Under the pieces are notes generated by a model, which was given only the letters and a program-made list of their open reading frames with translations, had not been told where the DNA came from and ran no database searches. Shown one piece after another: positions 1 through 64,000 of a DNA stretch of 64,000 nt (within the stretch, counting starts at the first letter, position 1; the number at the start of each line of letters is the position of its first letter). This stretch comes from Candidatus Omnitrophota bacterium. GTDB taxonomy: Bacteria; Omnitrophota; Omnitrophia; Omnitrophales; JACQLI01. Both the position numbers and the translations under genes were made by a program. The stretch lies in the NCBI GenBank assembly GCA_016179745.1, contig JACPCP010000014.1, forward strand, positions 751 to 64,750. Direction: 5' to 3'.

Positions 1-3000
1 TCGCTCGTTTCTTCCTCAACTCCTCCCCCCTTTAACCTTTCCCCGTTCGCCTTCTTTGCCGTCCGCGCTTCGGAGCGGCGGATACCTTCACTTTGCCCGT
101 CTCCTTTGCCCTCAAATTTCCTTACGAGAAGGGCCTGAACCATTTCTTCCCCGGCCTTAAGCTTTTCCTGGATTGAGCCAAAGTGTTCTTTTAAAGAAGA
201 AAATTCCTCCGGAGAAAGTCTATCCCCCAAAGATTTTTCTAAGATTCCGATGCCGTTTAAGAGCCCGGTCCGCCCTTTTGATCCATCCCCGCTTCTGGCT
301 TGATCGTAAAAACCTATCCGTGCGGTCAATTGCGCGAGGATATCGCCAAGAAAGTGCTCGACTAAATCAGGGCTCACCTTATGCTTCGTAAAAAGTTTAA
401 TGAACAGATTCGTGTAACGAAGAAGGGCATCGTCATATTTTTGATCTTTATGAAACGACTCCAGTAAAATCTGTTCGATCCCTTCCCTCGTTCGAACCAT
501 CCGTTGAGGCCATGATGAACTGCTATCCCATGTGAAATGATTTTTATTGAAGGCAACCCAATCCTCTTGGACTTGATAGAACTCGTCATGAGCCTTACTG
601 ACCTTCGCCATCAATTCTTCAAATTGTGTTATTTTGAATACTCCGAATGAAACGATTGTAATAATGGATGCGATCGTAAAAACTCCGGTATTCCATAATG
701 TGGGGTTGCTCCAAAAAGCTATGAATCCAACAAGTGTCGCAATAGCACCGACCAGGATTGCAGCAAATGAACCTTGCTTGATCCACCAAACCACCCCCTT
801 CTCTCCCGAAATTCCCTCATCCCGTGCTTTGGTTCCGCCTTGCCGAAGCTCCGCACGAGACTGCATCACCTCTATTTCATAGGCCTCCAGCGCCCGATCG
901 TAATTCCGAGTGATTTCATCGAGCCGGGTCAAATCTTGATCGTTTTTAATGTCTAATACTCTCCGGCGGAATTCGGCATAGAGGTCTGAGAACTGCTCGG
1001 CCGCCTGGAGGGCGCTCAAATAGGACAGGGCTGATCTGTGTTCTTCATCGGAGGTGAGGACTTCTCCGGAGGGGATTTGGGCAATGAGGGCCCGTTCCTT
1101 CAGCAATACGATCTGGACGGCGTCGGCAATGGCGTCCTCGACAGGCACTTTGATCTTCTCCATCTGGATTCGTTCGTCAGGCGGCAGGCTCTCGAGAATA
1201 AGTTTCTTAAGCTCTCCCGAATCGATTGATTGAGCAACCTCCTTCAAGAGATTCCTTAACTCATACCCCTTTTCTTCGATAAACTGTTGAACGAAACGGC
1301 CGAGCTTCCGGTAAACGTGGGGCCTCACGAAATCATAAAGGCCGATATACCGGGCGATGGCATCAGCGGTCCAATTCCCCCGAGTGACGATGCGCCGAAT
1401 CCTTCGGTGATCATCGATAAAATTAAAGAAAATCGTTTCCGAAATGTTCATGGCGCTTTGGAGTCTGGTACTTGTTGTTTTCGGATCGGAGCCCGGATAG
1501 AGCGTCTGGCTTAAATCTCGATCAAGTCCGCCGGTGACAAACAGATTTGCCAGGCTAAAATAACTCGATATCCTGAGTTTTAACTGCGCCTGGCCCGGGG
1601 TGCTCGCGGCCAAATCCGGCTCCAGGATTAAAGGAGCGGGAAAGTGAAAATCCTCGATCCGTTCCATGGCAAGGTCATGGATCAGATCTTCCTGGCTCGT
1701 GAGGGGACCCTGGTCAGGATTTTTCAGGACGGTGCGCAAATAAAATTGACTATACTGCTCGGAAAACTCCGCCGCGCTCATCAAGTAGAGAAAATAGAGA
1801 GCGTAGGAATTCGCCCTTTCCTCAAACTCCTTTCCCGGAAGACGCCCCTCTACTTCCTGAAGCTCGAGATCAAGAATAAAATCGTTCACGTAGCCAAGCT
1901 CTTCGTAAACCGTCCGGAAGGACCCCTCAAACTGTTGTTTAAAATCTGGGGAAAGATTCTGCGTCATTCGAGTCGCCATCTCCCCGCTCCTGATTGCCTC
2001 CTTTAATTCTTTGTAAACTGTCTCCTCAGGCGCCCTCTCCCATTCCGGTTGCTCCCTCCATTCTCTAAAAATTTCATCAAAGTATTTGTGCAGCGTTCCA
2101 TAAACATGCGTTTTCGCCAAGGCATACAGTTCGCTGGGGAAGGGTTTGTGGAATCGCTCGGAAATCCCCTCATTCATCCGTTTGTGGCGCAGGAAGTGCC
2201 GAAGCTGCTGCTGGTGCCACAGAAAATCCCGGGCAATCTTGTTTGCGACCTTTAAAGGAATCGCATGGGCTTCCTCTTCTGAATAAGAAAATCGCTCGAC
2301 AAGAGACGGCAAAATGTCTTCCCTGATCTTTTTCTCCAGGTCCGCTTGTTCCTCTTCCAAGAAATGAATAATCCCGGCCGTCGCCTGATCGATCACCTGA
2401 GGTGACAATACAAGGGAGGGGACCGGCCCGCTGCGCTTCATCCTGATTTCCTGGGCTATTGTCTCTGCACTGCCTGCAAAATAAGCCAGGGCAGCGATAA
2501 ACGCCTGCCGGTTGAACCGAGAGCCGAACTCTTGATTGATTTCGGCGACGGAACGGTCTGCTTCCGGATTGCCTTTAACATATTCACCCAGGACCTCTTG
2601 AAGACGCTTTCGGCCTGCTTCATTAAGCCCGGATGCGTTGGGATCTTGCCCAAAGTTCTCGCTCACCTTTTTCAGGTTTCCTGCCGGTCCGGGGCGATGT
2701 TGAAGCTCCACAATGGCTCTGTTTTTACCGGGATCGCCATAGATCGCATCGAGATAACGGACCAGCTCTTCAAATGTGACGTCATTCCTCTCCTCCGTCC
2801 TCACCTCGGAGCGGCCGGGAAAGGAAGGAGTTTGTCCCGCTCTCTGGTGATTGACGTCTTTTTCCCTTTCTTTGCCCAGTAGTTTTTGAGGAAAGTCCTG
2901 AATTTCATAAAGGGCGTATCGACCGTCATTGAACGTCGGTGACAAACCTTCTTCCTCACCCACCACCCGATTCCCCCTCAATCGAAGGGTCTCAAAACCA

Positions 3001-5888
3001 GAGTGTCTCTGCGAGTTAGGGAGTCGGTAGTCGAACTCATCCGTTATAGGAAATTCAATGAGCCCCCTCTTACGTTGTATCCAGTAGATGCCGCGATCCG
3101 TATGCACGAGGTAATCTTCGGGTCCGCTTCGGACCATACCTGACACACGACCGATCTTCGGATGAAACTCCTTCAGCCAATCTGACATTTCAATACCCTG
3201 CCAAATGCCTAAAGCCCTGAGGCCATCCCCAAAAAGGCCTGTAAAAAGAAAATCAAGGAGATTGATTTTCCAAAAGAAAGAAACCAGCCTCGCGGCCTCC
3301 CCCGTCAGAGGTGGCATAAAGATCAGAGCCGCTAATGCAACCCCTAAGTTTGTGAGAGGCCCGGCAAGGGTAATTAGGAGTTCCTGCTGAGGAGATAAGA
3401 AAAGAGGATTCCCATGGACATACTCTGGTGAAACCGCGAACTGGAGTGGATGAAAGCGGACTCTCTCAAGGGCGGGTTTCCCTTTCCATCGACTGTATGA
3501 TTGAATCATTCTAGCGGCCACATAATGTCCCGTTTCATGAAACAGAACGGTGAGCCAGAAAAGCCCCCCCGAGGGAGGGCCGAGGACCCAAGAGACCGCA
3601 GCGATCAAAGATATGTGCAACCAGGCTCTTTGCCGACGCCCATCTTCAAAAGCCGGATGGAACACATTGAATAGCTTTGTCCGGAGGCGTCGACGGCCCT
3701 CAGGTACGATCTTTTGAGTGGGGGATTCCCCTGCACGCGCCTCGGAGCGGCGAGGACGGTTTGCCTGTCCCCCCAAAGGTGCGGCGGGCGCTGCCATCGT
3801 AAGTGATGTCATCTGGGATACATCGTTGAAGGCCAAATTGATGATGGGTATACTGTTGCTGATGATTGCGGGCGCCGGTTGGCTGGTGCTTCCTTCAGGG
3901 ACGTTGAAAGGAGGAGAAGATGAGGAACTTTTGGTCTGAGCTTCCGATGGCAGGTTATGCAATCCTCTCAATTCTGGGGTTGTTCCTTTTCCTCTACCTC
4001 TACGAGTCCATCCGGCAACGGTGGTTCGCCTCCCGGCATTAAGTTTCTGAGCGCTCTGGCGGATCGCAAGTGCGTAAACTTCCCGAATCTCCGGAAATTC
4101 CCTTTGCATCACGGCATCAGGAATGGCGCTGATCAAGGGCTGGCGGGCGGAAGAGTGCGGGGCGAATCGATTTTGGGCGGTCATTAAATTCAGATAAGCC
4201 CGGTCGTCCACGGCCTCTGAGATGTGCGGCATGATTTCAAGGTAAGCGAAGCCCTCCCCCTTCAATCTTTCAAAGAGCCCTCTCGAGTGAAAGCCTCCCG
4301 TGATGAGGACGGCTCTGGATTTCTTTGAGGCCTTCATTCGCAAGATCGCATTTCGAAAGAGAATGTCTTCACGCCGCAGGGCGAGGGAATAGAAGCGGAG
4401 GGCGTGGTTGAAGATTCGGTCAACCGACCATTTCCCCCTCACCCCCACCCTCTCCCCGGAGGGGAGAGGGAAGGGCGGCTTGGACAAGCGGCGGATGGCC
4501 GCTCGATCGAGCCGCCCCGAGCCAGTCGCTCGGGGTGAGGGGTTTCTCTTCAGAATTTTCCCATATTCCTCCGCTGTCAATTGGAGGGAGAATAATTTCC
4601 TGAGGAGGAGGTAATCCTTGTAGCGCCGGACGAGGACTTTCTCTTTTTCTTCCTTGGCCAAATGATCGAGAAGCTTTTCCGTGAGGCGCTCGATCTCCCC
4701 AAAAAGTTCCGGCGCCTTTAATTCACTTTGGAGGATCCGGGCCCCCATCTCAGCACTCCAATGGGGGTAATCCTTAAACCGAAATCCCAGGGGCCCGGCC
4801 TCGTCGTAGAATCTTTCAAAAAATCCACGCACCGACCCTTCGTCTCCCCCCAGCTTCACACGGGAAGCGCAGGTGCCGGACGGACGGCGCAGGCATTCGA
4901 GCCAGACACGCCCCATCCCCTTTTGGCGGACCCACGTGAGGAGCCGTTCCCTCTCTCCCCGGGATTTGACCGAATCGATTTCCTTCTCCATTTCTTTAAG
5001 TTTGAAGATCCGGACAAGCTGGGGCCAATCGAATTGCTCTGCGACATTGGACAAATCCAGTTTCAGTTCGTCCCTCGCCGTTTTTTGAAGGACGCCCAAG
5101 TGACGCATCAAGTCCGAGGAAGTCTCATTTTGAAAGACCCATTCCCGGAAAAACCGTTTGAGGCGGGGATTGAAAATTCGGGAGCCTTCGGTCAAAAGAT
5201 TTGATTTTAATTCGGCAAGGAACCGGTCGGTGCGGGTCTTTTCTTGGTAAACCTTCTGAAAAGCCTTTAAGTTGCGGGAATAAAGTTCGAGATTCTCGAG
5301 ACCAAACCCTTCAAGAGATTTTGTTTTCTTTTTAAGCCCGTCTTCCAGGAAAAATAATTCGGCGCCGCTCACGACGGCCTCCCGGGCCAGGCGGTCCGCC
5401 ATTTTAAAATTGAGCCCGGGGTCTTCAAAAAATTTCAAACGGCCCGGACTGACCCGGTCGATGCCTCCCTCGAGCAGAATCAGATCAAATCCGTAATCTT
5501 TCACAAGGCGGCTCAAAATCTTCCGGGTATTGACCTGCGCCTCGTAACTGGAGTGGGCATCCTGAAGGTGAACAATGAGTGGAGGGTCTTGGTAAGATTC
5601 GCTGCCGGAATTGGGGATGAATCTCTTTTCGATGGAACCCAGGTTTTCCGGAATCTCGATTTGGGAAGCGAGACGGGAGACGGGAACCTCCGGCTTTCCC
5701 GGTTTTGAAAAGGCGCTTCGAAGCGGCACAAGCTCCGGAGCCGGTTGGTCAAGCGGCGATCGGCCGCTCGGTTGTCCGGCACCGCGCGGTTGGCGCGGCG
5801 CGGACCAGGCCAGCGTGGTCCACGTAAAACAAAGGGCCACGGCCAAGGCCACAGCCCTTAAGGGTCTCGAATGGCTCGATGGAATCAT
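1..5888 (-). CDS. Giant secreted/membrane multidomain protein, >1,962 aa, C-terminus beyond the left window edge; contains an M50-like HExxH metalloprotease core; function unknown
   Basis: Own reverse-strand translation: ATG at 5888-5886, then 1,962 sense codons down to position 3 with no stop. Spot-checked on the plus strand in several stretches: no TTA/CTA/TCA at coordinates divisible by 3. Missing from the supplied ORF track, presumably because its stop lies outside the window. The other five frames hold only short ORFs. N-terminus MIPSSHSRPLRAVALAVALCFTWTTLAWSAP looks like a signal peptide; HETGH at 3525-3539; two hydrophobic helices at ~636-775. Confidence 0.85.
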   Translation of the reverse strand, partial: MIPSSHSRPLRAVALAVALCFTWTTLAWSAPRQPRGAGQPSGRSPLDQPAPELVPLRSAFSKPGKPEVPVSRLASQIEIPENLGSIEKRFIPNSGSESYQDPPLIVHLQDAHSSYEAQVNTRKILSRLVKDYGFDLILLEGGIDRVSPGRLKFFEDPGLNFKMADRLAREAVVSGAELFFLEDGLKKKTKSLEGFGLENLELYSRNLKAFQKVYQEKTRTDRFLAELKSNLLTEGSRIFNPRLKRFFREWVFQNETSSDLMRHLGVLQKTARDELKLDLSNVAEQFDWPQLVRIFKLKEMEKEIDSVKSRGERERLLTWVRQKGMGRVWLECLRRPSGTCASRVKLGGDEGSVRGFFERFYDEAGPLGFRFKDYPHWSAEMGARILQSELKAPELFGEIERLTEKLLDHLAKEEKEKVLVRRYKDYLLLRKLFSLQLTAEEYGKILKRNPSPRATGSGRLDRAAIRRLSKPPFPLPSGERVGVRGKWSVDRIFNHALRFYSLALRREDILFRNAILRMKASKKSRAVLITGGFHSRGLFERLKGEGFAYLEIMPHISEAVDDRAYLNLMTAQNRFAPHSSARQPLISAIPDAVMQREFPEIREVYALAIRQSAQKLNAGRRTTVAGWTRRGRGKGTTPELRGLHNLPSEAQTKSSSSSPPFNVPEGSTSQPAPAIISNSIPIINLAFNDVSQMTSLTMAAPAAPLGGQANRPRRSEARAGESPTQKIVPEGRRRLRTKLFNVFHPAFEDGRRQRAWLHISLIAAVSWVLGPPSGGLFWLTVLFHETGHYVAARMIQSYSRWKGKPALERVRFHPLQFAVSPEYVHGNPLFLSPQQELLITLAGPLTNLGVALAALIFMPPLTGEAARLVSFFWKINLLDFLFTGLFGDGLRALGIWQGIEMSDWLKEFHPKIGRVSGMVRSGPEDYLVHTDRGIYWIQRKRGLIEFPITDEFDYRLPNSQRHSGFETLRLRGNRVVGEEEGLSPTFNDGRYALYEIQDFPQKLLGKEREKDVNHQRAGQTPSFPGRSEVRTEERNDVTFEELVRYLDAIYGDPGKNRAIVELQHRPGPAGNLKKVSENFGQDPNASGLNEAGRKRLQEVLGEYVKGNPEADRSVAEINQEFGSRFNRQAFIAALAYFAGSAETIAQEIRMKRSGPVPSLVLSPQVIDQATAGIIHFLEEEQADLEKKIREDILPSLVERFSYSEEEAHAIPLKVANKIARDFLWHQQQLRHFLRHKRMNEGISERFHKPFPSELYALAKTHVYGTLHKYFDEIFREWREQPEWERAPEETVYKELKEAIRSGEMATRMTQNLSPDFKQQFEGSFRTVYEELGYVNDFILDLELQEVEGRLPGKEFEERANSYALYFLYLMSAAEFSEQYSQFYLRTVLKNPDQGPLTSQEDLIHDLAMERIEDFHFPAPLILEPDLAASTPGQAQLKLRISSYFSLANLFVTGGLDRDLSQTLYPGSDPKTTSTRLQSAMNISETIFFNFIDDHRRIRRIVTRGNWTADAIARYIGLYDFVRPHVYRKLGRFVQQFIEEKGYELRNLLKEVAQSIDSGELKKLILESLPPDERIQMEKIKVPVEDAIADAVQIVLLKERALIAQIPSGEVLTSDEEHRSALSYLSALQAAEQFSDLYAEFRRRVLDIKNDQDLTRLDEITRNYDRALEAYEIEVMQSRAELRQGGTKARDEGISGEKGVVWWIKQGSFAAILVGAIATLVGFIAFWSNPTLWNTGVFTIASIITIVSFGVFKITQFEELMAKVSKAHDEFYQVQEDWVAFNKNHFTWDSSSSWPQRMVRTREGIEQILLESFHKDQKYDDALLRYTNLFIKLFTKHKVSPDLVEHFLGDILAQLTARIGFYDQARSGDGSKGRTGLLNGIGILEKSLGDRLSPEEFSSLKEHFGSIQEKLKAGEEMVQALLVRKFEGKGDGQSEGIRRSEARTAKKANGERLKGGGVEEETS
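4434..4470. repeat. GC-rich palindromic repeat core embedded in frame in the giant ORF
   Basis: ccccctcacccccaCCCTCTCCCCggaGGGGAGAGGG with a perfect 10-bp stem (4448-4457 / 4461-4470). Same core as the copies at 31254-31295 and 31318-31357. Translated as ...PLPSGERVGVRG... Confidence 0.7.
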
Positions 5889-5952
5889 ATAGGAATTGCG
5901 AAAAGGCTGACGGAGTTTCTTAAGCTTTTTATTAAGTTCGAAACGTGAGTAA

Positions 5953-5981
5953 AAGATACCTGACAACGAGGCACGGGTCAA
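5953..5981 (-). promoter_or_regulatory. Candidate sigma70-type promoter of the giant gene
   Basis: Minus strand reads TTGACC (5981-5976), 17 nt, TATCTT (5958-5953), about 65 nt upstream of the ATG at 5888. Confidence 0.35.
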
Positions 5982-6063
5982 GGCAGGAGAAGAAGTTTTA
6001 TGGACGGCCGGATTTTAGGGTTAACCTGTTACAAGTAAACAAGTTAGAAATAAGCCAGGCGCA

Positions 6064-8031
6064 CTAGCCTTCTTTTTCTTCGTATTGGTCTTTCAGGCGG
6101 GCCACGACCTGAGGGTCAGCCAGGGTCGTGGTGTCTCCCAGGGTTTTCCCTTCGGCGATGTCCCGAAGGAGCCGGCGCATGATCTTGCCGGAGCGGGTTT
6201 TGGGAAGATCGGCTGAAAAAATGATGTCGTCCGGTCTTGCGATCACACCGATTTTTTTCGCCACGTGATCTTTTAATTTCTGCGCCAATTCAGGCGTGGG
6301 CGCCGTTCCTTCCTTGACCGTCACAAAGGCGGCAAGCGCCTGTCCCTTAATCTCGTGACTTTTTCCGACCACGGCGGCCTCGGCCACGGCCGGGTGGTCC
6401 ACGAGGGCGCTCTCCACCTCCATCGTTCCGATGCGGTGGCCGGCCACGTTCAGGACATCGTCGACCCGGCCAAGGAACCAGAAATAACCCTCGTCGTCCC
6501 GCTTCGCGCCGTCTCCAGTAAAATAAGCCTTCCCTTTCCACTTCAACCAATACTCTTCTTCGTAACGCTTCGAATCATTGAAAATCGTCCGAAGCATGGC
6601 TGGCCACGGCTTCGTCAGAGCAGCGTAGCCTCCTCCGACTGAAACCGTCTCACCCGCTTCGTTTAAAACTTCAGCGCTCACCCCCGGAAAAGGTTTTGTG
6701 GCCGAGCCCGGCTTCAAGGTCGTAACCCCGGGAAGCGGCGTGATCATGATCATCCCGGTCTCGGTCTGCCACCACGTGTCCACCACCGGGCACCGTCCTC
6801 CGCCGATTTTTTCGTGATACCACATCCAGGCCTCGGGATTGATGGGTTCGCCCACAGTTCCAAGAAGTCTCAGAGAAGAAAGGTCGGAGCGCTTCGGAAA
6901 TTCATCCCCCCATTTCATGAAGGCCCGAATGGCGGTCGGCGCCGTGTAGAAAATTGTGACCTTGTATTTTTCGATGAGTTTCCAAAACCGATTTTTCTCC
7001 GGCCAGTCCGGGGCGCCTTCATACATCACGACCGTGGCCCCGTTGGCCAAGGGCCCATAGACAACGTAACTGTGCCCCGTGACCCAGCCGATGTCGGCCG
7101 TGCACCAATAGATATCGTTTTCCTTCAAATCGAAGACCCATTTCGTCGTCGCATAAACCCCGGTGAGATAGCCGCCGGTGGTGTGGACAATGCCCTTCGG
7201 TTTCCCCGTCGTGCCCGAGGTGTAAAGGATGAAGAGCAGATCCTCGCTCTCCATCGGCTCGGGCTCGCATTGGTCACTGACTTCCTTCATCAGCTCATGC
7301 CACCAAAGGTCCCGGCCGGGTTTGAATTCGATCGGGTGATCGCCCCGTTTGACGACCACCACTTTTTCAATCGAGGGTGCCGCCTTCAAGGCTTCGTCGG
7401 CGGCCTCCTTCAAGGCCACGGGTTTCCCCCGCCGCCAGCCTCTGTTTGCCGTGATCAGGATTTTGGCCTGGGCATCGTTGATCCGGTCCCGGAGCGATTC
7501 GGCGCTGAAGCCGCCGAAGATGACGGAGTGGACGGCGCCGATCCGGGCCGAGGCAAGAAGCGCTATCGCAAGCTCGGGAATCATTGGAAGGTAAAGCGTG
7601 ACCCGGTCCCCTTTTCGGACCCCGAGTTTTTTCAGGACATTGGCGAAGCGGTTGACTTCCCGGGAAAGCTCCTCATAGGTCAGGCTCCGGGTGTCGCCCG
7701 GCTCCCCTTCCCAGAGAATGGCGGTTTTATTTTTGCGGGGGCCTTTTAAATGGCGGTCAACGCAATTGACGCTGGCGTTCAGTTTCCCGCCGAGAAACCA
7801 TTGGGCATAAGGAGCTTTCCACTCGAGGACCTTCGTCCACGGCTTAAACCAGTCAAGCTCCCCCGCCCAATGGGCCCAATAGCCCTCGGGGTCCTTGTCG
7901 GCCCTCTCATAAATCGATTCATCCTTGACCCAGGCTTGAGATTGAAAAGAAGCGGGCGGAGGGAACTTGCGATTTTCCTCGAGGAAGACGTGGATCGCCT
8001 CTCGGGCGGCGGGCTTAATCCCGGTCGTCAT
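6064..8031 (-). CDS. acs: Acetyl-CoA synthetase (AMP-forming)
   Basis: 655 aa; AMP-binding signature [11 protein letters not shown]; N-terminus and length typical of Acs. Confidence 0.93.
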
Positions 8032-8350
8032 ATCTCCAGGACGAATAGAGGTAATACTTTTTGATTTCTTCGGGGTAATCTTTGATTTGAAAGAAAAAGG
8101 ACCCGATGGCCCCCTGCTCGAGGAGGGGCGGCTCCGGGGTAGTGCTCACACTCAAAAGCGGCGTTTCCTTTTCGTTAAAGATCACGAGATTGACGGAGAT
8201 GTCCCGGATCGCCTGGCCGATATTGTTGATCACAATCCCCCGCAGCTCGGCCCCCGCCTGGGGGTCAAAGCGGGAGCTTCCGCCCTTGACAATCACCTTG
8301 CGGGGAAGTTTCTGGAAGGATTCGATCTCCGGGAATTCGCTGAGGGGCAT
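8015..8350 (-). CDS. Hypothetical protein
   Basis: 111-aa ORF filling the gap between the regulator gene and acs on the same strand; 17-nt overlap with the acs start; no motif recognised. Confidence 0.55.
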
Positions 8351-8379
8351 TCGTTCGCTCTGAGTTCTAATTTTTTCGG

Positions 8380-10092
8380 TTACTTCTGGGAAACCGTTTC
8401 AAGCGCCTGACGCAACCCGTCTTTATTGTAAGCATCGGCCCCGAGCTCCTTCCGCATCAAGAGCACCTGGATACAGGCCTGGACCACTTCCGGATCAAAC
8501 TGGGTGCCGGAGCAGGCAATGAGTTCGTTCACGGTCTCGGGGACCGACATCGTCTTCTTGTAACGCCCGCCGGCAACCCGCATTGTATCATAAGAATCCA
8601 CGACCGCAATGATCCGGGCCCCGACCGGAATTTCATTCTTCCGGAGGCGGCAGGGGTAGCCTTCCCCGTTGAACCATTCGTGATGATGGAGCACCAGCGT
8701 CGCCTCCTCGTGGAGAAACCGGATCGGTTTTAAAATCCGGTAACCGAGATACGGGTGCTGTTTGATGGCCTCATACTCGGCCAGCGTGAGGCGCCCCGGC
8801 TTCAGGAGGATCTCATCGGAGACGCAAATTTTTCCGATGTCGTGGAGGAGGCCCGCATGTTCGATGATCTCCGCCTCGTCCAGGGGCAGGCCCATGGCCT
8901 CGGCGATCTGCATGGAAAGCCGTGCCACCCGGGAGGAATGCCCGGCCGTGAAAGGGTCCTTGGACTCGAGCGCCATGACCAGGGCCTTCGAGGACTCGAT
9001 ATATCCCCGGCGGGCCGAGTCCGCAATTTCAGAAAGCCGTTTTTGAAATTCGATCACCTTCTCTTCGCTGATCTTGATCCGGGGCAGCACCTCCCCGAGG
9101 GAGGGCAGGAGGTCCCGGTAGCACGAAACCCGGTTCCGGCCCGAGGCCTTGGCCCGAAAAAGGGCCCGTTCCGCAAAATTAACGAGATCGCTCCGGTCCT
9201 TCAAGGTGTCATCCGGGAACGAGGCAATGCCGGCGCTCGCCGTGACCGTCAACTGGTGGGAATCCGGGAGAAAGGTTTTCTCGGCAAAGAGCTCCAGGAG
9301 CCGCTCGCCCAATTCAAAGGCCCCCTGATAATCCACGTGAGGCAGGAGGATCACGAATTCCTCCCCGCCGAAACGGGCGATCAAATCGCTCAAACGGCAG
9401 TTCTCAAGGAGGAGTCCGGCCGCCTCCTTCAGGACCTCGTCGCCCACGGTGTGGCTCAGCGTGTCGTTGACCCGCCGAAAGTGATCGAGGTCCAGGATGA
9501 GACAGGAAATGGGATAGCCGTAACGGACGGCCCGGGTAAATTCCTCCGTGAGCCTTTCCTGCAAATAGCGGTGATTGTAAAGGCCGGTCAGTTCGTCCCG
9601 GATCGAAAGCTCCCGGAGTTTCTCATTCACGGCCAGGAGTTTTTCATTCTGATTCAGGATCTCGCCCGTCAATTCCCCCGGCCGGCCGCTCAATTCAAAA
9701 TTCCGGTAAATGGTCCAGAGGCGCTTCGGAAGGTCCTTCGGCTCGCCGTCCCCCCGGACCAGGTAATCGGCCGCCCCCGATTTGAGCGCCCGGTGGGCCC
9801 GGGCCTCTTCGCCCCGTTCCACCATCAGGATGAAAGGAACTTTGGCCTTGGTGCGGTTGAGCTCCGTCAGGACATCGGCGATGTCTTCCCCTTCGGGAAA
9901 ATGGCTGTCGCCCAAAATCACGTGGTAGGAATTTTCGTGGATCTTTTTGAGGGCGTCCCGGACCGTCCCGGCAAGGTCGAGCGAGGTCTTGTATTCGAGG
10001 TCTTCGGAAAATTGTTTCTGGAAAAGGGCCCGGCGGGACTCATCGGAATCGATCAGCAGAATGGAAAGGATTTTCTCTTTTTCCGCCGCCAC
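8380..10092 (-). CDS. Response-regulator receiver / GGDEF / HD-GYP protein (c-di-GMP turnover)
   Basis: 570 aa; REC-like N-terminus (ILLIDSDESRR...), GGEEF motif, HD-GYP signature HHEWFNGEGYP. Confidence 0.88.
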   Translation of the reverse strand: MAAEKEKILSILLIDSDESRRALFQKQFSEDLEYKTSLDLAGTVRDALKKIHENSYHVILGDSHFPEGEDIADVLTELNRTKAKVPFILMVERGEEARAHRALKSGAADYLVRGDGEPKDLPKRLWTIYRNFELSGRPGELTGEILNQNEKLLAVNEKLRELSIRDELTGLYNHRYLQERLTEEFTRAVRYGYPISCLILDLDHFRRVNDTLSHTVGDEVLKEAAGLLLENCRLSDLIARFGGEEFVILLPHVDYQGAFELGERLLELFAEKTFLPDSHQLTVTASAGIASFPDDTLKDRSDLVNFAERALFRAKASGRNRVSCYRDLLPSLGEVLPRIKISEEKVIEFQKRLSEIADSARRGYIESSKALVMALESKDPFTAGHSSRVARLSMQIAEAMGLPLDEAEIIEHAGLLHDIGKICVSDEILLKPGRLTLAEYEAIKQHPYLGYRILKPIRFLHEEATLVLHHHEWFNGEGYPCRLRKNEIPVGARIIAVVDSYDTMRVAGGRYKKTMSVPETVNELIACSGTQFDPEVVQACIQVLLMRKELGADAYNKDGLRQALETVSQK

Positions 10093-10144
10093 CGTTGAAC
10101 CTCTGTTCTGTTAACTAATCAAAGATACCTGAAGGACCGTCCAC

Positions 10145-11155
10145 TTACAAACGAAGGCCCCCGGCCAGGGCCCCACTCCCGGCCTTCGCCCATTGGGCGG
10201 CCTCTTTGGCGTGGTAGGTCAAAATCACGCCCGCCCCGGCCCGGCGGAGGGAGGTCAGGATCTCAAAAACAATTTTCTTCTCATCGATCCATCCGGCTTG
10301 GGCGGCGGCCTTCACCATCGCATATTCGCCGCTCACGTTGTAAGCCGCCATCGGAAATTGAAAACGGGCCTTGGCCTCCCGAATCACATCGAGATAGGCC
10401 AGCGCCGGTTTGACCATCACCAGATCCGCCCCTTCTTCAATATCCATCTGGATCTCCCGCATCGCCTCCTCCCGGTTGGCCGGGTCCATCTGATAGGATT
10501 GCCGGTCGCCGAATTGCGGGGTCGAGTGGGCCGCCTCCCGGAAGGGGCCGTAAAAGGCGGAGGCGTATTTGGCCGCATAACTTAAAATGGCGGTGGATTC
10601 AAAACCCTTTTGGTCGAGTGAGCGGCGAATCGCCCGAACCCGCCCATCCATCATGTCGCTCGGCGCCACGATGTCGGCGCCGGCCTCGGCGTGCGACAGG
10701 GCCGTCTGGGCGAGAATTTCTAGGGAACGGTCATTGTCAATTTCACCCCGCTCGTTCACCACGCCGCAATGGCCGTGGCTCGTGTAAGCGCAAAGGCAGA
10801 CATCGGTAATGACGGCAAGCTCGGGAAAATTTTTTTTGATCCGGCGAACGGCTTCCTGGACGGATCCTTCCGGGCTCGAGGCCTCCGTCCCCCCCTCATC
10901 CTTCCGGGAGGGAAGGCCAAAAAGAAGAACGGCGGCGAGGCCCAAACCTTGAATTTCCTCGAGCTCTTCCAGGAGCAAATCCGGACTCCAGTGGAATTGG
11001 CCCGGCAGGGACTCGATGGGTTCCTTGAGGTTCCGGCCCGGCTTCACAAAATAAGGCATCACGAGCTGGGAAAGAGAAAGTTCGGTCTCCCGGACCAATT
11101 TCCGGAGCGATTCATTCTTTCTCATCCGTCTGGGACGGGTGTCAGGAAATTTCAT
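10145..11155 (-). CDS. hemB: Porphobilinogen synthase (delta-aminolevulinate dehydratase)
   Basis: 336 aa; N-terminal RPRRMRKNESLRKLVRET and Cys-rich metal site DVCLCAYTSHGHCG typical of HemB. Confidence 0.92.
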   Translation of the reverse strand: MKFPDTRPRRMRKNESLRKLVRETELSLSQLVMPYFVKPGRNLKEPIESLPGQFHWSPDLLLEELEEIQGLGLAAVLLFGLPSRKDEGGTEASSPEGSVQEAVRRIKKNFPELAVITDVCLCAYTSHGHCGVVNERGEIDNDRSLEILAQTALSHAEAGADIVAPSDMMDGRVRAIRRSLDQKGFESTAILSYAAKYASAFYGPFREAAHSTPQFGDRQSYQMDPANREEAMREIQMDIEEGADLVMVKPALAYLDVIREAKARFQFPMAAYNVSGEYAMVKAAAQAGWIDEKKIVFEILTSLRRAGAGVILTYHAKEAAQWAKAGSGALAGGLRL

Positions 11156-11166
11156 GGGGCTTTTCT

Positions 11167-12699
11167 TTATCCTCCGTTCGAGAGGGCTTCGAGGATCCCT
11201 TCCGTCGTGTGCATCCGGGCCTCCCGGGCGGGCTTGAAGCCGTATTCCCGAAGCGTGCCGCTCGTGACGGGGCCGATCGAAATGAACCGGGTGCGGAGCC
11301 TCCGGCGAAGGGCGGGCGGGAGGGGATCAAAAAAATTCCGGACGGTCGAGGAGCTTGTGAAGGTCACGTAATCAATCTTCCCGCTTTGAAGGGTCTGAAT
11401 CAACTTTTTTCTCTCCGCTTTCACCGGACGGGTCCGGTAGGTTTCAAGCTCGGTCACGAGGGCTCCCTCTTTTTCGAGCGATTCTTTCAGTTCGGGCGGG
11501 GGCGACGCCACCCGGGCCAGGAGAAACTTTTTTCCCTGGAGCGGTCCCCTTTTTTTCAGGCTCTCGAAAAGCGCCTCGTTGGTATATTCGCCTGGAATCA
11601 GATCGGCCCAAAGCCCCTTTTTCTGCAGCGTCTCGGCCGTGCGTTCACCGATGGCCGCAATGCGAAGGCCGGAAAAAATCCTCCCGTCCTTTCCGAGGCA
11701 GCGCATCCGGTCAAAAAAGGATTCGACCCCGTTGGCGCTCGTAAAGACAAGCCAATCATAGACCGGCTTGACGGCGGCCGCCATCCGTTGAATCTCCCTG
11801 TCAATCCGGTCCGGCCGGCTGGGAGGCAGGATTTCGATCGTCGGAAATTCGAGGACCTCGGCGCCCAGGTCACCCAATTTTTCAACCAGTTCACCCGCCT
11901 GCCCCCGGGGCCTCGTCACAATCACCTTTTTCCCCTGAAGCGGTTTCCTTGAAAACCAGGCCAGTTTTTTCCCGAGCCCGACCACGTCTCCGACCACCGT
12001 GAGGGCCGGAGGAATGACATTTGCCTTTTTGACTTTCTCCAGAATATTTTCCAGGGTGCCCGAAATCACCCGCTGGGCCGGCAAGGTCCCTTGCTCGATC
12101 ACCGCCGCCGGGGTCCGGGGCTTCCTCCCCGCCCGGAGAAGGGCCCGGACAATTTGGGGCAGGGTCTTCAATCCCATGAAGGCCACGAGTGTCCCGCCCG
12201 TTTCGCTGAGTTTTTTCCAGTCCACTTCCCCCTTGCCACAGTGCCCCGTCACAAAGGTCACGTGGGAAGTAAACCGGCGGTCCGTCAAAGGAATTCCGGC
12301 AGTGGCGGCGGCCCCAATCCCGGCGCTGACCCCGGGAATCACCTCGAAGGGAACCCGGTGCCGGACGAGGAAACTCGCTTCCTCCCCGCCCCGTCCGAAA
12401 ATAAAGGGGTCGCCCCCTTTGAGCCGGACGATCCGTTTTCCCTGACGGGCAAACTGAAGGAGCATCTGATGGATCCTTTCCTGTTCGATCAAGTGCCTTC
12501 CGGCCTTCTTTCCCGCAAAAATTTTTTCGGCGGTTTCCGCCAGGGAAAGGATCTCGGGATTTACGAGGGCATCAAAGATCACAACCTCGGCCCGGCGGAG
12601 CGCTTCCCGGCCCCGGAGGGTCAGAAGCCCGGGGTCGCCCGGCCCCGCACCGACCAGAATCACTTTTCCAACTTTTCCGGAACGGCCTCTCTTTTTCAT
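11167..12699 (-). CDS. cobA/hemD: Fused uroporphyrinogen-III C-methyltransferase / uroporphyrinogen-III synthase
   Basis: 510 aa; N-terminal SUMT motif VGAGPGDPGLLT; C-terminal half is HemD-like; 4-nt overlap with hemC. Confidence 0.88.
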   Translation of the reverse strand: MKKRGRSGKVGKVILVGAGPGDPGLLTLRGREALRRAEVVIFDALVNPEILSLAETAEKIFAGKKAGRHLIEQERIHQMLLQFARQGKRIVRLKGGDPFIFGRGGEEASFLVRHRVPFEVIPGVSAGIGAAATAGIPLTDRRFTSHVTFVTGHCGKGEVDWKKLSETGGTLVAFMGLKTLPQIVRALLRAGRKPRTPAAVIEQGTLPAQRVISGTLENILEKVKKANVIPPALTVVGDVVGLGKKLAWFSRKPLQGKKVIVTRPRGQAGELVEKLGDLGAEVLEFPTIEILPPSRPDRIDREIQRMAAAVKPVYDWLVFTSANGVESFFDRMRCLGKDGRIFSGLRIAAIGERTAETLQKKGLWADLIPGEYTNEALFESLKKRGPLQGKKFLLARVASPPPELKESLEKEGALVTELETYRTRPVKAERKKLIQTLQSGKIDYVTFTSSSTVRNFFDPLPPALRRRLRTRFISIGPVTSGTLREYGFKPAREARMHTTEGILEALSNGG

Positions 12700-13637
12700 T
12701 TCTCAAAACCTCGGCGCATCTCACTCACAATCCGGTCTCCCCCCTTTTCCAGCAAGGCTTCGGCGAGGCGGATGCCGATCGCCTCGGGATTCTCGGGCAG
12801 GAACTCCATTTTGTCCTCCACCCTTTGTGCGCCGTCGAGTGAAAAAAGGACCCCGGCCGCCCGAAATTTTTTACCGCCCTCCTCAAACCGGGTCGTGATG
12901 CCGCAGGGGAGCTGGCATCCGCCCTCGAGACGCCGGAGGAAGGCCCGTTCCGAGGCGGCTCGAAAAGCAGTCGGCGGGTGATTTAAGGAACTCAGGAGTT
13001 CGTCGGTCTCGGGGTCCTTCTCCCGGCTCTCGACCGCAATGATCCCCTGACAGGGCGCCGGGTAAAATTTATCTTCCGGAAAAATCTCGGTGACCGGGGA
13101 GGTCAGGCCGAGGCGCTGGAGCCCGGCATAGGCCAGGACGATCCCGTCTGTCTGGCCCTCTTCAACTTTCCGGAGCCGGCTGTCGACATTTCCCCGGACA
13201 TCTTCCACGATCAGTTCCGAATTTATCCGGAGCAATTGAAGGCGGCGGCGAATCGAGCTCGTCCCGATCCGGGCCCCGAGCGGAAGCTCGCTCAATTTCT
13301 TTCCCTCCCGGGCCACGAGGCAGTCCCTCGAATCTTCCCGCTCCAGGACCGCTCCGAGCTTGAGCCCGCCGGGCAATTCGACGGCCAGGTCCTTGGCGCT
13401 GTGGACGGCCAAATCAATCTCCCGGCCGACGAGCGCCTCCTCGATCTCTTTGGTGTAAACCCGCTTTGTGGCAAACGGGTCGACCGTGGAGCGGCGGATC
13501 ATGTCCCCGGAGGTCTTGATCGCTGTCACCGTAAAGCACATCAGAGGAAAATTTTTTTCCAGTTTGGCCCGGACCAGTTCGCTCTGGTAGAGCGCCAGCT
13601 TGCTGCCCCGGGTCCCGATCCGAAACTCCGTCTTCAT
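12696..13637 (-). CDS. hemC: Hydroxymethylbilane synthase (porphobilinogen deaminase)
   Basis: 313 aa; IGTRGSKLAL and RGNVDSRL motifs; 4-nt overlap with hemA. Confidence 0.93.
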   Translation of the reverse strand: MKTEFRIGTRGSKLALYQSELVRAKLEKNFPLMCFTVTAIKTSGDMIRRSTVDPFATKRVYTKEIEEALVGREIDLAVHSAKDLAVELPGGLKLGAVLEREDSRDCLVAREGKKLSELPLGARIGTSSIRRRLQLLRINSELIVEDVRGNVDSRLRKVEEGQTDGIVLAYAGLQRLGLTSPVTEIFPEDKFYPAPCQGIIAVESREKDPETDELLSSLNHPPTAFRAASERAFLRRLEGGCQLPCGITTRFEEGGKKFRAAGVLFSLDGAQRVEDKMEFLPENPEAIGIRLAEALLEKGGDRIVSEMRRGFEK

Positions 13638-14899
13638 GGGGTCTTCACGGGGAGCCGGAAGAGGGTGTGAAGCGATTCGAGGGTGCGGCGGACCGAGCCC
13701 GTGCGGGAGGATTCTTTGAGGGCCTCGAGCGGCGCATGAAGGAATTTGGAGCGGAGCCTGCGGGCAAATTCCTCAAAGCGTTTTTTCTCCTCAGGCGCCA
13801 GGGGGCCGAGCCGTTCCAGCTCCTCCGCCATCAGACTGTCAAAGTATTCCTGAAGACTTTGAATGGTCGGTCCGGCTTGAAGCTGTTCCACCCAGCCGAG
13901 ATAATCCTCCACGGCTTCCTCAATCAGGGCCTCGGCCTGGCGAATTTCATTGCGCCGGAGCCTCAGATTCGACTGGGCCACTTCCTGGAGGTCGTCAATG
14001 TTGTAAAGGTAGACGTCATCGAGCGTGTTGATTTCCGGTTCAATATTCCGGGGGACCCCGATGTCGATCAGAAAAAGAGGGCGGTGGCGGCGCTCTTCCA
14101 TGGCCCGCTTCACGGCCTCCCGTTTGACCACCGGGTGCGGGGCGGAGGTGGAGGCCATCAGGATGTCCACTTCGACCATCCGGTCTGTCCAGGATTCGCT
14201 GGAGACCCAGCGGGCCCCAAAGGCCTCGGCGAGCGAACTGCCACGCTCTTCGTTCCGGCTCACCACGTAGACGAGATCGGCCCCGGCCTCTTTAAGATTT
14301 TGCAGCGTGAGCTCGCTCATCTCTCCCGTCCCCAGCACCATGACCTTTTCCCCCCGGAGCCGGCCGAAAATTTTTTCCGCCAGCTCCACGGCCACGCTGG
14401 GAATGCTCACGGCCCCTTCATTGATTTTGGTCCGGGTCCGGACGCCCTTCCCGACCCGGATCGCCCGCTCACTCAACCGGTAAAGGACCGAGTCCACCGT
14501 GCCGGCATTCTGGGCGGCCCGAAACGCCTCCCGGAGCTGGCCCAGGATTTCATTTTCCCCGACCACCATGGAGTCAAGCCCGGAGGCGACCCGAAAAAGG
14601 TGGCGGACCGCCTCCCGGCCTTCGTAACGGTAGGCAAAGGATTGGAACTGGCAGGGGTCGATCCCGTGAAACGAGGCCAGGAAATCGGTCACCGCCTCCG
14701 AGGTGATCCCCGTTTCCTCCGTCGAAAAATAAAGCTCCACCCGGTTGCAGGTGGAAAGGATGAGGGTCTCGACCGAGGGCCACTCCCTCCGGATCCCCTG
14801 AAAGGCCTCGGGGAGCCGCTTCTCACGGAAATGCAGGGTCTCCCGGATCTGGACCGGGCAATTTTTGTAGTTGATCCCGTAGACGAAGAATTGAATCAT
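13634..14899 (-). CDS. hemA: Glutamyl-tRNA reductase
   Basis: 421 aa; LSTCNRVELYF catalytic-Cys motif. Confidence 0.93.
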   Translation of the reverse strand: MIQFFVYGINYKNCPVQIRETLHFREKRLPEAFQGIRREWPSVETLILSTCNRVELYFSTEETGITSEAVTDFLASFHGIDPCQFQSFAYRYEGREAVRHLFRVASGLDSMVVGENEILGQLREAFRAAQNAGTVDSVLYRLSERAIRVGKGVRTRTKINEGAVSIPSVAVELAEKIFGRLRGEKVMVLGTGEMSELTLQNLKEAGADLVYVVSRNEERGSSLAEAFGARWVSSESWTDRMVEVDILMASTSAPHPVVKREAVKRAMEERRHRPLFLIDIGVPRNIEPEINTLDDVYLYNIDDLQEVAQSNLRLRRNEIRQAEALIEEAVEDYLGWVEQLQAGPTIQSLQEYFDSLMAEELERLGPLAPEEKKRFEEFARRLRSKFLHAPLEALKESSRTGSVRRTLESLHTLFRLPVKTP

Positions 14900-15729
14900 C
14901 GAAGCAGCCGGTGAAACCCCCCTCCGAATAAATTGGTCCCGAAAAAGCTCACAAAAATCATCAGAAAGGCGATCAGACTGATCACGATGACCCGCTTTCC
15001 CCGGGCCGATCGGACATAATGCGCATAAAGAAGCGCCAGGTAAAAAAGGGCGACCCCCATCGTCGTGACCGCCTTCGGCTCGCCCAGCCAGAATTTCCCA
15101 AAGGCCGATTTCGACCAGAGGAGCCCGATCCCGACAGCCCCCAGAAGGAGAAAGGCCCCCCAGGCCATCGGCGAATAAATCAACCGCTCCAGCGATTCGA
15201 GCGAAGGAAGCTTGTGGTAAAACGAGCCGCCCCGTTTTCGCTTGAGGGCCCGGTGCTGGATCAGGTAGAGGAGGGCGGCGGCGAAAGAAAGTGTGAAACT
15301 GGCGTAGGCAAAGAAGGCGGTCCCGAGATGAAGGACAAAATAGGGGTTGAGCGGATTCGGGACCGTGGTCGAGCCCGAGTCATAATTCAGAAGGCCGACG
15401 CCCACAAAAAGCGACAAAAGCGGTGCCAGGATCAGGCCAAATGATTCGCTCTGCACCCCGGCCAAAAGGACCAGGTAGACAAAGGCGAGGGCCCACGAGA
15501 AAAACCCCATCACCTGCCCGAAGGTCGAGACCGGAATCAAAAGCCCCTCGGCCTTGGGTTCCGAGAAAAAGAAAAAGGTGTGGACGAGAAACCCCACCCT
15601 GACCAGGACAAGCGCCCAGCGGTTTGCCCTTTCCACGGGCCCCAAAAAGGCGGCGAGGTGGAGAAGGAAGGCGAGGAAATAAAGCGTCCCGGCCAGACTC
15701 AAAATCGAAACAGGAAGCGTTGGATTCAT
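14896..15729 (-). CDS. Cytochrome c assembly (CcsA/HemX-like) membrane protein
   Basis: 277-aa polytopic membrane protein immediately upstream of hemA, the position typical of HemX/CcsA-like genes; 4-nt overlaps on both sides. Confidence 0.7.
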   Translation of the reverse strand: MNPTLPVSILSLAGTLYFLAFLLHLAAFLGPVERANRWALVLVRVGFLVHTFFFFSEPKAEGLLIPVSTFGQVMGFFSWALAFVYLVLLAGVQSESFGLILAPLLSLFVGVGLLNYDSGSTTVPNPLNPYFVLHLGTAFFAYASFTLSFAAALLYLIQHRALKRKRGGSFYHKLPSLESLERLIYSPMAWGAFLLLGAVGIGLLWSKSAFGKFWLGEPKAVTTMGVALFYLALLYAHYVRSARGKRVIVISLIAFLMIFVSFFGTNLFGGGFHRLLR

Positions 15730-16238
15730 TTTTTAAACCTCATTCGCTTTTGACGGAGCCGGCCGGCTTTCTCGAGGACCCTTCCCACCGAACCGGGAAT
15801 CACCTTTTCGAGCGCCTCCCGGAGCCGGCGGGCAAAGAGCGGGCTTGCGCCGCCGGTTGAAATCGCAATCTGAAGCGGCCCTTTCTCGACAATGGCCGGC
15901 GCATAAAAATCGCAAAGTTCCGGATCGTCCGCAACGTTCACAAAAATTTTTTTCCTCCGGCAGAGGGCGGCCACCCGGGCATTGAAACCCCGGTCTGAGG
16001 TAGCCACCACCACGAGCCGAGCCCCGTTCAAGGCGACCCGGCCCCCTCGCATCTTCTCGAGTCTCAAGCGGCCTCGCCTTGCCCACTGCTTCAAAGGTTC
16101 CGAAAAATCCCGGCTCACGCAGATCACGTGGGCGCCACGGTCGAGGAGCGTTTTGACTTTTCGCTCAGCCACTTCGCCGCCTCCGAACACCCGGCACGAA
16201 ACGCCTTTCACGTTCAAAAAGAGAGGATAACCCCGCAT
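15726..16238 (-). CDS. Precorrin-2 dehydrogenase / sirohydrochlorin ferrochelatase-like (CysG N-terminal domain, SirC-like)
   Basis: 170 aa; Rossmann start LNVKGVSCRVFGGGEVAERKVKTLL typical of the siroheme synthase N-domain. Confidence 0.75.
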   Translation of the reverse strand: MRGYPLFLNVKGVSCRVFGGGEVAERKVKTLLDRGAHVICVSRDFSEPLKQWARRGRLRLEKMRGGRVALNGARLVVVATSDRGFNARVAALCRRKKIFVNVADDPELCDFYAPAIVEKGPLQIAISTGGASPLFARRLREALEKVIPGSVGRVLEKAGRLRQKRMRFKK

Positions 16239-16262
16239 CGCATCCCTCCGGAAATAAAAAAC

Positions 16263-17057
16263 CTATTCGAAACTCTCTTTGAGGGCGGGGAAGGAGCCCG
16301 AGCGGACGTCTTTCAAATAGCGGGAAAAGGCCTTTTGGGCCTCTGTCTCGAAATCGGCGTAGCGGCGCACGAAACGGGGCTCCACCTTTCCCTTGAAACC
16401 CAGAAGATCGTGGAGCACCAAAATCTGGCCGTCGGTCTTGGGCCCCGCCCCGATCCCGATCGTGGGGCAGGAAATTTTTTGGGTGATCCGCTCCGCCAAT
16501 TGAGAAGGCACGCATTCGAGGACCAGCGAAAAAATCCCGGCCTCTTCGAGCCTCTGGGCGTCTTCCAAAATTTCCTTTGCGGCCTCCTCCTCCCGGCCCT
16601 GGACTTTGTAACCGCCAAGCTGGGTGGCCGATTGCGGCGTCATCCCCAAATGGCCCATGACCGGGATCCCCGCCTCGACCAGGACCTTCACTTGTTTCGC
16701 TCTCGGTCCGCCGCCTTCAAGTTTCACAGCGTCAGCGCCGCCTTCCTGAATCAAACGGCGGGCGTTCCGGAGGGCCTGTTCCGCCGAGGCCTGATAAGTT
16801 CCAAAGGGCATGTCGCTTACGACCAGCGACCGCTTGACCGCCCGGGAGACGGCCTTCGTGTGATGAATCATCTCCCGCATTGTCACGGGGAGCGTGGAGT
16901 CGTAACCCAGGAGGACCATCCCCAGCGAATCGCCGACCAGGACGATGTCCAAACCGACTTCGTCCAGAATCCGGGCAAAAGGAAAATCATAAGCGGTCAG
17001 CGCCGCAATCTTTTCCTTCCCCTTTTTTTCAAGGACCGCCTTGACCGTGAGTTTCAT
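16263..17057 (-). CDS. panB: 3-methyl-2-oxobutanoate hydroxymethyltransferase
   Basis: 264 aa; VGDSLGMV motif and typical length. Confidence 0.92.
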   Translation of the reverse strand: MKLTVKAVLEKKGKEKIAALTAYDFPFARILDEVGLDIVLVGDSLGMVLLGYDSTLPVTMREMIHHTKAVSRAVKRSLVVSDMPFGTYQASAEQALRNARRLIQEGGADAVKLEGGGPRAKQVKVLVEAGIPVMGHLGMTPQSATQLGGYKVQGREEEAAKEILEDAQRLEEAGIFSLVLECVPSQLAERITQKISCPTIGIGAGPKTDGQILVLHDLLGFKGKVEPRFVRRYADFETEAQKAFSRYLKDVRSGSFPALKESFE

Positions 17058-17960
17058 TCACCGAACCGGGGAAGGGGACAAATTTTTAGAAATGCCGGCC
17101 CCCTCCAAAATTTCCGGAATCAATTCCCCCCAGCCGATCGGCATGATATGAAATCCCTGCACGAGGGGCTTCAGGGCCCGGAGGAGACGCACCGCAATTT
17201 CCACGGACTTTTTCTTTTTGTCCTTGTCCGGCACGCCGTCAATTTCCTGAATCAGGGCCTCGGGGACCCGGATCCCCGGAATGTGGTCGTTCATAAATTT
17301 GGCCATCTTGGCTGATTTGAGAAGAATCACGCCCGCCAGAAAGGGCTGCTTGACACCTTTGACCTTCTCGAGAAATTTTTCGTAAAGCGCCGGGTCGAAG
17401 ACGGCCTGCGTTTGGAAAAATTCGCACCCGAGCTCGATTTTTTTCAGGGTCTTCTGCCGTTCGGTCTCAAGGTCCTCCACCACCGGATTGGCGGCTCCGC
17501 CCACAAAAATGTCCTTCGGCGACCCTTCCAATTCCTTTCCTGCCAGGTCTCTTCCTCCCTTGAGGGATTTCACGGCGCCGAAGAGGCCCATCGTGTCGAG
17601 ATCATAAACGGGTTTGGCGTCAGGGTGGTCGCCCACCTTCGGAGGGTCACCCCCCAGGAGCAGGACATTCCGGATCCCCAAAACATAGGCCGACAAAACA
17701 TCCGATTGGACCGCCAGGCGGTTCCGGGAAGCGGCGGTCAATTGAAATACGGGCTCAATCCCCTGCTCGATGAGAATCCGGGAAAGCGCAATGGAGCCCA
17801 GTTTCATCACACCGCCCTGAAGGTCGGTCACGTTCATCGCATCAACGGGTCCCATGGCCCGAGCCTCGGCAAGCGCCCGGGTCACATCGACCCCCTTGGG
17901 CGGCCCCAGTTCGGCTGTGACGACAAATTTCCCCTGGGATAATTTTTCTCGGAGGCTCAC
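17058..17960 (-). CDS. metF: Methylenetetrahydrofolate reductase
   Basis: MTHFR-family sequence (MSLREKLSQGKFVVTAELGPPKG...). I place the start at the GTG at 17960, which overlaps the folD stop (GTGA). The 377-aa track ORF is over-extended into folD. Confidence 0.82.
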   Translation of the reverse strand: MSLREKLSQGKFVVTAELGPPKGVDVTRALAEARAMGPVDAMNVTDLQGGVMKLGSIALSRILIEQGIEPVFQLTAASRNRLAVQSDVLSAYVLGIRNVLLLGGDPPKVGDHPDAKPVYDLDTMGLFGAVKSLKGGRDLAGKELEGSPKDIFVGGAANPVVEDLETERQKTLKKIELGCEFFQTQAVFDPALYEKFLEKVKGVKQPFLAGVILLKSAKMAKFMNDHIPGIRVPEALIQEIDGVPDKDKKKKSVEIAVRLLRALKPLVQGFHIMPIGWGELIPEILEGAGISKNLSPSPVR

Positions 17961-18820
17961 AGAATTCCTTTCTGCCACTTGTAGGCGGTGATCAAGTTTT
18001 TCATCAGGATCGTCACCGTGAGAGGGCCGACCCCGCCCGGGACCGGTGTAATAAAGCCGGCTCGTTTCTTCGCTTCCTCGAATTCTACATCGCCCACGAG
18101 CTTCCCTTTGACTTCCGTGGTCCCCACATCGATCACAACCGCTCCGGGTTTGATCCACGCCCCCTGGACGAGGCCGGGCTTGCCGGCGCACGCCACCACG
18201 AGGTCTGAGTCAGACACCAGTTTTTCGATGTCTTCCATCGGCGTGCCGGTGTTGCAGACGGCGGTCGTGACCCGGCGTTCTCCCAGCAGAAGTTGAAGCG
18301 GACGGCCGACCACGGCACTTTGGCCCACGATCACGGCCCGCTTTCCCCTGAATTTGATTCCGGTGGAATCGATCAAGGCCAGGGCGGCCAAGGCGGTGGA
18401 GGGGACCAAACGGGCCTTGCGGAGAACGAGCCAGCCCAGGTTTGTCGGGTGGACCCCTTCGACATCCTTTTGGTAATTGAACACCCGGAAAATCTGGGCG
18501 CTGTCAAAGCCGTCGGGAAGGGGCAGGCTCACGAAAATCCCGTGGGTTTTGGAATCGCTCGCCTTTCGGATTTGTTCCATGAGCTGGCTCGGGAGCCGGG
18601 TTTCCTTTGCCGGAACCAACTGAAATCCGATCCCGAGCCGGGACGCCAGTTTCTGCTGTTCGCCGACATACCAGCGTGAGGCCGGATGGTCGCTCACCTC
18701 AAAGGCGGTCAGAAGCGGCGGCTCAAGGCCTTTTTTTAAAAATCCTTCGATCTCGGAGCGGATCTCTTGCTGGATTTTCTGGGCAAGCGGTTTTCCTTCG
18801 AGCAGTCTGGCTTCTGTCAT
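17957..18820 (-). CDS. folD: Bifunctional methylene-THF dehydrogenase / methenyl-THF cyclohydrolase
   Basis: PVPGGVGPLT motif. Start chosen at ATG 18820 (MTEARLLEGKPLA..., homolog-like N-terminus). Alternative starts lie at 18841 and 18847. Confidence 0.9.
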   Translation of the reverse strand: MTEARLLEGKPLAQKIQQEIRSEIEGFLKKGLEPPLLTAFEVSDHPASRWYVGEQQKLASRLGIGFQLVPAKETRLPSQLMEQIRKASDSKTHGIFVSLPLPDGFDSAQIFRVFNYQKDVEGVHPTNLGWLVLRKARLVPSTALAALALIDSTGIKFRGKRAVIVGQSAVVGRPLQLLLGERRVTTAVCNTGTPMEDIEKLVSDSDLVVACAGKPGLVQGAWIKPGAVVIDVGTTEVKGKLVGDVEFEEAKKRAGFITPVPGGVGPLTVTILMKNLITAYKWQKGIL

Positions 18821-18821
18821 T

Positions 18822-19421
18822 TCAGTGGGGGGAGTTTCCATTTTCAAAACGTTTTTGGAGTTCCTCGAGCGCCCGCCCGGCCCGGGCCTTTTTCTCGGGG
18901 TCCTTCAAATAGACCATGTTGATCTTGGCGGTCTCGTAGGAGCCCCGGAAGGCTGCGCCGAGGAGAGAACGGCTCACCCGGAGATCGTTGGTGATAGAGC
19001 CCTTGACGAGCCCCTCCAGGGAATGAAGGCTCTCCTTGGCCATGGCCACCAGAAGCGCCAGGTCCGCCTGCAGGCGGAAGGAATTATCAAGGGCCTCGTC
19101 GATCAGGTGGTTTTTTTTCACGGCATCCGTCACCTTTCGGGTCCGGGTGTAGGCGGCCATCACCTCTCCGTAAACCCTGGGGTCCAGGTCCACGACTTGA
19201 AGGGCATTTTTCCTGAGTTTCTGAAGGGTCTTGATGGTTTGCTGGAGCGCAGGCTTTGTCTCGGCGGAGGCCCGCTTCAAACCGATCCGGGCCACCATCT
19301 CGGCCAGGCCCATTCCGAGGGCGCCGGCATAGGCACTGGCGCTCCCGCCTCCGGGCACCGGATTTTTACTGGAAAGCTCCGCCAAATAACGGGATAGAGA
19401 GAGCGAAGTAAATTTTTTCAT
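18822..19421 (-). CDS. fchA: Cyclodeaminase/cyclohydrolase-family protein (FchA / FTCD C-terminal domain-like)
   Basis: 199 aa; LAELSSKNPVPGGGSASAYAGALG motif characteristic of the family. Confidence 0.75.
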   Translation of the reverse strand: MKKFTSLSLSRYLAELSSKNPVPGGGSASAYAGALGMGLAEMVARIGLKRASAETKPALQQTIKTLQKLRKNALQVVDLDPRVYGEVMAAYTRTRKVTDAVKKNHLIDEALDNSFRLQADLALLVAMAKESLHSLEGLVKGSITNDLRVSRSLLGAAFRGSYETAKINMVYLKDPEKKARAGRALEELQKRFENGNSPH

Positions 19422-19469
19422 TTGAGGTCTCCGGCTGACGATGTCCTGGATAAATGTTTGAGGTGTAAG

Positions 19470-19498
19470 AGTATAAAAAGACGCCCCTCCGATTGCAA
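19470..19498 (-). promoter_or_regulatory. Candidate sigma70 promoter of the fchA-folD-metF-panB string
   Basis: Minus strand reads TTGCAA (19498-19493), 17 nt, TATACT (19475-19470), about 45 nt upstream of the fchA start. Confidence 0.45.
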
Positions 19499-19587
19499 CG
19501 AGATTTCCTGATCAACGGGACGGGAATAACGAATAACGGGACGGCGCCCAAACGCGAACGAGGCGCCCCCGCAGGGAAGGGTTAAGC

Positions 19588-20277
19588 TTATACCAAGTGA
19601 CGGGCGAGTTGATGCAGTTCTTCATTGGCCAAGGCCTTGAGCCGTTTGCTGACGGTCCGGTAATAGTAGGCCTTTTCGGTAGCCGTCATCGGTTTCTTGG
19701 CCAGGCGTTTCCGCAGGAGCTCCTTTTGCCGGGGGGCAAAAAGTTCGGAGAGGAGAAGCTCGAGCTCAAGATCGTGCACCTTCTTTTCGTTCCCCTTTGA
19801 TTCGGGCGCTTCCACCACGTAACGGCGAAAACTCGTCTTCAGCCGACTGGTGGAAAGCTCCAAAGCGCCCGCCTTCACCGCCTCCGATTTCAAAAAAGGC
19901 GCTTCAAAATCCTTGAGGGTCTTCTCCCCTTCGGGGCATTTGCGTAACAGGTCCCGGACACGTTCCAGCAGTCCCTTCTCGAGACCAAAGAGCCGGTAAA
20001 GAAGAAAACTCAAAACAAGAAAACCGGTCAACCGCTTGAGCGCCCCGGCCCTCAGCGTCTTGGCCGGCCTCCAATCTTTTTTCTCCCACCCCAGCGAATC
20101 GTTTTCCCGCAGGGCATTGTAAAGGACGACCGGAAACCCCTCCACCAGCCGCCCCTCGTCCTGCCTGAGAAGGGTCTCAAGCAGCTCTTCCGGATCTGCC
20201 TGGGCCGATGGTTTCATGACGGGATATCCATATCGCGACAAGGCATCCAACAATTCGTTCTTTGCTCTCTCCGTCAC
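19588..20277 (-). CDS. Hypothetical protein, partner of the upstream nucleotidyltransferase-fold gene
   Basis: 229-aa ORF 10 nt downstream of the NTase-like gene on the same strand; no motif recognised; basic helical C-terminus (KKPMTATEKAYYYRTVSKRLK). Confidence 0.6.
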   Translation of the reverse strand: MTERAKNELLDALSRYGYPVMKPSAQADPEELLETLLRQDEGRLVEGFPVVLYNALRENDSLGWEKKDWRPAKTLRAGALKRLTGFLVLSFLLYRLFGLEKGLLERVRDLLRKCPEGEKTLKDFEAPFLKSEAVKAGALELSTSRLKTSFRRYVVEAPESKGNEKKVHDLELELLLSELFAPRQKELLRKRLAKKPMTATEKAYYYRTVSKRLKALANEELHQLARHLV

Positions 20278-20287
20278 TGGGCTTTCC

Positions 20288-20866
20288 TCACTTTCCCTCC
20301 CTGCTTCTCTTGAGCAGGAGTTCTAGATTCCTAAGCGCCTTCGTTTCGCTCACGTCATACGACGCCGTCTCCTGATACCTTTGCTTCAAAGCCTTCAAGC
20401 TCACCTTTTCTTGATGAAGCAGCATCAGACAATCTTCTAAATCAACCTGTGTACCGCGAAACATCTTGGTAATTATCAAGTCAATCGGATTGAGCGCTCC
20501 AAGATAAATTTTCCCCCACTCTCTAATTTTTCGGTGACCTCCCCTTTTTAAAGGGGAATCCAGCAGCTCTGTTTCGTAAACACGGTTTCCCGCATAAAGA
20601 TCATAAATCATTGTCTCTTCCGGTCGTCTCCAACCATAGGTCGTGCAATTCCGGTAACCTGTCCGCCGCAAGAATGTGATGAGACGCTTGTATTCGCTCA
20701 AATTGGGCACCATCAAATCGACATCCTTGGTTGACTCCTTGTATCCCAATAGTGTCAACGCCGTGCCGCCGCAGGCAATGAGATGAATTTTTTCTCTGCC
20801 TGTCATCACCTTATCCCAAGCGGATAAGGTATTGAATAAATCTTCACGGGTGGTGCGGTAGTTCAT
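20288..20866 (-). CDS. Pol-beta-superfamily nucleotidyltransferase-fold protein (DUF6036/AbiEii-like)
   Basis: 192 aa; ACGGTALTLLGYKESTKDVDLMV fits the G[GS]-x(9-14)-DxD NTase signature. The gene and its upstream region are visibly AT-richer than the neighbours. Confidence 0.6.
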   Translation of the reverse strand: MNYRTTREDLFNTLSAWDKVMTGREKIHLIACGGTALTLLGYKESTKDVDLMVPNLSEYKRLITFLRRTGYRNCTTYGWRRPEETMIYDLYAGNRVYETELLDSPLKRGGHRKIREWGKIYLGALNPIDLIITKMFRGTQVDLEDCLMLLHQEKVSLKALKQRYQETASYDVSETKALRNLELLLKRSREGK

Positions 20867-21124
20867 ACAGGGAAGATAGCTGAAAAAAGGCTAGATTGCA
20901 ACTGATAATATACTAATCAATACATAAAGATATACTATTTAATGCTTACTTATGTATGATTTCATAACTCTACTCTCGCCTTACCCATCTCGTAGTGAGT
21001 GAGCCCCCTGAAACTAAATGGAGAGCGTGGAGCGGAGATTTCCCTGCGCCGATGTCTCAGACAAAAATGCCGGCCGCCACAAGTCCCGTTTCACTTTGAG
21101 AATTGTCCCCGTATAATACTTCCC

Positions 21125-21937
21125 ATGATGAGGGTTAGCGTCGTTATCCCCGCCTACAATCGGGCCCCGCTGTTAGGCCGGGCGCTCGAATCCGTGCTGA
21201 CCCAAAAGGAGCTTCCTGCCGAAATTCTCATCGTCGATGACGGCTCGACCGATGAGACACCGGCCGTGGTGCGAAAGCTGGCAGAGAATCACCCTGCGGT
21301 GAAATACCTTTATCAGCCAAACCGGGGACCGGCCGCTGCCCGGAACCTTGGGATTCGCTCCTCACAGTCCCCTTTCCTGGCCTTTCTCGATTCCGATGAC
21401 GAGTGGATGCCGGGTAAACTTCAAGCCCAGCTTCGCTTCTTCGAAGAAAATCCGGATTACCTCATTTGCCAGACGGAGGAAATCTGGATCCGGAACGGCC
21501 GGCGGGTCAACCCGATGAAAAAGCACCAAAAATTCGGCGGTGAGATCTTCGAAAAATGCTTGCCGCTTTGTATCGTGAGCCCTTCGGCCGTGATGATGAG
21601 ACGTGAGTTTTTTGACCAGGTCGGGCCCTTTGACGAATCGTTCCCCGCCTGCGAGGACTATGACCTCTGGCTCCGGGCGAGCGCCCGCTTTCCCATCGGT
21701 CTCGTCGAGAAACCTTACGTCATCAAATACGGCGGCCACAGCGACCAACGCTCCCGCCAGTTTCCCGTAATGGACCAGTTCCGAATCCGGGCGCTCCGGA
21801 AAATTTTGGACTCGGGGGGCTTGTCGGAAGAGCAGAGGACGGCGGCCGTTCTGGAATTGAAACGGAAGTCCGAGATCGTAAACCGAGGGGCCCTGAAACG
21901 GGGAAAGCCCATTCTGGATGAAGCCCTACAGGCCTGA
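21125..21937 (+). CDS. Family-2 glycosyltransferase
   Basis: VSVVIPAYN, VDDGSTD and DSDDEW motifs. Start moved to ATG 21125 (MMRVSVVIPAYN); the track ORF is over-extended. Confidence 0.85.
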   Translation: MMRVSVVIPAYNRAPLLGRALESVLTQKELPAEILIVDDGSTDETPAVVRKLAENHPAVKYLYQPNRGPAAARNLGIRSSQSPFLAFLDSDDEWMPGKLQAQLRFFEENPDYLICQTEEIWIRNGRRVNPMKKHQKFGGEIFEKCLPLCIVSPSAVMMRREFFDQVGPFDESFPACEDYDLWLRASARFPIGLVEKPYVIKYGGHSDQRSRQFPVMDQFRIRALRKILDSGGLSEEQRTAAVLELKRKSEIVNRGALKRGKPILDEALQA

Positions 21938-23018
21938 GAAAATCTACCTTGAGCGGGGGGCGGAGGATTTTCCCGGCGCCGGGAAAATCTTGTCCCGTCT
22001 CCCCGGGGTCCCGGTCGAAATCGTTGAAGACCCCCGTGCGCTCGTGGCGGAGTTTCACCGGAGGCCGGACCCGATCGGTGAGGGAAAGCGCTCGCTCCTT
22101 CTCGCCCGGGACCGGGGCCGGGCCTTCAAACCTTTTCCCGTCCCGGAAGGCACGGTCTCCTGCAATTTCTATTCGCTCCACCTCGTGGAAGGCTGCGACC
22201 TCGAATGCTCCTATTGCATCCTCCAGGCCTACCTCACAAATCCGCTCCTCACGGTCTATGTCAACACGGATGAAATTCTGGGGGGGCTCGAAAAATTTCT
22301 GGCCGCCCATCCCCATGAAACATTCCGGATCGGGACCGGCCAGCTCGCCGACTCTTTATCGCTCGACCCCCTCACGGCGCACACGGAAACCCTGGTCCCC
22401 TTTTTCGCAAGGCAGCCGAACGCCTTCCTCGAACTTAAAACAAAAAGTGTGAATATCGCCCGTCTTCAAAAACTCGACTCCGGCGCTCGGACCATTGTTT
22501 CGTGGTCTATGAATACCAGGCGCATTCAACGTGAAGAGGAACACAAGTGCGCCACGATCGAGGAACGGATCAAAGCGGCCCGGCAGTGTCTCGAGTGGGG
22601 TTACCGGGTGGGGTTCCATCTGGACCCCCTCATTGATTACGAAGGGTGTTTGAAAGACTACGAGGAGCTCCTTGAAATGATTTTTTCGGAAGTCCGGGCG
22701 GACAGAATTGCGTGGGTGAGCCTGGGGACTCTTCGATTCCTTCCGGAACTCAAATCTGTGATGGAGAGGCGCTTTCCCCGGTCGCCGCTTCCCGCAGCCG
22801 AGTGGGTCCGGGGGTTGGATGGAAAGATGCGTTATTTTAAGGAGCGCCGGATTGGGCTTTACTCCGATCTCACAAAGCGGCTGAGGCAACTGGCTCCGGA
22901 AGTGCCGGTTTATCTTTGTATGGAGACCGGGGAAGTCTGGAGACGGGTCTTCGGGGTTGAACCGAATCAATCAACGATCGCCGAGCGTCTAAACTGCCTG
23001 CCTTCTCTTACTTCTTAG
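21918..23018 (+). CDS. Spore-photoproduct-lyase-family radical SAM protein
   Basis: 366 aa; CDLECSYC = CxxxCxxC radical-SAM cluster motif; overall SplB-like; overlaps the GT2 gene by 20 nt. Confidence 0.72.
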   Translation: MKPYRPEKIYLERGAEDFPGAGKILSRLPGVPVEIVEDPRALVAEFHRRPDPIGEGKRSLLLARDRGRAFKPFPVPEGTVSCNFYSLHLVEGCDLECSYCILQAYLTNPLLTVYVNTDEILGGLEKFLAAHPHETFRIGTGQLADSLSLDPLTAHTETLVPFFARQPNAFLELKTKSVNIARLQKLDSGARTIVSWSMNTRRIQREEEHKCATIEERIKAARQCLEWGYRVGFHLDPLIDYEGCLKDYEELLEMIFSEVRADRIAWVSLGTLRFLPELKSVMERRFPRSPLPAAEWVRGLDGKMRYFKERRIGLYSDLTKRLRQLAPEVPVYLCMETGEVWRRVFGVEPNQSTIAERLNCLPSLTS

Positions 23019-23274
23019 CGGTTGCGGGAACGGCTTCCTCCGCCTTGACGGGCTTGAGCGGGCTGTCTTCATCCAAGGCGGTTTCATCGCCAAAACCTTC
23101 CGTCTCTGCTTCCCCCTCCCCCTCTTCCAAATCGTCCCACCAACCCTCTTCGTCGGCCGCAAGTTCCGTCTCTTCGGCTTCTTCACCGGCCGCCGGGGAG
23201 GCCGTCTCGGCAAACCCCATCGGCGCCGAAAGAAGGGTCAAACTCGTAATCAACATCCAGAAAGTCACTTTCAT
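23008..23274 (-). CDS. Small secreted, extremely acidic protein
   Basis: GGAGAA RBS then ATG 23274. Signal peptide MKVTFWMLITSLTLLSAPMGFA followed by an Asp/Glu-rich sequence. Confidence 0.6.
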   Translation of the reverse strand: MKVTFWMLITSLTLLSAPMGFAETASPAAGEEAEETELAADEEGWWDDLEEGEGEAETEGFGDETALDEDSPLKPVKAEEAVPATAKK

Positions 23275-23379
23275 AGGTTCTCCTTTCAATCAAGTTAGGC
23301 CGGTCCTTTTTGAGGATTCTTTCTTTATGAAGCGCATAAATACCAGAAGCGCCCCTGAAAAGAAAGTGAAATCATCTCC

Positions 23380-23766
23380 TCATTCAAAGGCAAGTTTCCC
23401 TCCGAAATAGCCCGTCACCCCCACGATCAGACAGGTCAAAAGAGACCCGGCCAAAAGAAAAGCCGTCCCCTTTCTTCCCTCCCCTTTTTGAAACCGCCAT
23501 TGAAAGGCCCGTCCCGTAGAAAGAAGAAAAAGGCTCAGGGCGGAGAAGAAATGGGGGCGAACCATCGGAGGAAGCCCCTGGGCATCCACCAGTCCCGCTA
23601 TCATCGTTGGGAAGATTAATCCATAACCCAGCCGGAACGAGAAGAGCGCAAACCGCCGGTAGGCCGGGTCGCCCCGCCTGAACCAGAGTCCAAGCAGAAT
23701 GAGCTCGAGCACGAAGAAGGCAATGGGGAAATGAACCAGCGGCGGATGAAACAGGATTTCATCCAT
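23380..23766 (-). CDS. DUF2231-like membrane protein
   Basis: Start at ATG 23766 (MDEILFHPPLVHFPIAFF...); the HPxLVHFP motif is typical of DUF2231; four hydrophobic helices; 8-nt overlap with the YHS gene. Confidence 0.65.
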   Translation of the reverse strand: MDEILFHPPLVHFPIAFFVLELILLGLWFRRGDPAYRRFALFSFRLGYGLIFPTMIAGLVDAQGLPPMVRPHFFSALSLFLLSTGRAFQWRFQKGEGRKGTAFLLAGSLLTCLIVGVTGYFGGKLAFE

Positions 23767-24094
23767 GCGAATGACCGGCGTGTTCCTCTCCGCCGTGTCC
23801 GCTGTGACCCTCTTCAGCGTGTCCCCCGCCGCTGTGTGCGGTGTGCATGGCCGCAATGTATTTGGCAGGGTTTTTCTTGAATTTCTTTATGCATTGGGCG
23901 CAGCAGAAGTGGTATTGCTTCCCTTCGTGCACATAACTAAAGCCCGGGTTGACCGGGTCCCCGCTCAAAGGACAGATCGAATTGCCGACATCGATCACCT
24001 CAGCCGAAGCGGCCTGAGCGACCGCAGGCGACAACACCGGGGCCGACACAATTCCAATCATCAGAAGCAAGACAAACGTTCCCCTTTTAAACAT
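23759..24094 (-). CDS. Periplasmic YHS-domain metal-binding protein with a His-rich tail
   Basis: Signal peptide; YHFCCAQCIKKFKKNPAKY (YHS-type); C-terminus HTAHSGGGHAEEGHSGHGGEEHAGHSHG. Confidence 0.75.
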   Translation of the reverse strand: MFKRGTFVLLLMIGIVSAPVLSPAVAQAASAEVIDVGNSICPLSGDPVNPGFSYVHEGKQYHFCCAQCIKKFKKNPAKYIAAMHTAHSGGGHAEEGHSGHGGEEHAGHSHG

Positions 24095-27000
24095 TTTCTA
24101 CTGCTCCTTTCTTCATTTCAAAGTTCCATTTCCAAATCGCATAAATAGCCGGGTAGACCAAAAGTTCCAGGAGAAACGACGTCGCCAGTCCTCCGACCAT
24201 CGGCGCCGCCACTCGTTTCATCATGTCCGCCCCAGCCCCCGTGGACCACATGATTGGAAGAAGTCCGATAAAGGAAGTCATCACCGTCATCATCTTGGGC
24301 CGCACCCGTTTGACGGCGCCGTGAATGACGGCCTCGTTCAAGTCCTGCTCGGTGCGCATCTTCCCTTTTCTCACCCACTCGTTATAGGCCAAATCCAGAA
24401 AGAGGAGCATAAAGACCCCGGTTTCTGCGTCAAGCCCCATCAAGGCAATCATCCCGACCCAGACCGCAATCGAGATGTTGTAGCCCAAAATCCAAAGGAG
24501 CCAAATGGCTCCGATCAAGGAAAAGGGCACGGCTAAAAGCACCATTCCGGTTTTGGCCCACGACTTGGTGTTGAGGTGGAGAAGGATCACGATGATGAAA
24601 AGGGTCAGCGGCAAAACCACTTTGAGCCGCTCCCGGACACGGATCATATTTTCGTATTGACCGCTCCAGATCAGCCCATACCCGGATGGGAGTTCCAGAG
24701 ATTTCCCAACCGCCAGCTTGGCGTCCTTGACGAAACTCCCGATGTCCCGTCCGGCCACGTCCACGTAAACATAACCGGCCAGAAGCCCGTTTTCATTTCG
24801 AATCATCGCCGGCCCGGAAACAAGCCGGATATCGGCAAGCTGAACCAGAGGAATGTGCTGGCCCATCGGAGTCGGCACGAGGACCCGTTTTAACTTTTCG
24901 ATGTCGTCACGGAGTTCCCGGGAATAGCGGACATTGACGGGATAGCGCTCCCGGCCCTCGATCGTGGTCGTGATATTTTCACCGCCGATGGCCGACACCA
25001 CGACACTCTGGGCGTCCGCCACGGAAAGTCCATAACGGGCCAGTTCGTCCCGTTTGAGATCAAAATCCACGAAGTAGCCGCCGGCCACCCTTTCCGCATA
25101 AACACTGCGGGTCCCGGGCACATCTTTCAGGATCATCTCGAGGTGGGTCCCGACTTTTTCTATTTTCTTCAGGTCCGATCCGAGAATCTTGATTCCGATC
25201 GGGGTCCTCACCCCGGTTGAGAGCATGTCGATCCGGTTTTTGATCGGCATGGTCCAGGCGTTGGTCGTGCCGGGGATTCGAAGCTTCTGATCCATCTCCG
25301 CAATCAGTTCTTCATGGGAAATGGTTTCCGGCCAAAGGCTTTGAAGCGGCCATTTGAAAATTTCCGGGACCCAGGCGGAATACCAGCGCTCCTTCCGCCG
25401 CCATTCGGTGTCCGGCTTGAGAACCACCACGGTCTCCATCATGGAAAAGGGCGCCGGGTCGGTCGAGCTTTCCATTCGGCCCGACTTCCCGAAAACCCTT
25501 TCCACCTCGGGAAAGCCCTTGAGGATCTTGTCCTGCCTTTGGAGCAGCTCCTCGGCCTGGGTGACAGAAATTCCCGGGAGGGTCGTCGGCATATAAAGGA
25601 GGTCGCCTTCCCAGAGCGGGGGCATAAATTCGGAGCCCAGCTTGAAATAGACGGGGACCGTGGCCAGCATCAAAAGGAGGGCCGTCACAATGGTTACCTT
25701 CTTGTGTCTCAGGACAAACCGGCAGACGGGTTCATAAACTTTAAAGAGGATTCTGCTGACGGGGTGGTTCTCTTCCTTGTAATAAGTCCCGACCAGAGCG
25801 GTCGTGGTCAGTTTTGAAAGCCACGGCCACCGGAACTGAAAAGGTTCCATCCGGGTAAAGAGAAGCCGCATGGCCGGGTCGAGCGTGATGGCGAGAAAGG
25901 CGGCCAGAAGCATGGTCAGGTTTTTGGACCAGGCCAGCGGCTTGAAAAGCCTTCCTTCCTGATCGATCAGGGTAAAGATCGGCATGAACGCCACGGCGAT
26001 CACCAGGACCGAAAAGAAAACCGACGGCCCGACCTCCTTCAGGGCCTGGAGCCGGATCTCGTGATAATCTCCCTTTTTCCCGCCGTGGACCCATTCCTCA
26101 AGCCGCTTGTAGGCATTCTCCACCTCCACAATCGCACCGTCCACGAGGACGCCTATCGAAATGGCAATGCCCGAAAGACTCATGATGTTGGAGCTAAGGC
26201 CCATCGCCTTTAAGGGAATAAAAGAGAGAAGGACTGCAATCGGGATCGTCAGGATTGGAATCATGGCGGAAGGGAGGTGCCAGAGGAAAAGAAGGATGAC
26301 AAGGCTCACAACAATCATTTCCTGGGTCAGGGCGTGTTTCAGCGTGTCGATCGATCCTTTGATGAGTTCCGAGCGGTCATAGGTCACGACAAGCTCCACG
26401 CCTTCGGGAAACGAGGCCTTGAGTTCCTCCAATCTTTTTTTCACACGATCGATCACCTGCAGGGCGTTTTCTCCGTATCTCATCACCACCGTGCCGGAGA
26501 CCACATCCCCCTGGCCGTCCAGGTCTGAAAGTCCACGTCGGATTTCAGGGCCCAGGGCAACATTGGCCAGATGTTTCACGAGAATCGGCGTGCCCTTTGG
26601 GTCGACACCCACTACGATCTTTTCCAGGTCTTCGATCGATTTGGCATAACCCCGGCCTCGAACCATATATTCCGCCCCGGAAAATTCGAGAAGCCTTCCG
26701 CCGACCTCCTGATTGCCATTGCGGATGGCTTCAATCACCTTGGGCAAGGGAATGTTGAAGGCGAGCAGGCGGTTGGGGTCGACCGTGATTTGATACTGTT
26801 TGACGAACCCGCCGAGGGAAGCGACTTCGGCCACGCCCGGCACACTCTGCAAGTGATACCTCAAAGACCAATCCTGAAAACTCCGGAGCTCCTGCAAATT
26901 GTGTTTTCCGGTCTTGTCGACCAGGGCATATTGAAATACCCAGCCCACTCCGGTGGCGTCCGGCCCGAGCTCGGTCTTGACCCCTTCGGGAAGGCGGGGC

Positions 27001-27398
27001 AGGATTTTACTCAAATATTCCAGCGTCCGGCTCCGGGCCCAGTAGAGGTCGGTGCCGTCTTTAAAAATGACGTAGACATAAGAAAATCCAAAATCGGAAA
27101 ATCCACGGATGGCCTTCACTCGGGGCGCCCCGAGCATGGCCGTGACAATCGGGTAAGTCACCTGGTCTTCGATAATGTCCGGGCTCCGGTCCCAGCGGGA
27201 ATAGATGATGACCTGCGTATCAGAAAGGTCCGGGATGGCGTCCAGGGGAATGTTTCTGACGGACCAGACGGCGCCGGCCATCGCCACCGCCACCAAGACG
27301 AGCACGAAGAATTTATTGTGGGCCGAGAAGCCGATGATCTTCTCAATCAGCCCCTCTTTCTTCGGCGTCCCCGTTCCGGGGTTCGGATCAAACGCCAT
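24087..27398 (-). CDS. cusA: Heavy-metal efflux RND permease (CusA/CzcA family)
   Basis: About 1,103 aa from ATG 27398 (MAFDPNPG...GLIEKIIGFSAHNKF). Sequence and 12-TM architecture typical of HME-RND pumps. The track ORF is over-extended by 21 codons. Confidence 0.9.
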   Translation of the reverse strand: MAFDPNPGTGTPKKEGLIEKIIGFSAHNKFFVLVLVAVAMAGAVWSVRNIPLDAIPDLSDTQVIIYSRWDRSPDIIEDQVTYPIVTAMLGAPRVKAIRGFSDFGFSYVYVIFKDGTDLYWARSRTLEYLSKILPRLPEGVKTELGPDATGVGWVFQYALVDKTGKHNLQELRSFQDWSLRYHLQSVPGVAEVASLGGFVKQYQITVDPNRLLAFNIPLPKVIEAIRNGNQEVGGRLLEFSGAEYMVRGRGYAKSIEDLEKIVVGVDPKGTPILVKHLANVALGPEIRRGLSDLDGQGDVVSGTVVMRYGENALQVIDRVKKRLEELKASFPEGVELVVTYDRSELIKGSIDTLKHALTQEMIVVSLVILLFLWHLPSAMIPILTIPIAVLLSFIPLKAMGLSSNIMSLSGIAISIGVLVDGAIVEVENAYKRLEEWVHGGKKGDYHEIRLQALKEVGPSVFFSVLVIAVAFMPIFTLIDQEGRLFKPLAWSKNLTMLLAAFLAITLDPAMRLLFTRMEPFQFRWPWLSKLTTTALVGTYYKEENHPVSRILFKVYEPVCRFVLRHKKVTIVTALLLMLATVPVYFKLGSEFMPPLWEGDLLYMPTTLPGISVTQAEELLQRQDKILKGFPEVERVFGKSGRMESSTDPAPFSMMETVVVLKPDTEWRRKERWYSAWVPEIFKWPLQSLWPETISHEELIAEMDQKLRIPGTTNAWTMPIKNRIDMLSTGVRTPIGIKILGSDLKKIEKVGTHLEMILKDVPGTRSVYAERVAGGYFVDFDLKRDELARYGLSVADAQSVVVSAIGGENITTTIEGRERYPVNVRYSRELRDDIEKLKRVLVPTPMGQHIPLVQLADIRLVSGPAMIRNENGLLAGYVYVDVAGRDIGSFVKDAKLAVGKSLELPSGYGLIWSGQYENMIRVRERLKVVLPLTLFIIVILLHLNTKSWAKTGMVLLAVPFSLIGAIWLLWILGYNISIAVWVGMIALMGLDAETGVFMLLFLDLAYNEWVRKGKMRTEQDLNEAVIHGAVKRVRPKMMTVMTSFIGLLPIMWSTGAGADMMKRVAAPMVGGLATSFLLELLVYPAIYAIWKWNFEMKKGAVENV

Positions 27399-28686
27399 GC
27401 CGGTGCCCTTCTTCCTTTCCCAAACCTTCCAGCGCCGCTTTGAGACGGCTTTCGGAGTCAATCAGGAAATTGCCGCTCGTGACCACACTCTCGCCTTCGG
27501 CCACGCCGCTTCGAATTTCATAAAGCCCTTCGGTCTCGACACCGGCCGTGACCTCCCGGGGCTCGAAAGCCCCTCCGGCCGTGGCCACAAAAACAATACT
27601 CTTCTCCCCCGTCTGAAAGACCGCTTCCTTGGGAACGGCCAGCCTTTCTCCCAAGTCCACTTGGATGACGGCATTGACATACATCTCGGGCTTCAAGAGG
27701 CCGGCAGAATTGTCGAGCGAGGCCCGCACCCGGGCCGAACGGGTCACGGGATCCAGCACCCGGTCAATAGAACGAATCACTCCTTTAAACGTTTCGTCCG
27801 GGAGCGAAGAAGTTTCGGCCTCGATCCGAGTGCCCGTTTTTACCAGCGGAATTTCATACTCATAGATGGGCGCATACAACCAGACCGTGCCGCCCCCTTC
27901 GGAGTAAAGAAGGGAACGGTCCGGTTTTCCGGTGGACTCGATTTCCTTGATGAGCTCCTCGCTCAGCCCGAGGAGTCTCAGTTTGATCTGGGAGGAGTCG
28001 ACCAGCTTCTCGGCCTGCTCTTTAATCTCCGGCGCCGCCGCTTGGGCCTTTTGGGAGGCCTGGACCGCCTGCAGGAATTCCTCCTCTGCTTGGTAAAGCT
28101 CAGGATCGTAGGCGATTCTTCCCACCGTTCGGATTTCTTTAGAGAGATTGAGCTTCTGGACGGGCGCTGTCTTGAGGCCGATCACCTCCTGCTTCTCATC
28201 TCCCAGCTTCACTGCCGCATAACCTCCCGGGGCCTCCAACCGGATCGAAACCCCCAAGTCCTCTCCGCAGCCCGGGCACTTCCCAAGACGGGCGGACTTT
28301 TCGGTCATCACCAGCTTGCAGCCCCCCTTTTTACACTTGTGGAGAAGACAGACTTCTCCCGGTTTCATCCTCATCAGTTCTTCAATCGTAAAAGATTTCA
28401 ACTGCGGGGCCATGCCTTCGGCATGGCCTTCGGCAGGGCCTTCAGCAGGGCCCTCGCGGCCGCTCTCTGCTTTTTCCTTTTTGACGAGAGACATACTGCA
28501 AATCGGACAGGTGCCCGGCCGGTCTGAGGTGTAGGTGGGGTGCATGGGACAGTAATAAACGTCCTTCTGGGAAGATTCATCCGCCTGCGGATAAATTGGA
28601 AGGAGGCCTGAACGATAGGCCCAGAAGCCGGCGGCTCCGGCGATTGCCATCAAAATCAGAAAACTTAAAGAACGAAATTTAGCCAT
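27388..28686 (-). CDS. cusB: Efflux RND periplasmic adaptor (CusB-like) with N-terminal Cys-rich metal-binding modules
   Basis: Start at ATG 28686 (MAKFRSLSFLILMAIAG). YYCPMHPTYTSDRPGTCPICSM heavy-metal-binding domain; MFP-type beta-barrel / lipoyl-like remainder. Confidence 0.88.
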   Translation of the reverse strand: MAKFRSLSFLILMAIAGAAGFWAYRSGLLPIYPQADESSQKDVYYCPMHPTYTSDRPGTCPICSMSLVKKEKAESGREGPAEGPAEGHAEGMAPQLKSFTIEELMRMKPGEVCLLHKCKKGGCKLVMTEKSARLGKCPGCGEDLGVSIRLEAPGGYAAVKLGDEKQEVIGLKTAPVQKLNLSKEIRTVGRIAYDPELYQAEEEFLQAVQASQKAQAAAPEIKEQAEKLVDSSQIKLRLLGLSEELIKEIESTGKPDRSLLYSEGGGTVWLYAPIYEYEIPLVKTGTRIEAETSSLPDETFKGVIRSIDRVLDPVTRSARVRASLDNSAGLLKPEMYVNAVIQVDLGERLAVPKEAVFQTGEKSIVFVATAGGAFEPREVTAGVETEGLYEIRSGVAEGESVVTSGNFLIDSESRLKAALEGLGKEEGHRHGV

Positions 28687-30007
28687 TGGATTTCTCGCTT
28701 TCTTCGGGAAGGGGCTTTTCGAAATCAAGGCCCGTGGCCCGCACCAGATCGGCATGAGCCTTCAGGGCCTCGGTGGTGAACTGGACGTGGGAGAGCTTGG
28801 CGTTGAAATAGATGCGTTCGCTGTCGAGGAGATTCAAGAAGTCGGTCTTTGAGGCCTCGTAGCCGGCTTGGTCTGACTTTAAGGCCAGCTGGGCCTGGGG
28901 AATGACGGCCAGTTCATAGAGGTCCGCAATTTTCGCCGCCGAATCAAAACGGTAAAAGCTGTCTTTGACCTCAAAAAATGTTTCGTTCTTGGCCCGAAGC
29001 AAATCGGCCTTGCGGGCCTCTTCTAATTGTTTGGCTTCCTGGATTTCCGGAATAATCCGGTTCTGCCACAAGGGGACGTTAAATCGAATGGGGATCATCC
29101 AACTGTTTCCCTCTTTGTCGCTTCGGGTGTATTCGAAACCTACGTTCACGTCCGGAAGGTAGGCGAGTTTTGCGAGGCGCTTGGCGACGCCGCTCTTGGC
29201 GACTGCGGCCTCCGCCGCCTGAATTTCCTGACGGTTCTGGACCGCCAAGTTCACCAGTTCAACAAGAGTCAGTTTCAACACCGGTTTTCCCGGTAAAACG
29301 GCCTTCGCCATCGGTTCCATCGGGTCCCGGTTCAAAAGGGCATTGATGAGAGCGGCGGTGGACTCCCGCTGCTGCTTGAGTCCGTAGAGACGCTCCAAAC
29401 TCATCGAGACCTCAGCCTGGGCCTTGGCCACGTCTCTTTGCGCCCCGGTCAAATTGGAGTAACGGGCCTGGGCCACGGACTCAAACCGTTTGAGAAGGGC
29501 CTTGATCTCCTCAATGACGGCGATTGAGGCGTCCGTAAAATAAAGATCGTAATAGGCCTTGTTCAACCGGTTGACTACGTCCCGTTCGACCGCCAGGTAA
29601 CGGAAGCGGGCCCGTTCGGCCTCCTGCCTGGCCATTTTCCTTCTCCCGGCCAGTTTGACGGGAAAGGGGATTTCCTGCGACACCTCGAATTCCTTTTCCA
29701 TGTCTCCCGGGGCGATTCTCACCATGGGGTCCGGGAGGGACGAATCGATCCAGATCCGTTTTGTGGCGGCAAGCCACTCGGCCTTGGCGGAAAGGATTTC
29801 CGGATTCTCCCTTTTTGCATAGCGGATCAAAATCTCCAAAGGAACCGCTTCTAATTCTAGAGAGGGAGGGGCGGCAGGAGGTGGGGGGGCCTCGGGCTCC
29901 GCCCCGAAAGCCGGGGACCCCAGGAAGAATAGGAAAGGCAGAGCCAGCCCTAAAAACCCGAATCTGAAACTTTTTCTCCCGGGTTCCATCTTGCTCCCTT
30001 GTTCCAT
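28679..30007 (-). CDS. cusC: Outer-membrane efflux protein (TolC/CusC family)
   Basis: OEP-family repeats; signal sequence FRFGFLGLALPFLFFLGSPAFG. The start (30007 or 29989) is uncertain; the track ORF is over-extended. Confidence 0.85.
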   Translation of the reverse strand: MEQGSKMEPGRKSFRFGFLGLALPFLFFLGSPAFGAEPEAPPPPAAPPSLELEAVPLEILIRYAKRENPEILSAKAEWLAATKRIWIDSSLPDPMVRIAPGDMEKEFEVSQEIPFPVKLAGRRKMARQEAERARFRYLAVERDVVNRLNKAYYDLYFTDASIAVIEEIKALLKRFESVAQARYSNLTGAQRDVAKAQAEVSMSLERLYGLKQQRESTAALINALLNRDPMEPMAKAVLPGKPVLKLTLVELVNLAVQNRQEIQAAEAAVAKSGVAKRLAKLAYLPDVNVGFEYTRSDKEGNSWMIPIRFNVPLWQNRIIPEIQEAKQLEEARKADLLRAKNETFFEVKDSFYRFDSAAKIADLYELAVIPQAQLALKSDQAGYEASKTDFLNLLDSERIYFNAKLSHVQFTTEALKAHADLVRATGLDFEKPLPEESEKSNG

Positions 30008-30141
30008 CCTGCATCCCTCCTTTTCGAAAGACCCATGCACGGGGCCGACACTGCTTCTATTTATCGGCTCATTCGCCCTGCTCCTTCGACAACTTCTCGG
30101 CGCTCTTTCAGCCAAGTGCATGGGCCTCATTCCTCCAAAAC

Positions 30142-30441
30142 TCAATTTCCCTCTTGGAACAGGACGGCCGCTTTTGTTCCAAACGAGCGTCCGGGTTTCT
30201 CTTCCCGGATCCTTTCAGCCGAAAGCGTCGGCTGGGGAATCCGCCAAAGAAAGGCCTGGACCGGTTTCGTCGGCGAAAGCTGGCTGCTCGAAACCAAAAG
30301 GATGGGCCCCGGTTGGGACCTCCCTTGTTCCGGCTGGGCGAGCGCAGCCACCGTTTTCGTGGCTCCTTCAAGGGCCCACACGTTTCCCGCCGAAACCAGC
30401 GAGACCAGCGCTGCGACGACTGCGAACTTCATTGTTTTCAT
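30142..30441 (-). CDS. Small secreted hypothetical protein
   Basis: AAGGAGG RBS 8 nt before ATG 30441; signal peptide MKTMKFAVVAALVSLVSAGNVWA; no motif recognised. Confidence 0.6.
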   Translation of the reverse strand: MKTMKFAVVAALVSLVSAGNVWALEGATKTVAALAQPEQGRSQPGPILLVSSSQLSPTKPVQAFLWRIPQPTLSAERIREEKPGRSFGTKAAVLFQEGN

Positions 30442-30522
30442 TGGAACCGCCTCCTTTGTTGAATGGAACCGTTCCCCGAAGGCACACCCTGCCTTCAGGG
30501 TCAAACCAGAAAAGAAAGTGTT

Positions 30523-30885
30523 CTAGATTCGAAGAATCTGGAGAGCGAGATAGAGAGGGGTGTTGGAAGAAAGGACGGGCGGACCGGAATCAACCGCCCC
30601 CAAGAGGCTGTGAGCTGAAAAAGAAGACGGCTGCGTCACGGCTTGAAGGCCCGCTTCGGAAATCAAAAAAAGCCGGGGAGAAAGAGGAAGAGCGGCCTCG
30701 ATTTTTTCCAGCGTGCAGTTCTGACGGTCCTGATCCATCATCGGGCAGCAATCGGTATGGGAAGCCAGCGCCGGAAGTCCGGAGGAATCTCTCTCCACGG
30801 GTGGACAGCAGTCACAGGCCGAAGCCACGGCCGGAATGGCCAGCATCAAAAGAAGAATGAGTGAGATAATTTTTTTCATCGTCAT
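30523..30885 (-). CDS. Secreted Cys-rich protein (CDCCP / DCCP motifs), putative periplasmic copper-binding protein
   Basis: 120 aa; signal peptide MTMKKIISLILLLMLAIPAVASA then CDCCPPVERD...TDCCPMMDQDRQNC; ATGA overlap with the csoR stop. Confidence 0.65.
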   Translation of the reverse strand: MTMKKIISLILLLMLAIPAVASACDCCPPVERDSSGLPALASHTDCCPMMDQDRQNCTLEKIEAALPLSPRLFLISEAGLQAVTQPSSFSAHSLLGAVDSGPPVLSSNTPLYLALQILRI

Positions 30886-31163
30886 TTCCTGAATTTTGAA
30901 ATCAAATCCAGAATTTCGTTGAACTTTTCGTTCCGTTCCTTCGTGGAGCCGGAACGGACGGCGTGGCTCACACAGCCCTCCAAATGCCGCCTCAGGATAT
31001 TATTTTCGACCTTTTCGATCGCCCCCTGAATGGAATTTAAAAGCTGGAGGACGTCGACGCAGTAACGGCCTTCCTGAATCATCTTCTGGACGCCCCGGAC
31101 CTGGCCTTCAATCTTCCGGAGCCTTTCCAGTTCGTCCTTCTGCGACGGATAGGCGTTTGTCAT
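30882..31163 (-). CDS. csoR: CsoR-family copper-sensing transcriptional repressor
   Basis: Start at ATG 31163 (AGGTGA RBS). MTNAYPSQKDELERLRKIEGQVRGVQKMI...RYCVDVL...RHLEGC carries the C-H-x3-C Cu(I) ligand pattern of CsoR. Confidence 0.88.
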   Translation of the reverse strand: MTNAYPSQKDELERLRKIEGQVRGVQKMIQEGRYCVDVLQLLNSIQGAIEKVENNILRRHLEGCVSHAVRSGSTKERNEKFNEILDLISKFRK

Positions 31164-31180
31164 CTTTTTCACCTGCCGGA

Positions 31181-31210
31181 AAGATACCATACCCCCCCAG
31201 GGTATGTCAA
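31181..31210 (-). promoter_or_regulatory. Promoter of the csoR-cus operon with a CsoR operator between the -35 and -10 elements
   Basis: Minus strand reads TTGACA (31210-31205), 18 nt, TATCTT (31186-31181). The spacer contains ATACCC-CCCCA-GGGTAT (31189-31205), the GC-tract inverted repeat type described for CsoR operators. Confidence 0.7.
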
Positions 31211-31224
31211 GCTTCGGTTTATTT

Positions 31225-31392
31225 GGGTACACCACCGTAATTGCGGCCCCTTTCCCCTCTCCCTCTAAAGAGGGAGAGGGGCAGGGTGAGGGTGGAGCGT
31301 GGCGGCAACTGCCAATTCACCCCCTCACCTGAATCCTCTCCCCCAAGGGGGAGAGGAGAAAAATGAATCAGCGCAGCTACGGTGGTGCACCC
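31225..31392. repeat. 168-bp composite palindromic (MITE-like) element with about 21-bp terminal inverted repeats and two inverted copies of the CCTCTCCC/GGGAGAGG hairpin core
   Basis: Left end gggtacaccaccgtaattgcg (31225-31245) is the reverse complement, apart from 3 mismatches, of the right end cgcagctacggtggtgcaccc (31372-31392). Internal cores lie at 31254-31295 and 31318-31357 in opposite orientation. Confidence 0.7.
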
Positions 31393-31444
31393 CATTGATC
31401 TTGCCCTCTTGACTTACGGGTTCCCGTCCAGCATTATTCAATCG

Positions 31445-31466
31445 TTTAACAGTTAAATTATTTAAC
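31445..31466. promoter_or_regulatory. Overlapping perfect palindromes, candidate MarR operator
   Basis: TTTAACAGTTAAA (31445-31457) and GTTAAATTATTTAAC (31452-31466), between a TTGACT-17-CATTAT promoter-like sequence and the marR RBS. Confidence 0.5.
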
Positions 31467-31481
31467 TATTTGGAGGGGGCC

Positions 31482-31934
31482 ATGGCTGAGAGAGACAATT
31501 TCATCCGCACGTTTCGGGAGATCCAACCCAAGTTTTCACGCCTCCTGACCCGCATCCTGACAAAGGCCGACCTCACGCTGCCGCAATTTGCCCTTCTTAA
31601 TCAGCTCGTCAATTACGGAACGCTGTCGATGACAGAAGCGAGCGACAAACTCGGAATCACCAAGCCTGCGGTCACAAACCTCGTGGACCGCCTCGAAAAA
31701 AGCAAATGCCTGAAGCGGCTCCCCCACTCCCAAGACCGGCGGGTTTCCCTGCTCGAGATCCAGCCCCGGGGAGAACAGATCGTCCGTGACGCCCAGGCCC
31801 AGATTCTCCCGGTCCTTTTGAAAACACTCGACCGCTTTGGCGACGGAGAGAAAGAGACGATCGCCAGGTTTTATTCCCATCTCTCAAAAACCCTGGATGA
31901 AGTCTTGGAAAAAACCCGGGGCCGTAAAAAATGA
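31482..31934 (+). CDS. MarR-family transcriptional regulator
   Basis: About 150 aa; winged-helix region LTLPQFALLNQLVNYGTLSMTEASDKLGITKPAVTNLVDRLE. ATG 31482 is preceded by GGAGGGGG; the track start at 31470 is a TTG. Confidence 0.85.
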   Translation: MAERDNFIRTFREIQPKFSRLLTRILTKADLTLPQFALLNQLVNYGTLSMTEASDKLGITKPAVTNLVDRLEKSKCLKRLPHSQDRRVSLLEIQPRGEQIVRDAQAQILPVLLKTLDRFGDGEKETIARFYSHLSKTLDEVLEKTRGRKK

Positions 31935-33325
31935 ACCGGCCTTCAGGGGACAGTCCCCTTTTTCTGATTTTTATTTTTCTCCTTCCGATTTTGATGCTAA
32001 GCTCTTTTTCTGACCCTGCCTGGCCCATGGCCAAACGGCCTCCCGCCGAGGCCGGCACTCCTGGCGAGTTTTCCGCTGCGCCCGCAGAAGATCACACTTC
32101 TCAGAAACCTGAAGTTCCAAAACTCTTGACGCTCGAAGATTGTTTTGAACAGGCGAGGAAACGGAGCGAGACATTGGCCATCAAGGAGGAGGCCGTCAAA
32201 GAAACCACGGCCCAATTCCTTAAGGCGACAAGCGAGGCCCTGGGAGATGTTGATTTCGAAATGACCCGCCAGTTGCAGCAGGAGACAGTCGCTTCGGATC
32301 CTTCTTCGGTCGGGAGGGCCTTGGCCGATCCCGACCGCTTGGAGAGCAAATTTACGATCTCACAACCGATCTTTCAGGGATTCAAATCGCTCGGGGCCCT
32401 GGCCGGCGCCGGGAATCTTCGGAAACAAAGAAAAGCCGAGTGGCTCCGTGAAAAGGAGCTTTTGTTCCTCGAGGTGGCCGGGGTCTTCTACCGGATCCTC
32501 CGCCTCCACAAAGAGCATGAAACGTTGGAAAGGACCCATGAACTTTTTCGGGAACGAATCCGGGAACTCGAGGCCCGGGAAGCCATCGGCCGCTCCCGCT
32601 CGAGTGAAGTCCTCACCGCCCAAGCCCGAATGAAACTCATCGATTCGGACCGGGCCCGTCTTCAAGGCGATCTGAACCGGGCCAAACATATTTTTGAATT
32701 CCTGGTCGGCGTCCCGGCCGAAGCGGACCAGCTTCAGGAAGAGGAAATCAAGGAACCGGGCCGGGAGGAGCTGACCCGCCTTTTGCTTCAAGTCAATGAA
32801 CGTTCGGACGTGAAGGCGGCCGAGCGGGCCCTGAAGGTGGCCCGTCAGAATGTCACCGTCGCCCAGAGCGAACTCTGGCCCGAGGTGACGCTCGAACACA
32901 ACCAATGGCAGCGCCGGGAAGGGAGCCAGCCCGATATTGAATGGGACACCCTTTTCAAAGTCACGGTCCCCCTTTTCCGGGGCGGTGAGACGGCCGGCAA
33001 AGTGAAAGAGGCCTGGAGCCAGTGGAAAAAGGCCAGGCTCAACTACCGGCTCGTCAAACGCAAGGCGGTCCTTGATGTCAAGGAGGCCTTCGAGCTTTGG
33101 GCCAGCTCGCTTCGTGTCGCCCGCTTGCTGGAAGAGGCCCGCACCGCCTCTGAGGAAAATTACAAGGTCCAGAAAGAGGAATACTCGAGAAACCTCGTCA
33201 GCAACCTGGATGTTCTTGAGGCGCTCGAAGGATTTCATTCCACCGCCCGTGAGGCCCTTCAGGCCCATTACGAGATGAAACAAAATTATCGGGCCCTCGA
33301 GGTGGCGGCAGGGAGTGTCCCGTGA
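31931..33325 (+). CDS. Outer-membrane efflux protein (TolC family)
   Basis: 464 aa; OEP-type repeats; ATGA overlap with marR and GTGA overlap with the RND gene. Confidence 0.82.
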   Translation: MNRPSGDSPLFLIFIFLLPILMLSSFSDPAWPMAKRPPAEAGTPGEFSAAPAEDHTSQKPEVPKLLTLEDCFEQARKRSETLAIKEEAVKETTAQFLKATSEALGDVDFEMTRQLQQETVASDPSSVGRALADPDRLESKFTISQPIFQGFKSLGALAGAGNLRKQRKAEWLREKELLFLEVAGVFYRILRLHKEHETLERTHELFRERIRELEAREAIGRSRSSEVLTAQARMKLIDSDRARLQGDLNRAKHIFEFLVGVPAEADQLQEEEIKEPGREELTRLLLQVNERSDVKAAERALKVARQNVTVAQSELWPEVTLEHNQWQRREGSQPDIEWDTLFKVTVPLFRGGETAGKVKEAWSQWKKARLNYRLVKRKAVLDVKEAFELWASSLRVARLLEEARTASEENYKVQKEEYSRNLVSNLDVLEALEGFHSTAREALQAHYEMKQNYRALEVAAGSVP

Positions 33326-36300
33326 ATCTATCTGAAGTTTCCATCAAGAACCCGGTCTTCGCCTGGATGCTGATGCTCGGGCTGATGATCTTCGGACTCT
33401 TGAGCTTCCGGGGAATGGGGGTCGGGCAGATGCCGGACGTCGACTTCCCGGTCCTTTCGGTCAATGTCACCTGGGAAGGGGCGGCCCCGGAAGTCATGGA
33501 AACCGACGTTGTCGACATCCTTGAAGATGCGGTGATAGGGGTCGAGGGACTCCGGGAGGTGGCCTCCTCCACCCGTCAGGGACAGGCCGAGATCAACCTT
33601 GAGTTTGAACTGGAGCGGGATATCGACATTGCCCTCCAGGAGGTCCAGAGCAAAATCTCGGAAGTCCAACGCCGCCTCCCCCGGGACATTGAACCGCCTG
33701 TGATCATGAAGACGAATCCCGAGGACCAGCCGATCATGTGGGTCGGGGTCTCCACCACTCGTCCTTTAAGGGAACTCATGGAGTTCGTGGACAATCAGGT
33801 GAAGGACCGTTTCAAAACCATTTCCGGTGTCGGCGAAGTTTTTATGGGCGGGTTCCTTGAGCGAAATCTCAGGGTCTGGCTCGATCCCAAAAAACTCGAA
33901 GCCTATCAGCTGACGGTCGAAGACGTGATCGGAGCGATTCAAGAGGAGCACGTCGAAATCCCAGCCGGCCGGCTTGAGACCCCTGAAAAGGAACTCACGG
34001 TGCGGGCCATGGGCGAGGCCCGGAGCGTGCGGGATTTCCGGAAGATTGTCATCACCCGGCGGGGAGGGCAGCCGATCTACCGGCCCATTCCGCTCAAGGA
34101 AGTCGCCACGATTGAGGACGGGCTCTCGGATTTCCGGCGTCTCTCACGAGTCATGGGAAAACCGGCCGTGGGCCTTGGGATCCGAAAACAGCGGGGGGCC
34201 AACTCTGTTGACGTGGCAAAGAAAGTCCGCCAGCGGATGGAAGAAGTCCGCCGGGAGCTTCCGGAGGGTTTTGACATCAATGTCAATTTCGACAGCACCC
34301 GTTTTATTGAAGACTCCGTGCAGGAGCTGGTCTTTACCCTTTTGCTCTCCGCCCTTTTGACTTCGCTCGTCTGCTGGCTCTTTCTCGGCTCCTGGAGCAC
34401 CACGGTGAATATTCTCCTTGCGATCCCGACTTCCATCTTGGGAACTTTCATTGTGCTGAAGTTTTCAGGCTTCACGCTCAACACCTTCACGCTCCTCGGA
34501 CTCTCGCTCGCCATCGGAATCGTGGTCGACGACGCCATTATGGTGCTCGAAAATATTGTCCGCCACCGGGAGAAGGGAGACACCCGACTCGACGCCGCCC
34601 TCAAGGGGACCCAGCAGATCCAGTTTGCGGCACTGGCGGCCACGATCGCCATCGTCGCCATCTTCCTCCCGGTCGCCTACATGAAAGGAATCATCGGGAA
34701 GTTCTTTTTTCAGTTTGCCGTAACAATCTCAGCCGCTGTCCTGCTCTCACTCCTCGAGGCCCTGACCCTGACCCCGATGCGCTGCTCCCAGCTCCTTGAA
34801 ATCCAGGAAAGAAGGCCGGGGATTGGAAAGGATTTCGAATCGGGGATGAAACGACTCACCCATTTTTACCGCCAGACCCTGGATTTTGCGCTGGTCCGAA
34901 AAAAGAAAGTCCTCGTGGCGGCGGGCGGATTTTTCGTCCTCTCCCTGGTCCTCGTCCCTTTTCTCAGGAAGGAATTTGTCCCGGCGCAGGACCAGAGTAT
35001 GTTTCTCGTCCGGATGCAAACGCCGGTCGGCTCCTCCATGGCCTTCACGAGCGAACGTTTTAAAGAGGCTGAGGCCTTTGCCATGAACCGGCCCGAGATC
35101 CAGCGTTATTTCTGTGCCGTCGGGGGCTTTGGCGGCGGCGAAGTCAACACGGGGGTCCTTTTTGTTACGCTCAAACCGCCCCACAAGCGGCCGGTGGATC
35201 CGAAGCTCCACCGGCGTTTGAGCCAGCAGGAGATCATGGGAATCTACCGCAAAGAGCTCAATAAAATTGCCGGGGTTGAGAGGGCTGTGATTCAGGACCT
35301 TTCCACCCGGGGGTTTGCGGCCCAGCGGGGGTTCCCAGTGGAATTCACGGTGCGGGGGCCGGAGTGGGAGAAACTCGTCGGGTTTTCGGATGAAATCCAA
35401 AAGAAGATGAAAGAGACCGATCTTTTTGCGGACGTCGACACCGATTACCAGGCCGGGATGCCGGAAGTGAGGATTTATCCGGACCGGGACAAGGCCTTTG
35501 ACCGGGGCGTTTCGATCGGTTCGGTCGCACGGACGATCAACGCCATGATCGGAGGCCTCCCCGTGGCCAAATACACGAAGGGGGGCCGGCGCTACGACGT
35601 CCGGGTGCGGGTCCGCCAGGAAGAGCGGCAATCGGCCGACGACATCAAACGGCTCCTTGCCTGGAACAACCGGGGGGAACTCGTCCGCCTCGAAGAGGTG
35701 GTCAAGGTCGTCGAGACCTCGAGCCTTCTCGGCATCACCCGCCGGGGCCGGGAGCGGGCCATCGGACTTTTTGCCAACGTCACCCCGGGAAAATCACAGG
35801 CGGCGGCCCTCGACAAAGCAGCCAAAATCGGGCAGGAAATTCTTCCGGAGGGTTATCGCATCGTCTTCAGCGGCACGAGCCAGACCTTCCGGGAATCATT
35901 CCAAAGTTTGATCTTCGCCCTCTGGCTCGGGATCCTGATTTCCTACATGGTCCTCGCCTCTCAATTCAATCACCTGGTCCATCCTTTCACCGTGCTTCTC
36001 GCCCTCCCCTTTTCGATCTCCGGGGCCTTCTTTGCGCTTTGGATCGGAAACCAGTCGCTCAATATCTTCAGTATGATCGGGCTTCTGCTCCTGCTTGGAA
36101 TCGTGAAGAAAAATTCGATCCTCCTGGTGGAATTCACGAATCAGATGCGGGAGCAAGGAATGGGAACTTTGGAAGCGCTCAAGGCCGCCTGCCCGATCCG
36201 TTTTCGTCCGATTGTGATGACGTCCGTTTCGACGATTGCCGCCGCCATTCCTCCGGCTTTGGCCTGGGGCCCCGGCGCTGAAACCCGCATCCCGATGGCC

Positions 36301-36480
36301 ATTGCCGTGATCGGCGGTCTGGTGGTCTCGACCCTCCTCACCCTCTACGTCGTCCCCTGCGCCTATCTTGTCCTCGATCCTTTGGAACAAAAAGGAGAGG
36401 CCACCAAGCTTCTCCGCAGAGGAACCGATTTTCTTTATTCCTTCTTTCGAAGGCTCGCCACAAAAAAACCCTCCATCTGA
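33322..36480 (+). CDS. RND efflux permease (AcrB/HAE1-like)
   Basis: 1,052 aa; N-terminus SIKNPVFAWMLMLGLMIFGLLSF...PVLSVNVTWEGAAPEVMET and 12-TM organisation typical of AcrB-family pumps. Confidence 0.9.
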   Translation: MNLSEVSIKNPVFAWMLMLGLMIFGLLSFRGMGVGQMPDVDFPVLSVNVTWEGAAPEVMETDVVDILEDAVIGVEGLREVASSTRQGQAEINLEFELERDIDIALQEVQSKISEVQRRLPRDIEPPVIMKTNPEDQPIMWVGVSTTRPLRELMEFVDNQVKDRFKTISGVGEVFMGGFLERNLRVWLDPKKLEAYQLTVEDVIGAIQEEHVEIPAGRLETPEKELTVRAMGEARSVRDFRKIVITRRGGQPIYRPIPLKEVATIEDGLSDFRRLSRVMGKPAVGLGIRKQRGANSVDVAKKVRQRMEEVRRELPEGFDINVNFDSTRFIEDSVQELVFTLLLSALLTSLVCWLFLGSWSTTVNILLAIPTSILGTFIVLKFSGFTLNTFTLLGLSLAIGIVVDDAIMVLENIVRHREKGDTRLDAALKGTQQIQFAALAATIAIVAIFLPVAYMKGIIGKFFFQFAVTISAAVLLSLLEALTLTPMRCSQLLEIQERRPGIGKDFESGMKRLTHFYRQTLDFALVRKKKVLVAAGGFFVLSLVLVPFLRKEFVPAQDQSMFLVRMQTPVGSSMAFTSERFKEAEAFAMNRPEIQRYFCAVGGFGGGEVNTGVLFVTLKPPHKRPVDPKLHRRLSQQEIMGIYRKELNKIAGVERAVIQDLSTRGFAAQRGFPVEFTVRGPEWEKLVGFSDEIQKKMKETDLFADVDTDYQAGMPEVRIYPDRDKAFDRGVSIGSVARTINAMIGGLPVAKYTKGGRRYDVRVRVRQEERQSADDIKRLLAWNNRGELVRLEEVVKVVETSSLLGITRRGRERAIGLFANVTPGKSQAAALDKAAKIGQEILPEGYRIVFSGTSQTFRESFQSLIFALWLGILISYMVLASQFNHLVHPFTVLLALPFSISGAFFALWIGNQSLNIFSMIGLLLLLGIVKKNSILLVEFTNQMREQGMGTLEALKAACPIRFRPIVMTSVSTIAAAIPPALAWGPGAETRIPMAIAVIGGLVVSTLLTLYVVPCAYLVLDPLEQKGEATKLLRRGTDFLYSFFRRLATKKPSI

Positions 36481-37412
36481 ACCGTGGGAAGAATGCGGAT
36501 TGAATTCCTGACGGAAGGGTGAAAGTTTTTCTCTTCCCAGGCGCTGAGACCGTGCATCGGGTTGGGGATTGACGGGAGGGGCGGGGCGTGCCTCACTTCG
36601 ACAAGTTCCGCCGGGATTTTGTGCTGGTCGGCCTTCTCGAGGAGCCAGGTGAGAACCCCTTCATTCTCTTCCGGGGCGAAGGTGCAGGTGGAATAAACCA
36701 GCGTGCCTCCCGGTTTGAGAGCCCGGAAGGCGGAGAGGATCAAGTTCTTTTGCTTGCGGGCCATTTCCTTAATCTTGGCGGGCTTCCAGTAACGGTAGGT
36801 TGAGGGCTCGTGGGCCAAGAACCGCCCCTCGGCAGTGCAGGGCGCATCGAGAAGAACACGGTCAAAATAATCCGGCCAGTGCCGTCCGAATTGTTCTCCC
36901 GGATAACTTTTCAGCTCCACATTCGAAGCGCCCTGAAGTTCCACATTGGTCTTTAATTTGAAAAACCGGATCCGGTCGTTGTCATTGGCGACAAGCCGCC
37001 CCTCCCCTTTCATCATCACAGCCATTTGCGTGGTCTTGCTCCCCGGGGCCGCAGTGAGATCGAGGATCGTCTCTCCCGGTTGAGGATTGAGGACCAAAAC
37101 AGGAATCATACTCGAGAGGTTCTGGACGTAAATTTCACCCTTTTTATAAATTTCGGTTTCCTGAAGCTCTCGCAACCGCCCGTCCCGGAGAATGAAGGCC
37201 CCCGGACACCAGGAAACTTTCTCGAGGCGAAAGCCCAGATAGTGAAGTTTCTCTTGAATGACTTCGGGTTTTGCTTTGAGGGTGTTGACCCGGAAGGTGG
37301 TCGGCTTGGGTTCGGCAAACGTATTGGCGACAGCGTCCCATTTCTGGGAAGGGACGATTCGCCGGAGGCGTTCCAGGAAAAGTTCGGGAAGCTTCCGGAC
37401 TTCAGGTTTCAA
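36435..37412 (-). CDS. SAM-dependent RNA cytosine-C5 methyltransferase (RsmB/RsmF, NOL1/NOP2/Sun family)
   Basis: Motifs LDLTAAPGSKT, LLDAPCTAEG and LVYSTCT. I place the start at the TTG at 37412, which overlaps the aroD stop (TTGA). The upstream 135 codons of the track ORF overlap aroD and are Arg/Pro-rich nonsense. Confidence 0.82.
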   Translation of the reverse strand: MKPEVRKLPELFLERLRRIVPSQKWDAVANTFAEPKPTTFRVNTLKAKPEVIQEKLHYLGFRLEKVSWCPGAFILRDGRLRELQETEIYKKGEIYVQNLSSMIPVLVLNPQPGETILDLTAAPGSKTTQMAVMMKGEGRLVANDNDRIRFFKLKTNVELQGASNVELKSYPGEQFGRHWPDYFDRVLLDAPCTAEGRFLAHEPSTYRYWKPAKIKEMARKQKNLILSAFRALKPGGTLVYSTCTFAPEENEGVLTWLLEKADQHKIPAELVEVRHAPPLPSIPNPMHGLSAWEEKNFHPSVRNSIRILPTVQMEGFFVASLRKKE

Positions 37413-38155
37413 ACGGAGGAACGGGCCGCAAGACGGGAAAAGCGCTTGAGCTCTTTCGACAAGCGGCGGAGCGGAAGCTGCCCCGGGGCCTGGGGGCGGC
37501 CGGCGCCGGCATAGGTGTAAGCGAGAAGCGAACCGAATAAAGGCGCCAGCACCCGGGAAACGGCCCCCCGTTTTCCCATCGCAATCGTTACGAGATTCGC
37601 TTTGCGGTGCCGCTGTGTGAAAAGCAGGAGCCGGGCGATGTCCCCGGGTTTTTTTGGAGTGACGGCGAGCTTCACCAGATCGGCCTTCTCGTGCTTCGCT
37701 TTCCGGACAAGCTGAAGAAGGACGGAATCGGACGGCGTCGATTTGAAATTGTGATAAGAAAGAAGAACCTGTTTTCCCTTTCGGCGGGCCGTGGGGACCA
37801 GAGCCTTCACAAGCCAAGGAGAACTCAACTCTAGGTCGATCGCCTGAACCTCAGGAAGGATTTTTTTGAAAAGTTCAAGCCGCTGGGGATCGCTGATCAG
37901 TCGGCCGCCTCCCTCTCGGGAGCTGCGGATCGTAGCAATCAGGGGCCGACCCAACTTTCTGAGTAAACGGATTCTTTTGAGAACGGCGTCGGGAGAAATT
38001 TTCCGGAGGCGGTCGATCCGAAGCTCCAGGACCCGTGCGTCCAGCCGGCCTGCTTTTCGAATTTGTGCGGGAGCCTCCCGGTCCGCCACCGTGAGGACAA
38101 TGACCGGGCTTTTCCCGAGAAGGACGTTGCCGATTCGAACCGGTCTCAGGAGCAC
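37409..38155 (-). CDS. aroD: Type I 3-dehydroquinate dehydratase
   Basis: AroD-like sequence (SPVIVLTV..., [19 protein letters not shown]). Start probably at GTG 38155; the track ORF is over-extended into nrdJ. Confidence 0.75.
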
Positions 38156-41100
38156 CCCATCGAGTTGCCGCAATTGAGGCACTTGTAGCAGGAACCGGAC
38201 CGCACCGTCGTGTGGCCGCAATGATCGCAGAAGGGGGCGTCGCCCATCATGTGAGAAAGGTGCTCGTCCATGGACGGAAGGACCGCATGAGTTTTTCCGT
38301 TTCCTTTCCCATTGCCCTTACCGTTTCCAGGCACGGCTTTTTCCGGGACGGCTTGCTTCTCAGCCGGCTTCTCCGGCGGGACCTGGACAAAGTCCGTTCG
38401 GCCGAGGTATTCCATGCCGAGGACCCGGAAGATGTAATCGATCACGGACGTGGCGTATTTGACGTTCGGGTGGTCCACCGTCCCCTGCGGCTCAAAACGG
38501 GTGAAGGTGAAGACGTTGACATATTCCTCGAGCGGCACCCCATATTGAAGCCCGAGGGAAACGGCAATGGCAAAGCAGCTCATCATCGACCGGTAGGCAG
38601 CGCCCTCCTTGTGGATGTCGATGAAAATTTCCCCCAGGCCTCCATTCTCATATTCCCCGGTCCGGATATAAACCTTCTGTCCGCCGACCCGGGCCTCCTG
38701 CGTGAATCCGAAGCGTTTCTTCGGAAGGCGCTTGCGGCGAAGAGCGGGCTGGGCGGCCTCTTCCTTTTTGGAGGAGGAGTCGCCCGAGGTTGAATTCAAG
38801 GGCTGAGACGCCTTAGAGCCATCCCGGTAAAGGGCCACAGCCTTCAAGCCCATCCGCCACGATTCAATGTAGAGCTTTTCGATCTCATCGACCGTGGCCT
38901 CGTTGGGGAGATTGATCGTCTTGGAAATGGCGCCCGAAATAAAGGGCTGGGCCGCCGCCATCATTCGAACGTGGGACATCGGCTCGAGGAACCGCTTCCC
39001 GTATTTGCCGCACTTGTTGGCGCAGTCAAAAACCGGGAGGTGCTCGGGCTTCAGGTGCGGCGCCCCTTCGAGGGTCATGACACCGCAGATCACGTTGCTG
39101 GCCTCTTCGATCTCCGTCTTCGTGAAGCCCAGGGCCTCGAGAGGGTTGAAGTTGAGATTGTTATACTGCTCGGGTTTGAAGCCGAGGCGCCGCATGGCCT
39201 CCTCGCCCAGGGTCCACCGGGTAAAGGCAAAGGGAAGTTCAAAGACCGACGGGAGAAGGGCTTCCACCTTACGAAAATCCTCATCCCGCAGGCCTTTTTC
39301 ACGAAGCGTCGTTTCGTTGATCCACGGGGCACTTTTCAAAGAAGCCGTGCCCTGGATGTATTCCACGATGTTATGAATCTCAACCTCTGAGTAGCCCAAC
39401 TTTCTCAAGGCCTGAGGCACGGATTGATTCACGATCTTGAAATAGCCGCCGCCCGCCAGCTTTTTAAACTTGACGAGCGCAAAGTCGGGCTCAATCCCGG
39501 TCGTGTCGCAGTCCATCAAAAGTCCGATGGTCCCGGTGGGGGCGATCACGGTGGCCTGGGCATTCCGAAGCCCGAATTTTTCACCGAGTTCAAGGGCCTC
39601 GTCCCAATCCCGGCAGGCGGCCTCGAAAAGGTTGGCCGGACAATTCTCTTTTGAAATTTTGTAAGCGGCGTCCCGGTGCTTTTGAATCACTCGAAGCATG
39701 GACGAACGGTTTTTCAGATAACCCGGAAAAGGCCCTTTGGCCTCTGCCAATTCCGCAGAAGTCCGGTAGGCGTGGCCGGTCAGGATGGCTGTGACGGCCC
39801 CGCCGATCGCCAGGGCCTCGGGGCTGTCGTAAGGAATCCCATTGACCATAAAAAGGGTGCCGAGATTGGCGTAGCCCAGACCGAGCGGCCGGTAATCGTG
39901 GCTGTTTTGAGCAATCACCTTCGTAGGATAGGAGGCAAGGTCCACAATAATTTCCATCGCCGTGGTAAAGATCCGGACGGTGTGGCGGAAGGCCTCGATA
40001 TCAAGCCTCCCCTCCTCATCCGCAAATTTCATCACATTAATGGAAGCGAGGTTGCAGGCCGAGTCGTTCAGGAACATGTATTCGCTGCACGGGTTGGAGG
40101 CGTAGATCCGGTCCGTGTCGGCGGAAGTGTGCCAGTCATTGATGGTGGTATCGAACTGGACCCCGGGGTCCGCACATTCCCAGGCGCTCTGGGAAATGAG
40201 CCGCATCAGTTCACGGGCCTTGTAGGTCTTGTGGAGCTCGCCGGAGGTGCGATAACGGGTCGTCCACTCCCGGTCCTCCAAAACCGCCTTCATGAATTCG
40301 TCCGTGATCCGCACGGAATTATTGGAGTTCTGGCCGGAAACCGTTTTGTAGGCCTCGCCATTAAAGTCCGAGGGGTAGCCGGCCGCAATCAGGGCCCGGG
40401 CCTTTTTTTCTTCCCTCGCCTTCCAATGGATGAATTCCGCAATCTCGGGATGGTCCATGTCGAGGCAGACCATCTTGGCTGCCCGCCGGGTCGTGCCGCC
40501 GGATTTGGTCGCCCCGGCCCCCCTGTCCAGCACTTCCAGGAAGGACATGAGCCCCGAAGAGGTGCCGCCGCCGGAAAGTTTTTCGTATTTGCTGCGGATC
40601 TTCGAGAAATTGGTCCCGGTCCCCGAACCGAACTTAAAGAGGCGGGCCTCATTTTTGATCAGCTCAAAGATGGACATCAAATCATCCCCGACCGCCTGGA
40701 TGAAACAGGCCGAACACTGCGGGTGGGAATAAGAGTCGGCCGCTTCTTTGATCTCGTCCGTCTCGGGGTCCCAATACCAGTTGCCTCCTGAGCCTTTGAT
40801 CCCGTATTCATGATAGAGACCGCAGTTGAACCAGACCGGCGAATTAAAAGCGGCCTTTTGCGTGATCAGCATGTGACTCAATTCCGCTTCAAAGGTCTCG
40901 GCGTCGGCAGAAGAGCTGAAGTAACCGCCCAGGTCTTCGCCGACGGTTCGAATGGTGTGGGCAATCCGGTGGACGACCTGCCGGGCGCTGGTCTCGTGGC
41001 CCGTTCCTGGAACGCCGGCCTTTCTAAAATATTTTGAAACAATAATGTCGGTGGCCAATTGGGACCAGTCGCTGGGGACCTCCACGTCTTCCATTTTAAA

Positions 41101-41265
41101 AACCGTGCTGCCGTCCGGATTCGTAATAGCCGAAGTCCGCTTTTCATACTCCAGCCCGTCGAGCGGATTCGTGCCGGGGGCCGTGAAAAAACGGGCGAAC
41201 GGAAGTCCTGAGGCAGCTTCTTCCCGGACGGAAACGGAGGCTGAATCTTTTGTTTTCACGCTCAT
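38146..41265 (-). CDS. nrdJ: Class II (adenosylcobalamin-dependent) ribonucleotide reductase
   Basis: 1,039 aa; N-terminus and core typical of long NrdJ ([33 protein letters not shown]...); C-terminal CxxC...CxxC zinc ribbon. Confidence 0.9.
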
Positions 41266-41304
41266 GGGCTTCTCCTTTGGGCTTCGTGGGCGGCCACGTG
41301 TAGA

Positions 41305-41351
41305 TTACCAGATATTGAGGGTTTCAGCAACCGGGATACCATATCTTGTGT
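41305..41351 (-). promoter_or_regulatory. Two tandem NrdR-box-like palindromes upstream of nrdJ
   Basis: Minus strand: ACACAAGATATGGTAT (41351-41336) and CCTCAATATCTGGTAA (41320-41305), compared with the consensus acaCwAtATaTwGtgt. Centre-to-centre spacing is 31 bp. They overlap a weak TTGCTG-17-TAATCT promoter. Confidence 0.55.
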
Positions 41352-41438
41352 TTCCAGAGGATGAATCGTCCTTATGGGTTTGGGACTTTAGGGTCTATTT
41401 TTCGAGGAACGCTGAAGAAAAGCCAAAACGCTCAAAGA

Positions 41439-41476
41439 GAAAAAAATAGGATAATTTCAAACGCCTGAAATTATCC
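41439..41476 (-). terminator. Rho-independent terminator
   Basis: Perfect 11-bp stem GGATAATTTCA / TGAAATTATCC (41476-41466 / 41459-41449) with a 6-nt loop, followed on the minus strand by TATTTTTTT. Confidence 0.75.
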
Positions 41477-41615
41477 TATCTGGTTAACTCACCCACTCTG
41501 GTTGTTTCAAATAATGAAGACATCGGCTCGAAGGAGTTATTTTCTCTTTCCGTTCGGACTTTCCATCCGCCAACTTTTCCTCGATCAAAGAACAAAACTG
41601 CCAGACTCAAAGCCG
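41440..41615 (-). ncRNA. Candidate ~175-nt small RNA (6S-like rod structure), independent promoter-to-terminator unit
   Basis: Bounded by a near-consensus promoter (41649-41622) and the terminator at 41439-41476. There is no credible ORF (only 9-15-codon micro-ORFs). The 5' CUCACC...UCUGG pairs with the 3' CCAGA...GGUGAG, and there are further imperfect long-range pairings. Confidence 0.45.
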
Positions 41616-41621
41616 GTGAGC

Positions 41622-41649
41622 ATTTTATCTCCCACTCTTCAAATGTCAA
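41622..41649 (-). promoter_or_regulatory. Near-consensus sigma70 promoter
   Basis: Minus strand reads TTGACA (41649-41644), 16 nt, TAAAAT (41627-41622), starting 28 nt after the mnmE stop. Confidence 0.6.
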
Positions 41650-41676
41650 TCGATTTCCAAAAAAATTTTTGTTTGA

Positions 41677-43068
41677 TTATTTTCCAATACAGAATTCTTG
41701 GAAAATCACATCGAGAAGGTCCTCGGAGTAGACCTCGCCCACCAGTTCCCGGAGCGAATCGACGGCGGCCTTGAGGTCCACAAGGATAAATTCAGCCGAC
41801 AGTTTTTCCTCGAACGACTTTCGGGCCCGGCGGAGCCCCTCGAGCCCTTTTTCGAGGGCCTGTTTGTGACGAAGCCGTGTCAAAACCATACTTTCCTCAA
41901 CCCGTCCGTTTTCCAAAATCTTTTCTTCGATCCGTTTCTCAAGTTCCGGAAGGCCGGTCCCGGTCGCACAGGAAATGACGCAGGGGGGGTGACCCAAAAT
42001 CGACCCGTTGAGTTTTTCGACAGACAATTTTCGGGGCAGGTCGGCCTTGTTGATGACCGGGAGGATATTTTTCCCCTGAAGCCGGGAGCAAAGGACGGCA
42101 TCTTCCGAAGTCCAGGGCGAGGAACCGTCAAACAAAAGGAGAAGAAGGTCTGCCTCTTGAAGAGTGGCCTGGGTCCTTTCGATTCCCATCCGGTCCAGTT
42201 CGTCTTTGGGGGCCGGGTTGAGCCCGGCCGTGTCGACGAGGCGGAGCGCCCAGCCGCCGATTTCAATCGTCTCCTCGAGCGTGTCACGGGTCGTGCCCGG
42301 AATCTCGGAAACGAGCGCCCGGTCTTTCTCCAGGAGGGCGTTCAGGAGGGAGGACTTCCCGACGTTCGGACGGCCTACGATCACGGTCAAAATTCCCTCT
42401 CGCATCCAAAGCCCTCTTTTGAAGCTGGCCACGAGCTTTTGAATTTCCCCTTCCGCCGCCCGCATTCGTTTTGAAAATTCCTCCGCCGAAAAATGCTCCA
42501 AATGCTCGTCGGGAAAATCCAGACTGCTTTCAAAGTGGGCGCAAAGCTTGAGGAGGTCCTCTTTCAGCCCCTGGAGCTTTTTTGAAAGGCGGCCCTGGAG
42601 CTGGCGGAGGGCCGCAGCCATCGAAACATCGCTCTGCGAACGGATCAAATCCAAAACGGCCTCGGCCTGGGTCAAATCCATCTTTCCCTTGAGAAAGGCC
42701 CGCTGGGTGAACTCCCCCGGCCCGGCGTGGCGGGCGCCGGCCGAGACCAGCGCCTCGAGAATTCGCCGGGTCGGGTGAGGCCCGCCGTGACAACTGATTT
42801 CCGCCACGTCTTCTCCCGTGTAGGAACGGGGCGAACGAAAAAGACTCACGAGCACTTCATCCAGGACTTCGCCCTTTTCGTCCACCCAGCAGCCGTGATG
42901 GATGGTGTGGGTCGGCGCTGCGTCAAGGTCTGTTTTTTGAGTCGGCCGGAAGAATTTCGTCACGAGCGAAACGGCGTCTTTCCCGCTCACTCGAATGACG
43001 GCAATCCCGCCCACACCGGGCGGCGTCGAACGGGCGGCGATCGTATCGTTCCAATTTACCTTCGGCAT
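41677..43068 (-). CDS. mnmE: tRNA modification GTPase MnmE
   Basis: 463 aa; G1 motif GRPNVGKSSLLN; C-terminal FCIGK signature. Confidence 0.93.
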   Translation of the reverse strand: MPKVNWNDTIAARSTPPGVGGIAVIRVSGKDAVSLVTKFFRPTQKTDLDAAPTHTIHHGCWVDEKGEVLDEVLVSLFRSPRSYTGEDVAEISCHGGPHPTRRILEALVSAGARHAGPGEFTQRAFLKGKMDLTQAEAVLDLIRSQSDVSMAAALRQLQGRLSKKLQGLKEDLLKLCAHFESSLDFPDEHLEHFSAEEFSKRMRAAEGEIQKLVASFKRGLWMREGILTVIVGRPNVGKSSLLNALLEKDRALVSEIPGTTRDTLEETIEIGGWALRLVDTAGLNPAPKDELDRMGIERTQATLQEADLLLLLFDGSSPWTSEDAVLCSRLQGKNILPVINKADLPRKLSVEKLNGSILGHPPCVISCATGTGLPELEKRIEEKILENGRVEESMVLTRLRHKQALEKGLEGLRRARKSFEEKLSAEFILVDLKAAVDSLRELVGEVYSEDLLDVIFQEFCIGK

Positions 43069-44288
43069 TGAGAACGGACCTCCCCCACCAAATAAAAGGA
43101 ACCCGTGACCACAATCAAATCTCCCGGCCGGGCCAGCCGTCTCGCCAGACCCAGGGCCTCTCGGGAAGTGGAAGCCGGAAAAGACAGCTTAAAATGATTC
43201 CGGGCCAGCGACAGGAGCGATGAGACCTCCCGGGCCCGGGGGGTTTTTGCCCGGGTCAGAATACAAATCTTTGAAACCTTTGCGAGGAGAGGAATCATCT
43301 GATCGTATCGCTTGTCCCGGGAAGTGCCGAAAATAAAAATAATGCTCCGGCCTCCAAAAAGCTTCTTTAAATTCCGGACCAGTGCGGCAATGGACTTGGG
43401 GTTGTGCGCCCCGTCGAGGAGGATGGGGGGCCTTCCTTTAAAGAGCTCCATCCGCCCCGGCCAATGCTTGGAGCAAACCCCTTTAAGAATTGCGTCCTTT
43501 GTGACTGGAAATTGATACCGGTCCCGAAGAATCTGGGCCGCTCGGATTGCCAGGGCCGCATTCAGCTTCTGGAAATCGCCCAAAAGCCCGACTTTCATTC
43601 CTTGAAGCCGAAGCGGCAACGAGATCCGGCACTTCCGCCGCCGGGCCACCCTTCGAATCACTGGACGGACCTCTTTTTCCTGGGGCGCTGTCACAACGTC
43701 CCGGCCCGGCACGAGGATCGCCGCCTTCTCACCCGCAATTTTGGCCAGGGTATTTCCGAGAAAGGCCTCGTGATCAAAATGAATCGGCGTCAAGATCACG
43801 AGTTTTGCGGGCAGCGTGTGCGTGGCATCGAGCCTCCCTCCCATCCCGACTTCAAAGACGGCCGTGTCCACATTTTTTTCTTTAAACAGGATCGAAGCCA
43901 AAAGAGTGAGAATTTCAAAATAGGTGAAATCCGGGCCTGAGGGCCCGAGCTTCTTTTTAATTCGGAGAAGCCCCCGGGAAAAATCCTTTTGGGAGACCGG
44001 TCGACGGTTGATCCAAATCCGTTCCCTCGGCCCCTCCAAATGAGGGGAGCTGTAAAAACCGACCCGAAGCCCGCTCTGGCGCAGGATCTCGGAAAGAAAG
44101 TAGCCCGTCGAGCCCTTCCCCTTGGTCCCGCCGATCACGACCGTAAAGATACCCCGCTCCGGATGGCCGAAGCGCCTTTGGAGTTCCCGCATCCGTTTTA
44201 AATTCCAGCTCCGGGCGTGGGCCCTCGAAATCTGCTCAAAATTGAGAAGCGAATTCAAAAAGGTAAGGGCTCGGCGATAGGAATTCAC
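43056..44288 (-). CDS. folC: Folylpolyglutamate synthase / dihydrofolate synthase
   Basis: 410 aa; Mur-ligase P-loop GGTKGKGST. Confidence 0.9.
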   Translation of the reverse strand: MNSYRRALTFLNSLLNFEQISRAHARSWNLKRMRELQRRFGHPERGIFTVVIGGTKGKGSTGYFLSEILRQSGLRVGFYSSPHLEGPRERIWINRRPVSQKDFSRGLLRIKKKLGPSGPDFTYFEILTLLASILFKEKNVDTAVFEVGMGGRLDATHTLPAKLVILTPIHFDHEAFLGNTLAKIAGEKAAILVPGRDVVTAPQEKEVRPVIRRVARRRKCRISLPLRLQGMKVGLLGDFQKLNAALAIRAAQILRDRYQFPVTKDAILKGVCSKHWPGRMELFKGRPPILLDGAHNPKSIAALVRNLKKLFGGRSIIFIFGTSRDKRYDQMIPLLAKVSKICILTRAKTPRAREVSSLLSLARNHFKLSFPASTSREALGLARRLARPGDLIVVTGSFYLVGEVRSQCRR

Positions 44289-44306
44289 GGGAAAATTTGA
44301 AAACGA

Positions 44307-45905
44307 TCAGTGACGAAAATGCCGTTCGCCGGTGAAGACCATGGCGATGCCTGCCTGGTTGCAGGCGTCGATCACGTCCCCGTCCCGGATGGAACCTCCC
44401 GGCTGAATGATGGCCCGGATCCCGGCCCGGGACGCTATCTCAATGGAGTCGGGCATCGGGAAGAAGGCGTCGCTTCCGATCAATCCTCCCCGGGACCGTT
44501 CGCCTGCCTTCTTACAGGCAATCTCCATCGAATCGACCCGGGACATTTGGCCCGCCCCGACCCCGACGGTTTGGCGATCCTTCGTAATCACAATAGCATT
44601 GGAGCGGACGCACTTGGCCGCTTTCCAGGCAAAGAGGAGTTCGTCCAAATCCTCCGGGGTCACCTGCTTTTCGGTCACCGTCCTAAGCTTTTTTCTCAGC
44701 TCAGCTTCGTGAAGGCGGACCGGCCGGTTCCGGTCCTGAAGGAGAACGCCGAATTTAGTGAACCGCAGGTCCCACGGCCCGCCCTCGCCGAGGGGGCCCA
44801 CCTCGAGCAGGCGGACATTTTTGCGTTCCTTGAGGAATTTTAAAGCGTCGGGCCGAAACCGGGGAGCCACCACCACTTCCAAAAATCGGAGCAGTTCGTA
44901 AAGTTTCCCGGCCGTCTTCAAATCGCACGGCCGGTTGAGGCCTACGATTCCTCCAAAGGCCGACTGGGGGTCCGAATCAATCGCCCGGGCCAGCGCCCCT
45001 TCCAAAGTCTTCCCCTCCGCAATCCCGCAGGGGTTCGTGTGCTTCACGACACAGGCGGCAATCTCATCAAATTCACGCAGGGTGTCGAGCGTGGCCTCAA
45101 AATCAAGGAGGTTATTAAAGGAAAGCTCTTTGCCGTGGAGGACCTTGAAATCAAAGCGGGGCTTTCCGAGCCTGCGGTAAAGCGCCCCCCGCTGGTGCGG
45201 GTTTTCCCCGTAACGCAAATCCATCGCCTTTTCGTAAATCACGTCCAAACGGGACGGAAGGGGTTCGTTGTGTGTCTCGCCGGCGGATTTTTTGGGTTTG
45301 GACGCAGGGTCCGAGCCTCCGTGCTGCGCCAAATAATTTCCAATCAAATGATCGTATTGGGAGGTTTTTTCAAAAACTTTTTGGGCGAGCCGGGCCCGGA
45401 GCTTGAGGGAAATTCCCCCGGGGGACGCCAGGGCCTCCGCCACGGCCGGGTAGTCCGCCGGGTCGGTGACCACGGCCACGGACTTGAAGTTCTTCGCCGC
45501 CGCCCGAAGCATCGTCGGACCCCCGATATCGATGTATTCGAGGGCCGTTTCCAACGAAACTCCTTTTTTTTGAATGACCTCTCCGAAGGGATAAAGATTG
45601 ACGACGACAAGATCAATGGAAGGGATGCCGTGCTGCCGGACTTCCTTCTCGTCCGGCTTCCGCCCCCGCCGGTAAAGGAGCCCGCCGTGAATTTTGGGGT
45701 GGAGGGTCTTGACCCGGCCCTCCAGGATTTCGGGAAAACCGGTGATTTCGGAAACGGAACGGGCCGGAATGCGGGCCTGTGTTAACGCCTTGAGCGTCCC
45801 CCCGGTGGAAAGTATCTCGAAGCTGTGTTTCCGGAGGGCCTGAGCGAAGGGGATAAGACCGGTTTTATCGTAAACACTAATGAGCGCTCTTTTTAGCTTT
45901 GCCAT
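44307..45905 (-). CDS. purH: Bifunctional AICAR transformylase / IMP cyclohydrolase
   Basis: 532 aa; N-terminus [17 protein letters not shown] and typical length. Confidence 0.93.
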
Positions 45906-46698
45906 TTAGAGTTTCCCTTTCGACGCCTTGGCGGAATAACGTTTGAAGTTTTCGGGTCAGGGGGCCGGGAAGGGCCGAACCGATTTTTCGCCCGTCGACC
46001 TCCCGAATCGGCAAAATTTCCCACGATGTATTGGTTAAAAAAGCCTCGTCGGCGTTGAACAACTCGTGCCGTGTGACGGGCCGTTCTTCAACCGGAATTT
46101 TTCCCTGGCGGGCGCATTCTATCACAAAGCGGCGGGTCACTCCATTCAGGAGCCCCACGGCCGGCGGCGTAATCAGTAGGGGCAGGCCCCCGTGCCTGTC
46201 CGAGACTTTTTCGACCATGAAAAAATTCCCAATCCTCACCTCCGTGAGGTAGCCTTCCTGATTCAAAAAGAGAATTTCATAGGTCCCGGAGGGCGCCGGG
46301 TCGAGTGTCGCCAGGACCTGATTGAGGCAGGAGGTGCTTTTCGCCTCGGGGTGATGGGCCTCGGAAGGATTCCGCCGGACCACGGTAGTCTTTAGAACAA
46401 TCCCCTTTAGATACATTTCAGGCGGGTGGACTCTTTCACTGACAACAACAAAGATTTCATCCCCCGCCAGGGTAAGCCGGACAAACGCCTCTTTTTTCCC
46501 GGAATCCTTCAACTCCTTCTTAAGCCGCCGGCGAAGCTCGGACCGGCTGAGCGGAACCTTGAGCCCCAAGGTCTTCGCCGACTCCAAAAACCGGTCGAGA
46601 TGCTCCTCCAAGCGGAAGAACATCCCGCTGTAGACCCGCATACTTTCATAAATCCCGGAGGTCTGATCAGAAATTGAAGAGAGGTCTATCTGAGCCAA
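45877..46698 (-). CDS. pabC: Class IV aminotransferase-fold protein, probable aminodeoxychorismate lyase
   Basis: 273 aa; class-IV fold sequence (GIYESMRVY...FRLEEHLDRF). Assigned to pabC from its size and its context with pabB and folC. Confidence 0.6.
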   Translation of the reverse strand: MAQIDLSSISDQTSGIYESMRVYSGMFFRLEEHLDRFLESAKTLGLKVPLSRSELRRRLKKELKDSGKKEAFVRLTLAGDEIFVVVSERVHPPEMYLKGIVLKTTVVRRNPSEAHHPEAKSTSCLNQVLATLDPAPSGTYEILFLNQEGYLTEVRIGNFFMVEKVSDRHGGLPLLITPPAVGLLNGVTRRFVIECARQGKIPVEERPVTRHELFNADEAFLTNTSWEILPIREVDGRKIGSALPGPLTRKLQTLFRQGVERETLNGKAKKSAH

Positions 46699-47090
46699 AG
46701 GATTTTGAGTTGTGATTCGATCCGCTTGAAATCCTTGTCTCCGGTCACAAAAGTCGCCTTTCGTGTGTTGGCAAGAGCGGCGGCGAAGCAGTCGGCGTAA
46801 TGAAGTTTTTCATCCGCTTTGATCCGTGCGGCTTCCCGAGTCAACTCCTTGTCCGCATCCACCACTTCGAGGTGCATTTGGTTCATGAGATGATCAATGG
46901 CATCTCTTTTTTCCTTCCCGTGTCTCCCTTCGATCACGTAAAGGACCTCTCCCCAATTGATCACTGAAATGAGAAGGTCTTTTTCTTCCTCAGCCGCTTC
47001 CTTTAAAAGCCGGGTCACCTGATCGCAACCGGCTTCTTTTTCGAAATAAGCAAGAAGGGCCCAGCTGTCCAAGACTTTAACGCTTCTCAA
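46686..47090 (-). CDS. vapC: PIN-domain toxin VapC
   Basis: 134 aa; PIN-like acidic residues (VLDSWALLAY..., ...VTGDKDF); 14-nt overlap with the upstream antitoxin gene. Confidence 0.8.
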   Translation of the reverse strand: MRSVKVLDSWALLAYFEKEAGCDQVTRLLKEAAEEEKDLLISVINWGEVLYVIEGRHGKEKRDAIDHLMNQMHLEVVDADKELTREAARIKADEKLHYADCFAAALANTRKATFVTGDKDFKRIESQLKILWLR

Positions 47091-47328
47091 TTTCTCGCTC
47101 CTCGCGTTCCCTGTCTTCCCGCCGGGACTTTTCCAAAGCCTTCACCAGCCCGCTTCCTTTCAGAATTCCACACGTCTTGTCATAAAACTCGGGCGTCGCC
47201 GGGTGGAGAACAATATCACCGCTTTTTTCCTCAAGAAAAATTCGGGTCCCTTCCTTCATTCCCACCTTTTTCCTGAGCTTGACGGGAATGACAATCTGTC
47301 CTTTTCTCTTCATCACTGTTTTTTCCAT
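47077..47328 (-). CDS. vapB: AbrB/SpoVT-family antitoxin VapB
   Basis: 83 aa; swapped-hairpin motif KGQIVIPVKLRKKVGMKEGTRIFLE; AT-rich promoter region at 47329-47423. Confidence 0.8.
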   Translation of the reverse strand: MEKTVMKRKGQIVIPVKLRKKVGMKEGTRIFLEEKSGDIVLHPATPEFYDKTCGILKGSGLVKALEKSRREDREREEREIEKR

Positions 47329-47423
47329 AGACCAATGTCCACCTTTCGAATATAAGTATAACTAACTACTATAGGTATGTCAAAAATTAAATTTCCTACT
47401 TTTATACTAATGTTGAACTCGCC

Positions 47424-48811
47424 CTAGAGGGCACTTGCTTCAATGAGGGCTTCGCAAAGGGCCTCGCCTTTGGCAAGGGTTTCCTCATATTCCCGCCCGG
47501 GGTCGGAATCGGCCACGATGCCGGCCCCGACCTGAAGGGTGCCTTGGGTTCCCTTTAAAACGAGGGTCCGAATCACAATGTTGAGTTCCAGATCGCCGTC
47601 AAAGCCGATGTAACCGAGAGAGCCTGTATAAACTCCCCGCCGGACCGGCTCCAATTCATCGATGATCTCCATCGAACGAAGCTTGGGGCAGCCCGTGATC
47701 GTCCCTCCGGGGAACATGGCCCGGATCACATCAAAGGCGTCCCGGTCGGGGCGGAGGCAGCCTGTGATTTCAGAAACCAGGTGTTGGACCCGGGCATATT
47801 TTTCGACCCGCATAAAATCCTTCACCCGGACCGAGCGCCATTCCGAGACCCGGCCCAAATCATTCCGCTCGAGGTCCACCAGCATCAGATGCTCCGCCCG
47901 TTCTTTTTCATTCCTGAGAAGCTCCCTTGTCAAACGCCGGGTCTCGGAACCCGTCCGCCCGCTCGGCCGGGTGCCTGCAATGGGACGGGTCACGAGCTGC
48001 CTCCCCTTCTTCGCCACGAGGAGCTCCGGTGAGGAACTGGCGATAAATTGGTCTCCCATTTTCAGAACAGAACAAAAGGGCGACGGGTTGGTCCGGCGCA
48101 AAGCGCCGTAAAGCCGGAGCGGGGAACCTTGAAAGGAAAAGGGGAAGCGCTGGGAAAGATTCGCCTGATAAATGTCGCCCGCTCGAATGTAATCTTTGGC
48201 CCGGTGAACCATTTTTTCAAAGGCGGATTTTGAAATCTCAGGGCGAAACCCGAGGAACCCAAAATGCCCGTTCCGGGTCTCGGGGTCCGGGAGGAAAAAG
48301 AGACTTTTTAACGCCTCTATTTTTTCTTCGGCCTCTCGAAAGGCCCGGTCAAAGGAAACCCCGTTTGGTCCGGAGACGGGGGGTCTTTCTTTTTTCGAAA
48401 GGAGATCCGGTCAAACTCCCGGGCGAGTTCATAGCCCCAATAACCGACGGCCCCTCCCGTGAAAAAATCACACGAGAAACCGGGCGGCGTCTTCACGGCG
48501 GATAAAAGCCTTCTGAGTTCCAGGAGCAAATCAGGGTTCCTTTGGACCCGGTTGATTTCCCCCTCCAGCCGAAGCCGGTCCGCCTCAAACAAAACCTTCT
48601 GCGTCGGATGGAAGCCGAGGTAAGAATAGGATTGCGAAGGAGGGCGGTATTCGAGACTGTCGAGGAAAAAACTGTCCTGCGAGCCGGCACTCCCACGCTT
48701 GTAAAGCTCCCACGGGTTGAGCGGGCTCTGGAAGGAACGAATGAGAGGAATGGAAAAGCCGGATTTGTAAAAGGAACGAAGTTCTTTGGTGGAGATGCGG
48801 GCGGGATTCAT
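47424..48811 (-). pseudogene. pabB: Aminodeoxychorismate (or anthranilate) synthase component I, split by a 1-nt frameshift in a homopolymer region
   Basis: The N-terminal part (48811-48317) and the C-terminal chorismate-binding part (PGGTITGCPK, GSLGYIGFDG) lie in different frames. The downstream frame is open from 48410 and reads homolog-like sequence (VSFDRAFREAEEKIEAL...KDYIRAGDIYQ). The switch point is at the G6 run 48378-48383 or the adjacent T-run. Confidence 0.8.
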
Positions 48812-48859
48812 GTCATGCGTAACGGGCCGTAGAGGCGACGCATGCGTCGCCCCTACATT

Positions 48860-49804
48860 TCAAGCGGTTTTTTCGATGGTTTTCAGATATTTCAGAAAAT
48901 CGCTATCGGTCGACAAAACGAGCCGGCTCCCCTTCAGGCCCTCCCGATACGATTCGAGCGTATTGAGAAAGGTGTAAAACTCCGGGTCCTTCGAGTAGGC
49001 CGACGCATAAATTGCCGTGGCCTCGGCATCGGCCTTTCCTTTTAATTCCTGAGCCGTCCGGTAGGCCTCGGAATAAATCCGTTTGAGCTCCCGCTCCTTT
49101 TGCCCTTCAATCTCCATCCGGAAGGCCTGGCCCTCAGAGCGCAATTTCTCAGCCGCCCGTTTGCGCTCGGAAATCATCCGCTCAAAGACCCGCCGCTGAA
49201 CGGACTCAATGTAATTAATGCGTTTGATCCTCACATCGACCAGTTCGATCCCGTAATCGGCGACAATCTTCCGGGCCTGTTCCAAAATTTTCCGGGTAAT
49301 GGCGTCCCGGCCAACCTCCGTCCTCTCAAACGTCTCCTCGGCGCTGATGTCCTCCTCCCGGGCCTCGACTTCGAGGATCCGGTTCGAGGTGCGGACAATC
49401 TCGGGAGCCTCATAACGGGTCACGTGGTCCCGGGTAATGCCGTCAATGATATCATCCAAACGGGATTGGGCATTGGCCTCGTGACGCATCGTCTGAAGAA
49501 ATTTCAAGGGGTCCGAAATCCGCCAGCGGGCCGTCACGTCCACCCAGATGAATTTTTTGTCCTTCGTCGGAATTTCGGACGGATAGCCGTCCCACTCAAG
49601 GATCCGCTTGTCGAAATAGTGCACTGCCTGAATGAAGGGTGTCTTCCAATGGAGGCCCGCCTTTTGGATGGGCCCGCCCACGGGTTGGCCAAACTGGGTA
49701 ATGACGGCGTGCTGGGTTTCCGAGACGGTGTAGGCGCTGTTTAAAAGGAGAAACCCGCCGAGCGCTGTCACCAGAATAAGGAGAGGGGTAAGAATGCCTT
49801 TCAT
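48860..49804 (-). CDS. hflC: SPFH/band-7 protein HflC
   Basis: Start at ATG 49804 (MKGILTPLLILV...) in an ATGA overlap with the hflK stop. The first 97 codons of the track ORF are an over-extension inside hflK. Confidence 0.88.
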   Translation of the reverse strand: MKGILTPLLILVTALGGFLLLNSAYTVSETQHAVITQFGQPVGGPIQKAGLHWKTPFIQAVHYFDKRILEWDGYPSEIPTKDKKFIWVDVTARWRISDPLKFLQTMRHEANAQSRLDDIIDGITRDHVTRYEAPEIVRTSNRILEVEAREEDISAEETFERTEVGRDAITRKILEQARKIVADYGIELVDVRIKRINYIESVQRRVFERMISERKRAAEKLRSEGQAFRMEIEGQKERELKRIYSEAYRTAQELKGKADAEATAIYASAYSKDPEFYTFLNTLESYREGLKGSRLVLSTDSDFLKYLKTIEKTA

Positions 49805-50865
49805 GCGGCCTCCTTTTTCCTCTCCGAAAGATTCAGGAAGGGCAGGATCCCTTTTTGAGATTCGTCGATCAAAATTTTCTCCTTCAGGCCGGGGAGAACC
49901 TCCCTCAAAGTTTCCAAATAAAGCCTGCGCCTCGTCACCTCGGGCGCCTGGCGGTAAGCCTCCCAAACCAGATTGAATTTGTCCGCATCGCCCTTGGCCC
50001 GGTTGACCCGGTCCAGGGAGTAGCCCTCGGCCTGGCGAATCACCTGCTCCGCCTCCCCCTTTGCCTTGGGAACGGAGCGGTTGTAATTCTCCCACGCCTG
50101 GTTGATGGATTTTTCCTTCTCCTGCCGGGCTTCGTTCACTTCATTAAAGGAGGGTTTGACCTCGTCGGGCGGGTTCACGTCCTGGAGAACGACGTTTAAG
50201 ATTTCGATGCCGGCGCCGTAACTGTCGAGCACCTTCTGCAATTCGGTTTCAACCTGTTTCCGGAGTTCTTCCCGGCCTGAGGTCAGGACTTCGTTAAGGG
50301 TGTAATCGCCCACCACCAGGCGCATCACGGCCTCCGTCATATTGCGGATCGTCTCCCGGGCATTCCGGATCCGGAAGGCAAACTGGACCGGGTCCTTCAC
50401 CCGATACTGGACAATCCATTCCACGACCGCCGTGTTGAGGTCGCCGGTAAGCATCAACGATTCGTCGAGGAAGGGGTTTTCATCGCTTCCCCAGCGGCCT
50501 CCCCGCTGGCGCCGGTCCGACCCGGTAGGAGATTCAAAGGAGGCGGTCCCGCCCTCCCGGCCTTCGTAAATCGACCGCACGCCGGCCTGAACGGTCCGAA
50601 AGCCGAACTCCTCTTTGAAGACGTGGGTGACTTTGATTTTTCGGACGGTCTCAACCCCAAAAGGAAATTTGAGGCGCAGTCCGGGGGGTGTCGTCCTGAC
50701 ATAACGGCCGAACTGCTGGACCACGCCCATTTCGTCGGGATCGACCTGATAAAAGAGCGTGGTGACGGCTGAGAAGGCCAGGATCAAAATGACAAGCGGG
50801 ACAATCGCAGGGCGAAAATTGGGAACATTGCCGAGAGGCGTGCCGCCGGGGAGATTAATTTCCAT
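49801..50865 (-). CDS. hflK: SPFH/band-7 protein HflK
   Basis: 354 aa; N-terminal TM helix then the SPFH domain (VDPDEMGVVQQFGRY...). Confidence 0.88.
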   Translation of the reverse strand: MEINLPGGTPLGNVPNFRPAIVPLVILILAFSAVTTLFYQVDPDEMGVVQQFGRYVRTTPPGLRLKFPFGVETVRKIKVTHVFKEEFGFRTVQAGVRSIYEGREGGTASFESPTGSDRRQRGGRWGSDENPFLDESLMLTGDLNTAVVEWIVQYRVKDPVQFAFRIRNARETIRNMTEAVMRLVVGDYTLNEVLTSGREELRKQVETELQKVLDSYGAGIEILNVVLQDVNPPDEVKPSFNEVNEARQEKEKSINQAWENYNRSVPKAKGEAEQVIRQAEGYSLDRVNRAKGDADKFNLVWEAYRQAPEVTRRRLYLETLREVLPGLKEKILIDESQKGILPFLNLSERKKEAA

Positions 50866-50937
50866 AATTTGTTTTCCTAGAAAACGGTTTCATCATAACC
50901 CACCCCGGCCCTGAAAGGGAAGCTTAAAATTCCGGTC

Positions 50938-52227
50938 TCACTCTTGGGCGTAAAAGAAAAGCCCGTCCGCCAGTTTGGGATAAAAATAGGTCGTCTTCTG
51001 GGGCATCTTCTCGCCCGCCTCCGCCAATTGGTGGACCTCCCGGACCTCGGGGGGGCGAAGAAGAAAAGCCGCCTCCGCCGCCTCCCTCTGGACCCTTTCG
51101 AGGGCCTCCCCGGAGGCGTGGGTATATTCGATGAGGCTTTGGCGCTCCGACTCCGGAAGACCCCACAGGACATCAAAAATAAAGTAGTTCAAAAGATTGG
51201 CCTCCACCTCATACCAAAGCGAAGGTTTCCCCCCGGGCAAAAACTTCCGGATGGAATCAAGGGACTTCAACCGGAGAAGAAAATTTTCCTTTCCGGCGAA
51301 GGCGGCGCCAAAAACTTTTTCTGATTTGGGCCTTCGTTCCACCTCGGCCGCCAACTTCTCCGGGGCGCAGGGGATACAATCGAAATGTTTCCTGAGACGT
51401 TCCAAAAATTCCTCTTTTGAAGAGGGGCCGAGCGAACTGAGCACCCGGTGTGTCGGGAGCATCACAAGACCCGGGTCCTCAAAAGCCACGAGCGCCGTCA
51501 GGACAAAATCGAAGGGGGCGTCCTGAGGGGTCTTGGGAAATTTTTTTCGCAGCGCATTCCGGTATTCCAGACTGGTTTCATAACGGTGGTGGCCGTCGGC
51601 AATCAAAATCCGGTTCTGGGCGATCAGGGCTTGAATTTTTTTCTGATCGCTCTCCCCTTCAATCGCCCATCCCCGGTGAAGCGTTCCGTCTTCTTCCGAG
51701 GCTTCAAAGAGAGGGGGTTTTCCTTTTAAGGCCCCGGCCACAGAGGCAAGCGCCTTTTGGGAATCCGGGAAGAGTCCAAAGATGGGAGAGAGATTCGCCC
51801 GGGTTTTTTCCAGGAGAAGGGTGCGGTCCTGCTTGGGGCCTCGGAAGGTCGCTTCGTGGCGAAGCACGGCGCTGGAATTCTCAAGTTTCAAGATGCCAAC
51901 CACGGCCGTGCGCCTTAAAAGCCGGCCGTCGGCCGGGCGTTTGAATGTTTGCTCGTAGAGGTAAAAAGCGGGACGCTTTGCCTGAACCAGAATCCCCTGT
52001 TCACGCCATTCCTTCCAGCGACGGGCGGCCTCGTCGTAAAAGTTGGCTTCCCGCCCCAGCGTGAGGCGGACAACATTATAGGGAGACCTTTGATAGAGCG
52101 CATTCTGTTCCGGAGAAGAGATAATGTCGTAAGGGGGAGCAATCAGCCGGCTGAGTTCCTCCCGCCGGGGCTCATAGCGCCACTCCCGAAAGGGACGAAA
52201 ATCGGGTTGGTCTTGAACTTTTGTCAT
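50938..52227 (-). CDS. DUF1015-family protein
   Basis: About 429 aa from ATG 52227 (MTKVQDQPDFRPFREWRY); SPYNVVRL and ADGHHRYET motifs typical of DUF1015. Confidence 0.8.
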   Translation of the reverse strand: MTKVQDQPDFRPFREWRYEPRREELSRLIAPPYDIISSPEQNALYQRSPYNVVRLTLGREANFYDEAARRWKEWREQGILVQAKRPAFYLYEQTFKRPADGRLLRRTAVVGILKLENSSAVLRHEATFRGPKQDRTLLLEKTRANLSPIFGLFPDSQKALASVAGALKGKPPLFEASEEDGTLHRGWAIEGESDQKKIQALIAQNRILIADGHHRYETSLEYRNALRKKFPKTPQDAPFDFVLTALVAFEDPGLVMLPTHRVLSSLGPSSKEEFLERLRKHFDCIPCAPEKLAAEVERRPKSEKVFGAAFAGKENFLLRLKSLDSIRKFLPGGKPSLWYEVEANLLNYFIFDVLWGLPESERQSLIEYTHASGEALERVQREAAEAAFLLRPPEVREVHQLAEAGEKMPQKTTYFYPKLADGLFFYAQE

Positions 52228-52636
52228 GTTAAAATGCCTTTCCATGTCGGTCACCACGCAAAAAAGAATCAAACACCTGGCCCGTTATTTCGGGATCCTG
52301 GGGACCCTCTGTCTCCTGGGTTACGGCACCGGGCTGGCCCCTCTTTTCCTTTTTTTCGTCGGGCCGCCCATCCTCTTGTCTTTTTGGCTCCGCACCAGCG
52401 CACCTTTCCTCGTCAGTTGGATCCCCAACAATCCCTTCTTTAATAATGTTCTCCTCCTTTATCCGGTCACCTTGATCTACTTTGGGCTGGCGGGGTTTCA
52501 GTTGAAAAATATCTTGAATGAGCGGGGCCGGGTCCGGTTTTTGATTCTAACCGCCTTTGTCGGCTTTCTTTTTTATATTCACCGCCAAGCCGCTCAAGAG
52601 CTCTTCCTTTATTGGGACGGGAGTAAACGGCTGTAG
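52226..52636 (+). CDS. Small polytopic membrane protein (hypothetical)
   Basis: Four hydrophobic helices; the only plausible ORF in an otherwise empty 400-bp gap. The start is at 52226 or at ATG 52244. Confidence 0.5.
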   Translation: MLKCLSMSVTTQKRIKHLARYFGILGTLCLLGYGTGLAPLFLFFVGPPILLSFWLRTSAPFLVSWIPNNPFFNNVLLLYPVTLIYFGLAGFQLKNILNERGRVRFLILTAFVGFLFYIHRQAAQELFLYWDGSKRL

Positions 52637-52672
52637 GAGGGGCGGCCCGGCGAGTCGCCCTTACGACCACGG

Positions 52673-52993
52673 CTACTTTACTTTCGCTCCGCCTGAGATT
52701 TCCCGCTCGGGCACAACCAGGGTAAGCGTTTGGTCGTCCGAGGCGGCCAGAATCATCCCTTCTGACGTGACACCCCGGATCACAGCAGGCTCCAGGTTCG
52801 TCACGGCCACCACCTTCTTCCCCACCAGTTCGGCTTCCGTATAATGGGCCCGGATCCCGGCCACGACCGTGCGCTCCTCTTCTCCGATCCGGATCCGGAG
52901 CACGAGGAGCTTATCGGCCTGGGGATGGATGGAGGCAGAGATGATTTCAGCCGTCCGCAGTTCGATTTTTTTGAAGTCTTCAATCGTAATCAT
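52673..52993 (-). CDS. tRNA-binding (EMAP/CsaA/MetRS-C-like) domain protein
   Basis: 106 aa; MITIEDFKKIELRTAEIISASIHPQADKLLVL...VTNLEPAVIRGVTSEGMILA, typical of the OB-fold tRNA-binding domain. Confidence 0.82.
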   Translation of the reverse strand: MITIEDFKKIELRTAEIISASIHPQADKLLVLRIRIGEEERTVVAGIRAHYTEAELVGKKVVAVTNLEPAVIRGVTSEGMILAASDDQTLTLVVPEREISGGAKVK

Positions 52994-53074
52994 GCCCGGG
53001 ATTTTAACAGAAAACCCGTTGATAATAAATTACTTACGTCAATTTTGTTCTTCGTTAATTTTTCGGGGTTTGTC

Positions 53075-53102
53075 TTGATTTTGACGGCGAGGGTGTTATA
53101 AT
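53075..53102 (+). promoter_or_regulatory. Candidate extended -10 promoter of the inositol gene pair
   Basis: TTGATT (53075-53080), 16 nt, TGtTATAAT (53094-53102), about 50 nt upstream of ATG 53155. Confidence 0.45.
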
Positions 53103-53154
53103 CGGCCGTCGTGTCATTCAAAATTAATCCTGTTCATCCAGAAAATTTCATCTG

Positions 53155-54258
53155 ATGAGTAAAATCCGAATTGCCATCGCAGGGGTCGGCAACTGCTGCG
53201 CCTCCCTCATCCAGGGACTCGAATACTACCGCCAGAACACGAAGGCCCGCCAGGAAGAGCACCTTGGCCTGATGAATTACGACCTCGGGGGCTACATCCC
53301 CGAGGATATCGAGGTGGTCGCCGCCTTCGACATGGATAAACGCAAGGTGGGTTACCGGTTCGACGAGGCCCTCAATGCCAAGCCGAACTGCGTCATGGTT
53401 CTCTGGAACCACCTCCCCAAAAGCAAGGTCACAGTGCAAATGGGGCCCATCCTGGACGGCTTCTCGGAACACATGAAGGAATATCCGGCCGACCGCACGT
53501 TTCTCCCTTCCGACCGGAAACCCGTCAATGTCGAGAAGGTCCTGAAGGACAGCGGCGCCGAAATCCTCTTGAATTACCTCCCTGTCGGCTCGGAACTGGC
53601 CACCCAGCACTACGCCGAGGCCTGCCTCAAAACCGGTATCAGCTTCATCAACTGCATGCCGGTCTTCATCGTCTCGGACCCCAAGTGGGCCAAGCAGTTC
53701 GAGGACAGGCGGATCCCGGTGATCGGCGACGACATCAAGGCCCAGATCGGCGCCACGATCACCCATCGCACCCTCGCCAAACTTTTCATGGACCGGGGTG
53801 TCAAAATCGACCGCACGTATCAATTGAACACCGGCGGAAACACCGATTTCCTCAACATGCTCAACCGGGACCGGCTGAAATCCAAAAAAATCTCGAAGAC
53901 CCAGGCCGTGCAAAGCCAGCTGGATGTCCCCCTCGAAGAGGACAATATCCATATCGGTCCTTCGGATTATGTTCCCTGGCAGAATGATCAAAAGGTTTGT
54001 TATCTCCGGATTGAAGGCCGGGGGTTTGCGGGTTTTCCGGTGACGGTGGAACTCCGCCTTTCGGTCGAGGATTCGCCCAACAGCGCCGGATGCGGCATCG
54101 ATGCCATCCGTTGCTGCAAGCTGGCCCGGGACCGGAAAATCGGCGGGCCCTTGATTTCGATCTCGGCCTTCACGATGAAACACCCGCCGAAACAAATCCA
54201 CGACACCGAAGCCCGGGAACTTGTAAAAAAATTCATCCAGGGCACTTGTCCCCGATAA
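53155..54258 (+). CDS. ino1: myo-Inositol-1-phosphate synthase (prokaryotic short type)
   Basis: 367 aa; N-terminus MSKIRIAIAGVGNCCASLIQG and overall sequence typical of bacterial/archaeal MIPS. Confidence 0.85.
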   Translation: MSKIRIAIAGVGNCCASLIQGLEYYRQNTKARQEEHLGLMNYDLGGYIPEDIEVVAAFDMDKRKVGYRFDEALNAKPNCVMVLWNHLPKSKVTVQMGPILDGFSEHMKEYPADRTFLPSDRKPVNVEKVLKDSGAEILLNYLPVGSELATQHYAEACLKTGISFINCMPVFIVSDPKWAKQFEDRRIPVIGDDIKAQIGATITHRTLAKLFMDRGVKIDRTYQLNTGGNTDFLNMLNRDRLKSKKISKTQAVQSQLDVPLEEDNIHIGPSDYVPWQNDQKVCYLRIEGRGFAGFPVTVELRLSVEDSPNSAGCGIDAIRCCKLARDRKIGGPLISISAFTMKHPPKQIHDTEARELVKKFIQGTCPR

Positions 54259-54289
54259 TCTCGATTCCGTCTCTCTCCAGCCTCCTTTA

Positions 54290-54868
54290 ATGCTCCGAAA
54301 TCTTGTCTACACCCGGGTAGAACCGATTTTAACCCGTTCCGCCCAATTCTGCTCCGAGAGAAAACTCTCTCCCAACCAGCTTACCCTGGCGGGGCTCGCC
54401 GTCAATTTTCTAGCCGGCTGGGCCTATAGCGGCGGGCTTTTTATTCTGGGCGGGGTGCTGGTTTTGGCGGCATCGCTGGGGGACCTTCTCGACGGACCTC
54501 TCGCCCGCTTAACCGGCAAGGCCTCCAGGTTCGGCGCCTTCCTCGATTCCACCGTGGACCGTTATTCCGATTTTTTCCTTTTCGGCGGCGTCACCTATTA
54601 CTTCGCCCAGGAAGAATCCTGGGGTTGGTGCCTCGCCGGGCTTGGAATTCTTCTCGGAACCTTTGTCACCAGTTACGCCAAGGCCCGGGCCGAAAGTTTG
54701 ATGGGGTCCTGTCCCGTGGGAATTTTCGAACGGCCCGAGCGGATTTTAATTTTACTCATCGGTTCTTTCATTCCTCCCCTCTTCGGATGGGCTCTGGCGA
54801 TTCTTCTCATCGGGACCCACGTCACGGCACTTCAACGGATCTTTTTCGTCCGGCGGTCTCTCTCCTAA
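54290..54868 (+). CDS. CDP-alcohol phosphatidyltransferase (candidate phosphatidylinositol-phosphate synthase)
   Basis: 192 aa; exact D-G-x2-A-R-x8-G-x3-D-x3-D signature (DGPLARLTGKASRFGAFLDSTVD); multi-TM. Confidence 0.85.
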   Translation: MLRNLVYTRVEPILTRSAQFCSERKLSPNQLTLAGLAVNFLAGWAYSGGLFILGGVLVLAASLGDLLDGPLARLTGKASRFGAFLDSTVDRYSDFFLFGGVTYYFAQEESWGWCLAGLGILLGTFVTSYAKARAESLMGSCPVGIFERPERILILLIGSFIPPLFGWALAILLIGTHVTALQRIFFVRRSLS

Positions 54869-54934
54869 AATTCTCCAAAAAACAGATTTTTTGTTGCACT
54901 CCTGATTGAACTGGGTTATTAATACGCTATCTTC

Positions 54935-56461
54935 ATGACGAAATTCCGGGGCAAACTCCTTATCATCGGCTGCGGTTCCGTCTCGCAGTGCGCCATCCCT
55001 CTCATCCTGAAATTTTTTGACATGCCCGCTGAAAAGATCACGATCATGGATTTTGTCGACAACCGCCACCGGGTGAAAGACGCTCTTGACCGGGGGGTCC
55101 GCTACGTTTTCGACCGGGTCACGAAGGAAAACTACGAAAAACTCCTCGCCTCGTATGCCGGGCCCGGCGATATGATCATCGACCTCGCCTGGAATATCGG
55201 CGGCATTGCGATGGTCGAGTGGTGCCGTGCCCACCAAGTGCTCTACATCAATACCTCGGTTGAAGAGTGGGACCCCTACGGCGATGCCCAGCGGAATGAC
55301 CCCACCAAATACACGCTCTACACGAGGCACATGGAACTCCGAAAGATGATGCAGAACTGGGGCGATAACCAAGGCACGACGGCCGTGGCCGATCACGGGG
55401 CCAATCCGGGCCTGGTCTCGCATTTCACCAAGCAGGCCCTGCTTGAAATCGGCGGGAAAATCCTTCGTGAAAAACCGGGCGACCCACGGCAAAAACAATT
55501 GGAAAAATCCCTCCAGGAAAAAAATTTTCCAAAATTGGCCCAACTCACCGGTGTCAAGGTCATCCACATCAGCGAGCGGGACACTCAAATCACGGACCGG
55601 CCCAAAGAGGTCGATGAATTCGTCAATACCTGGAGCATTGAAGGTTTTTTTGAAGAGGGCGTGGCCCCGGCGGAGCTCGGCTGGGGGACTCACGAGCGTT
55701 ACCTTCCCGAGAATGCCTACGAGCACAAGGTCGGCCCCCGGAATCAAATTTGTCTGAGAACCATCGGAATGAAAACCTGGGTCCGCTCGTGGGTGCCTTG
55801 CGGGGAAATCACCGGCATGGTGATCCGTCACGGCGAGTCCTTTTCGATCTCGGACCGGCTCACCGTGTGGGAGAACGGGAAGGCGGTCTACCGGCCCACG
55901 GTCCACTACGCCTATTGCCCCTGCGATGCCGCCATCAACTCACTGCATGAACTGGAAATGAGGCAATACCATCTCCAGGAAAAACAGCGGATCATGAACG
56001 ATGAGATCACGGACGGACGGGATGAGCTCGGGATTCTCCTCATGGGACACGACTTCACTTCGTGGTGGACCGGGAGCCTCCTCTCGATCCACGACGCCCG
56101 GGAGCACGTCCCGGGACAGCAGGCCACGACCCTTCAGGTGGCGATCTCCCTCGTGGCGGCCGCCCTGTGGATGATCGAAAACCCGAAGCGGGGCTTTTGT
56201 CTGCCGGATGACATCGATCACGAAGCGATTTTGAAAATCAGCATCCCTTACATCAGTCCTTATATTTCCCAGGCGGTCGATTGGACGCCCCTCAAAAACC
56301 TCAATACGAAGTTCACCAAATTCGACATCCCGGCCCCCCAACCGGAAGATGTCTGGCAGTTCACCACGTTTCTGGTCGATCACGCAGAGAGGATCCGGGC
56401 AAATGCCGTCAACGCTCCTCAAAAAACAAAGACCCTTCACACCGAAGCTCTTAAAGTCTAA
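54935..56461 (+). CDS. hss: Homospermidine synthase (bacterial HSS, saccharopine-dehydrogenase-like)
   Basis: 508 aa; Rossmann N-terminus LLIIGCGSVSQCAIPLILKFF and downstream blocks resembling bacterial HSS. Confidence 0.75.
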   Translation: MTKFRGKLLIIGCGSVSQCAIPLILKFFDMPAEKITIMDFVDNRHRVKDALDRGVRYVFDRVTKENYEKLLASYAGPGDMIIDLAWNIGGIAMVEWCRAHQVLYINTSVEEWDPYGDAQRNDPTKYTLYTRHMELRKMMQNWGDNQGTTAVADHGANPGLVSHFTKQALLEIGGKILREKPGDPRQKQLEKSLQEKNFPKLAQLTGVKVIHISERDTQITDRPKEVDEFVNTWSIEGFFEEGVAPAELGWGTHERYLPENAYEHKVGPRNQICLRTIGMKTWVRSWVPCGEITGMVIRHGESFSISDRLTVWENGKAVYRPTVHYAYCPCDAAINSLHELEMRQYHLQEKQRIMNDEITDGRDELGILLMGHDFTSWWTGSLLSIHDAREHVPGQQATTLQVAISLVAAALWMIENPKRGFCLPDDIDHEAILKISIPYISPYISQAVDWTPLKNLNTKFTKFDIPAPQPEDVWQFTTFLVDHAERIRANAVNAPQKTKTLHTEALKV

Positions 56462-56498
56462 GGTCGAGCTCCCGGGCGTCGAAAACCTGATCCGTGCG

Positions 56499-57584
56499 AT
56501 GCTGAAAAAGCACCGCACGCCCTTGATGATCATCCGGAGGAACGTGCTCGAGCGGCAATTCCAGCTCTTCCGGAAATGCCTCCCCCAGGTCACGCCCTAT
56601 TACGCCATCAAGGCCAATCCCCACCCGGACATCCTTCGGGCCTTCATCGAGATGGGGGCCTCGTTTGATGTGGCGAGCGCCTGGGAAATGAAACAGGTCT
56701 TGCGGCTCGGGGCGGCCCCCAACCGGATTATCTTTGCCAATACGATTAAAAGTGTCGACGATCTCATCTCGGCCCGGAGGTCCCGGGTGAGGCTTATGAC
56801 CTTTGACAGCGAGCCCGAGCTTTATAAAATTTCAGAGCACTACCCGGGCGCCCACGTCCTTCTGAGGATCAAGGTCGCAAATCGCGGCAGCACGGTCAAT
56901 CTTTCGCTCAAATTCGGGGCGGACGCCGAAAACGCCTTCGGGCTCCTGCGCAAAGCCAAATCCCTCGGCCTCGTCCCCCTCGGGATCAGTTTTCACGTCG
57001 GCTCGCAGGCCAAGAACGTGGAAAATTATCTCCAGGCCCTTGAAATCACCTCCGGAATTTTCAGTGAGGCCGGGCGAAAAGGGATCCTCCTCAAGACGGT
57101 CGATCTCGGCGGGGGGTTTCCGATCCAGCACTTTGAGGGAGAGATGGGGATCAATTTCGAGCGGATGACCTCGCAGATCCGGAAGCAAATCCGCAAGCTC
57201 TTTGACGAGAAGACCGAGTTCATTGCCGAGCCGGGAAGGTTTTTGGTGGGGCCGGCCGGAGTCCTCGTCACGCAGGTGATCGGAAGGACCTTTCGAAACA
57301 ACAAGAACTATTACTACTTAAACGACGGCATCTACGGCGACTTCTCGGGGATGGTCTTTGACCACTGCACCTATGAATTCAGGACCCTCCGGCGGGGTCA
57401 GAAATATCTGAGCGCCCTGGCCGGTCCCACCTGCGATTCCTTTGACACACTCTCAACCGATGCGGAGGTTCCCGAGCTTTATGTTAACGATGCGGTCTAC
57501 GTGAAAAATATCGGCGCCTACTCCTCGTGCTCTGCCGCCGCCAACTTCAACGGTTTCCCCCCCGCCAAAACCGTTTTGGTTTAA
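56499..57584 (+). CDS. PLP-dependent ornithine/lysine decarboxylase (alanine-racemase-fold, group IV)
   Basis: YAIKANP (PLP lysine), DLGGGFP and GPTCDSFD motifs. The start is uncertain: ATG 56499, or ATG 56403 which overlaps hss. Confidence 0.82.
   Translation: MLKKHRTPLMIIRRNVLERQFQLFRKCLPQVTPYYAIKANPHPDILRAFIEMGASFDVASAWEMKQVLRLGAAPNRIIFANTIKSVDDLISARRSRVRLMTFDSEPELYKISEHYPGAHVLLRIKVANRGSTVNLSLKFGADAENAFGLLRKAKSLGLVPLGISFHVGSQAKNVENYLQALEITSGIFSEAGRKGILLKTVDLGGGFPIQHFEGEMGINFERMTSQIRKQIRKLFDEKTEFIAEPGRFLVGPAGVLVTQVIGRTFRNNKNYYYLNDGIYGDFSGMVFDHCTYEFRTLRRGQKYLSALAGPTCDSFDTLSTDAEVPELYVNDAVYVKNIGAYSSCSAAANFNGFPPAKTVLV
57562..57582 (+). repeat. Direct repeat copy 1 (actual 3' end of the decarboxylase gene)
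   Basis: ccgccaaaaCcgttttggttt; 20 of 21 nt identical to 58419-58439. Confidence 0.75.
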
Positions 57585-57608
57585 TAACCGGACGGCGTCC
57601 AGTTAACG

Positions 57609-57645
57609 GAGGTGGTCGCAATTTTCGACCACCTCAGCCTTTTCC
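57609..57645. terminator. Hairpin between convergent genes (likely bidirectional terminator)
   Basis: 10-bp stem GAGGTGGTCG / CGACCACCTC (57609-57618 / 57626-57635), followed by AGCCTTTTCC. Confidence 0.55.
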
Positions 57646-57661
57646 AACGTGCGTCACTTCG

Positions 57662-58195
57662 TCAATCTGTAGAGCCTATCGTGCCCTCCAACTTTGAAGG
57701 ATCTGCAAGCTCGTAGATCCGGTCAAAGATGTCTTGGATGCCCTTGTCATGTTTGGCGATTTTATTTTCAAGCTCGGCAAGTTTGGCCGTAAGCGCCCGA
57801 TGAGTTGAGGCCATTTCACGAAGCCTCACGAAGGCCCGCATAATCGCGATATTCACCTGAATCGCCCGCCGGCTATTCAAAACGCTTGAGAGCATCGCCA
57901 CGCCCTGTTCCGTAAAGGCATAGGGAAGATACTTTCGGTGCCGGCCTCTACCCCCTTTTTTTAAGGTCACAATTTGTGACCTTAAAGCTTCGGTGTCCGT
58001 TTTGGACAGCTGATCCATGAAATCGGCAGGGAAACGTATTCGATTCCTTTTTACTCCTTGGACAAGAACCTTGGTCGGAACACCGTACAACTCAGCCAGA
58101 TCAGAATCCAACATGACCCGTTGGCCACGAACCAGGTAGATACGATGTTCAACCGTCTCAACAGGAACAAGCGACTTTGAGCTTGATTTTTTCAC
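57662..58195 (-). CDS. ORF6N (KilA-N-like) DNA-binding domain protein
   Basis: AAGGAGGG RBS 7 nt before GTG 58195. IYLVRGQRVMLDSDLAELYGV...FTEQGVAMLSSVLNS..AIQVNIAIMRAF, typical of the ORF6N domain. Confidence 0.78.
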   Translation of the reverse strand: MKKSSSKSLVPVETVEHRIYLVRGQRVMLDSDLAELYGVPTKVLVQGVKRNRIRFPADFMDQLSKTDTEALRSQIVTLKKGGRGRHRKYLPYAFTEQGVAMLSSVLNSRRAIQVNIAIMRAFVRLREMASTHRALTAKLAELENKIAKHDKGIQDIFDRIYELADPSKLEGTIGSTD

Positions 58196-58418
58196 AGTAG
58201 AACCCTCCTTTTTAGTTTGGAGGGAGAGGCGGGGTGGCCGACTTTTACATACTGACGCCGGTTGCGTCAGTGCCGTCACGCAAGGACTAAGGAAGTCCTT
58301 TGCGTTCCAGAGGGACGAAGCGGCCGGGGAAGCCGCAACGCCCGCAACCCTGTAGTTGAAATTCTGAAAACGGATTGTAACAAAACTTCTAACGGGAGAG
58401 TAAACCTTTTTCTCGCCG

Positions 58419-58439
58419 CCGCCAAAATCGTTTTGGTTT
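58419..58439 (+). repeat. Direct repeat copy 2 (relic gene end)
   Basis: ccgccaaaaTcgttttggttt. Further similarity continues on both sides (ggacggtcc at 58450-58458 versus ggacggcgtcc at 57590-57600). Confidence 0.75.
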
Positions 58440-58471
58440 GGGAAATTTAGGACGGTCCTATTTTCAATTTC

Positions 58472-59017
58472 CTACGTGATCAAGACGGCGGCGGCGAGGA
58501 CCGTGGTCCATTTGCCGTTCTTGTCCCCCCGGGCGCTTTGGGTGGCGGCTGTGGTCTTCACGATCTCGTTGGAGATTTTCCAGATTTCCTTTTTGCGGTC
58601 GTAACTCGAATTGGGATTGAACTTCACGCCGAGAATCGTGGCGAGCATGCTCGCCGCCAGATCCTCCGCATAATCGTTCGTGTGCTCCTCGGTCCAGCCG
58701 AAGGAGTGGTGCTCGGACAGGTAACCGTATTGCTCGGGCTTTTTGGGGATCGCAATCCCCACCGACGCCGCAATCAGGCGGTTCGGCTCATTGGTGGAGT
58801 TTTCGCTCACGACACAATAGAGGATCTGCCCTGGGGTCAGGTATTTGAGGCCCGCCTCCCGGGAGATCAGTTTGCACTGCGGAGGGTAGATGCTGGAGAC
58901 CCGGACAATGTTGAAGGGCGCAATCTCGGCGTCCCGGAGGGCCAGCTCAAAACTCGAAAGCTTCTCCTTGTGAACGCCGACGCCTTTGGTGATGAAAATT
59001 TTCTTGGGTAGAAACAT
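58472..59017 (-). CDS. pdaD: Pyruvoyl-dependent arginine decarboxylase
   Basis: 181 aa; MFLPKKIFITKGVG... and the self-cleavage site VRVSS-IYPP typical of PvlArgDC. Confidence 0.85.
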   Translation of the reverse strand: MFLPKKIFITKGVGVHKEKLSSFELALRDAEIAPFNIVRVSSIYPPQCKLISREAGLKYLTPGQILYCVVSENSTNEPNRLIAASVGIAIPKKPEQYGYLSEHHSFGWTEEHTNDYAEDLAASMLATILGVKFNPNSSYDRKKEIWKISNEIVKTTAATQSARGDKNGKWTTVLAAAVLIT

Positions 59018-59045
59018 GTCTCCTGTGAACCCTCCTTGTGATCTT

Positions 59046-59864
59046 TTATCTTTGGCAGCGGGGACAAAAAGAGCTCGATCGCCCCGAAAGCTTTATCTTT
59101 CGAATGGGCGTCCCGCAGCTTTCGCAATCCTCTCCAGATCTGCCGTAGACTTTGTGAAACGCTTGAAAGCTCCCCCTTTGGCCGTCCAAATGGCGGTAAT
59201 CGTCAATGGTGGAGCCGCCGTGCCGGCAAGCCTCCTCCAGCACCTCACAGATGGCCGAATGCAGACGAACAAGCCTTTGCCGGGCGATCCGCTCGCCCGC
59301 TCGAAAGGGGTGGATGCCGGCCCGGTGAAGCGATTCGTCCGCATAAATATTCCCGAGTCCCGCCATCAGACGCTGGTTCAAAAGAAGATTTTTGATCCGT
59401 CCCCGCCTTGAGCGGATCTCGGAAGCAAACTCCTCCCGCCCCCACTCCCGGGGCTCGGGGCCGAGCCGCTCGACCGACTTCAAAATCCGCTCGCCCCGGT
59501 AAGGCGTTAAGGCCACCCGCCCGAAACGGCGGGGGTCCCTGAAAATAAGCCTTTGGTGGGTGCCCCCAAGGGAGAGAATAAAGTGGGTGTGCGGTTTTAA
59601 AGGGCCGACGGCATTTTCCAGAAGGAGCTGGCCGGTCATCCCCAGATGAAACCAGAGCGAGAAGCCTTCGGGAAGAAAAATCCGGATGAATTTTCCCCGT
59701 CTTTGGATTTGGAGGATTTTTTTTCCGGGAAGATTTCTTTTGATCCAAAATGACGGGGTCCGAAGGATGTCCTCATTCCGAATTTCGACGCCCGAGATTT
59801 CCCTCTTCTCAAGGGCCTGTTCTAATTCCAAAACCAGATTTTCAACCTCGGGAAGTTCCGGCAT
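59046..59864 (-). CDS. mutM: Formamidopyrimidine-DNA glycosylase
   Basis: 272 aa; N-terminal MPELPEVE; C-terminal CxxC-x16-CxxC zinc finger. Confidence 0.92.
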   Translation of the reverse strand: MPELPEVENLVLELEQALEKREISGVEIRNEDILRTPSFWIKRNLPGKKILQIQRRGKFIRIFLPEGFSLWFHLGMTGQLLLENAVGPLKPHTHFILSLGGTHQRLIFRDPRRFGRVALTPYRGERILKSVERLGPEPREWGREEFASEIRSRRGRIKNLLLNQRLMAGLGNIYADESLHRAGIHPFRAGERIARQRLVRLHSAICEVLEEACRHGGSTIDDYRHLDGQRGSFQAFHKVYGRSGEDCESCGTPIRKIKLSGRSSSFCPRCQR

Positions 59865-59867
59865 TTC

Positions 59868-60269
59868 TCAGCGGGAAGCGCCGGCAAGGGGCCGCCTCTC
59901 AAAAAGCCCTCCCCGAAGCGGGTGATAAAACTGGATCTCCTTCTCGCCCCGGCGCCAGCAGTAATAAATCATCTTCTCCCCCTCTTTCGCCAGAAAATCC
60001 ACAAGTCCACGCCGGACGTGGCGGAGCACACAGCCCAGGCCCTGAATCTTCTCCATTGATTTTGCCAATTCCTCCAGGGTCTTCTCGAGCTCCTGAAACT
60101 TCGTCTCGGGCAGCCGTGCCTCCTCCACGAGCTCCTCGAAAAAAAGCTCATCGTGGAGCCGGTCGAAGGAATGCTGTTTTTCCTCCAGCTCGGCCAGAAA
60201 GGTCTCCAGCTGCGGGACCAGGGAATTGGCCTCTTCCAGTTGAAAGACTTTCGGACGGGATGTGTTCAA
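59868..60269 (-). CDS. DUF2203-like protein
   Basis: 133 aa; FQLEEANSLVPQLETFL...GLVDF...YYCWRRGE pattern resembling DUF2203. Confidence 0.6.
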   Translation of the reverse strand: MNTSRPKVFQLEEANSLVPQLETFLAELEEKQHSFDRLHDELFFEELVEEARLPETKFQELEKTLEELAKSMEKIQGLGCVLRHVRRGLVDFLAKEGEKMIYYCWRRGEKEIQFYHPLRGGLFERRPLAGASR

Positions 60270-60271
60270 AA

Positions 60272-61660
60272 TTACCGGTCCACTTCAATCTCACCGGCCA
60301 CGGTCGGGACCAGGCCCCCGCCCCGGGCCACATTGATGACGCTCTCGTCACTCAGACGGGAAAGGCTCCCCGCCAGCTTGGAGCCGCACACGAGGCAATT
60401 CAAATTGATCTTCTTGTAGCCGAGCTCAAGCTTCCGGTTGACCACCACGGGCACCGAGAAAATGGGGATATTGACGAACTCCTGCACCACGTATTCCCCT
60501 TTCACCGCACGGTCAATCGCCTGGTTCCAATCCTCATCCTTGGTCTCACGGCCGATCACAACGCCCTTGCCGCCATAGCCCAGGGAGGGTTTCAGGATCA
60601 GCGTTTCCTTTTCGTCCTTCAGAAAATCGATCAGATAAATTTTTTTCCCGCCGTAGAACTTGTCGGCATCAATCAAGCGGCGGGTCCAGGGCAGATGGAG
60701 CCGCTTCATTAAATTTTCTTCCTCGGTGAAGAAGTGGTCGTATTCGGGATTGGTCAGGATCGACAGAAGCGCCTTCGTGCTGCCGAGACGGGAGCGGAGG
60801 GGGTTGATCACGCAAACGGCCTTGTCCCGGTAAGCCTGGAGAAAATCACGGATCTCCTCCCGGTGCTCCAGGAGCTCGTCAAAGATGGTCCGCCGGTAGA
60901 TCAGGTGGACCCTGAAATTTTTGTGGTAGAGCTTGCCCCCTTTGTAGGTGAGCTCCCTCGGATCGGCGATCGTGGTCTTGTAGCCCTTGGCCTCAAAATG
61001 TTCCTTGAAGAGTTCAAACTCGGGCCGGGTCCGGACCGTCCGCCAGTCGACGATCGCAATGTTGGGCGTCTCGTAACCGCCGAATTCCTCCCACACCTCC
61101 AGAAGGGTCGCCAGGACCCGCTCCCGGCGGGACTCCCGTTTGACGGCATATTCGGAGAAAAATCCGGCCAGAATTTTTTCTTCAAAGAGCCTGTCTTCCA
61201 GGGCGTCGGCATAACCCGCCCCGGCCGGGGCATCACAATTAAATTCGATGATTTTAAACGACTCCCCTTCGAGAAAAGCGTCGAAGCGGGTCAGGATCAC
61301 GTTGCGGGGATAGCCGGGGTCGATTTCGACCAGCTCGGCCGCCTCCGGGCTCAATTGAAAATAATGGCGGAGCTGGGGGTGGTCAAAATAAAGCCGGGTC
61401 GCCGTGTTGACGATTTCCATCATCACGCTGTTGACCCGCCTCAGGAGGTGCTCCTGTTTGGGGCTTAAGAGGTGGGGCTTGTAGAAGGTTGGGATCGTAA
61501 AACGGCCGAATTTGACGGGGCCCTGGGCAAGCCGGTTTTGAAAATTCTCGATGGCCTCCACCGCCTCCCTCCCCTGGGCCAGGAGGTGCTGGTCGTAAAG
61601 GTAATCGAGGTTCCGGCCGGTGGGGCCTTGCGTTAAGGTGGGGGTCGTGCGGTCGCTCAA
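60272..61660 (-). CDS. ATP-grasp-superfamily ligase (circularly permuted / glutathionylspermidine-synthase-like)
   Basis: 462 aa; ILTRFDAFLEGESFKIIEFNCDAPAGAGY resembles the R-x-D...(E)-x-N-x-D-x-P block of the GspS-like / CP-ATP-grasp families. Confidence 0.55.
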   Translation of the reverse strand: MSDRTTPTLTQGPTGRNLDYLYDQHLLAQGREAVEAIENFQNRLAQGPVKFGRFTIPTFYKPHLLSPKQEHLLRRVNSVMMEIVNTATRLYFDHPQLRHYFQLSPEAAELVEIDPGYPRNVILTRFDAFLEGESFKIIEFNCDAPAGAGYADALEDRLFEEKILAGFFSEYAVKRESRRERVLATLLEVWEEFGGYETPNIAIVDWRTVRTRPEFELFKEHFEAKGYKTTIADPRELTYKGGKLYHKNFRVHLIYRRTIFDELLEHREEIRDFLQAYRDKAVCVINPLRSRLGSTKALLSILTNPEYDHFFTEEENLMKRLHLPWTRRLIDADKFYGGKKIYLIDFLKDEKETLILKPSLGYGGKGVVIGRETKDEDWNQAIDRAVKGEYVVQEFVNIPIFSVPVVVNRKLELGYKKINLNCLVCGSKLAGSLSRLSDESVINVARGGGLVPTVAGEIEVDR

Positions 61661-61712
61661 GGTTTCATTCTCCTCGGGAAAAGTATATCCTTCCTTCCCG
61701 CTTTCCTCAAAC

Positions 61713-62591
61713 TCATTTTCTTTTTTTGAGGACCTCGGTCACGGCCTCGCCGATCCGGGCCGGAGATTCTGCGACCCGGACCCCCGCCGCCTCAAGCCGG
61801 CGGATCTTGTCCTGGGCCCGCTCGGAACTTCCGCCGATGATCGCCCCGGCGTGGCCCATCCGTTTCCCCGGCGGTGCGGTGCAGCCGGCGACAAAGGCCG
61901 CAACCGGCTTTGAAATTTTCTTTTCAATCATCCCGGCCGCCTCCTCCTCGGCGCTCCCGCCGATCTCCCCGATGAGAAGAATGGCTTCTGTCCCGGGGTC
62001 CTTTTCAAAAAGCTCCAAGGCGTCCGTGAAGGTCGTGCCAACGATTGTATCGCCGCCGATCCCGATGCAGGTGGATTGGCCGATCCCCCGGGAGGTCAGC
62101 TGCCAAACGGCCTCGTAAGTCAGCGTGCCGCTCCTGGAAATGACGCCGACCGGTCCCCGCTTGTGAATGGCGCCCGGCATGATCCCGATTTTGCATTCCT
62201 CCGGCGTGATGATCCCCGGGCAGTTGGGACCGATCAATCGGGTCTTCGTCCCTCTGAGCTCTTCTTTGATTCGGGACATCTCAAGCGCCGGGATCCCTTC
62301 GGTAATACACACCACAAGCTGAATCCCGGACGCCGCTGCCTCCCGAATAGCATCGGCTGCAAATTTCTCCGGGACGTAAATCACAGAGGCCTCGGCCCCG
62401 GTTTCACGGACGGCCTCTTTGACGCTGTTAAACACCGGAACACCCTCAACCCGTTCGCCCCCCTTGCCGGGCGTCACGCCGCCAACCACCTTCGTTCCAT
62501 ATTCCAGCATCTGCTTCGTGTGAAAGGAACCGTGGGAGCCAGTGATCCCCTGAACCAGGACCCGAGTGTTCCGATTAATGAGAACGGACAT
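61713..62591 (-). CDS. sucD: Succinyl-CoA ligase alpha subunit
   Basis: 292 aa; phosphohistidine loop RMGHAGAII. Confidence 0.92.
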
Positions 62592-63741
62592 AAGAGACCG
62601 CCTTCTCGGCCGCTTCTTCCAAACTTTCTGCGGGGGTAATTTGAAGACCTGATTTTTTCAGGAGGGCCCTTCCCTCCTCCGCCTGGGTTCCGGCCAACCG
62701 CACAATGAGGGGGACTTTGAGATCGGCTTCCTTCACCGCCGCCAGAATTCCCTCGGCAATCACGTCGCAACGCATGATGCCGCCAAAAATATTCACCAGG
62801 ATGGCTTTGACCTTGGGATCGGCGAGGATGATTTTAAAGGCGGCGGCGACCTTCTCCTGGCTCGCCCCGCCCCCGACGTCGAGGAAATTGGCCGGCTCCC
62901 CGCCCGCCAATTTGATCAGATCCATCGTGGCCATCGCAAGGCCGGCCCCATTCACCAAACAACCGATATTTCCGCCGAGGCCGACGTAGCTCAGGTCAAA
63001 CTTCCGGGCCTCGGTCTCCCGGGGGTCCTCCTGGCGGGAATCGTAAAGTTTTGAAAGCTCCGGATGCCGGACGAGTCCGTTGTCGTCGAGACGGATCTTG
63101 GCGTCGACGGCCAGGAATTCGCCGCCGGGGGTCTTCGCCAGCGGGTTCACCTCCACGAGGCTGGCGTCGGTTTCGAGGAACACCTTCGTGAGGGCCGCAA
63201 GAATCCCCGAGAGCCGTTTTTTGTCACGGGCGTCCAACGGGGTCCCCGAAAGAAAAGTTTCTGCCTCAGCGGCGGTCAACGGAGAAAAAGGCGAAAAGAC
63301 CTTTTTTAGAATCGCTTCGGGGGATTTCCGGGCCACTTCTTCAATTTCCATTCCGCCCGAGGCCGAAAAGATCAAACAGGGTTTTTCCCGGGAGCGGTCG
63401 AGGAGGACGGCGGCGTAAAACTCTTTGGCAATTTCGGTTTGGACCTGGATCAAAACTTGATCGACAGGCTGGCCGTCGGGGCCGGTCTGGGGAGTCTGGA
63501 GCCTTCGCCCCAAGATTTTTTGGGCCCCCTCCCGGACGCCCTGAAGGCCCTCGACCAAAAGGACGCCGCCCGCCTTGCCCCGGCCTCCGGCGTGGATCTG
63601 GGCCTTCACAACAAACTTTTCGCCGCCGAGCCGGCCGGCCGCTTTTTCAGCCTCGTCCGCACTCTGGACCGCCTCCCCTTTAGGAATGGGAATCCCAAAC
63701 CGGCCCAGAATCTCCTTGGCCTGATATTCGTGGAGATTCAT
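62575..63741 (-). CDS. sucC: Succinyl-CoA ligase beta subunit
   Basis: 388 aa; [13 protein letters not shown]-terminus, ATP-grasp. Confidence 0.92.
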
Positions 63742-63744
63742 CGA

Positions 63745-64000
63745 CTACGTTCGTTGTTCGATGGGAAGGTAGGATTGGTTGACGGGGCCGATATAAGAGG
63801 CTTCCGGGCGGATGAGACGGTTGTTGTCCAGCTGTTCGATCACATGCGCCGTCCAGCCGGCCACCCGGCTCATCGCAAAGATCGTCGTGAAAAAATCCAC
63901 CGGGATCCCGAGGACGTAGAGGACCAGGGAAGAATAAAAATCGACATTGGGCAGAATCGGCTTCTCCTCCTGGACGGCCTTTTCAATCGCCTCAGCCACC
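63745..64000 (-). CDS. gltA: Citrate synthase family protein, C-terminal fragment (5' part outside the window)
   Basis: ...NVDFYSSLVLYVLGIP...FAMSRVAGWTAHVIEQL...LIRP..SYIGP, typical citrate-synthase C-terminus. Confidence 0.82.
   Translation of the reverse strand, partial: VAEAIEKAVQEEKPILPNVDFYSSLVLYVLGIPVDFFTTIFAMSRVAGWTAHVIEQLDNNRLIRPEASYIGPVNQSYLPIEQRT

What the first reader, a model, noticed from the sequence alone, without database searches (positions are those of the whole stretch)
4434..4470. GC-rich palindromic repeat inserted in frame inside the giant ORF
The core CCCCCTCACC-n5-CCTCTCCCC-loop-GGGGAGAGG occurs twice in the csoR/marR intergenic region (31254-31295 and 31318-31357). 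It also occurs once here, inside coding sequence, where it is read through as ...KPPFPLPSGERVGVRGKW... A perfect 10-bp hairpin within an ORF suggests that a REP/MITE-like element invaded the gene without breaking the frame. It may add a loop to the protein or an mRNA structure.
Basis: seen in the sequence. Interest (0 to 1): 0.55.

Follow-up and report, generated by a model that had tools for sequence, protein, structure and literature searches.

The report
BoxC triplex repeat inside a gene
The hairpin inside the giant gene is a real copy of BoxC, a dispersed bacterial repeat known since the 1990s; here it is carried in frame through a tolerant protein linker, and following it showed that these repeats flank a small endonuclease gene that may be what spreads them.

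Summary
A perfect 10-bp hairpin (4448-4457/4461-4470), preceded by CCCCCTCACC, lies inside a stop-free minus-strand frame (1-6014). That frame is the N-terminus of a 2196-aa Omnitrophota protein.

The motif is not a lineage-specific REP. It fits the published consensus of the BoxC / PIT / TM_ECO intrastrand-triplex repeat (Holder 2015), known from E. coli and reported there as always intergenic. I found it in at least 120 species across many phyla.

In the gene it belongs to a larger 108-nt (36-codon) four-way-junction element (4435-4542; RNA fold -90.9 kcal/mol, z -6.7). This is the strongest fold outlier in the ORF. It sits in a length-variable linker.

All but one of about 150 homologues lack it. 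The exception is a 31%-identical homologue that carries an independent inverted BoxC pair in the same linker. In-frame BoxC copies also interrupt ligA and mfd in other phyla.

So foreign origin is well supported. It looks more like replacement of the native linker than a simple 45-nt insertion.

Main new lead: BoxC copies are the terminal inverted repeats of 390-480-bp units that encode a YcjD-like DUF559 endonuclease. 50 of 80 independently sampled DUF559 loci show this. I found no paper describing this link.

The parts
1..6014 (-). Giant ORF, N-terminal 2004 codons. It runs off the window start. The full product is a 2196-aa hypothetical protein, MBI2167242.1, from a Candidatus Omnitrophota MAG.
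   Evidence: Stop-free frame. 100% match to P0006. The family has 8577 cluster representatives.
4435..4542 (-). 108-nt (36-codon) structured element. An 11-bp closing stem encloses three hairpins (a four-way junction). It encodes about ...PSPRATGSGRLDRAAIRRLSKPPFPLPSGERVGVRG...
   Evidence: Perfect inverted repeat 4435-4445/4532-4542. RNA MFE -90.9 kcal/mol, z -6.71. DNA z -6.15. Top fold outlier among 294 windows of the ORF.
4436..4470 (-). BoxC/PIT/TM_ECO core on the coding strand: CCCTCTCCC|CTCCG|GGGAGAGGG|TGG|GGGTGAGGG.
   Evidence: The only site in the window that matches the strict published pattern CCCTCNCCC-N3-6-GGGNGAGGG-N3-GGGNGAGGG (pattern from PMC4666352).
4448..4470 (.). Perfect 10-bp hairpin, CCCTCTCCCC-GGA-GGGGAGAGGG.
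4473..4517 (.). Second hairpin (arms 4473-4492/4498-4517, 80% complementary). It encodes GRLDRAAIRRLSKPP. No other copy in the window.
4515..4535 (.). Third hairpin, CCCCGAGC-CAGTC-GCTCGGGG.
31255..31292 (+). Intergenic BoxC/TM copy (relaxed fit: 8-nt first loop, stem extended by 2 bp).
31322..31357 (-). Intergenic BoxC/TM copy in inverted orientation (register-shifted blocks, 5-nt second loop). With the previous copy it forms a hairpin-GGGTGAGGG...CCCTCACC-hairpin pair. This is the same layout as an 'empty' DUF559 unit.
   Evidence: Compare.
31225..31392 (.). Outer 21-nt inverted repeat (31225-31245/31372-31392, 86% complementary) that encloses the BoxC pair. The whole 168 nt folds at -107.5 kcal/mol.
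   Evidence: I1. (z -8.92).

Best explanation
The sequence is a copy of the BoxC / PIT / TM_ECO repeat. This is a three-block, G/C-rich motif (CCCTCTCCC, loop, GGGAGAGGG, NNN, GGGTGAGGG) that is dispersed in many bacteria.

Here it takes a symmetric form with an expanded loop. A CCCCTCACCCC block, two extra hairpins, the core hairpin and a GGGGTGAGGGG block add up to 108 nt, or 36 codons. It lies in the hypervariable linker of the N-terminal module of a 2196-aa Omnitrophota protein.

Shown:
- Family membership by sequence.
- In-frame read-through.
- Absence from homologues.
- Recurrence of BoxC elements in the same linker of a distant homologue and inside ligA, mfd and other genes.
- The motif is open in 5 of 6 reading frames.

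Inferred:
- The element is foreign DNA that entered the gene, most likely replacing the middle of the native linker.
- It survives as a tolerated passenger for three reasons. Its length is a multiple of three. It carries no stop codon in this frame. The site accepts 30-72 residues of almost any sequence.
- Its spread is probably driven in trans by a YcjD-like DUF559 (Vsr-like PD-(D/E)XK) endonuclease. BoxC copies form the terminal inverted repeats of that gene's 390-480-bp unit, much as REPs relate to RAYT genes.
- I infer no specific function for the host gene. Side effects may exist: a very stable mRNA or non-template-strand structure, and a Pro/Gly/Arg-rich loop.
For: Family membership:
- Strict fit to the published pattern (pattern).
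- The same motif was read next to E. coli fabI and appears as TM_ECO no. 9 in Table 1 of PMC4666352.
- The composite motif occurs in at least 120 GTDB species across Proteobacteria, Planctomycetota, Chloroflexota, Cyanobacteria, Acidobacteriota, Verrucomicrobiota, Omnitrophota and others.

Structure:
- RNA MFE -90.9 kcal/mol, z -6.7.
- Strongest fold outlier of the ORF: mean -38.7, sd 10.6.

Foreign origin:
- None of 144 alignable homologues has it. Linker lengths are 30-72 aa, median 48, window 56.
- P0082 (31% identical in this region) carries an inverted BoxC pair with expanded loops at the same place. It lacks the native KPSxLxxRLxA motif.
- ligA of a Planctomycetota MAG has +27 aa, and mfd of another MAG has about +48 aa including a BoxC pair, both relative to the E. 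coli proteins.

Frame tolerance:
- 5 of 6 frames are open in 78-97% of 156 copies.

DUF559 link:
- 6 of 120 BoxC loci have a DUF559 gene abutting BoxC.
- In an independent sample of 80 YcjD-like DUF559 loci, 50 have BoxC within 250 nt: 36 of 76 upstream, 35 of 73 downstream, 25 of 69 on both sides. The orientation is fixed (sense, then gene, then antisense).
- Only 9 copies occur in the 141.5 kb of farther flank.
- The two ends of one unit are more alike than ends of different units: 0.90 against 0.79, with 0 of 5000 permutations reaching this.
- E. coli lineages reported to carry ycjD have 19-30 TM_ECO copies. B2 strains, which lack it, have 1-2. The phylogroup assignment of strains is from my own knowledge.
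Against: - No close orthologue with an empty site is available, so insertion is inferred from distant homologues only (28-44% identity).
- Removing all 36 aa would leave a 20-aa linker, below the family minimum of 30. A simple insertion therefore does not fit and replacement has to be invoked.
- Parts of the element's translation can be aligned to the native linker motif (NPS.., AAIRRL, and GERV as in P0005). P0005's GERV, however, is encoded by non-palindromic DNA.
- Hairpins 2 and 3 have no other copy in the window.
- No DUF559 gene is in the window, and the rest of the genome could not be examined.
- No target-site duplication or transposition chemistry is shown.
- The E. coli correlation is confounded by phylogeny.
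- The DUF559 query alignment was built from BoxC-associated genes, so the 62% applies to that subfamily only.
Confidence: 0.72

Rival explanations
1. The structure is a selected cis-acting RNA or DNA element of this gene. For example, it could be a translational pause site that helps co-translational folding or export of the giant protein, or an mRNA processing or stability site. In that case it evolved in place or was recruited for the role.
For: The stability is extreme and local: -90.9 kcal/mol, z -6.7, the top outlier of the ORF. A second family member has an equally stable element (-92.8 kcal/mol) in the same linker. The G-rich strand is the coding strand in the window, in ligA and in the ABC-exporter case.
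Against: The same motif lies mostly in intergenic DNA of unrelated genes in many phyla. About 150 homologues lack any such structure. PIT/BoxC showed no promoter or terminator activity and no effect on RNA polymerase in earlier work, as cited in PMC4666352. The orientation inside genes is not fixed: the IcmF-like case is antisense and mfd carries a pair.
Confidence: 0.12
2. The motif is maintained because the G-rich strand forms an intrastrand DNA triplex that promotes local genome instability (the published interpretation). Its presence in the gene is then a by-product of error-prone repair or recombination at such sites, with no dedicated enzyme involved.
For: All three window copies keep the mirror symmetry between blocks 2 and 3 that a purine-motif triplex needs (read directly). 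In vitro triplex formation and higher variability around TM_ECO loci are reported in PMC4666352. In E. coli, ycjD plus BoxC replaces the eefRABCD operon at one locus.
Against: The same paper found no triplex in double-stranded DNA or in vivo. Triplex propensity alone does not explain a near-identical 35-nt sequence across phyla. It also does not explain the fixed inverted arrangement around DUF559 genes.
Confidence: 0.1
3. It is an artefact: a chance palindrome or a chimeric MAG contig joined at a short repeat.
For: The source is a metagenome-assembled genome. The motif is a repeat.
Against: Shuffles give 0 matches. Both flanks belong to the same protein family in collinear order, and the frame is preserved. 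The repeat is only about 37 nt long, and the flanking 70 nt are unique.
Confidence: 0.02

Closest known systems
BoxC / PIT (potential intrastrand triplex) / TM_ECO repeat of E. coli and other bacteria (Bergler 1992 and Hoyne/Maher 2000, as cited in Holder et al. 2015, PMC4666352)
   Same: The three-block sequence is the same and fits the published pattern strictly. Copies are dispersed. Inverted pairs occur, like the window's intergenic pair. There is no obvious link to neighbouring gene function.
   Different: - BoxC was reported as always intergenic in E. coli MG1655; this copy is read through in frame.
- The strict pattern was reported from 262 proteobacterial genomes; here it is in Omnitrophota and many other phyla.
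- The second loop on one side is expanded to 61 nt and holds two extra hairpins.
- The paper found no link to mobile elements; I find BoxC flanking DUF559 genes.
Rickettsia palindromic elements (RPE; Ogata et al. 2000, from my own knowledge)
   Same: Both are palindromic repeats of about 100-150 nt that sit in frame inside protein-coding genes, add a peptide segment, and are tolerated at permissive sites.
   Different: The sequences are unrelated. RPEs are restricted to Rickettsia and no associated enzyme gene is known. BoxC is pan-bacterial, mostly intergenic, and depleted in ORFs relative to random positions.
REP/REPIN elements with their RAYT transposases (Nunvar 2010; Bertels and Rainey 2011, from my own knowledge)
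   Same: In both, short palindromic repeats occur singly or as inverted pairs and also flank, in inverted orientation, a single-copy gene for a nuclease-type enzyme. Repeats outnumber the gene many times over.
   Different: The flanked gene here is a Vsr-like PD-(D/E)XK DUF559 endonuclease, not an HUH Y1 transposase. REP sequences are lineage-specific, whereas BoxC is nearly identical across phyla. The DUF559 frame usually reads through the right repeat, and the whole unit can sit in frame inside host genes.
MITEs (for example Correia, ERIC)
   Same: Both are short non-autonomous elements with inverted ends. They can lie inside transcripts and form stable RNA hairpins.
   Different: I saw no target-site duplication and no parent IS with a DDE transposase. 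The internal three-block architecture differs.
Free-standing or intron-borne homing endonuclease genes of the Vsr/PD-(D/E)XK type (listed in the table of PMC3424549)
   Same: Both are small selfish nuclease genes of the same fold clade, with a patchy distribution.
   Different: Homing needs a specific empty allele and does not leave dispersed solo terminal repeats. No intron or intein is present here.

Membership tests
BoxC / PIT / TM_ECO triplex motif | Sequence pattern 5'-CCCTCNCCC N3-6 GGGNGAGGG N3 GGGNGAGGG-3' | tested here: met
   4436-4470 (minus strand) matches strictly. The two intergenic copies match only with longer loops or one mismatch per block (pattern).
BoxC / PIT / TM_ECO triplex motif | Mirror symmetry between G-blocks 2 and 3, so that G.G, A.A and T.A triads can form | tested here: met
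   Read directly. GGGGAGAGGG folds back on GGGTGAGGGG with 10 allowed triads in the ORF copy. The same holds for the register-shifted copy at 31322-31357.
BoxC / PIT / TM_ECO triplex motif | Dispersed multi-copy occurrence in the genome | tested here: inconclusive
   There are 3 copies in 64 kb. The rest of the MAG was not available.
BoxC / PIT / TM_ECO triplex motif | Intergenic location (reported as 'always' in E. coli MG1655) | tested here: not met
   The copy at 4436-4470 lies inside a stop-free frame of more than 2000 aa. The other two copies are intergenic. This is a reported property of the E. coli copies rather than a structural definition.
BoxC / PIT / TM_ECO triplex motif | Formation of an intrastrand triplex by the isolated G-rich strand | not testable with these tools
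   This needs CD, NMR or a footprint. ViennaRNA models only Watson-Crick folds.
REP/REPIN-RAYT system | Repeats flank a RAYT (IS200/IS605-like Y1 HUH transposase) gene | tested here: not met
   The flanked genes are DUF559 (Pfam PF04480) and match PDB 3HRL. No RAYT was seen.
MITE | Terminal inverted repeats plus a target-site duplication, derived from an IS | tested here: inconclusive
   Inverted ends are present. No direct repeats were evident at the ends of the window element or of 21 DUF559 units on inspection. I did not test this statistically. No IS parent was found.
Rickettsia palindromic elements | Sequence family specific to Rickettsia | tested here: not met
   The sequence is BoxC and the host is Omnitrophota. 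The element works like an RPE but is not a member.
Rfam RNA families | Covariance-model match at the gathering score | tested here: not met
   No family matched anywhere in the window.

The most novel reading that the evidence does not exclude
BoxC/PIT/TM repeats have been an orphan repeat family since the early 1990s. They may be the terminal inverted repeats of a previously unrecognised, pan-bacterial selfish unit of 390-480 bp.

This unit encodes a YcjD-like DUF559 (Vsr-like) endonuclease. Its reading frame carries no internal stop, so it can sit in frame inside host genes. I saw this in metG three times and in a DEAH helicase once.

Solo copies and 'empty' inverted pairs, such as the three in this window, would then be non-autonomous derivatives mobilised in trans. 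This parallels REP/RAYT but uses a different enzyme fold.

One speculation follows from the sequence. Block 3 differs from block 2 by a single A-to-T change. An alternative hairpin of block 1 with block 3 would therefore contain one T.T mismatch, which is a plausible substrate for a mismatch-type nuclease.
Probability: 0.35. Interest if true: 0.8.

Novelty: new variant of a known kind. Interest (0 to 1): 0.6.

Why it matters
For this window the practical points are these:
- The 'odd' peptide PLPSGERVGVRG is repeat-derived, not a functional motif.
- Spurious small ORFs such as 4408-4614(+) and 31219-31395(-) are translations of the repeat.
- The repeat marks a permissive site in a very large, uncharacterised protein family.

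More generally, BoxC/PIT elements have been studied for 25-30 years without an origin or a mechanism of spread.
- They occur far outside Proteobacteria.
- They can be carried in frame through essential genes such as ligA, mfd and metG.
- They form the inverted ends of a DUF559 endonuclease unit.

Together these turn the question 'what makes and moves these repeats?' into an experiment: test YcjD on BoxC DNA, and test BoxC copy number against ycjD presence across E. coli.

Tried and rejected
- **Rfam and tRNA scans.** Rfam at gathering threshold and the tRNA scan of the whole window found nothing.
- **The giant ORF.** The ORF listing seemed to show no giant ORF. This was an artefact, because ORFs that run off the window are not listed. 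A direct frame scan resolved it.
- **Exact-protein look-up.** Looking up the neighbouring Acs protein to find the source genome gave no result.
- **Word-indexed protein search.** It returned only 5 distant homologues. The exhaustive profile search showed the family is large, with 8577 representatives.
- **GERV in P0005.** The shared 'GERV' of P0005 and the window suggested a native motif. P0005's DNA there is not palindromic and is not BoxC. I treat it as a weak, probably chance match.
- **Extra copies of hairpins 2 and 3.** I searched the window for them and found none beyond chance.
- **Stop-to-stop ORF length.** As a test for 'inside a gene' it is misleading in genomes of 65-73% GC. Several apparent in-ORF copies were junk frames or two adjacent genes (L016, L067, L100, L118, L029). 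I kept only cases with Pfam domains on both sides.
- **Literature searches.** Searches for boxC with BIME/IRU/RSA were uninformative. Searching the literal blocks CCCTCTCCC and GGGAGAGGG found the key paper. No paper in the searchable library links DUF559 or YcjD to BoxC. That is not proof the link is unpublished.
- **REP/RAYT and classical MITE membership.** Both rejected (see the membership tests).
Full report
**1. Observation**

The region reads CCCCCTCACCCCC (4434-4446), A, CCCTCTCCCC (4448-4457), GGA, GGGGAGAGGG (4461-4470). This is a perfect 10-bp hairpin.

The ORF listings did not show a giant ORF. That is only because ORFs running off the window are omitted. A direct scan shows the minus-strand frame is stop-free from 6014 to 1 (2004 codons) and reads ...RRLSKPPFPLPSGERVGVRGKWSVDRIF....

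The product is identical to P0006, also known as MBI2167242.1. This is a 2196-aa hypothetical protein of a Candidatus Omnitrophota MAG and a singleton at 90% identity.

Two further copies lie at 31255-31292 (+) and 31322-31357 (-). They sit between a CsoR-like and a MarR-like ORF. Shuffles give 0 matches.

**2. True extent**

CCCCTCACCCC (4435-4445) is perfectly complementary to GGGGTGAGGGG (4532-4542). Between them lie the core hairpin and two more hairpins (4473-4517 and 4515-4535).

As RNA of the coding strand, the 141-nt neighbourhood folds into a four-way junction of -90.9 kcal/mol. Shuffles average -61.0, giving z -6.71. As DNA the z-score is -6.15.

In a scan of 294 overlapping windows of the ORF (mean -38.7, sd 10.6 kcal/mol), these are the strongest outliers, also after correcting for G+C. 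The unit is 108 nt, or 36 codons.

The intergenic pair is likewise enclosed by a 21-nt outer inverted repeat. It folds at -107.5 kcal/mol, z -8.9.

**3. Identity**

Rfam has no match. These come from Alpha-, Beta-, Gamma- and Deltaproteobacteria, Planctomycetota, Verrucomicrobiota, Chloroflexota, Cyanobacteria, Acidobacteriota, Omnitrophota, Bipolaricaulota and others. This is therefore not a lineage-specific REP.

I recalled E. coli 'boxC' and checked it. The motif stands upstream of fabI in MG1655. A related enterobacterial segment hits a median of 15 places per E. coli genome.

A literal-sequence literature search found Holder et al. 2015 (PMC4666352). That paper says:
- The motif was earlier called BoxC and PIT, and they name it TM_ECO.
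- Its pattern is CCCTCNCCC-N3-6-GGGNGAGGG-N3-GGGNGAGGG.
- It occurs 3610 times in 262 proteobacterial genomes.
- It is 'always located intergenically' in MG1655.
- It is not associated with transposons, phages or plasmids.
- It lacks promoter or terminator activity.
- It forms a triplex only as an isolated strand.
- It is associated with local genome variability.

The fabI-proximal copy I read is their no. 9. The ORF copy fits their pattern strictly, on the coding strand. The two intergenic copies fit with relaxed loops or registers.

**4. Insertion or not?**

No close orthologue exists. An exhaustive profile search shows a large family of giant proteins: 8577 representatives, up to about 7800 aa.

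I aligned the region for 152 of them. The element lies between two conserved blocks (LLRKLFSLELTxEEY and DxLFxxALxFY...ITGGFH). The length between the anchors is 30-72 aa (median 48) in 144 homologues and 56 in the window.

- Removing only the 13 aa encoded by the core leaves 43 aa, which is within range.
- Removing all 36 aa leaves 20 aa, which is below the minimum.

Most homologues have a KPSxLxxRLxA motif here. The window's translation can be forced onto it in two different ways, so protein alignment alone cannot set the boundaries. A shared 'GERV' with P0005 is not backed by palindromic DNA.

The most informative case is P0082, which is 31% identical in this region. Its linker reads SPLPLGEVGRETPGEGPHPGQPLAVSPSPKGRG. 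Its DNA (L206, 43% G+C) is an inverted BoxC pair with expanded loops, one of which holds a mini-hairpin. It folds at -92.8 kcal/mol. The native motif is gone, yet total linker length is normal at 48 aa.

Two non-sister members thus carry different BoxC architectures at the same permissive site. Each leaves only 15-20 native residues. I conclude two things:
- The whole 108 nt of the window is element-derived. It is a symmetric CCCTCACCC-hairpin-GGGTGAGGG form, as also seen compactly in L051 and L064, with one loop expanded.
- It replaced the middle of the linker rather than simply adding to it.

This conclusion is an inference.

**5. Generality of in-frame copies**

BoxC is depleted inside ORFs. 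10% of copies have at least 200 stop-free codons on both sides, against 24% of random positions.

Several copies are nonetheless inside bona fide genes, with Pfam domains on both sides:
- ligA of a Planctomycetota MAG
- mfd
- an IcmF-like fused mutase
- an ABC exporter
- metG

Against the E. coli proteins, ligA carries +27 aa between PLKL and LEVRGE. mfd carries about +48 aa including an inverted BoxC pair.

The motif is open in 5 of 6 frames in 78-97% of 156 copies. Only the frame that reads TGA in GGGTGAGGG is closed. This explains why insertions of a multiple of three nucleotides are tolerated.

**6. What spreads it**

In L026 the two BoxC copies flank a DUF559 domain inside metG. In E. coli, BoxC no. 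9 lies beside ycjD, a DUF559 gene whose 3' end runs into a BoxC-like hairpin.

- From the BoxC side, tblastn found DUF559 genes in 6 of 120 BoxC loci (853 kb), always abutting BoxC.
- From the DUF559 side, I took an independent sample of 80 YcjD-like loci from metagenomes. 50 have BoxC within 250 nt: 36 of 76 upstream, almost all in sense orientation; 35 of 73 downstream, mostly antisense; 25 of 69 on both sides.
- Only 9 copies occur in the 141.5 kb of more distant flank.

Units measure 392-479 bp. Sequence conservation stops at the outer hairpins. The left and right ends of one unit resemble each other more than ends of different units: 0.90 against 0.79, with 0 of 5000 permutations reaching this.

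The DUF559 frame usually reads through the right repeat and stops 5-60 nt beyond it. Whole units sit in frame in metG (L026, L002, L188) and in a DEAH helicase (L135). The protein profile matches PDB 3HRL and belongs to the Vsr clade of PD-(D/E)XK nucleases.

The window's intergenic pair has exactly the layout of such a unit without its gene.

In E. coli, TM_ECO counts from the supplement of PMC4666352 are:
- 1-2 in B2 strains
- 6-15 in D, E and F strains
- 19-30 in A, B1 and C strains

ycjD is reported in A, B1 and C and is replaced by eefRABCD elsewhere. It is present in 3378 of 5426 complete genomes. The phylogroup assignments are from my own knowledge, and the correlation is confounded by phylogeny.

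BoxC also occurs in at least 120 IMG/VR contigs, three of them with the canonical unit.

I found no paper linking DUF559 or YcjD with BoxC. The association is shown. That the endonuclease mobilises BoxC is inferred. No DUF559 gene is in the window.

**7. Verdict**

The element is a member of a known family (BoxC/PIT/TM_ECO), seen here in an unreported context:
- It is intragenic.
- It is in Omnitrophota.
- It has an expanded-loop, 108-nt form.

It most likely acts as a tolerated passenger in a hypervariable linker. I give a selected RNA or DNA function for this gene about 0.1, and an artefact about 0.02.

The most valuable outcome is the BoxC-DUF559 unit. It offers a testable explanation for the origin and spread of a long-known orphan repeat.

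Noticed in passing
L124-L203 (metagenome DUF559 loci); L002, L022, L026, L068, L080, L112; E. coli NC_000913.3 1351204-1351760: BoxC/TM copies form the inverted ends of 392-479-bp units encoding a YcjD-like DUF559 (Vsr-like) endonuclease. 50 of 80 independently sampled loci show this, with fixed orientation. The two ends of a unit co-vary.
   Followed up: yes
L026 2112-2648, L002 1308-1793, L188 1408-1880 (metG); L135 1439-1871 (DEAH helicase): Whole BoxC-DUF559-BoxC units sit in frame inside host genes. In metG (three times) they lie between the anticodon-binding and tRNA-binding domains. In a helicase they lie between the two RecA-like domains. The DUF559 frame has no stop of its own inside the unit in most cases.
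   Followed up: partly
L101 (ligA, aa 362-388), L006 (mfd, aa ~360-400), L015 (IcmF-like, aa 510-520), L011 (ABC exporter, aa 420-432): Solo or paired BoxC copies are read through in frame in conserved housekeeping genes of Planctomycetota, Betaproteobacteria, Acidobacteriota and Verrucomicrobiota. The published description says BoxC is always intergenic.
   Followed up: yes
L206 about 3230-3340 (gene for P0082): A distant homologue of the giant protein, on a 43% G+C contig, carries an inverted BoxC pair with expanded loops in exactly the same linker. It replaces the native motif.
   Followed up: yes
E. coli genomes (supplement of PMC4666352; PMC12817139; E. coli genome search): TM_ECO copy number tracks ycjD status. 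B2 strains have 1-2 copies. A, B1 and C strains have 19-30 copies, and these are the groups reported to carry ycjD in place of eefRABCD. ycjD is in 3378 of 5426 complete genomes. I made no phylogenetic correction.
   Followed up: partly
L207-L326 (IMG/VR contigs): The BoxC composite pattern occurs in at least 120 predicted viral or proviral contigs, three of them with the DUF559 unit. Earlier work reported no association with phages. I did not check for host-flank contamination.
   Followed up: partly
window 31225-31245 and 31372-31392: A 21-nt inverted repeat (GGGTACACCACCGTAATTGCG / CGCAGCTACGGTGGTGCACCC, 86% complementary) brackets the intergenic BoxC pair just upstream of the MarR-like gene. 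It could be a split operator palindrome or the ends of a larger element.
   Followed up: no
window 31190-31206: TACCCCCCCAGGGTA is a G/C-tract palindrome of the type bound by CsoR repressors (from my own knowledge). It lies just upstream of the CsoR-like ORF (30882-~31160, minus strand).
   Followed up: no
window 4408-4614 (+) and 31219-31395 (-): These small ORFs (68 and 58 aa) are translations of the repeat, with peptides such as LTPTLSPEGRGKG and SPLPLGGEDSGEG. They are likely sources of spurious 'hypothetical proteins' in annotations.
   Followed up: no
window 1-6014 (-); P0006-P0152: The host gene belongs to a very large uncharacterised family: 8577 cluster representatives, with proteins up to about 7800 aa. 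Members share a signal peptide and a conserved N-terminal module of about 600 aa. The only Pfam hint is a sub-threshold Peptidase_M50 match at aa 819-900.
   Followed up: partly
L123 / NC_000913.3 about 1351240-1351420: The last ~45 nt of E. coli ycjD (GGAGACGGTGCTGGAGAATATTC...) are duplicated just downstream, between the BoxC-like hairpin at the gene's end and BoxC no. 9. This suggests a past rearrangement at the unit's right end.
   Followed up: no

What the first reader, a model, noticed from the sequence alone, without database searches (positions are those of the whole stretch)
30523..30885. Secreted protein with duplicated (C)DCCP motifs directly coupled to csoR
After a clear signal peptide the mature protein starts ACDCCPPVERD. 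About 20 residues later it repeats with TDCCPMMDQDRQNC, giving six cysteines in ~45 aa. Its ATG overlaps the csoR stop (ATGA). A CxCC cluster has been described as a copper-cluster ligand in CopG-type proteins, but the rest of this sequence does not resemble any copper protein I can name. It may be a new periplasmic Cu(I) chaperone or sink feeding the Cus pump.
Basis: partly seen in the sequence, partly recalled or inferred. Interest (0 to 1): 0.6.

Follow-up and report, generated by a model that had tools for sequence, protein, structure and literature searches.

The report
Copper-sensing leader peptide gating Cus pump
The small cysteine-rich exported protein is real and copper-linked, but it looks less like a free copper chaperone than like a CutF/SilD-type "leader" peptide whose translation unmasks the ribosome-binding site of the copper efflux pump genes behind it.

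Summary
ORF 30523-30885 (-) encodes 120 aa: a signal peptide, then CDCC, DCC and a sixth Cys. Its ATG overlaps the csoR stop, and it heads a CusCBA-type operon.

It belongs to a rare family with no Pfam, NCBIfam or PDB match: about 65 cluster representatives from uncultured bacteria, the one named source being Candidatus Omnitrophica. Five cysteines are 90% or more conserved, and almost every member has exactly six.

Three results argue against a plain chaperone:
- AlphaFold predicts no fold for the mature part. Yet the spacing from the Cys clusters to the C-terminus is fixed (74 +/- 1 residues), and the last 11 residues (PLYLxxxxLR[ILF]-stop) are conserved at the amino-acid level.
- In all 15 loci read, the bases just after the stop codon mimic the 16S anti-SD. 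They pair with the Shine-Dalgarno of the next gene, and the GGAGG core pairs with nt +4/5 to +9/10 in most loci. A ribosome at the stop would cover these bases. Covariation supports the helix.
- SilD of C. metallidurans, a named CutF-like protein, ends in the same 11-residue register and has the same stop-to-SD stem.

Best reading (about 0.6): a new variant of the CutF/CruR/SilD exported copper-sensing leader peptides. Stalling and copper dependence are inferred, not shown.

The parts
31181..31210 (-). Sigma-70-like promoter (TTGACA-18-TATCTT) overlapped by the palindrome CATACCCTGGGGGGGTATG (31206..31188). This is a candidate CsoR operator.
   Evidence: 10 of 12 promoter match; the inverted repeat is reported in the same scan. 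Calling it a CsoR box is my inference from known GC-rich CsoR operators.
30882..31163 (-). csoR, a Cu(I)-sensing repressor of 93 aa from ATG 31163. Its stop overlaps the start of the Cys-ORF.
   Evidence: PF02583 at 1.1e-25. PDB 4m1p CsoR at 6e-20, with Cys/His/Cys ligand positions conserved.
30523..30885 (-). The finding: a 120-aa exported Cys-rich leader protein of a new Pfam-less family. An alternative start lies at 30879.
30817..30885 (-). Signal peptide, residues 1-23 (MTMKKIISLILLLMLAIPAVASA).
   Evidence: Read from the sequence. AF2 predicts a single helix at 3-23.
30805..30816 (-). Cys cluster 1, C24-D-C26-C27, at the mature N-terminus.
   Evidence: C24 and C26 invariant, C27 at least 90% conserved in 69 sequences.
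30715..30756 (-). Cys cluster 2: T-D-C46-C47-P-M-M ... C57.
   Evidence: C47 invariant and C46 at least 90% conserved. Spacing from cluster 1 to cluster 2 is 22 residues, IQR 22-23.
30577..30585 (-). G101-P-P103 motif, 19 residues before the C-terminus.
   Evidence: A PP is present in 53 of 67 members and sits at -19 in 39 of them.
30526..30558 (-). C-terminal 11-mer P110-LYLALQILR-I120, running to the stop codon (TAG, 30523-30525). Candidate ribosome pause or arrest peptide.
   Evidence: P, L, L and R are at least 90% conserved. Synonymous codon variation occurs at the invariant residues. SilD ends in the same register, PLAILHCCFRI*.
30439..30525 (-). Leader RNA element, from the stop codon to the next start codon. 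The outer helix pairs the anti-SD mimic (30511..30523) with the SD AAAGGAGG (30450..30457) and its flank (30444..30447). The inner hairpin pairs 30490..30500 with 30474..30484.
   Evidence: MFE -31.2 kcal/mol, z = -2.6. Same fold in 15 loci. RNAalifold and covariance-model covariation. No Rfam family.
30142..30441 (-). 99-aa secreted protein of unknown family. It is the first gene whose SD is masked by the leader element.
   Evidence: Conserved in L001 and L002 at 62-78% identity. No Pfam or NCBIfam match.
28679..30007 (-). CusC-like outer membrane factor (start uncertain).
   Evidence: PF02321 at 5e-37.
27388..28755 (-). CusB-like membrane fusion protein with an N-terminal HMBD (YYCPMHP). Start uncertain.
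   Evidence: PF16576 at 1e-29 and PF19335 at 1e-12.
24087..27398 (-). CusA-like HME-RND permease.
   Evidence: PDB CusA at 6.5e-36 over the tested segment. The equivalents of M573, M623 and M672 are all Met.
23759..24094 (-). Secreted YHS-domain protein with a His-rich tail, the last conserved gene of the operon apart from DUF2231.
   Evidence: PF04945 at 2e-9. Same position in L001.

Best explanation
The ORF is a cis-acting, co-translationally exported copper-sensing leader peptide of the CutF/CruR/SilD kind, in a new sequence family.

Proposed mechanism:
1. CsoR controls transcription of the csoR-leader-pump mRNA in response to cytoplasmic Cu(I).
2. On that mRNA the Shine-Dalgarno of the first pump-operon gene is locked in a helix with a 16S-like anti-SD mimic. 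The mimic lies 1-15 nt after the leader's stop codon.
3. The helix opens only while a ribosome sits on the last codons or the stop codon of the leader. Pump translation therefore depends on how long ribosomes dwell there.
4. Dwell time is proposed to be set by the conserved C-terminal peptide (GPP...PLYLxxxxLR[ILF]) inside the exit tunnel.
5. At that moment the two Cys clusters, held about 74-96 residues upstream, are exposed on the periplasmic side of SecYEG. Cu(I) bound there would change the folding or disulfide-derived pulling force on the nascent chain.

Shown by sequence and computation:
- the gene, the family and the Cys conservation;
- the fixed spacing and the peptide-level conservation of the tail;
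- the phased, covarying anti-SD:SD helix;
- the copper specificity of the neighbouring genes.

Inferred:
- ribosome pausing at the tail;
- Cu binding by the cysteines;
- the direction of the response.
For: Family and position:
- About 65 small full-length homologues share the same anatomy.
- In every locus read (15 distinct) the ORF lies 48-104 nt upstream, on the same strand, of Cus-type pump genes. csoR is directly upstream in 8 of them and an ECF sigma/anti-sigma/Metal_resist set in one.

Signs of a nascent-chain sensor rather than a folded protein:
- The mature part is predicted unfolded, pLDDT below 50. Mean column identity is only 29%.
- Even so, the CC#2-to-C-terminus distance is 74 residues (IQR 73-75) and CxCC-to-CC is 22. 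This recalls the conserved motif spacing shown to matter in CruR (PMC9426467).
- The C-terminal 11-mer is conserved as protein, with synonymous codon changes.

The RNA helix:
- In 14 of the 15 loci the stop-to-start region pairs the nucleotides right after the stop with the SD; the L114 MFE fold differs.
- The GGAGG core pairs with nt +5..+9 after the stop in 9 of the 12 loci computed. By inspection it does so in L134, at +6..+10 in L135 and at +4..+9 in L137.
- Cognate 5'/3' arms pair better than non-cognate arms: -16.4 vs -12.8 kcal/mol, no permutation of 20,000 as good.
- RNAalifold finds 13 of 25 pairs compensatory.
- A covariance model built from 7 loci finds four held-out loci at the right coordinates and a single site in the 64-kb window.
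- 87.9% of cells are paired against 77.7% in shuffles; 18 of 25 pairs change on both sides; 0 of 500 shuffles reach this; slid controls give 45-63%.

Precedent:
- CutF senses periplasmic Cu, stalls, and melts a stem-loop that hides the cutO SD (PMC9973294; bioRxiv 10.1101/2025.02.05.636593).
- OEP genes are the commonest downstream neighbours of CutF-like genes.
- SilD, a named CutF-like protein, ends ...PPPRPLAILHCCFRI* in the same register as PLYLALQILRI*. Its intergenic region also forms a stem from the stop codon to the silC SD and AUG.
Against: - No experiment exists for this family. Stalling at the tail is inferred only.
- The tail has no PPP or RAPP. The PP motif sits 19 codons before the stop, too far for a ribosome paused there to reach the helix.
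- The stop contexts (TAA/TAG/TGA followed by a purine in most loci) are not obviously weak.
- An SD masked by upstream-ORF-dependent structure also occurs in ordinary translational coupling, without any sensing.
- Profile-profile comparison with the SilD family is not significant (Prob 1.3%; C-terminal match to SilD alone E 0.0022, Prob 12.9%). No member hits PF11162. Common descent with CutF-like proteins is therefore unproven.
- The window's own arm duplex is the weakest of the set (-8.4 kcal/mol).
- The covariation alignment was fitted to the model structure, and it includes one doubtful extra hit.
Confidence: 0.6

Rival explanations
1. The mature peptide is a stable periplasmic (or inner-membrane-proximal) Cu(I) chaperone or sink. 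Its six thiolates form a metallothionein-like cluster, for example Cu4S6. It hands Cu(I) to the HMBD of the CusB-like adaptor or to CusA, replacing the absent CusF. The conserved C-terminal tail is a docking peptide for the pump. The RNA helix only provides stoichiometric translational coupling.
For: - Six conserved Cys in a CxCC+CC+C or CxCC+CxCC arrangement.
- CxCC ligates a Cu4 cluster in CopG (PMC7558416).
- No CusF gene in the operon.
- The pump adaptor carries a metal-binding HMBD.
- The related-looking CusD of C. metallidurans has been interpreted as a Cu(I)-sequestering envelope protein that feeds CusF (PMC10304878).
- Intrinsic disorder is normal for apo-metallothioneins.
Against: - A chaperone with a disordered linker has no obvious need for a linker length fixed to +/-1 residue while the linker sequence drifts.
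- It also has no obvious need for a conserved motif ending exactly at the stop codon, with an anti-SD mimic phased +5..+9 after it.
- Operon neighbours that are merely coupled usually overlap, as csoR and this ORF do. They do not usually carry a conserved two-helix element of 48-104 nt.
- The experimentally studied analogue CutF is degraded on export and works only in cis.
- No fold or family match to any chaperone.
Confidence: 0.25
2. Plain translational coupling with a small pump accessory subunit. The protein is a disulfide-stabilised or membrane-associated structural partner of the RND complex, comparable in role to small RND partners such as AcrZ. It has no metal sensing, and its cysteines form three disulfides.
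For: - It is always adjacent to the pump genes.
- The even number of Cys (six) is compatible with three disulfides.
- It has a hydrophobic C-terminal tail.
Against: - The neighbouring regulators and pump are copper-specific.
- Vicinal CC pairs make poor disulfide partners and are typical of metal sites (established chemistry, my knowledge).
- No predicted fold even with a 69-sequence alignment.
- The family comes from uncultured, probably anaerobic bacteria (my knowledge, not tested), where periplasmic disulfide formation is uncertain.
Confidence: 0.07
3. It is not a functional gene: a chance ORF, or an ORF that exists only to carry RNA structure.
For: None, apart from the small size and the lack of any database family.
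Against: - 70 database hits, about 65 of them full-length and 110-130 aa, with conserved motifs.
- Amino-acid-level conservation with synonymous variation.
- Conserved synteny.
Confidence: 0.01

Closest known systems
SilD / CusD of Cupriavidus metallidurans (small ORFs heading silDCBA and cusDCBAF; listed as CutF-like in PMC9973294)
   Same: - Exported protein of about 130 aa, with the first Cys right after the signal or anchor segment (AAAYAC vs AVASAC).
- Cys-rich metal motifs.
- Located directly upstream of the OEP gene of a Cu/Ag RND pump.
- C-terminal 11-mer in the same register and ending at the stop: P-L-x-[IL]-x-x-x-x-[FL]-R-[ILT]*.
- The intergenic stem runs from the stop codon to the SD and AUG of the next gene.
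   Different: - No significant profile similarity.
- SilD has a central LCxxHC motif and HCC inside the tail, and PPP(P) directly abuts the tail.
- The window family has CxCC x2, no Cys in the tail, and a GPP 6-8 residues before the tail.
- Different lineage: Betaproteobacteria vs uncultured bacteria, with Candidatus Omnitrophica as the only source name.
CutF of Rhodobacter capsulatus (DUF2946-like; PMC9973294 and bioRxiv 10.1101/2025.02.05.636593)
   Same: - Small Sec/SRP-exported protein with several Cys in the mature N-terminal part and a conserved C-terminal motif.
- A stem-loop hides the SD of the next gene.
- The copper-homeostasis gene downstream is regulated in cis.
   Different: - CutF uses CxxxC and a C-terminal PPP. 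It regulates a multicopper oxidase, not an RND pump.
- The window family has CxCC clusters and a hydrophobic tail with Arg.
- Its mRNA helix is phased to the stop codon rather than to a PPP site.
- There is no experimental evidence for the window family.
CruR / Pfam DUF2946 (PF11162), Bordetella pertussis Bp2923 (PMC9426467)
   Same: - An exported upstream ORF heading a copper-related operon.
- A Cys motif and a C-terminal motif held at a conserved spacing.
   Different: - DUF2946 is defined by CXXC and RAPP three residues from the end, with 45 residues between them. Neither motif is present here, and no member matches PF11162.
- CruR acts through Rho-dependent termination, and copper relieves its arrest.
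CopG (DUF411) and CusF periplasmic copper proteins
   Same: - CxCC is a Cu-cluster ligand in CopG.
- CusF is the small protein encoded with cusCBA.
   Different: - CopG has a thioredoxin-like fold and CusF an OB fold with Met/His/Trp ligands.
- This protein matches neither family and has no predicted fold.

Membership tests
Pfam DUF2946 (PF11162) / CruR | Match to the PF11162 profile | tested here: not met
   0 of 69 family members hit PF11162 at E <= 1.
Pfam DUF2946 (PF11162) / CruR | CXXC motif plus a C-terminal RAPP three residues from the end (PMC9426467) | tested here: not met
   The motifs here are CxCC and CC(P). The C-terminus is PLYLxxxxLR[ILF], with no RAPP.
Pfam DUF2946 (PF11162) / CruR | Export signal, and conserved spacing between the metal motif and the C-terminal motif | tested here: met
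   Signal peptide in all members, by inspection. CC#2-to-C-terminus spacing is 74 residues, IQR 73-75. The spacing value differs from CruR's 45.
CutF-like proteins (rule-based definition of PMC9973294) | [quoted passage not shown] | tested here: met
   110-146 aa. Intergenic distance 48-104 nt in 15 loci.
CutF-like proteins (rule-based definition of PMC9973294) | [quoted passage not shown] | tested here: not met
   The PP lies at -19 or -18 from the end in 48 of 53 members that have one. Only a single Pro, at -11, falls inside the last 15 residues.
CutF-like proteins (mechanistic definition) | An mRNA stem-loop shields the SD of the downstream gene and can be opened by a ribosome at the 3' end of the leader ORF | tested here: met
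   Predicted in 14 of 15 loci, with covariation support. This is prediction only.
CutF-like proteins (mechanistic definition) | Cu-dependent ribosome stalling, action only in cis, and rapid degradation after export | not testable with these tools
   Needs reporter fusions, toeprinting and pulse-labelling.
SilD/CusD family | Detectable sequence homology | tested here: inconclusive
   hhalign of the family against the SilD family: Prob 1.3%. Against SilD alone: a C-terminal 16-column match, E 0.0022, Prob 12.9%.
SilD/CusD family | C-terminal ...PL-x-[IL]-L-H-C-C-F-R-x tail and a central LCxxHC motif | tested here: inconclusive
   The tail register and the P, L, aliphatic, [FL] and R positions are shared. 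The HCC and LCxxHC motifs are absent.
CopG (DUF411) | Thioredoxin-like fold carrying CxCC plus Met ligands | tested here: not met
   No Pfam match. AF2 predicts no folded domain. Only the CxCC string is shared.
CusF | OB-fold with a Met2His(Trp) site (PF11604) | tested here: not met
   No Pfam match. No Trp or His/Met pattern in the mature part.
Metallothionein-like Cu(I)-thiolate cluster peptides | A Cys set sufficient for a polynuclear Cu(I) cluster, and actual metal binding | not testable with these tools
   Six conserved Cys would suffice for a Cu4S6 cluster. Binding needs Cu(I) titration and mass spectrometry.

The most novel reading that the evidence does not exclude
The tail P-L-x-Phi-x-x-x-x-Phi-R-Phi-stop is a previously unrecognised ribosome pause or arrest peptide. 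It is shared, by descent or by convergence, between this family from uncultured bacteria and betaproteobacterial SilD/CusD. Together with a 16S anti-SD mimic phased +5..+9 after the stop codon, it forms a transmembrane Cu(I) sensor. The six-Cys nascent domain on the periplasmic side of SecYEG sets ribosome dwell time and so gates translation of an RND efflux pump. Combined with CsoR on the same mRNA, this would sense cytoplasmic and periplasmic copper without any two-component system.
Probability: 0.4. Interest if true: 0.7.

Novelty: new variant of a known kind. Interest (0 to 1): 0.55.

Why it matters
Metal-sensing exported leader peptides (CruR 2022, CutF 2023-25) are a very recent regulatory principle. 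They are so far defined by DUF2946-type CXXC/CxxxC and RAPP/PPP motifs, mainly in Proteobacteria and Bacteroidota.

This family would extend the principle in four ways:
- to a poorly known, uncultured lineage;
- to different metal ligands (a duplicated CxCC);
- to a non-polyproline C-terminal element;
- to direct control of a CusCBA pump.

It also offers an unusually clean, testable geometry: the SD core pairs with nt +5..+9 after the stop. The shared tail suggests that in SilD/CusD of the model metal-resistant bacterium C. metallidurans the functional arrest element may be the last 11 residues, which can be tested in a tractable organism. Practically, it warns annotators that small Cys-rich ORFs in front of metal pumps should not be labelled as chaperones by default.

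Tried and rejected
- **Family and structure searches.** Pfam and NCBIfam scans of the protein, and Pfam scans of all 69 family members, found nothing. DUF2946, DUF411 and CusF were absent. A PDB profile search gave only noise, E >= 0.29. AF2 with the family alignment gave no fold (pLDDT 55, pTM 0.24), so no fold search was run.
- **Word-indexed search.** The search with the family profile returned only 11 proteins because of the candidate cap.
- **Locus searches.**
  - With a narrow alignment it found one genome locus, the same as L001, and nothing in JGI metagenomes.
- **MAFFT alignment.** The alignment of all 12 intergenic regions was out of register. I replaced it with a 7-sequence alignment and a covariance-model realignment.
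- **Stop codons.** I first thought TGA was never used. Two distant members (L134, L137) use TGA, so I dropped that idea.
- **CzcI of pMOL30.** It ends ...RAPDRPQWQRLA*, a DUF2946-like RAP motif and not the PLxxxxxxxRx tail, so it is not the closest relative.
- **Rfam.** No family covers the leader RNA.
- **Other readings.** A RiPP or chalkophore precursor was rejected because no modifying enzymes lie nearby. A lipoprotein was considered, but many members have L, F, V or I at -1 of the first Cys, which does not fit a lipobox.
Full report
**1. The observation**

ORF 30523..30885 on the minus strand encodes 120 aa:
MTMKKIISLILLLMLAIPAVASACDCCPPVERDSSGLPALASHTDCCPMMDQDRQNCTLEKIEAALPLSPRLFLISEAGLQAVTQPSSFSAHSLLGAVDSGPPVLSSNTPLYLALQILRI.

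- All six cysteines (24, 26, 27, 46, 47, 57) lie within 34 residues just after a classical Sec-type signal: KK, a 14-residue hydrophobic core, then A-S-A.
- The ATG (30885-30883) overlaps the TGA of the upstream gene (30884-30882).
- The upstream gene is a CsoR. It matches PF02583 at 1e-25. Its best solved relative is Geobacillus CsoR 4m1p, and the Cys-His-Cys Cu(I) ligand positions are kept.
- A sigma-70-like promoter (31210..31181) is overlapped by the palindrome CATACCCTGGGGGGGTATG. I read this as a CsoR operator; that is inference.

Downstream on the same strand lie:
- a 99-aa secreted ORF (30142..30441);
- a CusC-like OEP;
- a CusB-like adaptor with an HMBD domain;
- a CusA-like RND protein;
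- a YHS-domain protein and a DUF2231 protein.

The RND protein aligns to E. coli CusA (6.5e-36 over the tested segment). Met occupies all three positions of the Cu(I) triad, M573, M623 and M672.

**2. The family**

The protein has no Pfam or NCBIfam match. The identical protein is a "hypothetical protein" of a Candidatus Omnitrophica MAG.

An exhaustive phmmer search of 1.84 billion cluster representatives gave 70 hits at E <= 1e-3. About 65 are full-length proteins of 110-146 aa. The four long hits look like repetitive Cys-rich noise.

In an alignment of 69 sequences:
- C24, C26 and C47 are invariant.
- C27, C46, P18, P110, L111, L113 and R119 are at least 90% conserved.
- Mean column identity is only 29%.

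Nearly every member has exactly six Cys. They are arranged either as CxCC...CC...C, as here, or as CxCC...CxCC. None of the 69 members hits DUF2946, DUF411/CopG or CusF at E <= 1. A family profile finds nothing in the PDB. AlphaFold2 with the family alignment predicts only the signal-peptide helix. The mature part has pLDDT below 50.

**3. Genomic context**

I read 15 distinct loci: the window, L001-L006, L008, L009, L024, L096, L114, L134, L135 and L137.
- In all of them the ORF sits directly upstream, on the same strand and 48-104 nt away, of the pump genes. In three loci the 99-aa ORF comes first, followed by the pump genes.
- csoR is the immediate upstream gene in 8 loci.
- In L134 the upstream genes are an ECF sigma factor, a zf-HC2 anti-sigma factor and a Metal_resist protein.
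- In the remaining loci the upstream neighbour is unrelated, unidentified or only partly read (for example an rRNA methyltransferase in L003).

The invariant partner is therefore the pump, not CsoR.

**4. Features a chaperone does not need**

(a) *Fixed spacing.* The linker sequence is not conserved and is predicted disordered, yet its length is tightly held:
- CxCC to CC is 22 residues (IQR 22-23).
- CC#2 to the C-terminus is 74 residues (IQR 73-75, range 67-78).
- A PP motif lies at -19 in 39 of the 53 members that have one.

About 74 residues is roughly the length of the ribosomal tunnel plus the SecYEG channel (my estimate). All Cys would then be on the periplasmic side when the ribosome reaches the stop codon.

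(b) *A conserved tail.* The last 11 residues, P-L-Y-L-x-x-x-x-L-R-[ILF], run to the stop codon. They are conserved as amino acids: Pro uses four codons, and Leu, Tyr and Arg use two each across 12 loci.

(c) *An anti-SD mimic phased to the stop codon.* Immediately after the stop lies a pyrimidine stretch that mimics the 3' end of 16S rRNA, for example AUUUCUCCUUUCUU. It pairs with the AAAGGAGG Shine-Dalgarno of the next gene and encloses a GC-rich inner hairpin.
- The MFE fold of 11 of the first 12 loci shows this pairing. The three more distant loci added later show it too. L114 folds differently in the MFE but can form the pairing.
- The phase is striking. The GGAGG core pairs with nucleotides +5 to +9 after the stop in 9 of the 12 loci computed. 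By inspection it does so in L134, at +6..+10 in L135 and at +4..+9 in L137.
- A ribosome with the stop codon in its A site covers about 10 nt beyond it. This is established toeprint geometry, from my own knowledge. Such a ribosome would free exactly the SD core.

**5. Is the helix real?**

- Cognate 5'/3' arms pair more strongly than non-cognate combinations: mean -16.4 vs -12.8 kcal/mol. None of 20,000 permutations was as good. Shuffled arms gave -9.3.
- RNAalifold on seven loci returns the two-helix structure, with 13 of 25 pairs showing compensatory changes.
- A covariance model built from those seven finds the held-out loci L001, L004, L003 and L005 at exactly the stop-to-start coordinates. 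It finds a single site in the 64-kb window.
- On the resulting 12-row alignment, 87.9% of cells pair, against 77.7% in column shuffles. 18 of 25 pairs change on both sides. No shuffle of 500 reaches any of the five measures. Sliding the partners by 1-3 columns drops pairing to 45-63%.
- Caveats: the alignment is fitted to the model, the sequences are related, and one weak extra hit (L002:4666-4737) is included.
- No Rfam family covers the element.

**6. What is known that looks like this**

The literature search led to the CutF-like proteins.
[quoted passage not shown] The stalled ribosome melts a stem-loop that hides the SD of cutO. It works only in cis, and the exported protein is rapidly degraded (PMC9973294; bioRxiv 10.1101/2025.02.05.636593).
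- B. pertussis CruR (DUF2946: CXXC plus RAPP, with a spacing that matters) is a related upstream ORF acting through Rho (PMC9426467).
- The commonest downstream neighbour of CutF-like genes is an OEP of an RND pump. SilD and CusD of C. metallidurans are named members.
- A different reading exists for CusD: a Cu(I)-sequestering envelope protein feeding CusF (PMC10304878).

I fetched silD from pMOL30.
- SilD ends ...PRPPPRPLAILHCCFRI*, the same 11-residue register as PLYLALQILRI*. The shared pattern is P, L, x, aliphatic, x, x, x, x, F/L, R, I, stop. Some family members, such as PLYLAHRVFRL*, are closer still.
- Its first Cys also follows the signal segment directly.
- hhalign picks out exactly this C-terminal match (E 0.0022, Prob 12.9%).
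- The silD-silC spacer forms a stem from the stop codon to the silC SD and AUG (-37 kcal/mol, z = -3.45).
- A SilD-family profile against this family is not significant, Prob 1.3%.
- SilD itself lacks a Pfam hit, although two of its homologues carry PF11162.
- CzcI has a RAP-type end instead.

**7. Interpretation**

The best-supported explanation is a CutF/SilD-like copper-sensing leader peptide, in three steps.
1. Transcription is set by CsoR, which senses cytoplasmic Cu(I).
2. Translation of the pump genes requires a ribosome at the very end of the leader ORF.
3. The dwell time there is proposed to depend on the conserved tail in the tunnel and on what the six-Cys domain does outside the membrane: Cu(I) binding versus folding or disulfide formation.

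The first two steps rest on sequence, predicted structure and covariation. The pause and its copper dependence are inference by analogy.

Points against this reading:
- There is no PPP or RAPP motif.
- The PP motif is too far upstream to matter for the helix.
- Homology to CutF-like proteins is not statistically established.
- Translational coupling alone would also explain the masked SD.

The chaperone or sink reading remains possible (about 0.25) and could coexist with the sensor role.

**8. Novelty and score**

The kind of system has been known since 2022-2025. This family differs in several ways:
- It is outside Pfam.
- It has different ligand motifs and a different C-terminal element.
- It comes from uncultured bacteria (one source names Candidatus Omnitrophica) and is combined with CsoR.
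- It has an unusually regular stop-phased anti-SD mimic.

I rate it a new variant of a known kind, with interest 0.55.

Noticed in passing
window 30142-30441 (-): A 99-aa secreted protein with no Pfam or NCBIfam family. It is conserved in L001 and L002 at 62-78% identity, with an invariant stretch RIPQPTLSAERIREEKPG. It is the first gene behind the leader in three loci and absent from the others. It has no Cys, His or Met in the mature part, so it is not an obvious metal binder.
   Followed up: partly
window 23759-24094 (-) and 23380-23856 (-): The operon ends with a secreted YHS/TRASH-domain protein carrying a His/Gly/Glu-rich tail (HSGGGHAEEGHSGHGGEEHAGHSHG), followed by a DUF2231 membrane protein. 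Both keep the same positions in L001.
   Followed up: partly
window 27388-28755 (-), about residues 140-175 of the adaptor: Besides its HMBD, the CusB-like adaptor has a second Cys-rich insert, CLLHKCKKGGCKLV...KCPGCGEDLG. The insert gives weak zinc-ribbon-like Pfam hits and may be an extra metal site.
   Followed up: no
window 31181-31210 (-): The palindrome CATACCCTGGGGGGGTATG overlaps the -35/-10 region of the csoR promoter. It looks like a CsoR operator.
   Followed up: partly
window 31245-31347: A long, near-perfect inverted repeat (CCCCTCTCCCTCTAAAGAGGGAGAGGGG...) lies between the csoR promoter and the divergent MarR gene. It gives only weak miRNA-type Rfam noise. It may be a terminator or a repeat element.
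   Followed up: no
window 31470-36480 (+): A second, divergently transcribed efflux operon (MarR regulator, OEP, RND permease) lies next to the copper operon. L002 has the same arrangement.
   Followed up: no
L134 905-4790: A distant family member (P0067) is not preceded by csoR. Its upstream genes are an ECF sigma factor, a zf-HC2 anti-sigma factor and a PF13801 Metal_resist protein. It keeps the anti-SD mimic at +5..+9 and uses a TGA stop.
   Followed up: partly
L002 4666-4737 (+): The leader-RNA covariance model gives a weak extra hit (E 0.21) at the junction of the MarR and OEP genes of the neighbouring operon, on the opposite strand to those genes. It is probably noise.
   Followed up: no
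P0006 (6857 aa), P0030, P0037, P0047: Four very long proteins match the Cys-motif region of the query in 4-10 repeated stretches each. They look like repetitive Cys-rich proteins unrelated to the family.
   Followed up: no
L133 15177-15610 (pMOL30 czcI-czcC): CzcI ends in RAPDRPQWQRLA*, a DUF2946-like RAP motif. A strong hairpin (-34 kcal/mol, z = -4) starts within its last codons, which suggests the same leader logic for the czc operon.
   Followed up: partly

Follow-up and report, generated by a model that had tools for sequence, protein, structure and literature searches.

The gap between mnmE and nrdJ, the gene for a class II ribonucleotide reductase (RNR), holds a conserved, non-coding and uncatalogued unit that most likely controls nrdJ, because it is built like the leader of an rRNA operon and constantly adjoins this gene. 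The best explanation, to which we assign a probability of roughly 40%, is that the unit, judging from its sequence elements, is an upstream, cis-linked leader/attenuator module of nrdJ with the build of an rRNA-operon leader. In the window, the 64-kb stretch of DNA that was analysed, the unit and both genes are located on the minus strand (Table 1). A sequence-only reading of this DNA had described a non-coding promoter-to-terminator unit at this place, a description that is borne out, and the unit is retained in 13 other Omnitrophota loci. The gap spans 411 bp with a GC content of ~40% compared to ~57% for the genome, and the distance from the promoter P1 to the terminator is ~175 nt. No terminator is found between the mnmE stop and P1, and the terminator of the unit is the sole one that serves mnmE in the window. 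A replication origin, considered for an AT-rich gap beside mnmE, was rejected: there are no DnaA boxes in the gap, and the GC skew is monotonic. The sequence-only reading was also right in assigning to nrdJ its own promoter with NrdR boxes downstream of the terminator. The two boxes, spaced by 31 bp, are kept in all homologous loci, and the weak promoter P2 lies between and over both of them, followed downstream by a strong Shine-Dalgarno sequence of nrdJ (AAAGGAGAAG). The NrdR-box consensus is reportedly that of Rodionov and Gelfand, from 2005. Across the loci, the unit is separated from the NrdR-controlled nrdJ promoter by 90-430 nt, always on the same strand.

Table 1. Features of the mnmE-nrdJ region, in the order of transcription (positions are those of the window)
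Feature	Sequence	Position	Strand	Remark
mnmE		43068..41677	-	Stop codon TAA at 41679-41677; Pfam domains MnmE_helical, TrmE_N, MMR_HSR1
A/T-rich, UP-element-like tract	TCAAACAAAAATTTTTTTGGAAATCGA	41650..41676	-	Between the mnmE stop codon and the -35 hexamer
Promoter P1	TTGACA (41649-41644), 16 nt, TAAAAT (41627-41622)	41622..41649	-	Sigma-70 type, 11/12 match
GC-rich discriminator	GCTCACCG	41621-41614	-	Directly after TAAAAT of P1
boxA-like motif	GUUCUUUGA	41585..41593	-	28 nt past the -10 hexamer, ~+23 to +31 of the RNA
Purine tract (motif D)	GGAAAGAGAAAA	41540..41551	-	Conserved as AAAGAGAA in clade A
Motif C, U-rich	GAUGUCUUCAUUAU	41511..41524	-	Conserved in both clades
Mini-ORF	MSSLFETTRVGELTR, then stop	41476..41523	-	Possible ORF, 15 codons, AUG start; stop within the 5' arm of the terminator
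Intrinsic terminator	AGAUAGGAUAAUUUCA GGCG UUUGAAAUUAUCCUAUUU + U7	41440..41481	-	Hairpin 41481-41444, T7 41446-41440
Post-terminator pyrimidine tract	CUCUUUGAGCG	41429..41439	-	Conserved, directly after the U-run
NrdR box 1	ACACAAGATATGGTAT	41351-41336	-	
NrdR box 2	CCTCAATATCTGGTAA	41320-41305	-	
P2, weak nrdJ-proximal promoter	TTGCTG-17-TAATCT	-35 41330-41325, -10 41307-41302	-	Outside the unit
nrdJ		41265..38146	-	Class II RNR, 1039 aa; Ribonuc_red_2_N, Ribonuc_red_lgC, TSCPD

The closest relatives of the mnmE product in a one-genome-per-species GTDB set come from Candidatus Omnitrophota MAGs (46-65% identity); in eleven of these, nrdJ follows mnmE, and four further loci were reached via nrdJ proteins and a DNA pattern. 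Besides the window, the unit is present in 13 loci (L001, L003, L004, L005, L006, L009, L011, L013, L014, L081, L082, L084 and L085), with nrdJ downstream of every copy and a terminator in 12 of the 13, the exception being L081, which keeps the boxA-like motif. HMMs derived from two clades recover exactly the known copies, one per locus; they detect no second copy in the window or any locus, and none in ~65 loci of other phyla. The unit is likewise absent from five nrdJ loci of other lineages (L091 and L094-L097). A search of metagenomes with the clade-A terminator pattern, blind to the neighbouring genes, retrieved two loci, both adjacent to nrdJ. In L004, a transporter gene is inserted between mnmE and the unit, which still adjoins nrdJ; the inserted gene has its own terminator, and the hairpin of the unit is nonetheless kept. 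When the window, L001 and L003 are compared by BLAST, only the terminator and the NrdR region align, and the RNA body, by such comparisons, evolves fast.

The near-consensus promoter noted after mnmE in the sequence-only reading is clearly identifiable, with its -35 hexamer starting 27 nt past the mnmE stop. Sites of this grade are expected 0.4 times in a shuffled 1-kb region. Under the strict pattern TTGACA-N16-18-TAWAAT, the 64 kb contain two sites where 0.02 would be expected, and the second site lies within an ORF. In an alignment anchored on the -10 hexamer, TTGAC(A/T)-16/17-TA(A/G)AAT is present in all 16 Omnitrophota loci compared; a promoter of the P1 type is also found in L092 and L093, and a partial one in L002 at the contig end. 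The 27 nt that precede the -35 hexamer are A+T-rich in all 16 loci (63-96%, 78% in the window, in genomes of ~57% GC), typically in the form AAAAATTTTTTT, and the window tract presumably resembles the E. coli UP-element consensus closely. The discriminator is GC-rich in most loci, albeit not in all; for rrnB P1, the corresponding sequence is TATAAT-GCGCCACC. Judged by these elements, P1 belongs to the very strong promoters that typically drive stable RNAs.

Amid otherwise unalignable sequence, GYTCTTT is invariant in 13 of the 16 loci, 19-35 nt past the -10 hexamer, and is followed by two mostly purine bases, (G/A)(A/G). Positions in the RNA rest on an inferred start site, which puts GYUCUUU ~25-35 nt into the transcript. 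The combination of P1 with GYTCTTT has no other occurrence in the Omnitrophota loci or in the window; other matches in 632 kb number four, all weak, probably coincidental and located in Sediminibacterium loci. The boxA element is the RNA site where NusB and NusE (S10) nucleate the rRNA antitermination complex. Its gamma-proteobacterial consensus is GYTCTTTAANA, and mutation of C4 or T6 abolishes the function in E. coli (PMC5725501). The core GYUCUUU is matched 7/7 in the 13 loci, C4 and T6 included, with positions 8-11 varying. The 3' half of boxA, which reads AANA in E. coli and AAAA in Firmicutes, has no counterpart here, and the match extends over 7-9 nt only. The boxA consensus drifts from phylum to phylum (PMC7665894), and rRNA leaders of other phyla likewise deviate from it (CUUUGAAAA; GUUCUUUUGAU). 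The rRNA leaders used for comparison, which were taken from plasmid-borne rRNA operons, contain GAACTTTGAAAAC in Priestia (26 nt past the -10 hexamer), GACCTTTGAAAAC in Listeria (48 nt), GAACTTTGAAAAT in C. difficile (42 nt) and GTTCTTTTGAT in Flammeovirga (Bacteroidota). The Omnitrophota motif has GYUCUUU in common with E. coli and CUUUGA in common with Firmicutes, and its distance from the promoter, itself similar in style, is of the same kind as in the three Firmicutes leaders (26-48 nt). Functional boxA elements exist outside rRNA operons as well, namely at suhB and in CRISPR arrays (PMC5725501, PMC7665894). From this resemblance, we infer that the GYUCUUU motif is a boxA, that is, a putative NusB/NusE(S10) site. 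No boxB or boxC is seen consistently in the unit, and no rRNA genes are detected in the window or in 20 Omnitrophota loci with Rfam at gathering scores. A literature search with the motif as a text string returned only unrelated primer sequences.

The remainder of the RNA body is C-poor and purine-rich (50-65% purine, 11-18% C). In clade A, the purine tract of motif D is surrounded by a 5-bp stem with two compensatory pairs. Motif C, with the consensus UGUUUUCAU and the form AAUUUCAUGAU in the other clade (clade B), holds the sole AUG of the 3' half, and a UUUUCAU/AUG motif is conserved in the body. The hairpin with a U-run ~175 nt from the promoter, which had been described as a perfect 11-bp stem, is by its sequence an intrinsic (Rho-independent) terminator; its length was underestimated, the stem comprising 16-17 bp (-17 kcal/mol) around the perfect core GGATAATTTCA/TGAAATTATCC. 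Among the 13 units with a terminator (the window and 12 homologues), the stems vary from 8 to 18 bp and from -11 to -28 kcal/mol, with U6-7, and represent at least five different, unrelated sequences; in L004 and L005, the pairing is preserved via changes on both arms. The pyrimidine tract after the U-run takes the form TTTTTTTCTCTTT in clade A and TTTTTTGTCTYT in clade B and L004, and together with the last U it reads UCUCUUUGA, a second boxA-like match (8/9). Long-range helices between purine tract D and this post-terminator tract (E), or between ACGGGAA and UUCCCGU, were considered and rejected as mostly not significant against dinucleotide shuffles. The position of the partner in these helices varies, and the two would cross each other.

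The absence of a credible ORF from the interval, as claimed in the sequence-only reading, holds for conserved ORFs, whereas a 15-codon mini-ORF with an AUG start (Table 1) had gone unmentioned. The sense-strand ORFs of 57 aa and 34 aa, both with TTG starts, were rejected as small proteins, neither being conserved in the homologues. On the opposite strand, motifs B and C correspond to QRT and MKT codons, which made an antisense ORF (MKT...QRT) worth checking; this ORF was discarded as well, its frame being broken or interrupted by stops in L003, L081, L082, L009 and L011. No frame-conserved ORF is found among the homologues on either strand.

The promoter has a wider distribution than the unit body. 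P1 and the UP tract are perfectly preserved in L008, L012 and L083 together with an unrelated body and without boxA or a terminator, and likewise in L092 with an unrelated body and no terminator on the sense strand; P1 also persists in L081. In L008, L012, L083 and L081, transcripts from P1 would run into nrdJ. In L093, a promoter of the L083 type precedes nrdJ although the upstream genes differ and do not include mnmE. Given that P1 outlives the unit body and travels with nrdJ, it is most simply interpreted as an nrdJ promoter. The statement in the sequence-only reading that the unit is probably not simply a leader thus becomes doubtful, considering the invariable adjacency to nrdJ, the four loci in which P1 lacks a terminator, the association of P1 with nrdJ in a locus where mnmE is not the upstream gene, and the likeness to boxA.

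If the unit is an nrdJ leader of the rRNA type, most polymerases that start at P1 would stop at the hairpin, and the default product would be an abundant RNA of ~175 nt. Once a Nus-factor complex has assembled on boxA, the polymerase would resist the terminator and, on the long untranslated spacer, Rho as well, and would reach nrdJ; the gene would thereby gain a second, growth-rate-tied input of rRNA-operon shape beside NrdR. The complete rrn antitermination complex with SuhB suppresses both intrinsic and Rho-dependent termination in vitro (PMC6614801). A boxA is sensible for a polymerase that has to cross another 90-430 nt of untranslated RNA but makes little sense in an RNA of ~175 nt that is always terminated. 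A ribosome that translates the mini-ORF up to the foot of the hairpin could add read-through; this effect would be secondary and could coexist with the former. The full version of this scheme is distinctly speculative and, as a whole, rather unlikely: by analogy with rRNA operons, a boxA/Nus-gated terminator and an rRNA-type promoter would couple the B12-dependent RNR to the ribosome-synthesis machinery, atop NrdR, and the terminated leader would accumulate as an abundant small RNA (sRNA) with a NusB/NusE site.

Several observations do not sit easily with an nrdJ leader. The boxA match is short and lacks the 3' half, and the terminators are as strong as those at operon ends (up to 18 bp, U6-7), with a separate promoter further downstream; a strong terminator combined with an NrdR promoter of nrdJ's own would be just as expected of a free-standing sRNA gene. 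Furthermore, the hairpin doubles as the only mnmE terminator in the window, no Shine-Dalgarno sequence precedes the mini-ORF while nrdJ has a strong one, and three loci possess P1 with an unrelated body.

The 6S-like sRNA proposed in the sequence-only reading, an RNA that would mimic an open promoter and sequester the RNA polymerase holoenzyme, appears compatible with the length of ~175 nt, the strong promoter and the window copy, which, as had been claimed from its complementary ends, does fold into a rod with paired ends and internal loops (MFE -50.7 kcal/mol, z = -2.4). This fold, however, is not conserved. The segment with the 3' strand of the closing stem (CCAGA...GGUGAG) is deleted in L082 and L084; when the window fold is projected on the alignment, the closing helices consist mostly of gaps or unpaired positions, and pairing as extensive as that observed arises in 37 of 500 shuffles. 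In none of 13 units does the 5' end pair with the segment ahead of the terminator better than it does after shuffling (lowest p 0.06). The comparison of folds and covariation that had been suggested along with the 6S assignment leaves the terminator and one 5-bp stem as the only conserved structures: RNAalifold returns these two for six clade-A sequences, no consensus helices for seven clade-B and intermediate sequences, and no riboswitch-type aptamer fold with covariation upstream of the terminator in either alignment. The suggested Rfam check was negative too, with no matches at gathering scores in the whole 64-kb window (Rfam 15) or in 20 homologous loci (~120 kb), none to any family, 6S (RF00013) included, in the region 41100-41800 at E<=10, and none of relevance, nor any 6S, in eight homologous loci at E<=1. 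In view of the missing covariance-model match and the lack of a conserved rod, closing stem, central bubble or terminal stem, the 6S candidate is rejected as largely refuted and very improbable, and the label should be dropped for this unit. Conservation confined to short linear motifs, with no fold, would be expected of a leader of the boxA type but not of a riboswitch or 6S RNA.

The main rival to a leader of nrdJ, a possible although on balance unlikely one, is an abundant, free-standing, trans-acting sRNA of ~150-260 nt whose position next to nrdJ is merely inherited gene order. Here, GUUCUUUGA would be a conserved single-stranded seed or a protein-binding motif, the U-rich motif C, terminator and U-tail would form an Hfq-type 3' module, and the purine/GGA-rich body might bind a protein. 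Such an RNA is suggested by the combination of a strong promoter and a strong terminator of its own in 13 genomes, the single copy per locus, the separate NrdR promoter that serves nrdJ downstream, and the short conserved motifs in a fast-evolving body, which are typical of base-pairing sRNAs. It is difficult to reconcile with the retention of P1 where the body or the terminator is lost or replaced, the movement of P1 with nrdJ in L093, the missing terminator of L081 and the coincidence of the supposed seed with the boxA core; it would also be unusual for a trans-acting sRNA to remain syntenic with a single gene at mnmE identities of 46-65%. Moreover, the unit RNA shows no significant base-pairing with the translation start region of the cognate nrdJ (z-scores around zero).

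Two other explanations are improbable, each to a similar extent. One is a ribosome-mediated attenuator in which the mini-ORF that starts in motif C is translated and nrdJ read-through is set by translation-transcription coupling; a ribosome at the mini-ORF stop would sit over the 5' arm of the hairpin. In 12 of 13 units, an AUG in the final 75 nt ahead of the hairpin starts an ORF of 6-22 codons whose stop falls between -10 and +8 nt from the first paired base of the terminator; a U-rich stretch occurs at or before the AUG, and six independent lineages have 8-9 codons. With the AUG fixed and the sequence from AUG to hairpin shuffled, the null probability for 10 lineages jointly amounts to ~9e-6; the true significance is lower, given that the distance window was picked after the data had been seen. 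Against translation of this ORF stand the lack of a Shine-Dalgarno sequence before the AUG in any unit, the absence of an AUG from L085, unrelated peptides between homologues, a 1-nt indel that puts L082 and its close relative L084 in different frames, AUG positions that are not homologous between the two clades, and the failure to find an alternative antiterminator helix. The other explanation dispenses with a dedicated RNA function: the hairpin would be a terminator or insulator of the mnmE operon, P1 a distal nrdJ promoter, and the motifs DNA-level signals. The window, where nothing else terminates mnmE transcription ahead of P1, and the 3-4 loci in which P1 is kept and the unit otherwise lost are in line with this possibility. 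Nevertheless, a terminator downstream of P1 would defeat P1, the hairpin in L004 is kept despite the terminator of the inserted gene, and 13 loci have GYUCUUU at a near-constant distance within the transcript.

Omnitrophota are uncultured, and a literature search returned nothing on sRNAs of this group or on an nrdJ-associated sRNA or leader. If the boxA assignment is correct, the unit would clearly exemplify how Nus factors can control a protein-coding gene outside Proteobacteria: processive antitermination of the rrn style would be reused for a DNA-precursor gene, over NrdR control, and the supply of DNA precursors would be linked to the ribosome-synthesis programme. If the unit is instead a free sRNA, it would be a conserved, highly expressed and uncatalogued RNA family that merits a covariance model.

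Compared with known systems, the unit resembles 6S RNA (RF00013) in its size of ~175 nt, its own promoter and its non-coding nature, but has an intrinsic terminator at its end in place of a closing stem and is tied to nrdJ. With the pyrBI and trp attenuators, and with short regulatory leader ORFs such as the 8-codon toiL, it shares a short ORF that ends at the foot of a terminator, a preceding U-rich stretch and a biosynthetic gene downstream; unlike those, it contains no Shine-Dalgarno sequence, conserved peptide, regulatory codons or antiterminator helix, and another promoter intervenes before nrdJ. Hfq-type sRNAs have the same promoter-to-terminator organization, with a conserved motif near the 5' end, a U-rich stretch and a long U-tail, but the unit differs from them in its strict linkage to one gene across a phylum-level group, the lack of a predicted target and the retention of the promoter without the RNA body in some lineages. 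From rRNA leaders with boxA antitermination, the unit is distinguished by the downstream ribonucleotide reductase gene, the missing 3' half of boxA, the lack of a consistent boxB/boxC, a strong intrinsic terminator ~100 nt past the motif and an NrdR-controlled second promoter between unit and gene. It is like these leaders in the strong promoter with a UP-like tract and a usually GC-rich discriminator, in GYUCUUU located 19-35 nt past the -10 hexamer of an untranslated transcript, and in a long untranslated stretch before the gene, with termination signals through which a Nus-modified polymerase could read.

The stem of the hairpin that closes the non-coding unit upstream of nrdJ is the same in six genomes in which the RNA bodies could not be aligned by BLAST, and in two further comparison loci, L004 and L005, it is maintained by matched changes in both arms. 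The sequence conservation of this stem exceeds what a terminator needs, and therefore the hairpin, or the corresponding DNA palindrome, may be recognized by a protein.

Features associated with the unit and with nrdJ, and a promoter-like sequence elsewhere in the window
Feature	Sequence	Location	Strand	Remarks
Terminator stem	AGGATAATTTCA/TGAAATTATCCT	window 41481-41444	-	also in L001, L003, L082, L084, L085
Tract 3' of the U-run	conserved as TTTTTTTCTCTTT or TTTTTTGTCTYT	window 41446-41429	-	
Element directly upstream of NrdR box 1	YTAAAG-N15-25-(G)CGATYYAT(NC)YT	window 41393-41357	-	
P1 variant	TTGACTTC...TTTCTTTGTTAGAAT	L093 2193-2220; L083 2678-2705; L092 484-511		one sub-lineage
Terminator, then boxA-like match	TTTTTTTCTCGCGCTCTTTAAATA	L091 1040-1075		
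Promoter-like sequence	TTGACA-17-TAAAAT	window 56803-56830	+	

The element next to NrdR box 1 is present in all Omnitrophota loci, including L009, L011, L013, L006, L008 and L012, and is kept even where the boxA/terminator module is missing; the proximal nrdJ promoter may use it as an UP element or as a site for an activator. The sub-lineage with a variant of the distal promoter P1 has neither boxA nor terminator ahead of nrdJ, and in one of its members, L093, the upstream gene is not mnmE.

Elsewhere in the window, a second perfect promoter-like sequence lies within a 411-aa ORF (56349-57584) and is probably a chance occurrence or an internal promoter. Around 2000-6000, no long ORF is listed, yet the minus strand resembles coding sequence; this is likely a very long ORF that extends past the window start, a type that is not listed. 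Across the entire 64 kb (1-64000), there are no tRNA genes and no Rfam matches at the gathering score.

The tract that follows the U-run reads UCUCUUUGA in the window, a second boxA-like match (8/9). At an unrelated locus of another nrdJ-bearing lineage (L091, AhpC then nrdJ), the sequence that follows a terminator, directly upstream of the nrdJ promoter, is a near-perfect match to the E. coli-type boxA.
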